Source of the DNA: Dipteris shenzhenensis
Taxonomy: Eukaryota
DNA: 64,000 nucleotides
Reading direction: 5' to 3' (one strand)
Assembly (NCBI GenBank): GCA_047967505.1
Contig: CM106538.1
Shown: positions 1 through 64,000 of the stretch, in pieces
How positions within the stretch are numbered: position 1 is the stretch's first letter
Layout of the letters: every line of letters starts with the position of its first letter
Program-made: the position numbers and the translations under genes
Notes under the pieces: generated by a model
The model's input: the letters and a program-made list of their open reading frames with translations, nothing else
Databases searched by the model: none
Told to the model about the DNA's origin: nothing

Positions 1-620
1 GGTACAAAGATGAGTCTAAGCTTATTGACTGTACTATTCAGAGATGAAGATTGTGGTAAGCTCTTTTAGGAGACAGTTTGTTCTCGGATTGGATAAAAAC
101 CTTTTATAAAAATTTGTAGAAAGTTTGTTATATATGACCCCAAATAGACCAGACATAGCTCTTCCAATTAGTGCAAGATCTCCAACATGTGGCAAATCCT
201 ATGCCATTGAAAACTTGCTAAGAGGATTTTTAGATTTGTGAAGGAACGTTGACTCATGGAATTGAATACAAGAGAAGCAATAATATGAAATTGTCAAGGC
301 ATAATGATAAGGATTCTTAGCAAGCATGGTTCCTTTGTCATCTTTGGAAGCTGATAAACAGAGGAACCTTGAAAGCTATTCGGCTCTTTTAAACAAAAAG
401 ATTTGAATGCTTTGCTAGGTGACGAGCAGATCTCTATCATGATGGCCAAGAATTTACTATTTCATCCTTGTACTAGGCACAGGAGTTCAACCCGCAAGAA
501 ACTTACTATTTATTCTAAGCACATAGGAGTTGAACACATGAGAAACTTACCATTGGTGGATATCCTAACCAAAGCCTTGTAGGAGGTAAGCTTGAGAAGT
601 TTTCTTTTGTTGGAGAGGGG
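1..620 (+). mobile_element. Highly degenerate Ty1/Copia RT-RNaseH 3' end with polypurine tract
   Basis: Motif relics NRPDIA (~143), SKHIG (~515) and VDILTKAL (~556) correspond to Copia TRPDI/TKHI/ADIFTKAL. GGAGAGGGG (612-620) is followed by TG, a probable old LTR that the next element inserted into. Confidence 0.55.
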
Positions 621-830
621 TGAGAAAATAATGATGAGTTATGGATCAGTTAATTAATTCTCCCTTGCGGTGATTGCTGATAAGGATTACTAATAGGTGT
701 AAGAGCGGTAGTTAGGTTTGGGTCCTAGGTGGACCATGCTGTGACATTATCTCATCTGTGGTAATTACAAGTTTCCAAGGGGCTGCTCCACCCCGTACTT
801 CAGCTCACACAGCCCTGTTGTGGGCTATTG

Positions 831-1062
831 TGTAGGCCATCCTCTGGTGGTTCTAGTGATGCCCTATAGGCCATGGTATGTGCCTTGTAGGCATAAATAA
901 AGACACTTATAGTGTTCCTATGTGACACCTAGGACACTTAGTCCTAAGTGTAGGTACTTGTACCTTGTATTCTTTAGTGTTGGATAATCCAAGTTTGATG
1001 TGACGGGTGTTCTTTTGCGACCCTTTGCTACTTGCACTCTCTCCTTTCTATCCGATCCTACA
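831..1062 (+). repeat. 5' LTR of Copia element (232 bp)
   Basis: Direct repeat of 6405-6641, TG...CA ends, followed by the PBS. Confidence 0.95.
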
Positions 1063-1063
1063 T

Positions 1064-1075
1064 TGGTATCAGAGC
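1064..1075 (+). promoter_or_regulatory. Primer binding site (initiator tRNA-Met)
   Basis: TGGTATCAGAGC immediately after the LTR. Confidence 0.9.
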
Positions 1076-2055
1076 GAGATTTGCTTCCTGTGCCTCTTTT
1101 TTTTTTCGTACTGTCCGTACAACTGTACGGACTTTTGTATAGATACGTACGGATCACCGTACGTTTCCTCTGTTTGCTGTCCAAGGCTTCTTGAGCTCTT
1201 TCGTCGCCACCAAGCGTCTCTTTGCTGTTCCCAGACTGAGGCGACTCCTCGTAGGCTCCAGCTGCAGCATTTTTGAGGTTCTATACAGTACTGTGGCCAT
1301 CAGTTGTCACTTTTGTACTTCCCTTCAGTAGACGCCTAGTTCAAGCGACGCTTCAGTGGATCCAGGCGCCTAGCTTCCGTGAACCTTCAGTGACCTCTTC
1401 ACAGTCGTCTGCAGGAGTCGTTTTGCTATCGCTACCTGTTCAGATCCCCACACAAGACACCTGCAGTTACGCACTTATTTCGAGGTGCCTAAGGGCAGTT
1501 CCAGTTACGCTCCAGTCGTTTTTGCACTTCAATCTGCTGCATCAGCTTTGTGGCCCGTTATACTCTATCTACTGAGGTCTTTTCAGTCTCAGCTTTATGC
1601 TTAGGGGACCATAAGCTAATACACAATCAATATTTGCAGTCTTTCACCTAAATTTCAGCTGGTGTTTGGGACAGTAAATCATACTTTTTCAGTTAAAGCC
1701 TTGAGGCTATACATTGGGTCAGATTATCAGACATTGAGTCACTTTTGCAGGACATTGAGTTAGATTATCCTTCATTGGGTCACATTTGCAAAAATTTCAG
1801 CAAAATTTGCGGCTTTTCTGCATTTGCTCTCTTTTTGGCCTATTTGCCTTCATTAAATTTGGGGCTTTTGCCAGATTTGCTGTTTTTGCAGTGAACATTG
1901 CCTGTCACAGTCACATTTGGGTTAGATCAGCATTTGCCCTTTGATTTGGGTCAGAAATTTGCAGATATTTGCTGTCTTTTTGGACAGTCAGCTTTTTGCA
2001 GTGATAGCCTTGAGGCTTTTGGGTTTTCAGGTCTTTTCAGGGTATCACATTTGCT

Positions 2056-5000
2056 ATGGCTGGGAACAATCAAGATTTATTTGGAGTTCTTCGTGAAGAT
2101 GATAAGTTGGATGGCACCAATTGTCCGATGTGGTCTTATCTCATGAAACATATTCTTGTTGCAAAGCATTTGTGGAATATTGTTTCTGGGGCTGATATGA
2201 GGCCAGCCAATGCTACAATGGTTGCCTCTACTGCTGGTCCTTCTGCAAGGGGTACTCCTCCTGATGCCTCTTCCTCTAGCACTCCTGTTGTTGCTCTTCC
2301 AACTCAAGAACAGTCAAGATGGGATGCAAGAGATGCAAATGCACATTCATGCATTGCTTTATCATGCAAGAGAATCATTATTCCACATATCCGGTCTTGC
2401 AGGACAGCTAAGGATGCTTGGGATAAATTGGCTTCTCTCTATCAGATTCGCAATGAAGCTCGTGTTGCATATTTGAGAAGGCAATTACAGGAAGTCAGTA
2501 TGAATGAAGGTGAGTCTATGGATGCATACCTGACAAAGGTCAAGGACCTCATGGAACAGCTTGCCAACATTGATGAGGTGGTGCCAAATTCACAGCTTGT
2601 TAGTACCACATTGAATGGACTGTCAGATACATATCAAGGGTTTGCTATAACCCTTCGATTAGTGGCCATGGGTAATCCAAACCACTATTCTTTTGATCAG
2701 CTAGTTACTTTGCTTTTGCAGGAAGAGCAAAGTAGAGCTAATAGACAAGCCATTATTCCTGATCATGCATTCGCTTCACAGTAGACAGGAAGATGCAAGG
2801 CTTCCAAGCCTATGGGCAAGCCAAAATCTGTGCATAGCAGCTGCAATTCCTCCCATGCATCTAAAAATACAGCAGATAAGTCAAAGAAGAAAAGATGCAA
2901 CTATTGTCGCAAGCCTGGACATGACATTTCAGAATGTAGAAAGCGCATTGCTTCGGAGAAAAAGAAAGCAGGATTGACAATTAATGCCTCACATGCTATT
3001 GAATCCCATGAGCCAGAAGATGCTTCACATGCACATGCTCTTCAGGATGATTGGGCATGGGCTGTCCATTGCTCATTTGATCCCTCCAAAGCTGATGCAT
3101 TCTTTACTGCTAATGATGCTCAGTTCTGGTACTTTGATAGTGGTGCTTCCAAGCATGTCACATCTTGCAGATAGTTGTTTCATTCTTTAGCTGATGCACC
3201 TCGAGGGAGGACTGTTACAGTGCTAATAATGCTTCATATGCTGTAAAAGGAGTTGGAGATGTGCAGCTCACATCCATTTCAAGCCATCCTGTCACTTTGA
3301 CCAATGTTCTTTTCGTGCCTAGCAATTGCTACTTCAGGTTTCAGAGTGATTTTTGATGGCTACAGATGTCTAGTTTATGATCTTCGTGATGATAATGCCA
3401 TAGTTCTCACTGGCACTTTGCAAAAAGGGTTTTATCACCTTGATCATCATTCAGCTTCACTTTCTATTGAAGCATTGGCTATTTCAGATTCACAGCTTGC
3501 TGAAACTCATCTTTGGCATGAGAGAATGGGCCATCTCAATTATAGAGCTCTTGCAAAGCTACATTCACAGCAGATGGCAAATGATGTACCTCGGACTCAC
3601 ACAGTTTCCAAACATGTGTGTGAGGGTTGTCTTTTGGGTAAGATGCTTCGATTTCCTTTTCAAAAGAATTGTCCAAAACTCTCACAAAGGAAATTGCAGC
3701 TAGTACACAGTGATGTCTGTGGCCCAATGAGGACAAATGCCATTGGGGGGTACAAATATTTCATTAGTCTCATTGATGATTTCACAAGATATTGCTGGAT
3801 ATATCCTTTAAAAGCCAAATCTGAAGTTTTCTTATGCTTTGAGAGGTGGCTGAATGTGGTTGAGAATGAATTAGGAAGCAAGCTTGTCACCCTCAACACA
3901 GATAGGGGGGGAGAGTATATGTCAAAGGAGTTTGATGCATTTCTGTCTTCACGGGGCATTATTCACTCATGCACTACTCCTTACACTCCTCAGCAGAAAG
4001 GAAAAACAGGTCCACAATGGAGATTGCCAGATGCATGCTTAAGGCCAAGTCTTTGCCCAATAAATTTTGGATTGATGCAGTAATGTGTGCCAACTATGTG
4101 CTTAATAGATCACCTACACGGGTGGTGAAGACTGTTACCCCTTATGAAGCATGGAAAGGCAGGAAGCCCTCACTTTCACACATGAGAGTTTTTAGGTCTC
4201 TTGCATATGTTCATGTACCATCTCAGCTGAGACATAAGCTTGATGACAAGGCAATCAAATGCATATTCATTGGTTACAGCCAGGAGAGCAGAGGGTATCG
4301 GTTATATCAACCAAATACTGGGAAGATTATTGTCAGTAGAGATGTGATCTTTGCTGAACATTCAGCTTCTCCTCTTGTGGACTGCAAAGCAAAGCCAGAT
4401 GTTGACATGTTTGATGCCTTTGAATCTTGGTTAGCTCTGCCATCATCAGAGGAGGATTTTCAGCAGCAACATGAGCCTCCTGCAGGCCCTCCACTAAGCA
4501 ATAATCAGCCACAACCTCATGCTGATTTGCAGGTTTCTCTTCCGGCACAAAATGATCCCATTACTCATGATGCAGTCATTGAAGAAAGAGCTGTCAATAG
4601 ACAGCAAAGGCAAGTTCCCAGATGGCTTCTTGATACATTGAGGGACAGCAAACAAGATCAGCCTTTTGCTGCCCGGACAAGATCAGGGAATAGACAGCAT
4701 GGTCACTTTCTTGAGTTTGCACTCCTTGCTACAGCTTGCAATGAAGAGCCTTTGTGCCATAAAGATGCTTTTGACAGCAAAGAGTGGATGGATGCAATGA
4801 AAGCTGAGTTACAATCTATTGCCAAAAATGACACATGGGAATTAGTAGATCTCCCACCTGGCAAACATGCCATTGGAACGCGGTGGGTCTACAAATTAAA
4901 AAGGAAATCTGATGGCAGCATAGATCGATACAAAGCCCGTCTTGTTGCAAAAGGGTATGCCCAATAACAAGGCGTTGACTTTGAGGAGACATTTGCTCCC

Positions 5001-6276
5001 ACATCCAGGATTACTACCATTTGATGTGTCATTGCCATTGCAGCCTATCATCATTGGCAAGTGCACCAACTTGACATCAAGACCGCTTTTCTTCATGGGG
5101 ATCTGCAGGAAGAAGTCTATGTCACAAAACCTTCTGGCTTTGAGGTTGTTAATTCTGAAAATAAGGTATGCCGGCTTAGAAAAGCCCTTTATGGTTTGAA
5201 GCAGGCACCCAGGGCATGGTATGCCAAAATTCATGCACACTTACTATCCCTTGGTTTTCAGAATAGTCCCACAGAACCCACTCTTTATGTCCGTGGGAGT
5301 GGATCTGATTTTTTAGTGCTGATTTTATGTGGATGATATGCTTATCATGGGCCCAGATACTCAGCAAATTGCAGCTTTCAAGGCTGATTTGCAGCAGATT
5401 TTTGACATGTCAGACATGGGACGGCTCCATTATTATTTGGGCATTCAGTTTGCTCATGTTGAGGGGGGTATCATGATGTCTCAGTCCAAGTATATTGGAC
5501 AGCTCCTTGATCGTTTTCAGTTTGAGGATTGCAAGCCAATCTCTACTCCAGTGGACCCTGGCTTCAAATTCTCAGCTCATGATGGGAGCCCACCATGTGA
5601 TATCACTCTTTATCAGCAGGTTGTTGGATGCCTTATTTATTTATGTCACACCAGACCTGACTTGCAGTATGCAGTATCTCAGCTCAACAGATTCATGCAC
5701 ATGCTCAGCTCATAGCATTGGCAGGCAGTGAAGAGAGTCTTCAGATATCTCAGAGGCACTCAGGATTTAGCCCTCTTCTATGGTGATCAGGGTTCACTTA
5801 CCATGCATGCTTACACGGATAGTAACTGGGCAGGATGTTCTGACACCAGAGTGTCACATATGGGCAATTGTTTTTTGCTTGGCAATTCATGTATCTCTTG
5901 GCTCAGCAAGAAGCAACCAACAGTTGCCACGTCTAGCTGTGAGGCTGAGTACAGGGCAGCTTTCACCGCTACAGTAGAGTGTGTTTGGCTTCGACAGTTA
6001 CTTACAGATCTTGGTATTCGCCAGACATCCTCCACTATTGTCTACACTGACAGTCAGAGTGCTTTGGCCATTGCGCGTAACCCAGTGTTTCATGCGCGTA
6101 CCAAGCATATTGAAGTTCGCTATCATTATGTTTGGGAGCGGTTGTCAGCAGGAGACATAGATTTGTCCTATCTTCCCACAGAGGACAACATAGCAGATAT
6201 GTTTACAAAGGCACTTCCTCGTCCCAAGTTCAAAGTCTTTTGACAGGCTTTATACTTGGTTCCCTTTGTTACATGA
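2056..6276 (+). pseudogene. Copia gag-pol polyprotein broken by stops and frameshifts
   Basis: gag (KLDGTN...W, zinc knuckle CNYCRKPGHDISEC), protease WYFDSGAS, integrase HLWHERMGH/VHSDVCGP, RT YKARLVAKGY/ALYGLKQAPRAW/YVDD, RNaseH HARTKHI/ADMFTKAL. Split over about eight ORFs. Confidence 0.93.
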
Positions 6277-6404
6277 TCTGACATCCCTTGTACATTCATA
6301 GGTGGCTATATCCTTTTGGATGAACATGTGCCACCATGACTAGAAAATACCAGGTATTTTGAGACGTTTCCAGAGTACTTCAGCCCATCCCATGGAGGGG
6401 GGTT

Positions 6405-6641
6405 TGTAGGCCATCCTCTGGTGGTTCTAGTGATGCCCTATAGGCCATGGTATGTGCCTTGTAGGCATAAATAAAGACACTTATAGTGTTAGTGTCTTTT
6501 AGGCCACATAGGACACTTAGTCCTAGGTGTAGGTACTTGCACCTTGTATTCTTTAGTGTTGGATAATCCAAGTTTGACGTGACGGGTGTTCTTCTGCGAC
6601 CCTTTGCTACCTGCACTCTCTCCTTTCTATCCGATCCTACA
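6405..6641 (+). repeat. 3' LTR of Copia element (237 bp)
   Basis: Direct repeat of 831-1062, preceded by the PPT and followed by TSD TATTG. Confidence 0.95.
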
Positions 6642-8502
6642 TATTGCAGCACATGCTGCCTGTGCTTGCTTTGCCACCATATCTTTCATCTGCTTGCTAC
6701 TCATTCTTGCTGCCACTGGCTCTTATTGCCATCCATATAGTCATAGAAATCGGATCCGCTTCATGATATAAAAGCTAATAACTAGTCATAACTTCTGAGT
6801 TTCAATGTTGAACTTTCTTATACTAGTTTGTTAATTGTATTCAGTAGTATATCCTCCTCGTCTTTGTCTCCCTCTTTGTGCCTCTCCATCCCCCTTGGAA
6901 AAAATAATAGTAATATACAAAGGGAGCCCACCAAATGTACCCATACTTTTCTCCCATAAAGTCTGCTATACCCTAGGAAACATGTTGTAAAATGTATGGT
7001 ACTCCATGACTCTTTGCTTTCATTCGGTAGACCCATGTATTGTCAATGAAACAAGTCTTCTAGTTTCCAAGTCATATATCGTATGAGACTATCGTGCACT
7101 ATATATGATACTATTGAACAAGAATAACCTTCGTGAAATGGAAGATTCTTATGCAAACCTTGAAGAATATATTGGTGGCAAGTCTACAAGTGATTGTAGA
7201 TAAACTTAAAAACTAGTGTGGAGAAAGAAAAAGAATCATGAATATGTGTGAAATTGTGTAGCATTGCAAAATTTACTCACAATTCATGCACATCATGTTA
7301 TTGTCCCTCAAGGGAGTGAAATCCCAAAACCTTTTGATTGATGCCAAGGCCAAAGTACACTCGTAAACTCTAAAATTAAAGTTTTTTTTGTTGACTCTCA
7401 TGTTCAAATAACTCATGTATTAAGTATTAAGTGTCATGCATCATGCAGCCCATATTGTCTTCTTGTGGCAAAATATTTTTATGAGGGAGTGGCTTCGTGC
7501 AACATTATTTTTGGCTTCTTTGTATTTCTCAGGCTCATTTATGTCTTTAATGGTTCTATGTAAAGAAGAATTGACATTGAGAAGAATTGACATTGAGCTC
7601 ATCAAGGCCCTTCTAACCCTAGTAGACCTCTTAGGTCCATTGGCACTCGCAGAGTGTTCATCTACAACTTAGCTTTCCTTAGCAGTACATAAACCCAAGT
7701 TATCACACGTAATGTAGTTGATCCTTATTTAATCTTGATGAGATTGTTATCTTGTGGATTATTATCCACAAGGTTTAAGGGGTTCTTTTGATATTTCTTT
7801 CATGTGATGATTTTGACGATATTCTATATTCATTGAGTGCTTTGTCATGTTGTAGAAAGAAATAAAGAAAGATAATTAAAAGTCTTTGGAACGGAAGTCC
7901 ATAATCATGATCATAATGGCACCAATACATAAAGAGAATAGCTCTTCGAGGCGAGGCGTCAATCTTGAGAAGGGGGCGTTGCCATGTGAGGCTGTTATGG
8001 TGGCGCAACCTGTGATGGGATGTTGGCGGTTAACGTCATGCGTGGCCCGCGGTGGTCTCTTGGGAATGGCCTTGCGGTGAACAAGCGCCACTGTCTCCCT
8101 TGTGGGTAGTGTCCCCAGTCTAGGTGAGTGTGGACGCAAGGTTGTCCTAATATGATATGTGCCTTAGAGCATGTAACCCATGCAATACATGGGCAAGTGT
8201 TGACAATGAGCTGTCGTGAAATGAGAACAGCTTGTATTTTGCTAGTATTTATCATATTAATGTTCGACATAAATTGGGTATGTATGAAACTAGGAAGCAA
8301 TACACAAATCTAAAATCCTTGTTTGAAAAGTTGTGGCTTGGAAAAATGTTCTAAAATTTTAAAGCATTGTGGGCTCAATGTAATTAGAAAAGAAGCATGG
8401 TTATTTGCTTGGTACTTGCAATGATTGCGTTGTATAGTGTCACACATACTTTTTTAAGAGGAGTGTTAATTAAGTTTCACTGATTTCCATATCGGTATGC
8501 AG

Positions 8503-8684
8503 GAGAATTATTTGAACTATTGTCCCTCATTAGCAGGCTGCGATGAAAATGGAACTGCCCGAATGGACTTGGTTGCACAGACAGCTGCCTCTATTGCTAA
8601 TGGTGATATTGTGAATGTTCAGATTCGCCGACATAGACAGTGGCAACATTCACAGATGGGTGCATTCATGTCATCAATTGTACC
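8503..8684 (+). CDS. RFC1: RFC1 exon (ENYLNYCPSLAG...QWQHSQMGAFMSSIVP)
   Basis: tgcag| acceptor, |gtcagt donor; matches the plant RFC1 C-terminal domain. Confidence 0.93.
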
Positions 8685-11600
8685 GTCAGTATCCTCTCTT
8701 TTCCATAAACCTTTGTGGCCTTCCTTTGGGGCTGATTTCTTGTTCATATTGTCATTATATTGTGTAAAGGGAGGAAGTCAATGGGATTATGACTTTTAGG
8801 AATTTGCTCATGGCATTAATTTTAATTGATCATTGAAATATAAGTTTGGTGTACTGGGAATGTGTAGGAGTGTAATCTCCTGTTAATTTTCTCCTGTGAT
8901 GCAATGCACCATTAAGACATTAGACCTCACCATCCATCTTTAGAACCTTGCAAGGTTAGTGTTTAAGCCTAGCAATGAGCTCTCAAGACTTATAGGTCAT
9001 CCTGAACTCTGTTACCCTTTTCTAATCCTGGCTCAGTTGATGTTGATGTACACCTTTTCATAAAAGTTCAGCAGCAACGCAAATAGGAAAAGCACAAGCT
9101 TTGCATGGATTTATAAACTTATGAGGCATTGCTTATGGTACTAGCTTTTGGTAAGCATTTTACAGAACCCTTGACATCAGTGCTGTGGATATTGTGACAT
9201 CTACTGGATGCTCAAGCAGTTACCCCTCGGCTGCTCGTATCGTATATCCGTTCCATTGTTGTAGCTTGGATGCTCAAGCAGTTGCCCCTCGGCTGCTCGT
9301 ATCGGTTAGCCTTTAAGCCTAGCAATGAGCTCTCAAGACTTATAGGTCATCCGGAACTCAGTTACCCTTGTCTAATCCTGGCTCAGTTGATGTTGATGTA
9401 CATCTTTTCATAAAAGTTCAGCAGCAACGCAAATAGGAAAAGCACAAGCTTTGCATGGATTTATAAACTTAAGAGGCATTGCTTATGATACTAGCTTTTT
9501 TTTGGAAGCATTTTACACAACCTGTGACATCAGTGCTGTGGATATTGTGACATCTACTGGATGCTCAAGCAGTCACCCCTCGGCTGCTCGTATCGTATAC
9601 CCCTTCCGTTGTTGTAGCTTGGATGCTCAAGCAGTTGCCCCTCGGCTGCTCGTATTGTATATCCCCCTTCCGTTGTTGTAGCTTGTATCGATGGAATATT
9701 TCTTGCCTTGAACTCAAGCTGTGGCACAGTTTCTTTTGTTGTTTTGTATGGCATATGTTTAAAAGGTATTGTTTTTAGTTTCTAATGCAAATGATAAGGA
9801 ATTTTAATGCTAATAGGATTTCAGGTCATTGGTGCAATTACGGGAGTGATGGGCAGGACTCAGGAGTTATGTTTGTTATTTTCATCATTTTGGGGGGAAA
9901 GGGACAGGATAATACCAATCCTTATGTGCTTATTGGTCTAGTTTGTTGGGCATGGGAAACATAGCTTTATACATGTGCCACCTGTCATTTGCTTCCTTTC
10001 CCTGCCCCCAGGGACAAACTCTCTTTTGTGACTGATTGCTGGAATATGGTGTTCTTTTTTTCCAGTCAGGCTCATTGCGATTTTTGTATATTTCAAATGT
10101 GCAGTTTCAGCTGTTGTTTGTGGAAGGCTTTGAATTTTAGAGTGTCGAGCGGGGCGTTGTGTGTTTGGATAATCACCATATTATTGGCTTTGCCAACCCA
10201 AAATGCTCTTTTGTGGTGCATGCAGCGCTGCGCTTATGCATGGAAGAAGGGAAACACTTCTCCAGGTAAAGATTTTTAGAAATACGCCTCCTGAATGGCT
10301 AGAGGGAATATTCCTGCAGAAAATGTTTTCTGCAGTATTGTTTAAGTTCATGTTTTGAAATACATTAGAACTTTAAAATCTGATATCCTTGAAGAAGGAT
10401 TGGCTATTAACAAAGTGTTTACCAACATGAGATACCTTTTGAATTGCAAGAAAAGTTTGAAAAGTTTAAAGATCAATCAAAATGCAGCTGCAAGCTGCCT
10501 ACCTTATTGAGTGAATAATATTTTATTAAATGGTCCTGATACCATGTTAGGTAATAGAGATCTTGCTTGTACAGCTACCCCCCTGCAGCAGTGAAAGACT
10601 TGCTCCAGATCACACTCAGTGTGTGTACACAATAGCATAAATCACAAGCTTAGATATGAGAAGTGCACTGCTAGAAGACCTGTAGAAACGCAATACTCTT
10701 ACAATGTCATAGGAGTCTTTGCCACTCAGCCATCCAAAGGCACCCACCGCTACCCTTACACCCAATGGTCACTTGCTAATTTGTATGTTAGTCCAATTAG
10801 GACACCAACATCAAAACGGTCTAGGATAAGTACCAACTGTCCCCTGTCCTACCTAGGCTCTAACACCTTTTAGGCACTTAAGCCCTTTGTTAGGCTACTG
10901 ACCCCTAACCACTAATAACTACTGTTTTATTCCTATATTCTTAATTAAAGGCTTCCCCTTGGGGGTAATATTACACCATATTATCATTGATGTAACATTT
11001 CCTTTCTACTTAAAACTGTGGATGTCCTTGCATTTTCTTCTGAACCATCCTTCAGCAATATAATTTGATTGTCAAAGATGCAACCAACCATTCTTGTGAT
11101 CTCTTTTGATTTGTAAACCCAAAAAAGAATTGATTTGATTTATCCTAAACCTTGCATCTAAAAAATTGAAAAGATATTTCTCCTTTCTTCTCACCAAGGA
11201 ATTTCAAACTGTTGGAGATAAATATGATATCATTCATATAAAGTGTAATAATGACAAAAGATCCCCCAATTTGTTTTATGTACATCAAAGAATCAGCCAT
11301 GCTTGGAAGAAAGCTTTGTGAAATCAAGAAATCATCAATCTTCTTGTGCCAAGATCGTGATGCCTGCTTTAATTCATACAAGGCTTTCCTTAAGTGGCAA
11401 ACCCTTAACTCTTTACCTTTTATAGTGGTTGTTCCATATAGATCTCTTTTTTTAGATCTTCATTTAAGAATGTTGTTTTAATATCCATCTGATGCATTTC
11501 AAGATGAAGTGATTTGCCAATACACGAATACTTGTAAGTTAGACCATTGGTGAAAAGATCTCTATATAATTAATTCCAAGTTTCTGTGAAAAACCCTTTG

Positions 11601-14600
11601 CACAACCAATCTTGCTTTGAAGTTATCAAATGAACCATCAGCTTTTAATTTAGTACGATAAACCCATTTGCACTTGATGGTCTGTAGTCTTGTGGAAGAT
11701 CAACCAACTCCTGAGTCCCCTTTTTCAATCAAAGATGCATATTCGGCCTCCATAGCTAGCTGCCTATTAATAGCGTGATTTGATGCGAGCCTCTTCATAC
11801 ACCATGGGATCATATGTTGTCAATAAGGTAGCATAAATATTCAAGAATATTCTTTGTAGGATTCCAAGATCTAGAGAGTCCTTTTGCAGTAGCTAGGACG
11901 CTAGACATGATGCATCCAAATTATCAATGTTTTGTGTTATGGCTTCAAAATTATCATCACATCAGAGTGAAGACCGTCATCCATATAGTCATTTTTATAT
12001 CATTTTGTTCAGTATTTCCCTCATGATCAATTGGAGAAATTTCATCTGTATTAGTGTGAAAATCTTGTAGAACAGTTTCAGCAATATGAGTATTGTGAAA
12101 GGATTTTGACATTTGTGCTTCATCAAAAACCGCATCTCCGACTGATAATAATCTTTTGAGAAGAAATATCCAAGAATCCATATCCTTTAGCATTAGTGAC
12201 ATATCCAAGAAAAAAAGCCTTTGTAGCAACAGGATCGATCTTTGTACGACGTTCTTTTGGAATTGAGCATATGCACAACAATCAAATACATGAAGATGCT
12301 CGACATTTGGCTTGATGCCTGTCCAAACTTTAATGGGTGTTTTATGAGAAAGTGAAAACGTAACAAGATAATTTTGCACATAAACTGCTGTGGTCATAGC
12401 CTCTACCCAAAATTCATTTTCTAATCCTACATGGATTGGCATGCATTGAGTACCATTCATAATAGTACGATGTTTGTGATCAACAACAATATTTTGTTGA
12501 GGAAAATAATGCATAGTGAATAATTGGATGATCCCGGCCTCTTGACAAAATTAATTAAAAATATTCTATTATAATTGTATGGTGCGCATGCCTCTCTTTA
12601 ATATCAAGAATTCTTTTTGTTTCATGTGGAAGCGTTAGGGTTTAAATTAAATCTTTGAGAAGTTCTATTTGTATAGACTATCACCTTTAAGCAGTCGGTT
12701 CTTTAACGACCAATATGAAATATTGGATGCACTATGCATCCTTGTGGTGGTAAAGCTAACTTTTAAGCAAGCACATAAATATTGTGAATGGACCACAATA
12801 CCTCGGAGGCAACTTAGAACATCCACCATCTTTAGGGCTTTGGAGCACGTGGGTATTCTTAAATAAACTCTCTCACCTTCTTCAAATTGGAATACCAAGC
12901 TTGGGGTGCGTGCTTCAATCCATATAGGGCTTTCTTTAAGTGGCATACCTTCCTTTCAGAACCTTCAACCTCAAAGCCAGAGGTTGGGTAACATAGACTT
13001 CTTCCTGCAAGTGCCCATGAAGAAAAGCGTCTAAATATGAAGCTGATGTACCTCCCAATGAAAGTGGGCAGTAAAGTCAATAACAATTCTTATAGTAGTG
13101 ATCCTGGGAGTGGGGGCACAAGTCTCCTCAAAGTCAATGCCTTGCTACTGTGCATAGCCCTTAGCAATAAGACGGGCTTTGTAACAGTCCACTGAACCAT
13201 TAGCTTTCCGTTTAATTTTATAGACCCACTTAGTCCCAATGGCATTCGTGCCAGGGGGCAAGTCACATAACTCCCAAGTGTTATTTTGATGGATAGAATC
13301 CAATTAAGCTTCGATAACCTGCATCCAACATTCATTTTGAAAGGCATCCTATGGCATTATGGCTCTTTGCATGCTGTAGCAACCAAGGCAGAAGCAACCA
13401 AATTAGCATGTTCTTTTTGGACAGCTGCTCTAATACGAGCTGGCGGAGGAACATCTTGTTTGCTGTCTTTTAGAGTGTCAAGGAGCCACTAGGGAATCCA
13501 TTTGGGCTCTTGTATTTCAGCTCTATCGTGTAGCCGTGTGCACAACATCCTGATCAATCGGAGGCATATCAGGCTGTAAATCATGCTGATTTTCAGACTG
13601 CACATGTGGCTGCAAATGACCAATAGAGGAAGGAGGAGAAACCTCAGATGTGACATCATCATGGGAGTTTAACGGAAACAAAGGCATCAAGCTGTCAAAG
13701 AGATCTGAGGCATCAACAATGGGCTGTTTTTGACAGTCCATTAAAGGCATAGAGGAAGATTCATCAAAGACCGTCCCTATTGACAAAAACCTTGCCTGTG
13801 CGGACCTAGTAGAGCTTGTAGCCCTTGCTCTCTGAGCTATACCCAATAAAAATGCATTTGACAGCTTTATCATCCAACTTTGTGCGTGTCTGAGAAGGCA
13901 CATGTGCATATGCCAAGCATCAAAAGGCACATGTTGCATATGCCAAGCATCCAAAAGTCCTCATGTGAGAAATCCTAGGCGTATGACCTATACAAGCCTC
14001 ATAAGGTGTGACGATTTTTAATGCCTTTGTGGGACATCTATTCAAAATATAATTTGCACACATAACGACATCGAACCACAAGTTGTTAGGTAAATGCTTT
14101 CCTTTTAACATACACTTGGCCATCTCCATGAGTGATCTCTTCTTTCTTTTAGCCACGGGATTCAGCTGAGGAGTGTATGGCACAATGCATTGATGATGTA
14201 TGTCACGTGAGGTGAAAAAATCAGCAAATTCCTTTGACATATATTCACCCTCCTATTTGTATTAATGTGGGCAATTTCCAGTTCGATTTCATTCTCTACC
14301 AAGGCAATGAAATGTTTGAAACATGCAAAAACTTCAGGTTTGGATTTGAAGGCAATAAAATCCCCCTAGAGCTGCAACCCGCATGGGTCCATAAACATCA
14401 CTATGAATCAAATACAGTTTGCGAGATCCACCGATTCTCCTATCCTTGGGAAATGTAGAACGGTGCATTTTTCCAAGCAAGCATGCTTCACAGATATGCT
14501 TTGAACAACAACCATACCATCCTTATGTAACTTCGTTGAGGTGTCCAAACATCTCATGCCACAAATGAGTATCTGTCATGGTAGAAGTATCAACAGCATA

Positions 14601-17600
14601 GGCATTTGCATCTACAAGTCTAGCTTCATCCAAGCATCTATCATATGCATCAAGTCTGTAGAGCCCTCTAGTCAATGTGACAATCAACACCATGGTAAAG
14701 GCATGTGTAGTATCATAGGCCGCACACTGAACACCATCAAAGAGAACCTAATATCCACACGTAGCTATGGCTGAAATGAAAGAGGTTTTTACGTATGCTT
14801 GGTACATAAAGTACGTGGTCTAGAGTGACTAGATCACCATAAACTGAAGTAATGGCAACTTGCCCAATGCCTTTCGCTGTATATGATGCATTGTTGGCAC
14901 ATGTATGCTCAAGTGAGCTGAATAACTTCCGACAAGAAGTGATGTGCTTGCTAGTACCACTATCAAAGAACCAGGCATCAGAAAATGTCATTGAAGCATC
15001 ATGAATATCAGGATTATACTGACAAGTAACAAGAAAAGCCCAATGCTAGTCATGTGTAAAATTAGCTAACTCATGTAGATCATCTGGAGCAGGAGTACTA
15101 GAAACTGCAAGACCAGACTCTTTCTTCTTTTCAGATGCAATTCTCTTCTTGTACTAAGAAATATGAAGCCCAGGTTTCCCGTGATAGTTGCATCTCTTTT
15201 TCTTCTTCTTCTCCCTAGAAGAAGAGGCATCATGGGAGTGACCAGCATGTGTATGAGGGGGCTTACCAACTCTTTGTCCTTGTTTTTATGATGTGTAGCA
15301 AAGGCTTGATCACTAGCCATAGAAGCATTTCAGTTTGCACGGCTTTGTTCCTCTTTTAATAAGAGGCAACCAGCTGGTCAAAGGAATAATGGTTGGCATT
15401 GCCACCTGCAACCAACCTCAAAGTGGTAGCAAAGCCCTGGTAGGAGTTAGGCAACCCATCAAGGGTGTTAGAAACAAGATGAGAATCAGGAACCACCTCA
15501 TAAATGTTCCAACTGCTCTTTCATATCCTTTACACTGGTAAGATAGGCATCCATATTACGACCCTCTTCAAGCTTTAAATCCTTAAACTGCTTGCAGAGA
15601 TAGGCAACCCTTGTCTCATTCTGCACCTAATATAAGGATGCAAGCTGATCCCATGTTTGCTTAGCTGTCTTGCATGACCGGATATAAGGGATAATAACCC
15701 TTTTCATGAAAGAGCATTCAAGAAATGTGCTTTGACATCACTTCCATCCCACTGAATCTGCTCCCGAGTAGGAGGCAAAGTACTTGTAGTGGAAGATGCA
15801 GTTGCACTAGAAGTAGCATTAGACCCATCACTAGATGAGCCTGAGGCAGTGCCAGATGTACTAGAGGCATTACGAGAAGCAGCAGGTCTAGTAGGTCTCA
15901 CCTCGGTGCTTGAAACAATATTCCAAAGATTCTTGGCAATCAAAACATGCCCCATCATATAGGCCCACATGGGGTAATTTGTGCCATCACGTTTGTCCTT
16001 AGTCCCAAGCATCCCAAACAAATGATCCTTACTGTCAGCCATAGCGCAGAAATTTAAGGCAAAGGCACCAACTGCCAATGCAAATGAGAGGAGGGCAATC
16101 TCCCAAAACCAAAAGTCAAATTACTGCTCAAGCTTCAAAGCTTTTCACTGCAAATGCGTGGCTGTCACAAGGTGTATTTGCTACAAAAAGATTCCCAAAA
16201 GACAACATGAGGCCTTCCAAGGCAACAAAGGGCCTTTCCACAATGCCAATGAAGCAAAGAAAGGACTTTTTTGCAGAAAATAAAAGCAATCAACGCAATG
16301 AAAGGAAAATGCTTCAAATGCGAGCACAGGTAATCACCCTTGGAGGAGAGATGAAATGGACAGCAAATGGCAATGAAGGGTGCCAAGAGAAAGCTGGAAA
16401 TGAGAATGTGCTCCTACAAGGAGGAGAGCAGCTCAAAATGAGTGGCGAAGGATCCAACGGAGATAATCTCGCAGCTTGAGGCAAGGGGTGGCAAATGGGG
16501 TCAAGCAGAGGTCTTCGGATGGCAGCAACAATCTCCAAAACCCAAGCATGAACCACCAAGTGAACAAATCGGCTGGAAAAAGTCTTCAAATGCAGACACA
16601 AACCCCAAGGTAGGTCCTTACAACAAGCGGTTGCAATGAATGCGCAGTACAGCTGCCTTATATGCTCAAAAATAGTTTCGTACAGCATTAAATGCTCTGT
16701 ACAAATGCTGAAACAGTCTATTAGGTCAAAATCTGCAATAAATGCTGCAGCCTGCTGTCTGTACAGTCTATACAAGTTGTATGGCTGCCACGAGGACGTG
16801 AAATTATGGGACTTTTGATTTACGACTCCCGTAATTTGCTCGTGACTGCCTTAAGCCTTTGGGGCGCGAGGGTCCGGCCATGTGTGCGGGACTTGGGGAA
16901 TTAAAATTTCCTAGTGGGTCCTTGGAAATTGTGAATGTGCGTCCATTTACTAGGCAGTTAATTCCTAAGGCCAAAGTGTGCGGGACTTGGGGAATTAAAA
17001 TTCCCTAGTGGGCCCTTGGAAATTGTGTGCCAATTATTCCTAGGGCCAAAGTGTGCAACAGGGGCCCAAAAGAGTGGTGCAATTAAAAATTGCTAATTTT
17101 AGCACAAGATTACAGAAAGAGCAGAGAGACTTGTTTTTGGGGACAGGAGGCCAGAATCAGCCCAAAAGGAGCCAAATCTTCAGTCGTGACCTGTTGGAGC
17201 TGCCAGGTGCGGCCAGATCCAAATCGTCAACTACCAGGAGGTCCCAGGAGCTGCCAGGAGAATTCGCAATCTGCCAGGAGACTGCCAGGGAGCTGCAGGA
17301 GAAATCACAATTTACCTAGGGGCCTATCTAGGAAATTTGCAATTGATCAGGGGCTGTCCTAGGAGTTGCGATTGGTTTTTGGGCTGTCCAGGAGCTTCTA
17401 CTAGGTGCTGCAAATTGTTTCTGGCTGAACAGGAGCTGTCTGCGGGGATTTGGACCTGTTTTCTGCTTGCTTTTTGGGCTGTTGTTGCTGGTTTTATTGT
17501 TCTCCAGGCTTGGAAGACTTCTCCTAAGCTGTTTCTAGACTAGACTAGAGTTGGATCTATTGTTTCTCGCTGGATTTAGGGTTTTCCAGCCCGGTGACGT

Positions 17601-20600
17601 GTTTCCAAAGGATTCTTGGCGAAGGAAGGCTTCTCTTTGCTAGCTTTTTCCATTCTTGGACTTCTTGCTGGTTGGTTATTGCGTTTGGAATTGATGCCTT
17701 GCAGGGAAGGTGGATTTATGCAATGGTTTGTGGCCAGGAAGGCTCCAAGTTGATTTCGACCTGTTTTGGGATAGCGATTTGGTTTGATTGCACTAGAATC
17801 TAGCTGTGTGGGAGCTATCTTGCAGTTGTGCAGCCGTGTCTGGCTGGTTGGGCACTTGGTTGTGCAATTGCAGGTGTGGCACATGCAGTGGATGCTTTTG
17901 GGGTGACGGTCTCTGTTGTGTGCTTTGGTTGGCTGAGGACACAGGGTTGTCTAGTAATTGGTTGCCATTTCACCATTTGGAGTTGAGCAGGGAATTACAG
18001 GGTGGGTTGGATGGGGAGTCTGCGGGCGTTGGTTTGCCTGGGGTGCAGCTTCCTAGAGACCTTTGTAATCAGCCGCTTGGCTTCAAATGAATGTGAAATA
18101 AATACCGCTAGGGGCGCCAACGTTTGGGGCCAATTGGTGTCCTTGTATCTGAGAAGAGCGCTCTAGCTCCCTGTGATTTAATCTGTGGTGCATAATTATT
18201 GTCAATTTACTGTGTATGCTGTACTTAAGTGGATCTTACCACCCTTTACGTGGTTAAGGCTGGTTTCCGTGGTTCCATTGTTGGGATCCACCTAACTTTT
18301 TCGTGCTTTGGTTGGCTGAGGACACAGGGTTGTCTAGTAATTGGTTGCCATTTCACCATTTGGAGTTGAGCAGGGAATTACAAGGTGGGCTGGATGGGGA
18401 GTTTGCGGGCGTTGGTTTGCCTGGGGTGCAGCTTCCTAGAGACCTTTGTAATCAGCCGCTTGGCTTCAAATGAATGTGAAATAAATACCGCTAGGGGCGC
18501 CAACGTTTGGGGCCAATTGGTGTCCTTGTATCTGAGAAGGAGCGCTCTAGCTCCCTGTGATTTAATCTGTGGTGCATAATTATTGTCAATTTACTGTGTA
18601 TGCTGTACTTAAGTGGATCTTACCACCCTTTACGTGGTTAAGGTTGGTTTCCGTGGTTCCATTGTCGGGATCCACCTAACTTTTTCAAGAGGGGAGCCTG
18701 TGGTTGGCTTGGTGCAAGTCCAGCAGACTAGGCGAATAAGACAGCATATTCTAGATTTGCTGAAATGCTATGTTTCAAAGCACCAATCACAGTGGGAGAA
18801 GTCTTTACCATTGGTGGAGTATGCATACAATAACACGGTACATTCTTTCATAGGTAATGCTTCATTTGAGATAGTGGAAGGCCGATGTAAGATTTCACCC
18901 ATTTTGCAGACGAAAGATAAAATTTTTGAGATTGATAAGTATGTGGAGAGCTTAGATATAGCTTATCAGAGGGTGAAACAAGCATTGCAGAAGTCACAGG
19001 AGAAGCAAAAAAATGCAGCAGACAAGCACGGGTGTGACGTTGTCATCAAGGAATGTGATTATGTCTTGCTGCGTTTTCAGAAAGCAAGGCTGAAAAGTAC
19101 TCCGGCTATTTCCTAAGCTGAGTATGAGATACTATGGGCCTTTCAAGGTAATTGAGTCGATTAATGATGTAGCATTTCGCTTTATAGCTGCTTGACCATT
19201 GGAGGATTCACAATGCTTTTGATGTGAGTGTCCTTAAGTCTTTTTAAGGTGATGTGCCTACGGATTTGCCTTGATATATGCAGCTAGAGGTGGAATACAT
19301 GGATGAGATTCTTGTATCTGAGTAGATTCTAGCACATAGGGAAAAGAAGGTAAGAGGTAAAGTTGCATGACGCTACTTGGTGAAAATTAGTAATTATTCA
19401 TCATTGCATGCGAAGTGGTTGGACGAGAATGAGTTAGCAGATACTCCTCGGGTGTTACAGCTTTACCTTGAGGCTTTCGAGTTGGAGCCCACTTTGCGTG
19501 ACACTCATTCATGTTCAATAGAGCGCCAGGTGTCTGTAGCATTACCTAATGCATAGGGGGGGAGTTAGCACTTCTATTTCTTTTGTACAGACCTGCTCAT
19601 GTATCTAGAAGACACTTGGTGTTGCATTTTGTTTCACCCGAGGTATTGGTAGCTGATAGTATCTTCGTCGTGACAGTCTCTATGATTGGTGTACTAGTCA
19701 CTTGGTTATGATGCATCTTATGTGCAATGTATTTTGTATTTGTTACCATGGCTCTACAGATACATATTCATTGGTGGTTGACTTGTTAGTGGCATTGGTA
19801 CAATGTCCTTTCAAGTTTGGTTGGTTTGTTGGGTCGCTCCAATTTCAGACTTGGTTGATTTGTTGGTGGCATTGTTGGTTGTCTTTCAGATTTGGTTATT
19901 TGGTTATTTCACTTGCTTTTGATTTTTCCATTGCTATTATTTCTTTTTGTTTGGTGTGCAGGCGCTCGAGGACGTTTGCCTTCTTTCAAGAGGGGGGTCT
20001 GTCACGAGGATGTGAAATTATGCGACTTTTGATTTGCGACTTCCGTAATTTGCGCGCGACTATCTTGAGCCTCTAGGGTGCGAGGGTCCGGCCATGTGTG
20101 CGGGACTTGGGGAATTAAAATTTCCTGTGGGCCCTTGGAAATTGTGAATGTGTGCCTAGTTACTAGGCAATTAATTGTGAGGGCCAAAGTGTGCAATAGG
20201 GGCCTAAAAGAGTAGTGCAATTAAAAATTGCTAATTTTAGTACAGGATTCCAAAAAGAGAAGAGAGCCTTGTTTTTGGGGATAGGAGTCCAGAATCAGCC
20301 CAAAAGGAGCCAAATCTTCAGTCGTGACCTGTTGGAGCTGCCAAGTGCTACCAGATCCAAATCGCCAATTGTCAAGAGGTCCCAGGAGCTGCCAGGAGAA
20401 TTCACAATCTGCCAGGAGGTTGCCAAGAGCTGTAGGAGAAATTGCAATTTGCCCCGGGGCCTATCTGGGAAATTCACAATTGATCAAGGGCTGTTCTAGG
20501 AGTTGTCATTGGTTTCTGGGATGTCCAGGAGCTTCTACCAGATGCTGCATATTGTTTCTGGCTGAACAGGAGCTCTTTACAAGGATTTCGACCTGTTTTC

Positions 20601-23600
20601 TGCTTGCTTTTTGGGCTGCTGTTGCTGGTTTTGCTGTTCTCTAGGCTTGGAAGACTTCTCCTAAGCTATTTCTAGGCCAGAGTTGGATCTACTGTTTCTT
20701 GTTGGATTTAGGGTTTTCCAGCCCGGTGACCTGTTTTCAAAGGATTCTTGGTAAAGGTAGGCTTGTCTTTGCTTGCTTTTGTTGTTCCTGGACTTGTTGC
20801 TGGTTGGTTATTGCGTTTGGAATTGATTCCTCGCGAGGAAGGTGAATTTATGCAATGGTTTGTGGCCAAGAAGGCTCCAAGTTGTATTCGACCTGTTTTG
20901 GGATAGCGATTTGGTTTGATTGCATCAGAGTCTAGCTGTGTGGGAGTTGTCTTGCGGTTGTGTGGCCTTGTCTGGCTGGTTTGACACTTGGTTGTGCAAT
21001 TGCAGGTGTGGCATAGACAGTGGATACTTTTGGGGTCCCTGTTGCATGCTTTGGTTGGCTGAGGACACAGGGTTGTCCAGTAATTGGATGCCATTTCACC
21101 ATATGGAGTTGAGCAGGGAATTATAGGGTGGGCTAGGCGAGGAGTCTGCGGGCGTTGGTTTGCCTGGGGTGCAGCTTTCTAGAGACCTTTGTAATCAGCC
21201 GCTTGGCTTCAAATGAATGTGAAATAAATACCGCAAGGGGCGACAACGTTTGGGGCCAATCAGTGTCCTAGGAGCGCTCTAGCTCCCTTGTGATTTATGG
21301 TGCATAATTATTTCTCAATTTACTGTGTATGCTGTAATTAAGTGGATCCTACCACCCTTTACGTGGTTAAGGCTGGTTTCAATGGCTGTCTGTACAGTCA
21401 CGTGTGAGGTAGATGCAGGGAAAACAGCTCGAAAATGCTGAAAGCAGGTTGAATGGCAACCGAAATGCTCAGCTGAGCAGCTGCCTTTGCTGGAACAGGC
21501 CCAAAATGCACGTTTTTCCGAATTGCTTGGAGAAGCTCTGAATGCTCACATGTGTGGAAATGCCTAGAAGAGAGCCGACCAGCAAAAGAATGAGCTGTCT
21601 AACAGCTTCCAATGGCTCCCAAGGTAGTTTGGGTGGCTGGAAATGCTTGGAGGATGAAACCCTGACGTGCTCTGATACCACTGTAGGCTAGGGCAAGCAG
21701 TGGAGGCTCAAGGAAACAAGGAATGGAGTAAAAAATGAGCTGCTGTAATGAATTGCTGCAATCTTAATGAGAGAGTACAAGAGACAGCCAATATAACAAA
21801 ACCCTAGGACAAGGCGTCCTAACTTGACTAAGTGACGTAACTGTAACATGTACTAATTGCACCAACTGTCCTAACTGCCTATAACTAGGCCCACAAGCCA
21901 CATACCAAGGAATGAGTGGCACCTATGGATAGCCTATAGAATGGCCTACACTTAAGCCGTGTCATTTCTTTAATGTTTAATCTCCGGGTATTTGTTTTGG
22001 TAAACTTTCAATCTAAGTTGCGCTTTAAATATGTAATGATGATTGTAAACACACTGGAATTTAGAAGGATATGTGATCAGTGCTTATGATTGTGATTTAT
22101 CTCAAGGATTTTTGTAATTATTCTTGCATGGTAGATACTTTTCTCTTGCAAACTCTAAGACCAAAACCATTAATAGGTCAATGGTGAAGGCTGATAAGGA
22201 TGGGATTCTTGATCCAAGCAGGCAAAATTCAAGATACAATGCGAAAATAGGTTTTATATTTTTGAGTTAGAAATTATAATCAAGTATGCTCACTGTAAGG
22301 TCTAATGCACTTGTTGGCAAAAGTGGCTTGCTTTGAAGTCACTTGATTACATTTCTGAGTTTATTGATTTATAAATAACATAGGGGGAGCGGAATTTCAA
22401 TCGATTTGGTGGATGGCTTGGCAAGAATTCATCTTTTGGAAAGAAAATGCGACTATTGGATGATATCCATGTACATTTGATGTCATCTCGAGCATGTGAA
22501 CCTACACGGTATGTCAATACTCGTTCATACACTAAAAAGCTCTTTAAAAACTGCTGTTCCTGAGCGTCTTTAAGGTTCTAAGGTGTATTTTCTGTTGTAA
22601 AGAAAATAAACTCATGAAGAAGCTCCCAGGCACCTCTTTGGTTTGTGTTAATCAAGTGAAAGTGCAATCCATGGAGAAGGGTTGATATTTAAATTGCAGT
22701 ACCATGCAGTGTAGCACGTCTTGAGTATAGTTTTATGCACTGAAAAGCTCTGGACAATGTTTAAAATGCTTGCAAAGAGCCTGTCTTTTGACAAGTGATT
22801 TTCTGAAAAGCTCGTCTATGGTTAAAATTTGTGACAATTTGTACTAAACCAATGTATTTCCAGTTGACCAAGGTGTAGAAGGATAAACTGAAAATGTCAG
22901 CTAAAGCATCAAATTCTGTTATTCTTTTAAGTGTTTATCAGCGAGATGATGGAAAAGTTTTACATTTCTTTTAGGATATTGAAAATTATTAGTTTGGGAG
23001 AGGGCTCTGTTTAGCAAATGCAGTCTTGCTAAGAAGCCGTATGTTTTTTATTAAAATTTCAGGCAGGCAGTTCGCAGGGATTACCTTCAAGTCTTAGCTT
23101 TGCACTTGACTGCTCCTCTCAAAAGCATGCCAAAGGTAAATATCTAAACAGACAATATGAGACACCCCCTATCTCTTTGATGTAAATATACAGTTGATCA
23201 GTATTTTGATTGATTTGCCATCTTACAGTCCCACACAATGGAAAACATGGTACAACAGTTTCAGGGTGACGTTACATAGACAGACCAACCCCCTCCCCTC
23301 TCTAGGCAGCGATCATCAGTGCTGGGAAACAGCTCAAAGTATCCCTTACACGGGTTCCTCCCCAAGCTCAGGATGAGAGGGACAGAATGAGCTCTTTGTT
23401 TATGATTTAGGATGTCCACTTGGCTACTCAAGATACGTGCGATGATCTAGATGGGAGGGGGGACCCTTCTCCACTGTGGACGCTTGGAGAGTGTTCAGAG
23501 AGTTGCCTTGCCTGAGTGACAAGCTATCTATCACTCATGACCTATGAGGCACTCACTCACATGATGTGGGCATCTGTGAAGATTTTGGAAGAGCCACGTA

Positions 23601-26600
23601 CACTTTGGCTACATTCTCATTTTTCGTTTTATCTTTTACGTCAATGTAACCCTTGAATACAAAGGTCCTTTGCTTGTGTAAAGTGGACACCTACTTTATT
23701 ACAAGTAGGAAGAACAATGGAGCGAGATGAGCAATTTTGATGAATAGAGAAAGACAAGGGAAATGCTTCTTCTTGGAGCCTCACATTAGAACACAAATGA
23801 AAATAGGAGCCCCCTACAGGGAAGGCAAAGATTAGTTCATGTTTCATCAGAGCCTTCTCAACTTGTGTGGTAAAATTATTTGAATGAACTTCATGCTTGC
23901 AAATATTAGTTAGTGAAATGCTAATTTGAAGATCCTTTCATGGTGACTCAAAGGAGGGAAAAGAGAAAAGTAGGTGCTTCTTTTGGAGGGGGATGATACT
24001 TGTGTTTCCGCGTGTGCTCATTTAATACTGTGCTTTGTATGGTATCATTTATATATGCCTCCAATGAATGATTGAGAGGAATTTTTCTGGAGTATCATAA
24101 ATTTTCTAGAACAAGTGTTGTATATAATTCAAAGTGAGCAGTCAAAATGGAAATGGATGCGATTTAAGACCACATGTGAAAAAATAAAGGCACATGCTTA
24201 AGATGATTACTCGTTGTGTATGCTTGGAGATGAAGGAAACATATTGCACTAGGAAAATGCAGAACAGTAAGGGGTGGCTAAGCAAATCAACCTAATTTCT
24301 TCAATTTCTCCTTTGAGCTGTCCCCTTGGTAATTTTTCCATAGAGAGAAACTACAATTACAGGTAGGGTGTAGGAGCCATTTAAGAGCTGATGCAAAGAA
24401 CCTCTGTAATCCTGTAACCCTGTACTGCTAGAGTGAGTGACTAGCATGTCACGTAGCTTTCTTGGGTGTCTACCTAGGTCTTTGTCCTTTGAAGCCTTTG
24501 GACAGTCTTTTGCGCTGGAACATGTGAATGACTGAATTTCATAATTCTCTGTTCTAATGGATGTTCCCTACAAGCTTGACATTTTTGGACAACATATTTT
24601 CTTGGGTAAGGAGGTAAGACATGGTATTTGATGAAACAGGCACATTGTTTGACTTTTTCTGTCATCAGTTTTGCTGTTATGATTTTAAAATCGTAAGGAA
24701 ATAGCATCAAGCCATTCTTGCAAGATGGTTCTGCTACTTGAAGTTTGTAACATTTAGATTTATGAAAGGCACCTTAATCATCTGGTTTTGGACGCATTTG
24801 ACACAGGTTTTTGGTTATGATACTGGTACTTTAATCCTTGGTTTATACATATGAGCTTGCATTTTGTTCCTTCTGCAAGTATCTCGTTAAAAATCAAGCA
24901 TTTTGTGTTTTGCAGGAGAAAGCTGTGCAAAATGTAATTGACTTCATGGAAGATTACTCTCTTACACAGGACGATTTTGATTCTATCCTTGATCTTTCAA
25001 AATTTCAGGTGACTAAATTATTTAAGAAGCCTCCCAGGAGGTTCTTTTAAAAACTGAAATAAATAAAATTTACCTTTTTTGGTTGACGAGTAGTTTTGAC
25101 TCTATGAAGTCCTTATCTTTCATGTATGCACAGGGACAACTTGATTTGATGGAGGGCGTTCAACCTGCAGTGAAAACAGCTTTGACCAAGGCATACAAAC
25201 AAAGGGAACATGAGCGGCGAGTGAAATCTTCTGATCTGCTTCCTGTGTTTAGTCCGTCGGGTCAAAAGAAGGCCCCAAAGAAGCGTGCTGTGCCTGAGCT
25301 TTTGCCTGTAGAGTCATATGGGGATGAGGATCAGGAGGAAGAGAAATTGGATGGTAATGTTTGGCTGACATGCATCTTTCAGGCAGCTAGTAATGTAAAA
25401 AAAATTGCAGATCTCTTTGATCTCTAGAAATAAATTTATGATGTTATATTCGCAAGTTTTGTATGCTATTTCCAATCGTGTGATTATTGAGACTCACTAG
25501 TAGTGTCATTGGCTGCAGGTTCAGAGGACGAAGAAGATGACAACAATGTCAATAAACTAGGTGAACTTGATCTTTAATGAGATGCTTGCACATTGATTTA
25601 TCAACCGGTTGCAATTTTGAGCTTACATGTGACTTGATGCACGGCTGATTGTCTATATGCTTATGTGCACATGAATAAGACAACCAGAACAAAATGAATA
25701 CCTTATATCGTTGTCTTGATACAATTGTCATCAAAGATATCTGGTCTTGGGCGATGTATATATTTGCTGAGGGCCTACTTATTTGCTTTTGTTTGGTTTG
25801 CAAATTGCAGCTGCACTCAAGGAGGCAAATGGAAATATCCATTTGAGCTTAGGTGAGGACAGCTCAAAAGCAGGTTGGTGTGGGCTGTCCCTTTTAAGTG
25901 TCTATGCTCTATTAGTTATCTGTGTACATGTGTGTGTGAGTGTTTTTAAGTCATTAGAGGTTTTCATCCTTTAAACGGAATATCCTGAAGCAAACGTGGA
26001 TAACAAGAATACCAATGAAGGGGAATTTGAAATACCCCAACTCTAAGGTTTGTGTTGTGGAGTGTTCTGATTTTCTCGTAATGAAGGGGAATTTGAAATA
26101 CCCCAACTCTCTAGTTTCATTTGTGGTGAAGTGATACTGTTTTTTAATCAGTGCCTTTTCTGATTTTCCCGTAGTCATCGATTCTAAACCTCTTCATAGA
26201 ACAGCCAACCCAACCAAGACGTAGAAGGGTTAACAGTGCAGGTGATGATGTGCTAGCCAGAAGATAAGTTAAATGGTTTCTGATATGAGGACCTTGTTTG
26301 CAAGGCAACTATTGCTATGGCTGCTGAGAGCACTAAAGACTAATCAGTGCAACGATTGGTGAATCTTGTCATCCAAAAACGAAGTAATCAGGGGGCATGC
26401 ATGAAACTCAAAGATAGTAGCAAGATTCTCCGTAATAATACTTGGAAAGCTAAAATGCAGGAAACTCCTACCCAAGTCTGGAAACTCAAATCAGAAACTT
26501 GGGAAAACATAGGAGCGTGTATTGACAGACATTTGCGTCCATCATTGCATTAGTGGCCATTTGTAGTCCTGCAATAGAGACAGTATTTGGTGAGATCTGT

Positions 26601-27313
26601 TTTATTCAATGTCGGCAAAGATCCTGTGTTGACAACCATGCATCCCAACCCTATGAGACAAAGTGTTGTATGTATGTTTTAAATATTGCAATGAGAAGTA
26701 TAATCTGTTATGAGTATCATGTGCATATTATGCTTACTAGTTTGTCTGTCTGTAACGCAATTCGTCAGTATGGAAATCTTGGATAATGTATTCAGGATTT
26801 CTTTGCATCTACTGCTGCTTTTATTTTGCTAAGAGGCTTCGTTCATGGCTTGCAGATGGCTCATTTTGTTTCTGTGCTTGGTGTTAATATCTTAGAAATC
26901 TCTCCTTTTAATGCCTTCATCTTACAATGCTAGCTGTCCTAATGTCGATACAAGTATGAAACTCTCCTATCATACATTTCAAACGGATGATTATTTCACG
27001 ATATATGGTTTCTGCATATTGTCTTGGCCCTATCAACCTATGACATAGAGCAATGGCAGCATGGAGCGAAACCAACTTGTTAAGGCCTTATGGATTGGTT
27101 TTTAAAGCACTGATTGCAAGAATGGATACAGGCAATTGATTGTGGACTAGTCAAATCATATCTGACAGGTTTGCATTTTGACATGGTCTTGCAGGGGGCA
27201 GCAAGCAGAGAGGAAAAGGAAGGCAACCTCGGCAGACAAATACAGAAAAGAAACCTGCACTTAAGGAAACAAGTAGCGCTTCTAAGCCTGGCAAGCGTAG
27301 AAGAGAAGAATAA
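8503..27313 (+). CDS. RFC1: Replication factor C subunit 1, C-terminal part (nine exons, 957 nt = 318 aa + stop; 5' exons outside the window)
   Basis: Exons 8503-8684, 10226-10265, 22384-22508, 23063-23135, 24916-25008, 25134-25353, 25519-25560, 25811-25873 and 27195-27313 have AG/GT boundaries and consistent phases. The peptide contains plant RFC1 hallmarks ENYLNY, IVNVQIRR..QWQ, GERNFNRFGGWLGKNS, VKTALTKAY and KKAPKKR. Confidence 0.93.
8954..9685. repeat. Intronic tandem duplication of a 350-bp unit with nested ~62-bp subrepeats
   Basis: GGTTAG..TTTAAGCCTAGCAATGAGC starts at 8954 and 9304. GGATGCTCAAGCAGT..CCCCTCGGCTGCTCGTAT occurs four times. Confidence 0.9.
10226..10265 (+). CDS. RFC1: RFC1 40-nt exon (AALMHGRRETLLQ)
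   Basis: tgcag| acceptor, |gtaaag donor, phase-compatible; corresponds to the ASLLHG.RE.LEQ segment of angiosperm RFC1. Confidence 0.9.
10536..10975 (-). mobile_element. Probable LTR with adjacent minus-strand PBS remnant
   Basis: CTGATACCA (reverse complement of TGGTATCAG) at 10536-10544 abuts TGTTAG. The far end is uncertain (CTAACA at 10865 or TTACA at 10975). Confidence 0.45.
10980..12600 (-). mobile_element. Degenerate Copia integrase-RT fragment
   Basis: PQQN..V..KHRTIM and FWVEAMTTAVYVQN (integrase); YELKQASRSW and ITLYMNDII (RT). Confidence 0.8.
12660..12890 (-). mobile_element. Gypsy integrase C-terminal fragment
   Basis: QFEEGERVYLRIP followed by a frameshifted KLPPRYCGPF (GPY/F motif). 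Confidence 0.6.
16786..21381 (+). mobile_element. Internally deleted Ty3/Gypsy (chromovirus-type) element with long LTRs
   Basis: LTRs at 16786-18268 and 20000-21381. TSD ATGGC at 16781-16785 and 21382-21386. PPT AAGAGGGGGG at 19988-19997. The internal part holds only the integrase C-terminus (WEKSLPLVEYAYNN, RYYGPFKV) and a chromodomain relic (RYLVK..NYS...AKW). Confidence 0.92.
17920..18686 (+). repeat. Tandem duplication (~384 bp) of LTR 3' end plus PBS
   Basis: 17920-18302 and 18303-18686 are near-identical. Confidence 0.92.
22384..22508 (+). CDS. RFC1: RFC1 exon (GERNFNRFGGWLGKNSSFGKK...CEPTR)
   Basis: catag| acceptor, |gtatgt donor; conserved RFC1 motif. Confidence 0.95.
23063..23135 (+). 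CDS. RFC1: RFC1 exon (QAVRRDYLQVLALHLTAPLKSMPK)
   Basis: ttcag| acceptor, |gtaaat donor; phase-consistent. Confidence 0.9.
24916..25008 (+). CDS. RFC1: RFC1 exon (EKAVQNVIDFMEDYSLTQDDFDSILDLSKFQ)
   Basis: tgcag| acceptor, |gtgact donor. Confidence 0.93.
25134..25353 (+). CDS. RFC1: RFC1 exon (GQLDLMEGVQPAVKTALTKAY...EEEKLD)
   Basis: cacag| acceptor, |gtaatg donor. Confidence 0.92.
25519..25560 (+). CDS. RFC1: RFC1 acidic exon (SEDEEDDNNVNKL)
   Basis: ctgcag| acceptor, |gtgaac donor; phase 1/1. Confidence 0.8.
   Translation, partial: VQRTKKMTTMSIN
25811..25873 (+). CDS. RFC1: RFC1 exon (ALKEANGNIHLSLGEDSSKA)
   Basis: ttgcag| acceptor, |gttggt donor; an alternative same-phase donor follows 25852. 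Confidence 0.75.
27195..27313 (+). CDS. RFC1: RFC1 terminal coding exon (GSKQRGKGR...KPGKRRREE*)
   Basis: ttgcag| acceptor. Basic GKGR/KRRR tail like other plant RFC1 proteins. TAA at 27311-27313. Confidence 0.82.
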
Positions 27314-28999
27314 AAGATCCATTTGTACTGCATGCCTCTAGACATAGTTACTGATGCTGTATACCATTATTTAAGTCATAAGGCATGTCTGTCACATCTG
27401 TTCATCTAAGACAACACGTGGTTTATCTGTGCCGCAAGGAGCTAGACAGGAGTCACTGTATAATGTACATTCTCTGTAAACGGGCAGAAGAATTGTGTTA
27501 TGCTTTGAGAGCATTATGTTTGTATGGGACACCCTTACTGGCTTCCCCAAGTGGATGGCAAATATCGGTTCTCAGTAGTAAGTAGTGGGGAGTGTATTGG
27601 CTTTCAATGGCTGAGATCTACGACGAGTGCTGTAAATGTGACATAGTGAGACTAAACTATTGAGACACTAGCCTTCTTCCCTTTGCTTATATAAAGGAAT
27701 GTTTATAAGTACTGGATAGACATGAGAGCCCATGTATACAAAGAGGAAAATAAATTGTGATACCCAAGAGCAAGTAGTAGAGTACAAGTACCTTTGACTG
27801 CTCACAAGAGTATTAGCATTGTATTGATTTGTGTGATACTATGCCTACTTTAAGCTGTTTTGTTGTAGAATGGGAACAAATTTTCATAGGGGGAGAGTGC
27901 AATCTCTTTTTCATGCCCTCTGTTTGAGGCAAGCTAGCTCAAGCTGTGCAAATGAACAGAGTAATGTAAATGGGTGATCCTAATGTGAAATAATCTACAA
28001 AATAGAAAAAGCAAGATCCAAAAACTAAAGAGGATGGAGATGCTATTGTGTAAGCCTTTTGAAAAAAAATCAATTATCATTAAAGCTTTCTATCTTAAAT
28101 GGTGCGTTGCCCTAGCAGCTAGATTTAGATTTAGACGCTCGTTGGGGAGAGACTAAATGAAAACGTTTAGACTTCACAAGCAGTTGTAGCTTGATTGAAG
28201 AGATTTTGGACTACCTTTTGATTAGCCTTCTCCTTTAGTGCTAGCTTTCGTCATGGCTGAGTTTGCCCTTCACCTCTGGAGTGCCGACAAAATCTCAAGA
28301 CGAAGACTTTGTATAAATGGATGCTCAAGTATGTGTGGGGGTGTGGATTTGTATGTGTGAGCATATTTTTATACTATGGTCTACACCCACTGTTGGGTGT
28401 TGATGACGTCAGTGGGGATGTCCGGGATGTCATAGCTAGTCCTTGCTATGCATGATGGAGTTTATGGTTTTCGACCTTGTGAGTGACTGTCATGAGATTG
28501 AAACTGCACTATGTTGTGTTTTTAAAGGATGAGTTTGGGAATGTTCTTGGATTCATCTAGGTATATCATTAAAGCTATTTAGTTGGTCTTATGGCTTGAA
28601 CTCTTCGATCACGCATGTCATAGGCTTGGTCATACATGTCTTAGCTTCGACGGGAACAATAGTACAAATTTGACGTGCACAAGACCCCAATAATTTTGGA
28701 CACAGAAGAGGCTTAAGTGTAATGCATTTGGAAGTCTTCGGTTATATCTATTATGCTAATGTTTTGAAAAAGCTAGGACAGCAAGGTAAACAAACACATA
28801 TTCATTGGTTGTCATGAGAAAAGTATGGCCTCCATTGTGTGTAGAGATGGGGCTTTACGGAAAGTCACTTTGTGGTCACTTTGTTTGATGTGATATTTAG
28901 AGAGGGAAAGTCACTTTGCTGTCAAAAAACTGCAGAAAAGAAAGAGGATGCTTTTCCACTCTCACCCAAAGATGATCCATCAAAGGACTAGAAAGAGGA

Positions 29000-30802
29000 T
29001 TTGCAGTTGCAAATCTCGTCGCTTGGAGGATTTTTTTGACAAATCCACAGTGGAAGATGATTTGGTTTGGTCATAGTTCAACAAGGTGTTGCCTCAACCA
29101 TTGAAGATATCTCGATGTGCCCAAAGAGCTATAGTTTTTAGCTTTAAGGCTCCAAAAGGTTCTCTTATGTTGTGGAAGAGGATCATAAAGACACATTTTC
29201 AAGCATAGACAGGAATTGAGTAGACAAAACACCTTTGGAACCCTACCAAAGGAAGTACATGAGGGAGGGAGGGCACATAAGAGGAAGAGAACCGAAGGCA
29301 TAAATTCAAAGCAAATTGTAGGTCATTGAATAATGTTTCTATATGCTCAACAAGCCCTTAGGGTGAAGAGGAGGCAATGGTCATGCACAAAAGCTCTCCA
29401 AGAGACTAGGTAGTATGAAACTTTTATGGACGGTCTCATCCTTTGCGGTCCTTTCAGTGTGGTCCGTGAAGTCACACAATAATAGCAAAAGGATGTAGTT
29501 TAGTACAAGTGCTTTGGAGGCAATACAGAAGATGAGTTGACAAACATTTCACAAGAATATATTTGGGTGCATACTAGACATCTATTTTTGTGAGGTGGCT
29601 ATTAGATGCAAGTCTCGAGATTAGGATGGGCAATGATTAATTTTATCATTAACTCTTAAGAAGCATGTGGATTGGATTTGAGTAGACCTAGTGTGAGTAG
29701 AATCCATTAGAAGGGCAACCATGTGTAAGTTTTTTTCTTTGGCCATAAATTGAGTGGCATTAGAAATTTCATCTTTGGGGAAGGGCAACCAAGGATTTGG
29801 ATTAAGGGGATGTAGCTAAGTACTTTGTTGAATCTACACTTCTTTCATGTGTCTTATTGAGTAGCAATCCCACTAAGTAACATTGTCGACAAGATTTGTA
29901 AATAGGTTACCCCTAATCTTTTACTTTTTAAATAATATACTATGTGTCGAGTTATTTCATATCTTTAGCTACCTTATGGAACATTTGTACGAACTTAAAT
30001 CTTTTGGCATTGTTAAGACATGCATGATGGGATCCCTTATGCTAATCAAAAGCTTTGTTGATGCTCCTTATAAAGGAAAATTTCCTGTCATATTTGCTTG
30101 TGAAGATGGTTACAATTTTGATAGCTGTGTCCCTTTTCTTTATCCAGGCATCCCCAACCATGATGCCAAACTCCTTGAGATGTTACTTTGAAGGAGATCC
30201 CCTAACAAGGTTGAATCACAATTTATTTGTGATATGCTATGGTGATCTTATACAACAGGGGTTGCTATTAACGAACCACCCATTGATGCATTATGATGAT
30301 CAGGCCTGTGACAAGAAATTACTTGTTCTTCCATGCAAGATAATTGAGGGAACCATCATGATCAATCTCCCTAGACTATATTTTGGGCTCTCATCTCCAA
30401 TTTATCAATTGATCTCCATTTTATTGTGATCCTTGTTGAGGTTTGATTGAGATAGGCCAGACATGACCATACAAACCTCATCGAGTGCATCGATAACCCT
30501 CACAAACTAGCTATGTAGTTGGATTCAACTTGTGCACAAACTCCCCGGAATTAAAAGGGAAGATTACATACAAACGTCCAATAAAACTCTACCATTTCCA
30601 TCCATTAAAGTTTGGTTCCCCTTGGTTGCATGTTTGTTAGGATACTTGCAACATCCCTAAAGGAACTTTTCATTGCTTATTAGACAAATTTCTAATTTAG
30701 TCCCTTGCTCTTTGCTTCATAAGGAACCCTTGGCAAATGCTTATAATATACATTTCATGAGGGATTGCCCACCAAATTGAAGCTAGGTGCCCATCATCAA
30801 GA

Positions 30803-30840
<38 letters not shown>

Positions 30841-31025
30841 GTGCCTATCATCAAGAAGTTTTACAGAGAGAGAGAGAGAGAGAGAGAGATCTACCCCTCA
30901 AGGACATTCTCTCTACTTCAAATTCCTATATAATGCACACCCTTTGCAAATTCCAAGGAAATATCTTCCATAAGGGATTGATCACCAAGCAAAACCTAGG
31001 TCTCCTTTAGGGCTAGTCTTACCCA

Positions 31026-31095
<70 letters not shown>

Positions 31096-32090
31096 ATTAA
31101 TGTCTACAGACGACCTCATGGGTCTATGAGACACATTACAAATACCAAAAAGCGACTTATTACATTTGGATAGCCAGAGACTCAGGGGAGTGCACAAGGC
31201 TAGCTCCTCCCAAATTATTAAAGAATATAGCTACATCCTAATATTGTTATAAGGTGGCCTTTATAACATTAGTTTAATATTGAGAGTCTTTGGGTTTGGA
31301 TTTGAAATTGTGAATCGATACTTGCCCATCTCGATAAACCGCCCATTTGCTTGCCTTTGCGTGCTTCCTTTACTTTGGTGAGCTCATTATTTCTTTGTTT
31401 GAGTTGGATTTGAGTCAGCTTCTCTGATATCCAAATCTTTGTACACTTCTTATGTGTTTGCCGGAGAATCTTAACTCTTGCTACCCTCCCTTTGAAGTAG
31501 ACGTGTACTTGTGTGCCAGTTTGACTGATGTCATATATTGCATGTCATTTTCATCCCATTCAACTTCTGGTACTTCCTTTAAGACATATCATTACGTCAT
31601 CAAGGTCTTTCTCCTCATCATCATGCAAGCAACCCTCTTTCAATCCCCCAACGCGTAAGATCGTCTTATTTCTTGGTCTAGCTTCCTGCTCTTTCACTTC
31701 CACATAGAGATCCTCTCTATTGATTTTGTTGCTGGCAACCATTTTTTGCTTGATTGAGCTCAATTGATTGGTGATCATATCCTTCACTGTTGAGACAAGT
31801 GTCGGTGCCTGGGGAGATGTGTTACATTTATCTATGACCTCTGCATGTTTTTCGTTACTCTCCATATCTTGCACTTTCCTCCCAAGCGTTGTAACCTGAG
31901 GTTTGAGCTCTCTGATTTCTTGTTGCAAATAATAGATTTGCTCTTGCAGTTTGAGATGATTCTCTGTATGTATTTCTTTGCATAGGGGATGGGTGTCGAT
32001 GAGGTTGCAATGGCCAGATACGAGGGCTTACTCGTAGGTGTTGAAAAGGCAAAGGATTTCATCTTAGTGAGCCTTAGGAGCTCCATAGTG
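29000..32090 (-). mobile_element. Degenerate LINE-like element (ORF1 plus endonuclease and possible RT relics); boundaries approximate
   Basis: Coiled-coil ORF with EQEAR...LRVGGL (31560-31928) and a tail KIWISEKLT...ELTKVKEAR. NGRVLLDVC at ~30570-30596 resembles a LINE AP endonuclease. Confidence 0.5.
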
Positions 32091-32542
32091 GCCTACATAT
32101 ATTTGAATGCCCCTATGCTGGAACTAGCCTCTATGTTGGGCTAGGGGTCCAACCCAACCTAGACTGGTTTAACTGACTGAAGTTAACTAATCGGATTAAA
32201 CTAAGAGAGGCTAACTGAATTAAACTGAACTTAATTGAGAGCCTGGTGGCTGTTTAGCTGGGTGAACTAAGCGAATCAAAGTTCGTTGACTGCCCTTCGA
32301 GCTTTGTACTTTGGACCTTGGCAGGAGCTTTGGAGCTTTGGCGCGGCGTCAAATAACGAACTGTGGCCACAAGTAGAACCCGTGATGCATCGAGTGAAGG
32401 AGCTGAGGCGCTGTTGTGAGAATGATGGGAGGGGGTAGCTGAGAGAGAGACGGGAGGGAGCGATTGAGAGATGGGAGGGGCAGTTGGAGCTAAAAGCTGC
32501 TACGAGGGAAGACGGCCTGAGAGCTACTACGAGTAGAGATGG

Positions 32543-32586
<44 letters not shown>
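30808..32586. repeat. Microsatellites: (CA)n ~30808-30837; (GA)n ~30865-30889, 31034-31092, 32545-32586
   Basis: Directly visible dinucleotide runs. Confidence 0.95.
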
Positions 32587-32588
<2 letters not shown>

Positions 32589-32873
32589 ATTAACGTCCAT
32601 GGGAGGCCTCGTGAGCCTATGGGACAATGTGCACAAAAAGAAGACTCATCCAAGCCTCAATGGGCTGGAGCAAAGGGCGCACTAGTGCCCTTGTTGAGTA
32701 CTAATTGATGCAAGATATCTTGGATCTGCATCTGTCGAGCTATCTCATGCTGTGGTGGTGGGGGATGCGGTCTCCTTGATCTTTGAACTCGTTGAGCAAT
32801 GTCCAGAGTGATCCTTCATCTTTGTCGATCGCCCTTGAGGAAAGCTGTGTTAGGTTTGACCTCAACAGAATGC

Positions 32874-33601
32874 CATTAGGAAAAAAGGGAGCTCATTTTG
32901 GGGCCTTTTAGAAGAGAGAGAAAATAGGCTCTCAACCAATTAGGAGTGGGCCAACGTAATGTTGAAAATTCAACAAAAGAAGATGAAAATAAGAAAAAGA
33001 AATAGTACTATATGTTCATAGAAGCATGTCACATTCATGAAGTGATCTGATTTGAATCTTTAAAAATCTATTTTCTGTGCAGAATTTGATGATTCTGACA
33101 CCGCAGACGCGTCCGGAACGGCCCAAAACCCCAAGAACGGCACTAGAAACGCTGGAATCGGACATCCGGAGGCCCGGAAACGGCCAAAAAAGGCTGAAAA
33201 GTGGGATTTGCAGCAAAATGCGATCTGGCACCTTTTGAAAAGGCCGAAAAGTGGGATTTGCAAAGGTGCCAGATCGCATTTTGCTGCAAATCCCACTTTT
33301 CGGCCTTTTTTGGCCGTTTCCGGGCCTCCGGATGTCCGATTCCAGCGTTTCCAGTGCCGTTCTTGGGGTTTTGGGCCGTTCCGGACGCGTCTGCAGTTGT
33401 CAGAATCACCAAATTCTGCACAGAAAAGTGTTGCTCTTATATGAACATTGAATGTAAAGCATGTGAAAGAATATATTTATTCCTTTTCACACTGACATTT
33501 CTCACGCAAGTATCCATATTTTCTTGCTTTTGTAGAGAGAGAAAAGAGAAAATAGTGAATTTCTTACAGGGCCCCAAAATGAGCTCCCTTTTTTCCTAAT
33601 G
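32874..33601. mobile_element. Non-autonomous TIR/foldback element with long internal inverted repeat
   Basis: Outer TIR CATTAGGAAAAAAAGGGAGCTCATTTTGGGGCC and its reverse complement ending at 33601. Inner arms 33071-33235 and 33262-33427. Confidence 0.8.
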
Positions 33602-34809
33602 AATCTGGCTCTGTGTCACGCGTGGTCTATGTGTCCCTCTCTCAACAGCACCGTGTCGGCTCTCTCTAGTAATCTAGGCTTTTCTCATTTTAGCTAGCTC
33701 CTCCTACTCTACTCCGCTACGTACTAAAGCTAACTGAAATGCATAGAAGTCTGTGACGCGTCGTTGTGCTTGGTCAGCCTCTATATCTTGTGGCCTAGCA
33801 ACTCATGACGCTCTTTGATCTATCGTAGTAGTGTCTCCTTGGTTGGCGCATCTCCATCAGATAGAGCCTAATGCAGACCTGATCATGGAAGTGGAAAATC
33901 TCTTAAAAGCCTCACCTTTTATGGAGAAGCCATGCCCCTCAACCATGGGGCTTATTGTGATGTAATCACCCATTAACGCAATCCACATTAAAAAACACTT
34001 TCACAAAACAAGTCTTGTGAAGCACATGGCTTGTAAAGTTATATCCAATAAATTGAGCAACCAATAACCATGCTTTATTGTTAGATGCATCCTAGTTTAC
34101 CATGCAACAAATCAAGACTTTGAAACCTTTGTTACAAGAACTAATAGGCATCAGTTTGACAACACTAATAGAGGATAGTTATAGTATATACAACCATATA
34201 TCTTCCCATTACAAAAATATAACAAGATAAACAAGTGAGGCTCTTTGATTATGATGGATTTTCAGAGACAAAAGGGACATTACATGTATATACATATTGG
34301 ACTATGTCATTGCTAAATGTAGGAGAAGCTGTAATTGTGATCACTTAATTCTGTAATTTAATGTTATAATTTTTGATAATTTGCTATGTATATTTGGTAC
34401 CTTTTGATCATTTGTTATGTATATTTGATCAGTTGCTATGTGTATTTGGTACCTTTTGTCAATTTCTTAGCACCATTTTAAAGATAAGACATTCCCACCA
34501 TCTTAATAATCCATGCACATGTAATGATTGCAATGAACTACAAGAGGAATTCTTTACATTGATTACTTGGTTGTGGTTGTTTGTAATTCTTGTAGAACTC
34601 AAGAAAATTTTCATACTTTCCCCCTTAAGCTCACCCAGGATATGCACCTCATAAAAATATAAAAAAGTATCCAGCTCATTTTGTCATAATTGGTAGATGC
34701 AGGTCATGTTTACTTATTGGTAGACTTTGGGGATCTACAAAAGCTACATAATGAAGAGGAGAGAAGTTTCCAACTATCCCACTCACGTCATTTGGGGAAT
34801 AGCCCATAC

Positions 34810-37500
34810 AACATGTGTGGGGGTTAAAGACCACCGTACCTTAACCTTGGTTATGTACAATACTCAAACACATGTATATATATGGATGAAATAGAAGATT
34901 AGGGTGTTTTGCACCCACCAAAACTTGTGTCCCTCAAGCTCCCTCTCTCCCTCTCAGCTTCCGTTGTGTCCTCACAACTCGTATCAGAGCTTGGCAGTAG
35001 AGCCTGGCTATAGCGTGAGCAGCCTCGTGCAGCCTCTAGCTTGAAGAGAGAGTGGTGCATCCCAAAGATCCTTGCTCAGTAGGAGGAGTTGCAGATTTTG
35101 GAGCTGCTATAACAATTGGAGAGAAAGGGGCAAAATCCTCTTGGGCATTTGTTTAGCCATGACTTCAACTACTTCGAGTTCTCAGGCCGCTCTTCCAAGG
35201 ACGTCCATGCCCATATTTTATTGTTTGAGAGTGCTTGGTGATGATGTAGGGTGCCCAGTATGGCAACACTCATTTCAACATGTTCACAAAGCTCAGTGCT
35301 TCCTTCCTAGCTTGGTATCATGAACAAAGGACCATAGTACATGTCCTCACCAAGCTTGGTTGTATGAACCAAAAAGACATGACGCTGGATGAATACGTGG
35401 CCAAGTTTTGATGGGTACCACAAGCCAATCCACTTGCTGTTGAAGTACCACAAGTGATGGTACCACAAGCCAATCCACTTGCTGTGGAAGTATTGAAATC
35501 CTATTGTTCACAATCTTAACAAGAAACTAAAACACACTGTGGTTTTTATATATATCACGACTCTTATCCTGGAGCATATTGTTGAGTGTGCACAACGGGT
35601 CGAGCAAGTGTTGTTGGGATTTCTTGGTGCTTTGGGTGAACCTTGTTCTTGGTAATTCATGTTGCAACTCTAAGGTCTAAAGAGGTGAAAAGCATTCAGC
35701 CACATGGCAATCTATCATAAAGCTATCAACATGGACATAAGGGCGGCTTAGCGTAGTCGGTTCCACCTTATTATTCCTCTCCATCACTTGTGGAGACGTC
35801 TCCATGATAGTCAGAAGTAGAGCATGCTTCATGAAGACAACCCAAGTTGATTGTTGGCTCGTGGTGCTGGCAGGTTCTCTACATCACTTGATGGTGGAGT
35901 GGCAACTGAATTTTAGCTTCAAGCAACAGCTATCTTGTGATAATGGAGTTCGCTCTAAATTGTCATGTGTCTTCAGTTATCTAGTACGTGTATGTGTCGA
36001 TAATGCAGTTCGCTCTAAATGGTCATGTGTCTTCAATTAGCTAGTACGTGGATGTGTCGATCTTTCTGTTGAGTCTATGATGGTCCTGTGTGGCACTTTA
36101 TCTTTTGGACCTATGTGAAGACATGTTGCTTGTGTCAGCAGAATGATTTCGGCTTGTATGGCGATGTATCTCACGGTTGTGTTTTGGCCTTTATCATTTT
36201 ATGCAGCTTGGATGCAATATCTTTGTTATAAGCCTTTGTGGCTTGAGTCGTTCATAGTTGTCATCATTGTATACCTCCACAACAAGTCCCAGAGGGATGC
36301 GTGGAGGTTTCTGTGTCATTACCATAATATAGTTTGGTCTTTAGTGTAAGCTTCCCTCACGATTCGTCTATACTTGGCTTTACATTTTATGTGAAATCGA
36401 TCATTTGCATCTCTGAAATCCAATAATTGGTATCAAAGCAATTTGACTCTAAGGGCTTGTGAGCGTTTATCTTGCCGTGAGGGTGTTCATGATTCTCATC
36501 AGAGGTTGTCATGACGGTTTGAATATCAGAGATTCAGTGATGAACCATTTGACTCACAAATCAGGTCAAGGATATTAAACCATCGTCAAGGAGTTTGTGT
36601 CACGGCAACTCAAGAAGCCGAGGAGTAACATTCGTAAGAAGGCACTGACCTATGAGCATTACAAAAGAAAGGGACGAAAATGCATTCAACATCGAGAACA
36701 AGGACTTGACTGTCGGAGCAGTAGAGAAAGGCCTCCGTTGAGGAAGAAGAATACAGAGAAAGTTTTGCAGTTGACCTCGAGGAAAAAAATGATTATGCCT
36801 TTTTAGCTTAGTTTCTCTTTTCTTGCTCTTTAGATCATTTCGCAAGTTTGGGATGGCAGTGTTTTCAGTTTCTCGCCCTTACTCAACGAAAGGAAGGTCT
36901 AAAGAGGTGGAAAGCATTCAGCCACATGGAAAGCTGCCATGCTATCAACGTGGACATAGGGTTGGCTTATCCTACTCAAGTTTAGATTATTCCTCTCCAT
37001 TATTCCTAGAGACGTCTCCATGAGAGTCAAAAGGATAGAATGCTTCATGAGATGTCTCCATGAGAATCAGAAGGACAACGTGCTTCATGAGATGTCTCCA
37101 TGAGAATCAGAAGGACAACGTGCTTCATGAAGATAACTCGAGTTACATTGGTTTGTAGGTTCTCTTCATCTCTTGACAGTGGATCAGCAACAACTGGTTT
37201 CTAACTTCAAGCAATAGCTATCTTGTGACGATGGAGCAGGTTCTCTTCATCTCTTGATAGTGGATCAGCAACAATTGGCTTTTAACTTCAAGCAATAGCT
37301 ATCTTGTGACAATGGAGCTATTGTAAATTGTTATGGGTCTTTGGTTAGTTAGTGGGTATGTGTGGTTGCTGTGTGTGTCAGTCTTTTTGCTGAGTCTATA
37401 TGAGCTTGTGTTGTGCTTCATCTTTCGGTCCAGCTGCTTGTGTCACATAGTTTCTGCCTGTGTGTCTCACGGCTGTGTGTTAGCCTTAATCTTTTTAAAT
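34810..37500 (+). mobile_element. Degenerate LTR-retroelement-derived region with internal duplications
   Basis: PBS-like TCGTATCAGAGC (~34979) and TGGTATCAAAGC (~36428). 35670-36120 is repeated at 36895-37400. Local tandem units of ~39, 60 and 80 bp. Confidence 0.45.
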
Positions 37501-37584
37501 GAATTGGGTTTCTTCAAGAGTCAAGACCAGCACCTCCACCACCTCATGTTATGCCTAACTAGGTGCTAAGAGTCACAAATATCA

Positions 37585-39430
37585 CTAACCGACCAAATGT
37601 GCATTTATAGTTCATAGTAGAAGACTGGGGTGTTACGAAAACTGAACTCAAACATGCTCACAAATTCAAGATTTACCAAAACCATAGAAACCAAGTACCA
37701 GGAAAAAAGTGGGAGAGAGAAAAGAAAGAGAGAGTGACACTGTATGGGGTCCCATTTGCCCCCCCTAGATGGTGGCTCTTGCTTCCCATCTAGAGTATTT
37801 ATAATATATAATTCCAAAAAGCAAAGAGCCAATAATAGTATATCCAAAAGCATCCCTTGTCCATAATTAGAGGGATTGCTCAACATAGCTCCACGAGCTT
37901 AAAATATCACGAGGCTTAAAATGCCCACATCCAAAATTTATAAAATAAATTAGCCCATGGCTTAAAATTCATAACTTTATATATGGCCCATGGCCTTTGA
38001 CAACCATTAGATACTTCGATCAATCCAAATCACCTTTACCATCTCCGTTCCTCGTTATCCAACTCATCATCTGTACTCAAGCAACCAATTGTGTTAGTTG
38101 TTACAATCAATTGATGAATCATCCCACCAACTAATCCTAACACAATTGTACACTTGATATACAGACATCAAAATACACACCTTGTGACTAATTGCAATAA
38201 CACCAGTAACACTAGCGACATTAGTATTAACATGGAATCACCCATAATACTAACCATCTAGCCTGGCAAAACACAAGTAGTTAGGCGTCCCCAACTAAAT
38301 CCCACAAAGCATCCACAAGGATCCCTGCCGCGTCCGGTGCGCTCCTATGGAATACTTTGCCATAGTCACACTTGACTAAAATAAAATAATTTCCATAGCA
38401 AGAAAAATTAGAAATACAATTCCGTAACATGGGGCTTATCATATCAGAGTATGGGATAGTAATGGAGTGAGACAAGGTGGAGCAAATTTGCAAAGACGCA
38501 TGTTTGATTAAAGGCAAGCAGTTGGCTAGATCCCTTTATTGGCATAGCAAAATGCTCTGACACCTTGCGGATGTAGCCGTGCCTCTCAATGCACAGCTCA
38601 ACAGGTGATGTTTTTTATATGGAACCTGGAGCGCGACCATGCCTTCTAGTATTTGAATCTCATGTTGCTAAAGCCTTGATTGTCCAGCCCCTAGGCTAGA
38701 CATTATCATTCCATGTATTTGTCGATGCGTCCTATATGGCTATTGGCATAGTGTTGATGGATCAGAAGATGAAGGGGTGTTACTAACCACTCTATTATGG
38801 AAGTTGAAGGTTATCTAAAGCTAAGAAGAACTACTGTACCATGGAAAGAGAGGCACATAGCATGATCTATGTTATGAAGAAGTTGGGGTATTACCTCCTC
38901 AGTGGTAGCAAGCTCACTTTTCATGTGAACCATTCAATGCTATTGTACCTCATCAGCAGACAAAATATCATAGGGAAGTTAGCTCATTAAATGTTATGGT
39001 TGCAAGGATTTGACTTCTCTATTGTTCATGCTCCCCTTTCCATGCATGTGTTTATTGATTATCTATCTTGGCTAAAGAGTAGAGAGAGGCCCGACTTGTT
39101 CATTGATGAATTCTTGGATGCTAGCCTATTCAAGGTTAAGGTAGCTACGCAAGACGATGTTTCAAAGTGCTCGTCAAATGGCACATGATCATGCAAAAGA
39201 AGTCCACCATCTACTAAGCTCAAGCCAATGGCCAAGCAAGAGTCATCCAACAAAATAATGCAGACAGTCATAAGGAAGGTAGTTAATGAGAATCGGATCG
39301 ATTGGGTCCAAGAGCTACATTCCACCTTGTGGACCTTTAGGACAGCATACAAGGTCATGACCAAGATCATCCCTTTCAAGATGGTGCATGGGCTTGAGGG
39401 GGTGTGTCTTTTCTTTGAGCATTTGGTGTG
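37585..39430 (+). mobile_element. Degenerate Gypsy (non-chromovirus, Athila/Tat-like) RT-RNaseH-integrase, split by a solo LTR
   Basis: KCAF...G|LIISEYGI across the insertion, FHVFVDAS, KNYCTMERE, WLQGFDF, DWVQELHSTLWTFRTAYK. Confidence 0.75.
37631..38429 (-). mobile_element. Solo LTR (799 bp) related to the LTRs at 50890 and 55657
   Basis: TGTTACG...CGTAACA termini and TSD TGGGG at 37626-37630 and 38430-38434. Long similarity to 50985-51570. Confidence 0.88.
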
Positions 39431-39739
39431 AGCAATATTTTTTGAGCATGGTGTACATTGTCTTTAGATAGATAATTTTGTTGCAGCATTGTAGACCCCT
39501 TTAGTCACAAAACCACCCCACACAGATGCTATATTTTAATGACCATTTGACCACATTAAACATCTTACCAATTCAGCTTGCAAATATGTAATGTTTTGTT
39601 GACATTCCAATTAAACATATGGTTTATGAGCTCAGCCCTTTATTCACAATACTACCCTACATGTTTACTTAATTTTAGCTAGCATGCTCTCAATTAAACA
39701 TCCATAATGCATGCTTCCTAGAAGTAACATTTGAAAAAA

Positions 39740-40180
39740 AGAAGCCCAAATGTCCCTTTCTTCAAAGGAAGGGTCCTTTGGGCCTATTTTATTTATAGGG
39801 CCCATGTGGCCCAAAAGCCCCTTTCGTGGAAGAAAGGGATATTTGGGCCTCTGTTTTTCACATGGTCCATGTAAAGAGAAGGCCCAAAGAGCTCTTTCTT
39901 CGACAAAAGGGTTTTTCGGCTACTTTTTTTCAAATGAAAGCAGCTCAAAAACCCCTTTCGTTGAAGAAAGGCCAATCTTTGGGCCTCTTTGTTTTCCATG
40001 GACCATGGAAAACAAAGAGGCCCAAAGACAAACGTTTTTGCGACTGCAATCCATGGAAAACAAAGAGGCCCAAAGACCGGTTTTGAGCTGCTTTCATTTG
40101 TTAAAAAGCAGCCCGAAAACCCCTTTCGCCGAAGAAAAGCAGTCCATGAAAAACAAAGAGGCCCAAAGATCCCTTTCTTC
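39740..40180. repeat. Array of ~26-bp direct and inverted repeats (DNA-transposon subterminal-like)
   Basis: CCATGGAAAACAAAGAGGCCCAAAGA at 40003, 40051 and ~40144, inverted at 39976-40001, with degenerate copies upstream. Confidence 0.8.
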
Positions 40181-40415
40181 AATGAAAGTGGTTTTTGGGT
40201 TGCTTACATAAAAATGCATAATTCGTTGTTTAAAGGATTTGGTATATACATTTCCTATTGTTTTTTCCAATTATCTATCATTGAGATAAAGAGGTTATGA
40301 ATTGATAAGGGTACTATTAACAGTGAAGAATCGAGATATCATTACATTGCTATGAGTATAGGGATGTTGCCGTGGGTACGAGGATGGATTAGTACAAATC
40401 CTAGACTGTAAGTTA

Positions 40416-40888
40416 TTTTATGTCTTTAGTTAATACATATCCATGTAACATTGTGGATCTACTTTATGTTGTGCATCCCCACAAATCTTGGACCACGAGA
40501 AAGATTTTTTATGTCTTTAATACATATCCATGTAACATTGTGGATCTAGTTTATGTTGTGCATTGCCACATTTTTTATATCCATTACATTGAGATCCTAG
40601 ACAATGTTATAATTTGATTCTCATAAGGTTTTATGTTCATAATCTATGACACTAAATAGTAGTTTCTTTTGGGTAAAAGGGGCCATGGTTTATTGGTGGG
40701 GAGAGCAAAGGTCAAAGATTTTGTATGTCTTTAATACATATCTATGTAACATTGAGGATCTAGTTTATGTTTGTACATTGCCACATTTATTAGATTGAGA
40801 TCCTGGACAATGTTATGATTTGATTCTCATAAGTTTGCATGTTCATAATCTATGACACTAAATAGTAGTTTCTTTTGGGTAAAAAGGG
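40416..40888. repeat. Imperfect tandem duplication (one partial plus two ~170-bp copies)
   Basis: TATGTCTTTAATACATATC.ATGTAACATTG.GGATCTA at ~40419, 40510 and 40724. CATAATCTATGACACTAAATAGTAGTTTCTTTTGGGTAAAA occurs twice. Confidence 0.85.
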
Positions 40889-42477
40889 CATCTGTAACTA
40901 AACATTCTAACTTATAAAACATTGACCCTCGCTATTAAATTGCTAGGATGACTTTTAGCTCTCTAAACCAAAAACTAATTACTTAGGGAGCCTTCTTCTT
41001 TTGGAGTTACTACTCTTACCTTTTTCTCATCTTTCAAATTCTTGACAACTTGAAGTTCAATCTACAATAAGATACAAATCAAATTTACATGAAAACTGAA
41101 AATTCAATTTCTAGAGTAAGATACAACTTGATAGTTACCTTTTGAATACAATTATAATCAGCTTCAAATTCTGTAAATTTTGTCAATTTTCTAGTAAAGT
41201 GCCCATCATACTTGGAGATCAAATGAACTAATGTGCAGTACCATGCAATCAAATGAGTTGAAACATATTGTTTAAAAAAAAGAAAGACTCTTGAATCAGC
41301 AGATTTCCAATTCTCATTATTAACGTAACAATCACTGAAATTCTAATCTGTAAGCACAATAAAGTGTCAATCATACCATCGCATTTGTGTGCACAAAAAT
41401 TCAAAAAAAACCCAACTCTTTGGCAGAGTCATAGTACCAAGGCTTAGGTGTCCTTTTTTGTTTAGTCTTCTTGTCCTAAACTCTTAACGTGGCTTGAATT
41501 GGAGGACTCCTAAGAAGAAGGCATCACTATAGGTCTTACCACTTGATTTCTAAATCAAAGGTATTGTCTACACTCTTGCTAGAAATCTAGAATAGAGCTA
41601 TACACCTCAATACAAAAATCATTTGATGGTGAAACAAATAATACCATGTGCAGTAGGCAAATAGACCCTGAGCAAACTCCGCACACAATCAAGAAGACAT
41701 GGCTACACAAAAATGTCCACGTACTTCTGGGATTTTCCATAGTTTTCAAACTTAGTTTTGATCTAAATTCTGTCTAAGAAATCAACCCTTATGCAGAAAA
41801 GCAAACTAGACGTAAAAAGCAAGGAAGAGGATTAAAGTTAATGCCATATCCATCTGCAATGGCAAATTGTAAACATTCTTTTGGAAAGACAGCAGGCGTA
41901 AGGATAGGTGGCCAAGTAGCTGTAGCAAGCCCTGAAAATGACAATCTTTATCTCTCTGGAAGGGTGAAGTAGAACAGGTCGCTAACCAGTTGCGGCAGAT
42001 CACAATTGCCATCTCTTGCATAAAGATCTCTCTAAAAAGACAACAGTCGTAAGAACAGGTCACCAACCACGTGTACAAAGCCCCAAAGATGACGATGTCT
42101 CTTGAAAGACTCTAGTCGTGAGAGGCCGTTGCAAAGCAAGTGCAATCCCTCGAATGCAGAAGGAACATGAGCAAAGAAGGTAGACGGCATGCAAGCTGAT
42201 GAAGCAGCATGCGAAGGAACACGGAGGCAACGTCCAAAAGAAGACCAGAAAGGAAGAGCTAAAGTAGACCTGACCCTGGCAAACAAAACACGGTTACACC
42301 TAACAACTAACCTGAAACCATCCGGAAGGAAATATAAACCTTCAGCATAAGGTCTGAGGAGAATCAATTATGAGTTTCTGTTTATCTTATTACTCGTGTT
42401 TGCACTGTATTCCAGTCACAGCGCCATTGTGCATACACAGGCAAGCCGTCTCCATGCTATTCCCGACCGACCCCAAC

Positions 42478-43803
42478 TTACAACTTTGATCTGAATACTC
42501 CATTCTTGCTCGTCCTGGGAGCCCCTTTCGGCTGCCCAATCCCTTCCAGCACGCTGTACTGCTTCCACAGTGGTATCACCCCTTGCAAATACTGCATAAA
42601 CTTCCACAACCCAACCCTCATCTCCACATTCCCATACCTATCCATCTTCTGCTCTGGGTACCCGATCCCGCATCCGAACAGACCTGGGGCGATAATACCA
42701 CAGTGAGCGTTGTAGGGATGATGAGGGGGCAGTCCCTCTATCCCCCGTGCGATCTCTCTCCTGTCAAACCCTGTTGCATAGACGACCTTAGTGCAGAAGG
42801 GGAGATAGTGGGCGATGGACTTGTCATCAGAGAAGGCGCGCACGAGACGGTCAGGTAATTCTCCGTGCAGATTCTCTCGACTCCACCTCGCTGTATCACC
42901 CTTCAACCCGGTATCATCAAACAATATCCAATCGTCCATATACAAAGCATACCGAAGAGGCTGTTTATATAGGTTGATCACCTTCTTCACAGGGGTGCTC
43001 TCTAGCAGGCTCCTTATAAGGATGACGGCAGTGTGAGAGGAGCCAAAGATGGCGACGGTGTCGGAGGAATTAATGGAGGAGGAGAGGAGGGAGAAGTTGA
43101 GGGCGGTGGTGATAGGGATGACTTGAACGTAGGGGAGGGAACGGTGGAAGGGGAGGGAACGAGGGAGAGCACCGGTGGCGAGGATCACGTTGGAGGCGAC
43201 GAAGGAGGAGGAGGAGGAGGAAGAGGAGGAGACGATGCATTCCCACTTAGCATCCTTCTCTCTCAGTTGCTCGACCTCTCCTTCCACACTCACCACCTTC
43301 TTCCTGAGCGTCTGCGTGATGTCGCGCAGAGGCTCTGCGGCCACATCCAACAAGCAAGTCTCCTGCTCGCCCATGTCCTCGATGGCATATCTCCTGCTGC
43401 GGCTGCTGAATTCGAAGGATTGACACTGACGATAGAAGCGGAGGAAGAGGCCGACGGTGGTATTGGAGGAGACGTATTTCCAATTGGTGCCGAAGTCGCC
43501 GACAGAGAAGGAGCGGTCGATCCAGAGGAGGGAGAAGGGGGGGATGGAGGAGTCGAGCAGAAGGCCGACGGCGGCGATGCCCGCAGGGCCAGCGCCTACG
43601 ACACACCATTGGTAAGAAGGAGGTGGCGCCACGGAGGTGGGTTTGGGAGCGACGGTGGTGGTGGAGGAGGAATAGGAGTTGCCACGTGTGGGTGAGGAGG
43701 GACAACCATGACTTGACGGAGCACTACTACGTCGAGACCAGGCGTTGGTTGTGTTGAGTGAGAGCAATGTCTTGGACATGGTTTCACGACAACTCTTGGA
43801 CAT
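42478..43803 (-). CDS. Intronless FAD/NAD(P)-dependent oxidoreductase (two-Rossmann, pyridine nucleotide-disulphide oxidoreductase/class B monooxygenase-like fold), 441 aa, with N-terminal extension and C-terminal SKL
   Basis: Longest intact ORF in the window. Motifs VVGAGPAG (FAD), VILATG, VAIFGSSHTA (second dinucleotide site), VVYATGF and PGLFGCG. GC/CpG-richer than its flanks. Confidence 0.9.
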   Translation of the reverse strand: MSKSCRETMSKTLLSLNTTNAWSRRSSAPSSHGCPSSPTRGNSYSSSTTTVAPKPTSVAPPPSYQWCVVGAGPAGIAAVGLLLDSSIPPFSLLWIDRSFSVGDFGTNWKYVSSNTTVGLFLRFYRQCQSFEFSSRSRRYAIEDMGEQETCLLDVAAEPLRDITQTLRKKVVSVEGEVEQLREKDAKWECIVSSSSSSSSSFVASNVILATGALPRSLPFHRSLPYVQVIPITTALNFSLLSSSINSSDTVAIFGSSHTAVILIRSLLESTPVKKVINLYKQPLRYALYMDDWILFDDTGLKGDTARWSRENLHGELPDRLVRAFSDDKSIAHYLPFCTKVVYATGFDRREIARGIEGLPPHHPYNAHCGIIAPGLFGCGIGYPEQKMDRYGNVEMRVGLWKFMQYLQGVIPLWKQYSVLEGIGQPKGAPRTSKNGVFRSKL

Positions 43804-44199
43804 GGTTGGTCACAGCAGGGATGTCCTCGCTCTCATATTGGATGTCTTTTCTCTCACTCCCTAAGCAAGTTCCTCTTGGTAATCTCAACAAAAAGAGGTG
43901 GGGAGGTGTAAGTGTCTCAAACTTCTAGAATTCCTCAACGATGTGTGACTAATGCACTAGTACTCGATAAGATCGAGTTGCCCCCCTTGCTTTTATAAAA
44001 AAATGCAAACTGTAAAGCTTTGGTGCATGATGAAAGGAGTTTTTTATGGATCGCATAAAATATATGATGGTGCATGAAAGGAGTTTTTTATGGATTGCAT
44101 AAAATATCTGATTCTTCAGTGGTGCAGAATTGAGAATCTTGAGGAGTGGCCAAAGAGGACCATAGGCATGAACACCTAACAAATAAGGTGGGACCCATT

Positions 44200-46545
44200 T
44201 GCAAAAGAAAACTTTGTCACTTGCTCCCACTATGTCACATGCATAGTTATTTCCAAGATGCACACAACCTGTCTTTCCACTCTGATAAGTGGAGAACCAT
44301 TCCCTATGGAGTAACATGGAATGAAGCACCAGAATCTAAAATCCAATCCTGGGAATATGCATCATCTGAAGTGGTAAGCAAGTCTGCAGGTAGACTAAAC
44401 ACGAAGAGAATGTTATTAGCATTATTATCAGTGGATCTTCATTTTTCCTTTGTCCTCCCTTGGAATCTCTTCCTTCTTATTTTCACCCCAATTTGCATTC
44501 TTTTTCTTATCCTTTTGCTCTTTTTTCAGCTTGTAGCAATCCTTTTTCATGTGGCCCTTCTTGCCACAATGGTAACACTCAATGTTCTGTGCCTTGGATT
44601 TGCTACAAGACTTGGGACTTCTCTCTGAACTGTGATCTGCCCCTTGCACCCTTGGTAGGGACTGGAGCTAAGCCTGCAGATATGTCTGAGGATGATTGGA
44701 ATGAGTTGGATGCATTATCAAAGTCTACTGTTAGACTTCATCTTGCAGAGTCAGTTTATTTCACAGTAGCAGTAAATGAGCAGACTACGGAAGATTTGAA
44801 TTATGTGCCACTTATGAGAAGGAAACTGCCTCTAATAAAGTTTACCTTATGAAGAGGTTGTTTGAGCTGTAGATGAAGGAAGGGGTCTCCATTGCTTCTC
44901 ACTTGAATGAATTCAATATTATTTTTAGCCAGCTTCAAGCTCAGAAGATGAATTTTGATACGGAGAGTAAGGCAATATTTCTCTTGTGTTCATTGTCACC
45001 CTCGTGGGATACCTTTCGTACAATTGTCAAAAACTCTGCACTTGGTGGAATGCTGTTTGATGATGTTGTGGGTAGCTTGTTGGCTGAGGAGATTAGACGG
45101 AAGTCTATGTATGGCAACAAGCAGGATACAAGAAGCACATTTCCATAAAGAAAAGTTTGTCCCATCAAACTTTTTAATGCTGAAAAACTCCTTTTCAGAC
45201 ATGGAAGAGGATGCCATGATGCAAATGAAACAAAATCCCAAATGCTAGTACTTGCAAGAGAGAAATCACACCAAATACCAGGTGCATCCAAATATGTTTT
45301 CCTTAATGAAGGATAGTGTCACCAAAACTCAAGGCTCAAAGCATCAAAACGCATCTGACTCATGTGCATATACTAGAAATCCATAGAGTAAATCTGGCCC
45401 AAAAGAAAATGCCAATTGCAATGGCAAAACAATGGTAATCCCAATGCCAATAAGTGCCAAAATGCCTCAAGCATAAATGTTGTCCATGAGCATATGCATC
45501 AACAAAATCTCATCCAAGAGATCATAGCACAACCTGTGCATCCACTACAATATGTCAAAGCTGTCTCTCAGCATAAAATAGCATTTGTGTGCTAAACATC
45601 CATCAATAAAGCATCCCACAAGGCAATTTGGGCCTATCAATGCATCCAACAAGGATCGTAATCCATCCAAATGGCCTGTAAAGCATCCATTGCAACCCAA
45701 TGCGAACCACGAATGAGCACACACGGACTATGACTAGAGTGACTTGCATAAGATATATCCAAAATCACGGCCCTACGGCAATGATCGCTAGTGAAAATAG
45801 AACTTGAGATGCTTCAAAACATGGGCGTCATTGCATAATCGGACTCAGCAAGACAATCTGCAAATATCTCTCTTCTACTGGAACTCCAAAATCCCAACCG
45901 ATGAATGGGAAACGGGGAGTCAACCCTTACAATTGACCTATAATCCAAAAATCAAAGGTTTGAACCTTTGAATGGATTTTTGACAAAGAAACATATGGTT
46001 CAGTGCCTTAGAGAGACGGAACTTCTCCAAATCTCTACAAAATTGTGCAAGGGATGACGGGTAGAGGTTTTTGGGCCTCCGGAATGCAATGGAATAGACG
46101 GTTTTTGAAATCGTGGTCCCAATCACTAGGTCCAACACACGGACCAAAAAATATTTTTGCAAATAAACATGTTTGTAAACACCACTGGAGTGTGAATGAT
46201 GAGCAACAGAGAAGTTTTAGGACCTCCTGAGTCTACCGAAACTGACAGATCTATGAATGGTTGCTTTAAACTCGAGTTCCAACACATTGGCAGGAAAAAC
46301 GTTGAAGCAGAGATAGGGAGTCAGAAATCCAACAAAATGATGCCAAATTCAAGAATGAAGGTGTTTTTAAACTCCTGATGTGCAATGGATACCAAAAGGC
46401 AGACAATGGTTCCTCACACCAATGAACAAAAAGGAATGCCCAAAAGGAAGCACTCTTTACCCAAAAAATGTGCTTTGCATGTATTAGATGGTAACTCACA
46501 TTTGTAAACCAGTAACCTCTCAAGCTCCTTGAATGAACAAACCCT
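44200..46545 (-). mobile_element. Truncated Copia 5' leader, gag and protease with an internal inversion
   Basis: Minus strand: IKKFDGTNFSLWK (~45140-45180), CYHCGKKGHMKKDC, WILDSGASFH. The central gag segment (44650-45135: DWNELDA...IASHLNEFN...LLCSLSPSWD) lies on the plus strand. Confidence 0.82.
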
Positions 46546-47658
46546 TCGAGTTAAGAAAATATATACCCCTCGCCCCCCCACCCACTCCCTCTCACAAGTT
46601 TCTCTAGCTTAGGTTCGAACTTTTCCATAGGAACTTCATAGCCGAAAGAATTCTTGTGACTTGATTCATTCCACACTTTATGATCCGAAATGTCTACATG
46701 CAAAATGATTTAGGCTTCCTAGTACAATAGTTATGAGAAGCCACCACTAAAAGAGATGGTTCACAATATTTGCGTATGATGACAGAATTGACTCAATAGA
46801 CCCCTTCTTTCCTCTTCCCTAGCTACCCCCTCTCCTTCTCATCAAAGGTCTCAGACATTGAAACCTTCGCCAGCCCACAACCTCAATAGCCAAACCACCA
46901 CTCTACTCACAATGGTGCCGCCCCTTACTCCAAAGCTTGGACTAGAGCCATCACTTCCCCACTTTGTTAAGAGCCTTGTGTATACACCCTCCCACCCCCT
47001 GAATCAATCAGATTTAAGTCCCTCAACTTTATAAACATGCTTTTATGCTCTTACAAATTGTTTTAAACACTTGAAAAGGCAACACCCACCCTCTAAAGGC
47101 ATTCTTTTGCCTAATCAATGATAATTGCACTAGTTGCAATCGAGAGTGCTTTGAAGACATGATGGCTAAAATGAAGATCGTCATAAAACAATGAAAATTA
47201 TTCTAATAGGAGAATATTATTTTTAATGAGTGACAAGGGAAGTGGGAATATCTTGTATGCATATAATGACCTTTGCAATGCAAATGAGAAAGAAGTAGCT
47301 ATATATGTTTATAACATTTCAAAAAGATCGATATAAAGATAGCTCAATCTATCACCCAATTTCAAGGCATAGAGAGCTTGAACATCACTAAATTTCAAGT
47401 TAAAGAGTCCTCCTAATGTGTAGATTGTTCACCAAATACTTGTGCAGGCATTAGTAGGTTTTGGTAGTCACAACAAACAACGTTTATTGCTAGGTTTGTC
47501 TAGACTAAGTTGCTACACCCACTCGTAGAGTAGCATGACCCGTCTCCGACGGGTTAGCGACCTTAGATTTATAAATATGGATAAAGGTTTGTTATCACCT
47601 TTTGCGTCTCAAGCTATGACCTCATACATAAAACAACCATCAACTATTTTCTCAAACA

Positions 47659-47762
47659 CTTCATCTTGTAGTCTTGATATCTATTTTTGATGGCCTTAAA
47701 GCTCATCACAACTTCGTCTTGTAGTCTTGATAGCTATTTTTGATGGCCTTAAAGCTCATCAC
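47659..47762. repeat. Two-copy ~52-bp tandem repeat
   Basis: ACTTC.TCTTGTAGTCTTGATA.CTATTTTTGATGGCCTTAAAGCTCATCAC twice. Confidence 0.85.
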
Positions 47763-48319
47763 CACCTCTAACTTCTCTTGTTTTCCCTTGTCACAATGGT
47801 GCTTAGGCACTCTCCTCTCTTTCTAGCTGTCTCCTCGCCCTTTCCTCCACCTTGTCCTCCCCTCTCTTTGCAGGTACTCCCTCAACCTCACACCTCCTCA
47901 CACATCCTATCTCCATGGTTTCTCCCTTAGCCCCTCACCTCTCCTCTCCTCGTGGCTATTGTTGTCTCTATCTCTCCCAAGTCTAGGTTTTGAGGGTATT
48001 GGTCACCTACAATCATGTTGTTGCTTGTTGTAGCATAGGTCCTCGGGTCGTATTCTGGTGAAAGGTGTAGGCTAAAGCATGGAAAGTAGCTCTCATGCGC
48101 GCATGGGTGAGAAAGAAGGCTTGATCACGACGATAGATGGAGGCTCTTGCCTCCATGGGAGTTTAAGGGTTTAGAAGGGGGTTGCAAGGTTCATAAGGGA
48201 GGTTGGGTTGAGAGAGCTATCTAGTGTTCCAGGGTTCAAAGAGGGTTACAGGGTTTAGAAGGAGTCCAGCGTTGAGGAGTGGAGAGCTAGTCTCCTTTGT
48301 GACTTTGAGAGGTAAGGGT

Positions 48320-48570
48320 TGAGGAGGGGGGATAAGGAAGGAGGAAGGAGGAGGTGGAGGGAGGAGGGAGGAGGAGGAAGGGAGGAGGAGGAGGAGGAGT
48401 AGGAGGAGGAAAAAGGGAGGAGGAGGAGGAGGAGGGAGTAGAGGAGGGAGGAGGAAGAAGGGAAGAGGAGAAGGAGGAGAAGGAAGGAGGAGGAGGAGGG
48501 AGGAGGAAGAAGGGAGAAGGAGGAGGAAGGAGGAGGGGGGAGGAGGAAGGAGTACAAGGGTAGGGAGTGC
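48320..48570. repeat. Polypurine (GGA)n-like low-complexity tract
   Basis: About 250 bp almost entirely G/A on the plus strand. Confidence 0.9.
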
Positions 48571-48759
48571 AAGGGTAAGGACATGCTAGAACATGATAGT
48601 GTAAGGAAGCATGGATGCAATGGAGATCAATCACATGAATCACAATCGTGAGCTTGAACACTAAACCCCAAAGAGTGGGAGTTGCATTCCATTGAGAGAT
48701 ATTAATACATGTTGGCCTGTACACAATCCGTAGGTACCTCTAGGGTGGGACCTCTTTTG

Positions 48760-48930
48760 TAGGGGACCTCTTGGACAAGAGTCCCTCCACTTTTTGGGGG
48801 GACCTCTTGAGTCTCTACACAAAGTGGGGGAACCTCATGAGTCCCTACACAAAGTGGGGAAACCTCTTGAGTTCCTACACAATGTTGGGGGACCTTGTGA
48901 GTCCCTCCACAAAGTAGGGGGACCTTGTGT
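48760..48930. repeat. 30-bp minisatellite, about five copies
   Basis: GG(A/G)ACCTCTTGAGTCCCTACACAAAGTGGG-like units at 30-bp spacing. Confidence 0.85.
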
Positions 48931-50889
48931 AGGCTTTTAGTCTTTCTCTCTCTCATTTTAGCATTTCTCTCTCTAGATCCTGATTTTGCAAAGATGATTG
49001 GATCTTTTCTAGAAAGGATTTTTGCTATCCTCATCCTTTAAGATTCATCATACCATCTTTCACGCTCAAGTTATTACAAGCATAGATTTGCTGCTACTCT
49101 ACACACACAATGATCTCATTGTCATTGCTCTAGACTGCACTTCTGGTCCTTGTTGCCACAGGGTTAACAACTCCCCTAGACGGATTTGATTACCCATCCT
49201 CGGGTTATGGTTGGGTGTGCAGATGATGTTGTGCTGTGGTGGTTTTTACCCAATGAGTATGGTAAAGATGGCATCAGTGATAGACGGATCGAGCTTGTTG
49301 TTGATCTTTTCCTCTCATTAGCCCCCCACGAACACTATAAATTGTTTGCTTAGTTTTTAAGAAGCCAGTGCCAACCATTTCATCAAACAAACACACATAC
49401 CGCCTTGAAGAGATACAACTCTTTGAAAGAGGCGACTGGTTGTTTGAGCATGTATTTGTTGATTTGGGTTGAAACTGAGCTTGGGTAAATGGTCATCAAT
49501 GGTGGTGAAGGACACCTCCAGGATTACTGTTAAAGCTTCACTATATTTGGTGCTCTCCTTGAGTGTTTTGTTATAACTACCTCGCATCTATGTTGCATGT
49601 TTAGCCAAGGCTATGATGAGTGTTTCTTGGCTTGTCCATTTGACCTTGGAGTATCTATTGATTAGTGACAAAATGCGAGGAGCATCTTCTTTATATGGGT
49701 ACCACATCAAATATGAGATGCGTTCGAAAGGAAGATGGAGCTTGTAAATACTCAAGGAGGTACTTTTCTTTGAGTAGTTTGAATCTACACCAACAAGCAG
49801 GTTGTGGTTCCAATTGCTGCTTAAGTTGGAGTGATTTGCGCTTGGCAAATGTGCATGGAAATCCCAGAGAGATCCCATCCTCCTCTTAACTGCATATCTA
49901 GATAATGCTTCCAAAAATCACCTATGGGATTACCATGCATGGGAATCCTGTCTGTATCCAAATTCAACTCTCGCATGGGTGTGTGATTTGGATTATCCAA
50001 TTCGTGGAGCTCATTGAAGGAATCATTGGAAATTCAACTGAGATATGAGGAATATGTGGTCTTGGGGGAGAGGAAGAGGTAATAGGTAACAAACATGAGG
50101 TGGAAGCAAGTAGTGAATTAGAGAAGGGGGAAGTAGGGGCATGTTGGTGGAAAGTGGAGGGAGAGTAGGGCAAATGGATTTAGCGACTTGATAGTCTTCA
50201 AGGGAGGGGTTTTCAAGTAGTGGGAAAAAGTCAGGTGTTACTAGATGGTAGGAGTTAGATTCTTGGATTAGTAGGTAGTGTTGAGAGGCATGACAAGGAA
50301 TATGGGTTAGCATGGATTTCTAGAAAGGTATGGAGGATGTTATTGGAGTTAGGGAGGGATGTGAGAAGGTGAAAAAAGAGAGTGGCAATATAGGGGAGAT
50401 TAGATTGAAGGTAGACCACATATTCCTTGGGTAGATATTTGTCGCTTTTGGTAGGCATTGTCAGCTTCAATGTAGGATTTTTCTTGGAATTATATCCAAG
50501 GGAAGTGGATGGTGATTGTTGTAGTAAGGGTAGGAGTCCAGCTACTACCCGAAGAGGATTTCCCATCAAGCACTCATATAGAAGTATCGCATCAGGCATT
50601 AACTATAGGAGATTTGCATGCACTGAGAGACAAAGCACATTTCTCTCACATTTCTCTCATCCTCATCCATCTTCTGGCATAGATTCCATCTTCTGGAATA
50701 GATCGCGGAGAGTCTTTGTGCTCACTGGCCTAGTCTAATGAAGACTAGATGTTGCATGTAGCATCTTGAGTTGCAAGTGTTTTCACTGAATGCATACTCT
50801 TCCTTCGATGTGATCCTCTTGCTTGAGGACTGCAACAAGATCTTGGTATAATGCAATGATGCCCTATAGCAATAGATTTTGTGCTGACT

Positions 50890-53800
50890 TGAAACCAAAA
50901 AGATAATTCTTTCACACACAAAGTCACCACTTAATCAATTGGAGAAGAAGAACACCATCACACCATAAAGCGACAGCAGACTGGGTACAATCTCCCCCCC
51001 TAGATGAGTGGCTCACGCTTCCTCATCTAGAGTATTTATGATTTTTCATAAAAGCACCAAGGAGCCAAAATTATCCCTCTTATCCAAAAATGAGAGATTT
51101 GCTTTACATAGCCATCTTAGGGCCCAAAATGATTTATGTCCTCAACAAAATATATTGCTCAAACTTGCAATAATTAAACAAATACAAAATTGGCCCATGG
51201 CCATATATAATGCACTGTGCGACACCTCGATCGGTACCCTCGCACTAACTCCAATCCTCGCTATGAGTTCTATCACCTGTACTCAAGCCGCCAATTACAT
51301 TAGTTATTAACAATCGATTGAACGAATCACCGAATCAACAGATCCCAATATAACCACGCTCAAAGCACAATAATCAAGCACAACACCAATGACACTAGCG
51401 ACATCAGTATTAACATGGAATCACCCACAATACCGAACATCTAGCATGGCAAAACACAAGCTAGTCAGGCGTCCCCAACTAACCACACAAAGTACTCCAC
51501 TAGGACCCCTGCGGCGTCCGGTGCGCTCCTATGGAGTTCTTTGCCATAGTCACACTTGACTAAAAATAATAATGTCCAAAGCAAGATAAATCATAAATAT
51601 AATTTTTGTAACATCCCTCTTGCTTGGATTGCAACTGACCTCAGTTGCGTGTTTGATTATAGGAACTAAGGAGGTCTGGAAAAGTTCGAAAGAACCGCTT
51701 AGGCATCCACTGAGCATCTTCTCTTGGATGGTTCTTAAATTTGAGCAAGTATTTAGTATAGACATTTCCTTTTTAGGTCGAGGTCTGTTGATGATCAACA
51801 ATGCATTCGGGTTCTAGAATTTCTTCTTCATCAACAATCAATGGGGCCTCTTCATAGATAGGATGAATAGGTAAAGGTCCTTTGAAGGGCTTTAAGAGGC
51901 TGATATGGAAAGCATTATGTATTTTCCAATTATCAAGTAATTTAAGCCTATAAGCTAGATCATTGATTTTCTGAATCACCTTGAATGGTCCATAAAAACG
52001 TGGTGACATCTTGATTACTGGCCATTTCTCAACACTCTTCAATCTTCTTTTCTCAATCCGAAGAAGTACAGAATCACCTTCTTTAAAGAGCATGTGTTTC
52101 CGTTTCTTATTAGCTTGTTTTGTGTACTTCTCTTGAGCTATTGCAATCGCTTCTTGAACTTCTTTGAGAATATTTTGATAATCATGGGTAAATGCATCTG
52201 CTTCTTTCACTCTATGGGTTAATCGTGTGATAGGAATAGGTAAAACCTTCCCATAGATAATCTCAAAGGGTGCTCTTCTAGTTGTAGAATGAGGATTATT
52301 ATTATAAGCAAACTGTAATAGATGAATGTATTTGTTCCAAGTCTTTGGTTGACTTCCTGCATAAGCTCTTATCATCCAGAATAGTACTGTTTGTAACTTC
52401 AATTTGTCCATTTGATTCTGGATGAAAAGTTGATGAGAAGTCTAATTTAGTGCCTAGATTATGAAATAATGCAGTCCAGAAGTTACTGCAAAACTTTGAA
52501 TCTTGATCAGACACTATAATCTTTGGCAAGCCATGATGAACAAAGATATGCTTGATGAATAAATGTGCAGCTTGCTGAGTTGTTAAAGTCTTCTTGCATG
52601 GGATGAAATAAACTTGCTTACTAAAGCGATCTATTATCGTCCAAATCATATCATTTTGATTCGCGGTAGTAGGAAAACCTGTTATGAAATCCATAGATAT
52701 TTGTTCCCAAGGTTGTGTAGGAATAGGCAAAGGCATAAGCAATCCTAGGGTCTTGCCTTTGTAACTCTTGATCTTCTGTCAAGTGATGCATTCGGCTACA
52801 AACTTAGCCACATCTTTTCTAATAGTAGGCCAATGGAATTCTCTTGCTATCACTTGTAAAGTGGCAGCCACTCCCCTATGTCCCATATATGGTGGTTGGT
52901 GCATTTCCTCCATTATAATTAGTCTAAAGGGTCGAGTGATGCATAATTTCTTTTGATAAAAGAGGTATCCATCATTGCATGAATAATACAACATAGGATT
53001 CCAATTGTTATTTTCTAATTTGTTTTATATATCAAAAAAGTCCGGATCCCCTTGATAAGAATTTTTCATACCTTCAAAAGGCTGGGTCTCTACAGCAGTG
53101 ATGTGATTAATACTTGGCTTTCTGCTAAGAGCATCAGCAACTACATTCTCCTTTCCAGGTTGATACTAAATCATGGGCTGAAAACTCTGTATAAATGATG
53201 CCCACTTGATGTGCCTATGAGATATAAGTGGCTGAGTCAACAAATGCTTGATACTTTGCTGATCAGTTTTGATAAGAAACTCAGATCCCATCAAATAATG
53301 TTTCCACATTTATAAGGCATGGACAACATCGGTTAATTCTTTATCATATGTGCTATAATTGGATTCTGCTGGTTTTAATTTTCGGCTCTCATATGCTATT
53401 GGATGTCCATCTTGCATAAGTACGGCTCCAATTCCATATCCACTAGCATCGATTACAACTACAAAGAATGGTCTAGAGAAATCGGGTAATTGCAACACAG
53501 GAGCTTGAGTGAGAGCTTCTTTCAAAGCTGTAAAAGATTTATCTTGACGCTCAGTCCATAAGAAATGCTTAGCTTTTCTAAGAAGGTCTGTCAATGGATG
53601 TGCAATGTATGCAAAATTCTTGACAAACTTTCTATAAAAGCTACACAATTCCAAATATGATATTAATTCATGTATATCTCGGGGTTTAGGCCATGTGATT
53701 ATGCACTCAATCTTCTTTGGATCTACTTGAATCCCATCGACGGATACAATGTGACCCAAATACTCTATTTGATTTTGAAAGAAACTACTCTTTTCAGGAT

Positions 53801-56190
53801 TTATGTACAATTGATTTTCTTTCAAGAGTGAAAAGACTAGCTTCAGATGTTCTTTATGCTCCTCAACATCTTTGCTAAACATCAGAATATCATCGAAAAA
53901 TAATACCACACAATCTTGGTGTTTAAGAAAGATTCGGTTCATCATCCTACTAAAAGTAGCTGGAGCATTAGTTAGTCCAAAAGACATAACTAAGAACTCA
54001 TAATGTCCCGTTTGAGTTCTAAAAGCAGTCTTGTATATATCTTCTTCTATCATATGAACTTGATGATAGTCGGATTTGAGATCTATCTTACTGAAGATCT
54101 TGGCCCCTTTCAATTTGTCCAAAAGATCATCAATCCTAGGGATTGGATATCTGTTCTTCACTGTGATTTTGTTTAGTGCACGATAGTCTATGCACATTTG
54201 GTAGGTTCCATTTTTCTTTTTGACTAATAAGGCAGGTGCTCCATAAGGAGAACTGCTGGGTCTTATCAATCCTCTCTCTATCAGTTCCTCCACTTGCTTC
54301 TGTATTTCCTTTTACTCTAGCTGGTTGACTCTATAAGGAGCTTTGCAAGGTGGAGTGTTGCCCGGTAGGATTTCTATCCTATGATCTTCTGGTCGAAGTC
54401 TAGGTGGTAAATCCTCTAAGACAGAAAATTGAGAGAGAAATTTTTGGTGCATAGGCTTAGTGTTTGGCTGAATAGCCGTAAGCGTATTCACCAAAATAAG
54501 ATATGTCTTCTTACATTTTCTAATTGCTCTTTTGGCTTGTGTGTGGTTGAGTAAAGGACTGACCTCAGATTTCATTGAGCTTTTCAAACATATTTCTTGT
54601 CTGTCCTTCTCTATCCACATCTGATGTGAATCGTAATCTATCTTAGGATTGTATTGATGCCTCCATGGCATTCCTAAGATAATGTCCACTCCCTGTAGGG
54701 GTGCCACTAGAAAGTCTCATGTATTTGTTGCAGATCGCCAAGAAGAAAGCTTCTTTTTTTGAACTTTAGAGCTCTCTCTTTAAAAAAGTAATAAATTCTT
54801 TAGAGAGCCTTTGAACCTTTGGGGTCCTTTGCTTTGTAAGTAATCAAAAGGAACTTTCACTTGAAAATGCTAAAGCGTCTGCGTCGCACGATGGCACAGA
54901 CAAAGGATGATGAATTTGCAGGACTGCAGTGGCTGCTATCTTCGATGGCAGAGTTCTTCGTAGGTCCGTGATTCGAAGATGCGTGACTCAACGTGAGCAG
55001 TAACTGTGGAACTACAGAGATAATTGGCGGCGACGAATTTCCAGACCTTTGTAAAGGCCTCTTTCCCAAGGGCGGTGCTATGGAGACTGCGAGACCGATG
55101 CGCGTTGCTGTCCGCGACGACACAAGAAAAAATCACGTGGCCGAATTTCTGCACAGGCGATCGAGGTACAGTAGGCTGGGTAGGCGGGCCGCACGCTAAG
55201 TAGGCTGGCAGAGTCCAGACCCGATGGAGATCCTCAGAAGCTGAGGCGCGCACAGTTATCGGGAGTGCGACATCTGCAAGCGGGGTGCTGTCATGATGTA
55301 CTACGGATTATCGCAATTGTGCAGAGCTTTGATGTGAGCCTAACTCCAAAATTCAGAGATGGTGGAGTTTTGGGTTGCATAATTTTGCGTCGGCTATCAA
55401 GGCGCAATGGTCAAGGTTGCTTGCACAAAACGATGGCGCTGAATTGTTATTTCTTTTTTAAACTTCTCTATCACTGCGCCCGCTCCCTCTCGTGCAACAA
55501 AATGACCACGGTCATAACCTCAAAATTTTCCCTTTCTTTCTTCCCGTGGGCTTTCTCTTCTTCGTCCTTCTCGAGAGAAACTTCTTATTAACTTTCACAT
55601 GAGCCACAAGGTAGCCTTCTTCTTTCACAAGAGCGTCACCATTGCTCTGATACCACTGAAACCAAAAAGGTAATTCTTTCACACACAAAGTCACCACTTA
55701 ATCAATTGGAGAAGAAGAACACCATCACACCACAAAGCGACAACAGACTCGGTACAATCTCCCCCCTCTAGATGAGTGGCTCACGCTTCCTCATCTAGAG
55801 TATTTATGATTTTTCATAAAAGCACCAAGGAACCAAAATTATCCCTCTCATCTAAAAATGAGGGATTTGCTTTACATAGCCATCTTAGGGCCCAAAATGA
55901 TTTATGTCCTCAACAAAATATATTGCTCAAACTTGCAATAATTAAACAAATACAAAATTGGCCCATGGCCACATATAATGCACTGTGCGACACCTCGATC
56001 GGTACCCTCGCACTAACTCCAATCCTCGCTATGAGTTCCATCACCTGTACTCAAGCTGCCAATTACATTAGTTATTAACAATTGATTGAACGAATCACCG
56101 AATCAACCGATCCCAACATAACCGCGCTCAAAGCACAATAATCAAGCACAACACCAATGACACTAGCGACGTCAGTATTAACATGGAATC
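50890..56190 (-). mobile_element. Ty3/Gypsy chromovirus-type LTR retrotransposon lacking gag, with truncated 5' LTR
   Basis: 3' LTR 50890-51613 with adjacent PPT. The 5' LTR (55657-56190) is near-identical but cut short. Met-i PBS at 55644-55655. Protease tail DIILGMPW, RT (MCIDYRALN, FFDDIL), RNaseH (DASGYGIGAVL), integrase (WEQISMDFI, FYGPFKV), chromodomain (KYLLKFKNHP...QW). Confidence 0.93.
51640..54715 (-). pseudogene. Gypsy pol (partial PR-RT-RH-IN-chromodomain), disrupted
   Basis: ORFs 54312-54707, 53310-54293, 52779-52994, 52302-52742 and 51773-52411 lie in Gypsy domain order. Confidence 0.92.
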
Positions 56191-59100
56191 TCTTATTCTT
56201 GAGTATCCAGTTCTGCTTTGGCATTCAGAAGTGTTTCCCTTGATGCTATGCATTCCTTCTCTAGTGCTTGAATTTGATGTTTACCTTATTTGAGGCTTTG
56301 CTGCAACTCATTGTTTATGTTTATTGTGGCATGGATCTGATCATCTTTAAGTAGCAAGCTTTTGTTTAAATGCACCATTTCTTTTTTCAGATCCTCATAA
56401 GGGACTTGCATTTGGGATAGGGATAGCTCGACCTTTTCCTTTCTGCTCAAGACATCAGATAGCTGTAGGTGTTTTTCTTGGAGAAAAATTATAGCTAGTG
56501 AAGCATCCTTCCTACTTTCTACTAGAGAATCTTGTACAAAGAGCTATTGTTGCATTTGCTCTGCTATGATTTCCTTGAGCTTATGAATTTTAGTCTTGGC
56601 ACTTTGCAGCTTGGTTTGGAGCAATGGGATCATCTGTCTTTCTATTTCTCATTGTTGCTTATCTGATGCCATGCTAGCAAATAATTCTGACCATTGTTGC
56701 AATTGCTGATTGTGATGATGTATGATCTAGAATGTGCAATAGCCTTGTTTTTATTGATAATATAGTTGCCTCCCATGTGCCATGTGGAATCTTGATCTTT
56801 CTCCTAATGGTAGCCTATTTAGAGGGTCACTAGAGATGATGTGGGGCTGTGGCCCTAGAACTATGGAGTCGTGAACATTGTTGAGTTGTGATTCTTGAAC
56901 AGGTACACTATCTGGCTCACTTGTAAAGTCATTGTGTGGCGAGGCTCCCTCTTTGATTTCTTCCTTTGAGTCAATTTGTTGCAGTAGAAATTTTCAACTG
57001 AGTTGCAGAATTCATTGGCAGAGATCCACATTGTCATTCTTTGGAGTTTGCTCGGATGGTTGTTTATCCATGTCATCCATATTGAGAGTTGATGGGGGCT
57101 CTAGGTCCCATTCTAGAGATAATATCAATGTTTCGATGTCTTCTATTTCATGTGTTGAGAGGGGTGTAGAGTTTTCCTCTTGCTGTATTACAAAGCCAAT
57201 TATAAGGGTCGATAGATGGGCAATGTAGCTTTTGCCATTATGGGTAATGGATACATAATATGTTAACAGCTCACCAAGGATATGAGTTGATCCCAATCTT
57301 GTAATTTTTCACTACCAAGGAGTGTAAGAGTTTTTACTGACATGTTATTTTTTCTGACTCCTGTATGATTGAAAATTTCAGCTAGAAACTTGGTGCCTCT
57401 TTGCATATTGGGGTCATCTCATGGCATATTCCCTTGCTTTGTGACTTTGTGTTAGGTGGGAACCAATCCTGAATCTCAATGAATCTTGCATCCAAATGTT
57501 TCATTAGATATTCTTCTCGTGCCTTTGGGAATGAGAAAGCTTCTTGCATTCTTGATCTACTGAGGTAGATCTGTAAAGGCTTTTCATTATACGCTATTGT
57601 GCCATACTTAACCTTCTCCAGATTCCCTAGATCCATTGTATGCAAGAAGTTGCATGCATCGGCTGACATGGTGAACGTTGAGACATGTGGCCATACAAGT
57701 TGTATTGTTCCCTCCGTTGTTAGCTACTTGTTGGCTTGGGCATCAAGCTATTTGACTCCCTTGCATAGTCGATGGCTTTGCCTCTAGTTCTCTTGAGTCT
57801 AGGGTCCTTAAGTTCTGAAGCATATCTCTTTGGCATGTTGCATTATTTTGCTCATCATTGTCACTGTCCAGGACCACCAGCCATGGTCATTTTGGTGTTA
57901 ACATCTGGGTTGGTGATCTTGGGTCTTGTCCTTCTTCAGAAGCATATGTTTGCATTGGTTTGAGCTAGATATATTTATGGCCCTCATAAGAACTCTCTCT
58001 ACTGTTACATTGTGCTAGTTTATGTTTTAGGGACATATTTAGTCATGTTCCTCTCCTTTTTTAGTTGTTCAGTATTAATTTATAAAAAGACACCTCATAT
58101 AGTGTAAGGATTACCTTGGTTTTGGATTACTTTTTAATAGAAATTGAATTTTAAATGTTAAAAATTTAGAAAAAAATATACTTTAACATTGAAATGTAAC
58201 TTAACCCATTCAAAAAAACCTAATCTTATAGTAGGGGGAGAGGGCAGGCCAATCCTCCATGCACAACCAAAAGATCAAAGAGGGGGAGAGATATAGGTTG
58301 ATACCAAACCTTTGAAAAAACCATTGTATGCCAACGTTGTAAATAAACCTTAAGGTGGAGAGTAACTCAATCCCTACCCTCGCAACAAAAAAATAAAGAC
58401 CAAAAACATGTCAGCTCTAGCTATTTGATGCTAGTTGCCCTGCCATGCTTCTCCAAAAGCTCTAGCAATGATGATGCTTTCTCCAATGTGAGCCAAAAAA
58501 ATCTTCGAGTCAGTCATTTGGTCCTCCTACTTGCACTAGTCAAGGAAGCAAGCTACTAATAATGCACCGTGCTCAAACCAAGTGACACAAATAAGGAAAG
58601 GCAACAGCCTCAAATAAACCTGTTGAGCAAGCGGAACAAATGGCATCACTAACAGAAGCTCAACTAGGCAAAGAAGATGGTAGAAAGCATCAAGAAGGCC
58701 TAGAAACACCTCATGAGTGTCTCACTAGCTCCCCAAAATATCCACAACCGTATTTGATGGGAGAGAAAGGCAACCTCCATGTCTACAGGAAAACCCAGGG
58801 ATGGGAAAAGAAAGGGGAAGCAGAATAGGGAATGAGACAGAAACTCCCTCATTGTAGTGCTCTAAGGGTTATAAAAAAGTTTACTTTTATTAAATGCCTA
58901 ATGAAGAGCAATAAAATGATTAATTATAGACATTTTATTTGATACGGAGTTTGTATACACATAAGGTTATGTGGCCCAAGTGTTAAATCTATAATCCAGC
59001 ATTAGATCTACGTGATCTACTTAAAATAATGAAAATAAATATATTAATCTGTTAGCATCTCCAAACATAAACAAATTCATAAGGATATCAATCCTTTATA

Positions 59101-59294
59101 TGTGATGAAGCCATATAAAAAAAGGCAAATTTTGATCAAGGATGGGTCAACTTTGCCTTCCCATGTCAAAAATGCACCATAAAAGGAAAAAAGGCCACAT
59201 TAGCCACATACCAAGGCTATACAAGCTTGGTACTGGGCTTGGAAGGACAAGTTTAGGGGATCATCAAGGCTGGTGGTAACTTTTGGGTGGGGCA

Positions 59295-59835
59295 AGTTCC
59301 TCATCTAGGTTGACACAAGTGACACATCATCAGGTGTGACACATCTAGGTTGACATAAGTTGTCCATCTAGGTTGACACAAGTGGCGTGAATTACCACAT
59401 CATCAATAGGCAACCTTCATGACACTTCACATTTCCATTTGATCATACCAAATTACTAATGGCAACCTCATTGACATGCTATATCATCTTACATGGTTAA
59501 CATGGCTGCCACCTTATATTACCACCTCAAAAATTGACACATCATGAAGCACGTGTCATTTTCCACCTCATTAGGGACATGTCATATGCCATCTTATACA
59601 TGTTGAAACATCATCAAAAATACATGTCATCTAGATGGTTATTACCACATCATTCCATGCAAGGCCCTATGTGCCACCTCACATTATCCTTTCATGTAAA
59701 CTGACACATCATCAACTCACCTAGTTCTACATCATTCCATGCAAGGCCCTACTTGCCACATCATCCTTCATAGGTCCATCCATGTAGTACATGTGACGTG
59801 CCATGTCATCAAGCTGACCTAACACATCATCATCG
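59295..59835. repeat. Cluster of short degenerate repeats (CATCTAGGTTGACA; GACAC/GCCAC-ATCA)
   Basis: CATCTAGGTTGACA occurs three times at 59302-59380, with many ACACATCA/CCACATCA motifs. Probably a DNA-transposon terminus. Confidence 0.55.
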
Positions 59836-61569
59836 CCCGTAGTTGTTGCATATAGTAGGATCGACTCTTGCACACTCATCAAAATCGCATGGTACATCCT
59901 ATTTGCATAAGGCACATAAGTATTACTATTGTTTTAATAATAAAGAAAGAATAGAAAAGGAATGGAAAACAATTAACTGAACTCAATGCTTCATTTTTTG
60001 AAACTATTGGGGTCCAAGTCATGTCTCTAAAATCCCTATTCAAAGCATCCATATTCACAAAATAAATTGTAGAAGTTAAAAAAAAAACTAACTACTCTAC
60101 TCTACCATATGATTTCATGGGAACCTCATCTATTTGATCTTCTTCTATTGGTGCTTCCTCTTTTTCCACCTCCTTCTCCTAAGTGTCAACTAGCTGGTCG
60201 AAAGCATGATTGACTGTAGCCATTTTGAAACTAAATGTAAAAAGGGATTGCTCTATCATAAATTTCAAAGAAAATAAGATGCTTAAGTTATGGATTCCAT
60301 GTACTAGCTTAGAGTTTAAGGTATTGCGTGGACTATTAAAGTCAATCAAATTGTTTTAGAGTGGGCTCTTAAAAATGGTTTCAACTAAAATTGCTATAAA
60401 AATTTAATGCCCTAACTCCATAAATCCTTTTTTTAATATCTTAGGAGGTTATGGATCACATGAGGTGGCTAGCACTAGAGTCCACATTAGACACTTCACC
60501 TTTGAATCCAAGCTCTTGGTGCTCCTCCAACAATTGAAGAAGGGAGGCCACTCTCCTTTTGATATAATTACATGGGACCTCACCTGTCTCTAGTACAATT
60601 TAATTTCAGCCCTTTCACAGGCAAATGCTGTGACTATGCTCAAACAAGTAAATGGATCCTTTATCCAATCATTCTCACTAGAGAGTAGATAGGGATTCAC
60701 TATCTCTCCTTCTTATCCATTCTTGCATCAAATATTGACACTATGCATAATATAAAAAATTTATATACATATAATATATACTGACACTATGCATAATACA
60801 TAAAAATTATGGGGCAAAAGCCCCATTCTACCCCACTATAAGTCATCAAAATAATGATATGGAGTACACCCAAATAGGATGCTACAATATATACATGTAT
60901 ATAAAAGTATAAGCCATCATGTATTACAAAAAGCCCCTCAAAGATGGATACATAATAATGCTCTCACATAATTGTATAAGCTAATACCAAACCCCCTTTC
61001 AAAGGAAATATAAAACAAAAATCTCCTTAAAAATGGGAGATTTGACAATGTAGATATATGCACTACCATTAAGAAGGAGACTATAATATATATGATAGTA
61101 TCCTACAAGAAGCCCTTCTCATGGCCAAAGCCCAATTTCTCACCCTCATAGCTCAGTGAAGACTCTTGAGGACTTACGAGATTTCATAACTACAAATTCA
61201 CAAAATTAAAATATAAGACACATTATCAATTAGATTCTCAACTAGTGCAAAAAGTAATCAAAGAAATATAAATAAACATGAAAAATTTACTAGAGTACCT
61301 TATCTAAAGAATGGAGAAGGATAGGCTACAAAAGAGTAGGCTATAAAAATAGGCAAGGTGCAATTTAGTCTATTGAAACAAGTAAGGAATGTGAAAAGAA
61401 GTGGAAGTTAGCTAGCTAGCAAGCAAGCAAAGAAAAGAGGAAGAGAAGAGGAAGCTCACAAGTAATAAACAATGCAAGGAAGAGGTAATTTGCCTCCTCC
61501 TCCTCTTCCATATTACCTTCTATTCCCCTATGTTACTTTAATGTGGTTTGGATTCCATTTGCATGGTGG

Positions 61570-62285
61570 GGCATGCATATTTCCTTATTTTGGATCATGC
61601 ATCATCCATAAGTGTAAAAAGTATGCATTGGTGGGCTTCTACGAATGCGTGTGTAGATAGGTATGATACTATGTAGAGTCTTTAATGTGAGATTCATGTT
61701 CTCACAAATTTTGGCGTGCATCAGATATCATTGCATGATTTCTCATGCGTATTTTCTTGTTTTTGACCATGCATCATACATACCTGTGAAGAAATAGCCA
61801 TTGGTGGGATTCTACCATATGTGTGCTTGTTGGATGGCTATGATATTTTTCATAGGCTTTAATTATTCACAAAGTTTGATGTATGCCATATATCATTTGC
61901 ATGATTGCGCATGCATATTTCCTTGTTTTTTAACATGCAACATGCATAAGTGTAAAAAAATATGCATCGTCGAGATTCTACCATGTGTGTGTGTCCGATG
62001 AGTATGGTACTTTACAAAGGCCTTAATGTGAGTAAGATTCATGTACTTAAAGCCTTTGATGTGGTTAGAAATCATTTTCATGGTTGGGCATGCTGATTTC
62101 CTTGTTTTTTGGCTATGCATCATACAAGTGTAAAGAAATATACATTAGTGGTTTCTACCATGTGTGTGTCTAATGATAAGATACTTTCTCAGAATTCTTA
62201 GTGTGAGTACGATTCATATTCTTGCAAAAAAATTTACTATTCACATATCATTTTCATGGTTGGACACATATTTTCTTGTGTTGGA
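61570..62285. repeat. Degenerate ~175-bp tandem repeat, about four copies
   Basis: CATGC..ATTT.CTTGTTTTT...TGCATCAT...AAGTGTAAA recurs at ~61572, 61744, 61910, 62089 and 62265. Confidence 0.75.
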
Positions 62286-62362
62286 CCCTAACTCATATTC
62301 CACCTCAAATTGGCCATCTTCTATACTCATCCCTAGTAATGGACACACTCTCATCCATAGCA

Positions 62363-63517
62363 TGTTGAGATATCGAGCTCCACTCGTGATATGCCAGGGT
62401 GACCGTTGTGCATTTATGTCACCGACTTGTTAGCTGCAGATGCGGTTGGTACACCGCCCATGAATAATAGCTGGATGATAGCTATCCTTATGTACTCTAG
62501 TTCGTGGCTCAGTTAGTATGCCACCTTAGTTAGCTGAGTTTGGTTTGAGACCCACATATAGGGTTCTTCTATTTCTTTGTACTAGAGTTCTTTTGGCTTT
62601 CACAACTAAGAAGAGGAAAACTGTTTTCAGCCTCCACCTTTGTGTGTATTCTCCCATTGTGTATGTGAGAAAGCCGCAAGTGAGACTCCTTCCTTCTCTC
62701 CCACTATCTTCACATGGTATCAGAGCCTAGTTCGTGGTAAGGAGCTCAAGAAAGCAAACCAAGTTCGCGGTGTCCTAGTAAGTGTTGCTTTCCTTGTTCG
62801 AGTTTGGGAGCAAGTCTTTGCAGGTAGCACAGCCGGAAAGTGCAAGAGTGCATTGTCTCAGATTGAGACGCCCTTCGTGGTATGGCGAGAGGGCAATGTA
62901 TGCTGCAGGACAGGACAAAGCCCTGGGTGACTTTATTTTTTTGATTCGAGGGCATTTCGGGGTCCGTTTTGGAGGTGGAAGTTCTCTGCAAGCACTGAGA
63001 AAAAGGCCCTGTTTTTGCTGTGCGACCACTGCTCTGTGAGTCGGTGAAAAGTTACCACAGAAATTGCATCGTATGCCTGTGCGCAGAGATATTGGGAGTT
63101 ACAGAATCATCCTTATTGCCTGTTCATGCAAAATCGTCACTAGGAAGTGACTGTGTGGTCAAATACCACTTTCGTCAGTTTTGCAGATTTGCCCTTGTGA
63201 GGTAGAAGCTGTGTTTTTTATAGTGATAGAATATTTTGCAGTGTTCTGTAATGGCGTCTGATTCTCTTTCACAGATTGTCACTGAAAAGCTTGACAAGAA
63301 CAACTTCCAAGCATGGAAGTTTAGAATGACAAATTTCCTTATGGGAAAAGGCTATTGGGAGTTCATTACAGGAAATGAAGAAGAATCAGTTCTTCCTAAT
63401 GTTCCCAATCAACAGGAAATGCAGGCATTTAAAGGATGGCATGAGAGAGCCAGAAAAGTTATGTACTGGCTGTCTATCAGTATTTTAGATTCTATGATTG
63501 TGCATATTCAGGATGCA
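62363..63517 (+). mobile_element. 5' end of a Copia element: LTR, PBS and truncated gag
   Basis: The LTR ends TTCACA at 62714 (start uncertain, 62363 or 62428). PBS TGGTATCAGAGC at 62715-62726. gag from 63251 (EKLDKNNFQAWKFRMTNFLMGKGYW) breaks at ~63517. Confidence 0.85.
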
Positions 63518-64000
63518 AGTATTAAATCCCACAATAATTGGAAAGGAGGAACATGGTTTGTATTTGGAAGGAGTATGACCTTTTGGAAATATTTTTAATG
63601 TCTCTATGGCAAATGATTACACTTGGAATAGCATGCTTATGCAGGACCTTCCCTTGATAGGCAAGCATATCCATAAGATTAGAGTCAAACTTTGGTGATG
63701 TTTGTACTGATTTGGACAAGGCCTATGCCAACTTAGATGGGTAAGAGGGCTGAGAGGGTGGGGAGGTAGGCCTTTTTTTTGGTAGGAGGGGAGGGGGGAA
63801 GAGTAAGCAATCGAGGACATGGAGAGCAGGGGAAGGCAAAAGGTCAGGCAGAGAGGGGGGTGAATGTGGCAGGGGCATGAGCACAAGCGAAGTCAGGGAG
63901 GGATGCACGAAAGAGGAAGGTATATCTAGCGTTGGCCCTACAGCTTTCTAAGCCTGTGCCAATGGTACCTGCTCTCTATACCACCTTTAGAGAAAAACTA

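Follow-up and report, generated by a model that had tools for sequence, protein, structure and literature searches.

The best described proteins that the locus reported here resembles are the canonical plant matrix proteins that carry the peroxisomal targeting signal PTS1 at their C-terminus and are cargo of the receptor PEX5. Among the plant PTS1 tripeptides with experimental validation are SKL, PKL, AKL, ARL and ANL (PMC3427985, Table A1), and SKL> and PKL> are described in PMC9542071 as strong signals that are not inhibited by a polar upstream pattern. According to the same study, charge alone counts for less than the residues at -6 to -4 and than a nonpolar one at -5 (Deng et al. 2022, PMC9542071), which makes the rule that basic upstream residues enhance SKL, adopted by an earlier sequence-only reading of this locus, an older view. 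The plant type II NAD(P)H dehydrogenases (NDA/NDB) are likewise flavoproteins with an N-terminal extension and a C-terminal PTS1; according to PMC3716789, those of Arabidopsis, rice and Physcomitrella are sent to both mitochondria and peroxisomes, and this dual targeting is old in land plants. The likeness to the protein studied here that is drawn on below is one of targeting logic only. The AgnR1-like oxidoreductases of fungi, mosses and Selaginella are eukaryotic homologues, and knock-out of agnR1 revealed no role in agnestin biosynthesis (PMC6335632). Literature searches on AgnR1, on the Ceratopteris and Selaginella loci and on GIGQPKG returned the agnestin paper only, and among the papers listed by a search on PTS1 and horizontal gene transfer in ferns none dealt with the family or clade described below.

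The window analysed is a stretch of 64,000 nucleotides from the fern Dipteris shenzhenensis (contig CM106538.1 of assembly GCA_047967505.1). The open reading frame of interest, P0001 (Table 1), begins with an ATG at position 43803; a stop codon in the same frame occupies 43810-43812. Its surroundings are plant-type and rich in retrotransposons, and ferns supply its closest named relatives, with 80% identity to one Logan protein (P0002) and 65-73% identity to four proteins of Ceratopteris and Adiantum; no seed-plant member was present among the named matches listed.

Table 1. Position of P0001 and of its features in the window.
Feature	Position	Strand	Remark
ORF P0001, predicted FAD/NAD(P)-binding two-domain flavoprotein	42478..43803	-	complete, intronless, 441 codons plus stop
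N-terminal extension, 62 residues, before the conserved SYQW	43618..43803	-	transit-peptide-like composition
GAGPAG, first dinucleotide (FAD) motif GxGxxG, residues 70-75	43579..43596	-	from translation
Run of nine serines in a core loop	43204..43230	-	variable among relatives; alignment gapped here
GSSHTA, putative second (NAD(P)H-type) nucleotide motif, degenerate form	43027..43044	-	from translation
PLWKQY, end of the shared core	42556..42573	-	most bacterial homologues stop 2 residues past the equivalent Y
Conserved proximal tail SVLEGIGQPKGAP	42517..42555	-	from alignment of tail-bearing proteins
Variable tail end RTSKNGVFRSKL, predicted disordered	42481..42516	-	from alignment and AlphaFold2 pLDDT
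SKL, C-terminal tripeptide, candidate PTS1	42481..42489	-	from translation
Stop codon TAA, directly after SKL	42478..42480	-	from translation

An intronless, GC-rich island lying between transposon fragments (55.6% GC in the ORF, with a GC3 of 68%, vs 38-42% in the flanks) could be taken for an unexpressed relic, that is, a recent insertion or retrocopy whose tail has no consequence for the cell, and the loss of the start codon position used by the nearest relative would fit such an origin. This explanation is nevertheless highly improbable, given that all 441 codons are intact, that every residue invariant in the family is present in P0001, and that two further fern genera carry orthologues on their chromosomes. 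Differences between P0001 and related contigs also fall preferentially on third codon positions (22/14/4 for positions 3/1/2, a hand count among the 40 differences listed, with 138 more existing), and small assemblies, guessed to be RNA, span the gene body in relatives and leave the flanks uncovered. The four runs compared consist of contigs of related organisms, and whether they are RNA or DNA was guessed; no run recorded as RNA contains the P0001 stretch itself, which counts neither for nor against expression. Since the reading frame is intact and the differences show a codon-position bias, the gene seems to be under constraint, and P0001 appears, from its sequence, to be a real and constrained fern nuclear gene. 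Read comparison flagged 43189-43238, around the run of serines, as a repeat.

The AlphaFold2 model of P0001 (mean pLDDT 88.6) contains two Rossmann-type domains, and in a fold comparison it scored Z 24.8 with SMFMO, 24.2 with putrescine N-hydroxylase and 23.5 with YpdA. The set of fold matches, made up of class B monooxygenases and N-hydroxylases (SMFMO, 4a9w/4c5o; putrescine N-hydroxylase, 7us3; DfoA; PvdA; SidA) together with the bacillithiol disulfide reductase YpdA (7a76), spans Z 22.5-24.8 and rmsd 3.0-4.3 Å over about 300-340 residues, and shares with P0001 a fold with two dinucleotide-binding domains, an N-terminal GxGxxG and a second nucleotide motif, but sequence identity to these enzymes is only 10-17%. 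In an alignment of 80 sequences, G70 and G72 of the first motif are invariant and G75 nearly so, while the second motif has an invariant G254 followed by nearly invariant S256 and H257; its place in the modelled fold marks GSSHTA as the putative NAD(P)H site. The ATGF motif of P0001 sits where N-hydroxylases have ATGY. As monooxygenases and the disulfide reductase YpdA are tied, the chemistry is not readable from the fold, and the proposal of an oxygen-using flavoenzyme made in the sequence-only reading has the class B monooxygenase neighbours (Z 24-25) in its favour and the tied YpdA (Z 23.5) against it.

Domain models place P0001 under their curated cut-offs, with 24.4 vs 26.1 bits for PF07992 Pyr_redox_2 and 20.3 vs 21.8 bits for NAD_binding_9; many of its relatives carry a precomputed Pyr_redox_2 domain. 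No NCBIfam score came near a cut-off, and the PDB, searched by sequence, yielded weak matches only, the best being a profile match to dihydrolipoyl dehydrogenase (E = 6e-4). Sequence and model together predict a flavoenzyme dependent on FAD and NAD(P)H that belongs to an uncharacterised family. The AgnR1-like proteins are homologous to it across the whole core (the Selaginella protein has 35% identity, E = 1e-58, and it too has SKL at its C-terminus). They form a clade of their own without the IGQP tail, and P0001 lies outside it, a branch with SH-aLRT 100 separating 9 AgnR1-like from 49 other rows.

Past PLWKQY, the reading frame continues through 42481-42555 on the minus strand with SVLEGIGQPKGAPRTSKNGVFRSKL and then stops, so that the 25-residue tail ending in SKL described in the sequence-only reading agrees with the DNA in both coordinates and translation. 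Within RTSKNGVFRSKL, positions -6, -5 and -4 are V, F and R, and the last 14 residues of the protein include 4 basic and 0 acidic ones; residues -4 to -14 fall within what PMC9542071 describes as permissive or enhancing and non-acidic. AlphaFold2 shows no secondary structure beyond residue 415, with a pLDDT of 77 for residues 421-430, a mean of 48 for 431-440 and values <50 for 435-441. Since the last residues are predicted to be disordered, the C-terminus is predicted to be exposed and would be free for recognition. A listed tripeptide, a basic residue at -4, a nonpolar residue at -5, a predicted flexible C-terminus and relatives bearing alternative valid tripeptides are features that P0001 has in common with canonical PTS1 cargo. 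It differs from such cargo in belonging to an uncharacterised flavoenzyme family and in carrying the signal on a clade-specific extension of 14-40 residues with a conserved proximal half.

The IGQP extension is present in 18 proteins, 6 from ferns and 12 others that are taken to be eukaryotic, and all of them fall into one clade (SH-aLRT 99). In a 16-sequence alignment of tail-bearing proteins (A2), I422, G423, Q424 and P425 are invariant, and conservation is far higher in the proximal tail than at the extreme end. A validated PTS1 tripeptide (SKL, PKL, AKL, ARL or ANL) nonetheless closes 10/18 of these proteins, and an eleventh ends in AML. Of all tripeptides in 380 family proteins, 1.26% are validated ones, and shifting the three-residue frame by 1-5 residues leaves them in 0-1/18 tail-bearing proteins, so that ends of the SKL type are more frequent than chance would give. 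In the comparison sets, such ends were found in 0/103 non-tail matches, in 5/148 representatives from a profile search and in 4/106 paralogues, the AgnR1-like set, where they are accordingly rare. The valid ends comprise five different tripeptides distributed over four subclades, and the linker varies from 0 to 26 residues, a pattern that is expected if function is kept rather than exact sequence. A basic residue occupies -4 in 9/10 tail-bearing proteins with a valid tripeptide, and 5/18 tail-bearing proteins have a basic-nonpolar-basic arrangement at -6 to -4 (KPR or KPK), in agreement with the enhancing pattern given in PMC9542071.

A search with residues 385-441 alone recovered 9 proteins, none beyond the known set; a profile search of 1.84 billion representatives returned no new tail-bearing sequences, the tail clade being represented there by P0077 alone; a metagenome scan with P0008 gave 4 distant loci (33-42% identity); searches of protein atlases gave distant clusters only; and a scan of viral contigs found no relative.

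Within ferns the signal is less constant. A validated PTS1 is kept in 2/6 fern proteins, P0001 and its nearest relative P0002, which ends in PKL; the Ceratopteris and Adiantum copies end in NGI, GRY and NPA, and P0011 ends in VTT. These four Pteridaceae-type copies stop soon after "NG". In three runs, contigs from related species terminate in NGVLKTKF and a stop, read by hand translation within a loose end of 30 letters, and TKF is not a validated signal. Set against the expectation that orthologues would keep a PTS1, 10/18 proteins across the tail-bearing clade have one and a minority of fern proteins do, with the TKF ends of related contigs also against it. Such variety among fern ends (SKL, PKL, TKF, NGI, NPA, GRY and VTT) is what would be seen if GIGQPKGAP had a structural or catalytic role and the last residues merely drifted, SKL being neutral and the protein cytosolic. 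By chance alone, some 1% of tripeptides would qualify as PTS1, and the proximal tail is far better conserved than the end and is modelled with moderate confidence. We consider a chance or decaying signal of this kind improbable, however, because 10/18 far exceeds the background and the slid frames, because upstream residues and tripeptide vary together as is known for functional PTS1 domains, and because P0001 carries SKL, the strongest known tripeptide, free of acidic residues upstream.

The other end of the protein bears on where it would be sent. Ahead of the VVGAGPAG motif lie 67 residues, of which 26 are Ser/Thr, 7 are Arg/Lys and 1 is acidic; the 31 bacterial rows have a median of 9 residues ahead of GxGxxG. 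Given the Ser/Thr-rich extension of 62 residues, dual or competing targeting is possible, and the extension could, judging by its composition, compete with the PTS1. It might then be a mitochondrial or plastid transit peptide, with the protein shared with peroxisomes or residing mostly elsewhere and SKL playing a minor part. A transit-peptide-like sequence of this kind, rich in Ser and Thr and nearly free of acidic residues, could send the protein to plastids or mitochondria before translation reaches the C-terminus, and other members of the tail clade show presequence-like N-termini alongside a PTS1, for instance P0025 (MLCQLRSLTRTRGKPF... with PKL) and P0006-P0009. Three of the Pteridaceae copies (P0003-P0005) combine the loss of PTS1 with presequence-like, Arg-rich N-termini (MLRQVRRNM..., MRRVAHRQV...), and the NDA/NDB enzymes offer a precedent for dual targeting. 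Against this, the extension of P0001 differs from that of NDA/NDB in not being conserved in the nearest relative, as P0002 lacks it and begins at the position equivalent to residue 54. The extension is not kept in frame either, since in related contigs this stretch is interrupted by indels of 13 and 4 bases that break the frame. The window also lacks the Met that P0002 uses, and the next ATG upstream is in frame, so the extension may be a former 5' UTR. Taken together, targeting that is dual or dominated by the N-terminus seems to us unlikely, and yet the most serious of the alternatives to a genuine PTS1.

Outside the tail clade, the closest homologues belong to Legionellales, Coxiellaceae and Chlamydiae. 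They are 41-54% identical over the core (residues about 63-417), are 345-357 residues long, and have no N-terminal extension, no tail and no PTS1. The end of the core could be located by motif in 75/80 bacterial genome loci, on which the tail counts rest, and a tail or PTS1 occurs in 0/75 of them, as had been anticipated from the sequence for prokaryotic homologues. The apparent end of the core had likewise been placed correctly to within 2 residues: 65/75 bacterial proteins stop 16 residues past VGLWKF, and the protein in the window stops 39 residues past it. Gene neighbourhoods of 16 bacterial loci were not conserved and pointed to no function, the neighbours being a RadA-like ATPase, a polyprenyl synthetase, a LysR regulator with 6-pyruvoyl-tetrahydropterin synthase, and a tRNA synthetase. 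In the free tree the tail clade is nested among bacteria, and a tree constrained to keep the 31 bacterial rows as one group fits no less well (log-likelihood 0.59 higher, p-AU 0.499); with an AU p of 0.50 the trees favour neither direction of transfer. The idea that a bacterial-type enzyme gained peroxisomal import thus keeps its basis in the absence of the tail from bacteria and loses its stated direction, from bacteria to eukaryotes. More generally, the sequence-only reading holds for a tail that is absent in prokaryotes, confined to one clade that includes ferns, and closed by a PTS1 in 10/18 proteins, and it has to be amended for direction, for conservation among ferns, for the upstream-charge rule and for the 62-residue N-terminal extension, which it missed.

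Since a clade-specific extension ends in the classic import signal SKL, peroxisomes are probably the destination of at least part of the enzyme. This SKL is probably a true PTS1, and the protein a new candidate for the set of peroxisomal enzymes. The fuller account that we favour, with some confidence, is that P0001 is a real fern flavoenzyme gene whose tail consists of the conserved SVLEGIGQPKGAP and a flexible linker ending in a PTS1. Most simply, this signal would be ancestral to the whole tail-bearing clade and would have been lost by truncation in the Pteridaceae copies. In the cell, the protein would first fold and bind FAD in the cytosol, its exposed C-terminus would then be bound by the TPR domain of PEX5, and the holoenzyme would be imported into the peroxisomal matrix, where an NAD(P)H- and O2-dependent flavoenzyme could work beside catalase.

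A more far-reaching history is possible, and we hold it only tentatively, as rather doubtful in its entirety. It would make P0001 a member of an uncharacterised eukaryotic clade of class-B-like flavoenzymes whose nearest kin are proteins from Legionellales, Coxiellaceae and Chlamydiae, intracellular bacteria of protists. After transfer between domains, in either direction, the eukaryotic enzyme would have gained GIGQPKGAP and a PTS1, and would then have been re-sorted within ferns, being peroxisomal with SKL or PKL and mitochondrial in Pteridaceae, whose copies lack the tail beyond "NG" and, in three cases out of four, have an Arg-rich presequence. If this re-sorting is true, it would be a natural retargeting of one enzyme between organelles over a short evolutionary distance.

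The understanding of PTS1 import itself is unchanged by P0001. If import is confirmed, however, an NAD(P)H/FAD enzyme of an uncharacterised family would be added to the peroxisomal proteins of ferns and of the other tail-bearing organisms. The tail clade may also serve as a compact test case for the addition of a targeting signal to an enzyme shared with intracellular bacteria, and for the later loss of that signal, or its exchange for an N-terminal one, among related ferns.

P0001, the 441-residue flavoprotein of the window, is encoded by an open frame of 443 codons (42478-43809, minus strand), and its C-terminus reads ...VIPLWKQY SVLEGIGQPKGAPRTSKNGVFRSKL before a TAA stop codon. The sequence-only reading was correct in placing an SKL-ending tail beyond the enzyme core. 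The open reading frame forms a GC-rich island (55.6% GC, 68% GC3) between 5-kb flanks of 38-42% GC, and fragments of copia-type and gypsy-type retrotransposons occur across the remainder of the window. P0001 has its best named matches in the ferns Ceratopteris richardii and Adiantum: hypothetical proteins at 65-73% identity (64% for a shortened A. capillus-veneris entry), encoded on contigs 1.4 to 162 Mb long. The nearest relative, the Logan protein P0002, is 80% identical. Given these fern matches on large contigs and the retrotransposon-bearing surroundings, which rule out contamination as the source, the gene is a nuclear one in a fern-like genome. Between 42510 and about 43944, contigs of related organisms align colinearly with the frame and show no intron-like joint, and the 40 listed of 178 differences fall at codon positions 3, 1 and 2 in 22, 14 and 4 cases, a bias that fits purifying selection. 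One of the two gag-like frames upstream of the gene carries a CCHC zinc-knuckle-like stretch, CYHCGKKGHMKKDC, and two other nearby plus-strand ORFs have no Pfam match.

Features of the P0001 gene and of its surroundings (the first six rows were checked by script)
Feature	Position	Strand	Remarks
ORF of P0001	ATG at 43803	-	441 residues
SKL	42481-42489	-	
Stop (TAA)	42478-42480	-	
25-residue tail	42481-42555	-	
PLWKQY	42556-42573	-	
In-frame stop before ATG	43810-43812	-	
GAGPAG, nucleotide motif	residues 70-75		
GSSHTA, nucleotide motif	residues 254-259		
Nine consecutive serine codons	43204-43230	-	in flavoprotein core
Fragmented copia-type LTR retrotransposon	2014-4964	+	three ORFs in different frames; gag (Retrotran_gag_2), gag-pre-integrase, integrase core, SH3-like domain, start of RVT_2
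gypsy-type pol fragment	51776-54311	-	three ORFs; RVT_1, RNase H, integrase core, Tf2-1-like SH3 domain
Short unit recurring several times in ORF translations (e.g. ...NKEAQR..., ...GPLCFPW...)	39665-40300	both	suggests a tandem repeat with a unit of a few tens of bases
Two short ORFs, about 0.6-1.3 kb upstream of the P0001 gene	44428-44667; 44873-45148	-; +	look like retrotransposon gag pieces

Against Pfam, P0001 yields sub-threshold matches only (Pyr_redox_2, 24.4 bits, cut-off 26.1; NAD_binding_9, 20.3 bits, cut-off 21.8), and NCBIfam and PDB sequence searches gave nothing useful. An AlphaFold2 model based on an 80-sequence alignment has a mean pLDDT of 88.6 and a pTM of 0.84, with residues 1-37, 40-45 and 435-441 below 50. 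Its structural neighbours are two-dinucleotide-binding-domain flavoproteins, all at 10-17% identity, namely small bacterial flavin monooxygenases (Z 24.4-24.8), putrescine, cadaverine and ornithine N-hydroxylases (22.4-24.2) and the bacillithiol disulfide reductase YpdA (23.0-23.5); since these scores are tied, the predicted fold would indicate FAD and NAD(P)H as cofactors without singling out one reaction. The GSSHTA and ATGF motifs presumably resemble the N-hydroxylase motifs GxGQSA and ATGY. No substrate of any superfamily member was found in the literature searched. The region of the serine run shows gaps or different lengths in relatives, and 18 bases are missing at 43131 in one related contig.

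The tail is a true C-terminal module that is specific to one clade. A core-end motif was matched in 128 of 269 family proteins, 109 of which extend at most six residues beyond the core end, the remaining 19 being 18 proteins with an 'IGQP' tail and a single bacterial-like protein whose tail is unrelated. When one genome per prokaryotic species was scanned, 255 relatives were returned, and the core end was located in 75 of the best 80. These prokaryotic homologues end without the tail: 65 of the 75 stop exactly 16 residues after VGLWKF (39 residues in the window protein), none of the 75 has an IGQP tail or a validated peroxisomal targeting tripeptide (PTS1) as its C-terminus, and the longest two bacterial tails (L062, L071) have unrelated sequences. 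A maximum-likelihood tree built on 58 rows hand-picked from 380 proteins (6 fern, 12 other tail-bearing, 31 bacterial-type, labelled by name for some and by length and absent tail for the rest, and 9 AgnR1-like as outgroup) places all 18 tail-bearing rows in one group (SH-aLRT 99), with the ferns as one group within it (96).

Tails were compared with 48 experimentally validated plant tripeptides (Table A1 of PMC3427985). A validated end is present in 10 of the 18 tail-bearing proteins, a count that covers related proteins and is therefore not usable as a probability; sliding the frame by 1, 2, 3, 4 or 5 residues leaves 0, 1, 0, 0 and 0. Such ends occur in 0 of 103 non-tail matches to P0001, 5 of 148 profile-search representatives and 4 of 106 new AgnR1-like paralogues, and validated tripeptides account for 1.26% of the tripeptides across all 380 family proteins. 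The ten ends (four PKL, three AKL, and one each of SKL, ARL and ANL) are five different tripeptides spread over four subclades, following GIGQPKG after a linker of 0 to 26 residues; one further protein ends in AML, absent from the validated list. Selection for a signal, not for an exact sequence, would give this pattern of varied tripeptides and variable linkers. According to Deng et al. 2022 (PMC9542071), the upstream residues with the main influence are those at -6 to -4, a 'basic-nonpolar-basic' pattern there strongly enhances PTS1, acidic residues inhibit it, and SKL> and PKL> withstand a polar inhibiting pattern. KPR or KPK occupies these positions in 5 of the 18 proteins, and 9 of the 10 with a validated tripeptide have a basic residue at -4. 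With V-F-R at -6 to -4, no acidic residue among the last 14 and an end predicted to be disordered, the window SKL shows all the sequence features expected of a functional PTS1.

The expectation that plant orthologues keep SKL, SRL or AKL held in part: two fern proteins retain a PTS1 (SKL in the window, PKL in P0002), but in the two from Ceratopteris, the one from Adiantum nelumboides and P0011 the ends are NGI, GRY, NPA and VTT. Fern tails are homologous (...KNGVFRSKL, ...DGVLKPKL, ...ENGVTT, ...SANGI, ...IANGNPA), so that the Pteridaceae-type copies (Ceratopteris and Adiantum both belong to Pteridaceae) look shortened directly past 'NG'. Contigs of related organisms from runs X1, X2 and X4 diverge from the window at 42510 and, by hand translation of a 30-letter loose end, terminate in ...NGVLKTKF; TKF is absent from the validated list.

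The main rival, which we consider unlikely, is dual or N-terminally dominated targeting. The 67 residues that precede VVGAGPAG in P0001 (median of 9 in the 31 bacterial rows) include 26 Ser/Thr, 7 Arg/Lys and one acidic residue, a composition that appears transit-peptide-like; the Pteridaceae copies P0003-P0005, which lack a PTS1, have Arg-rich N-termini (e.g. MLRQVRRNM..., MRRVAHRQV...), several tail-clade members not labelled as ferns combine a presequence-like N-terminus with a PTS1, and plant type II NAD(P)H dehydrogenases are an established case of two such signals giving dual targeting (PMC3716789). P0002, however, has its first residue where the window protein has residue 54, its two Met residues are Lys and Ala in the window, and in related contigs 13-base and 4-base indels plus larger skips occur within 43620-43810, so the extension may be a one-time 5' UTR, now translated from an upstream ATG.

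Fungi, mosses, Selaginella and a green alga have a further eukaryotic family, AgnR1-like, which is more distant (35% identity to P0001) and, unlike the P0001 clade, lacks the IGQP tail. Four Selaginella moellendorffii members (P0187, P0272-P0274) end in SKL, and IKL, also a validated plant PTS1, ends P0304 (Sphagnum fallax) and the JGI entries P0284 and P0286; most fungal members have no validated PTS1-type end. Among the relatives, just the paralogue 'monooxygenase AgnR1' bears a name of its own, and its knock-out showed no involvement in agnestin synthesis (PMC6335632).

By record title, the best 80 of the 255 prokaryotic loci comprise 25 Legionella-type, 8 Coxiellaceae, 7 Chlamydiae (Parachlamydia, Simkania, Neptunochlamydia), 30 unclassified Gammaproteobacteria and 10 from other groups, half of them (40/80) thus being Legionellales, Coxiellaceae or Chlamydiae. 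Legionella-type bacteria, Coxiellaceae and Chlamydiae inhabit protist cells and are known to exchange genes with these hosts. In the free tree the tail clade is nested among bacterial rows (backbone support 83-94, unstarred), but when the 31 bacterial rows are constrained to stay together the tree fits no less well (log-likelihood 0.59 higher, p-AU 0.499), so gene transfer could have run in either direction; the term 'bacterial-type enzyme' accordingly stands for similarity (41-54% identity to bacterial proteins) and not for a particular history. In the Legionella/Tatlockia loci L054, L055 and L029 the gene is flanked on one side by a divergent RadA-like ATPase, which carries KaiC, zinc ribbon and Lon_C domains, and on the other by a polyprenyl synthetase. 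In L048, from the same group, its neighbours are a similarly long divergent ORF that matches no Pfam family and, downstream, a SnoaL-like protein. In the closest gammaproteobacterial MAGs (L002, L010) the gene instead stands next to a LysR regulator and a 6-pyruvoyl-tetrahydropterin synthase. Viruses, mainly Nucleocytoviricota, make up 55% of one protein-atlas cluster of family look-alikes, and no relative turned up when viral_contigs was scanned with a pattern.

The best reading, and a reasonably probable one, is that the end of the tail is a functional PTS1, which would send at least some of the enzyme to peroxisomes. This signal would most simply be ancestral to the tail-bearing clade and then lost in some ferns. 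The peroxisomal reading is easy to test, and P0001 is a new candidate bearer of a well-known signal class on an unstudied enzyme family.
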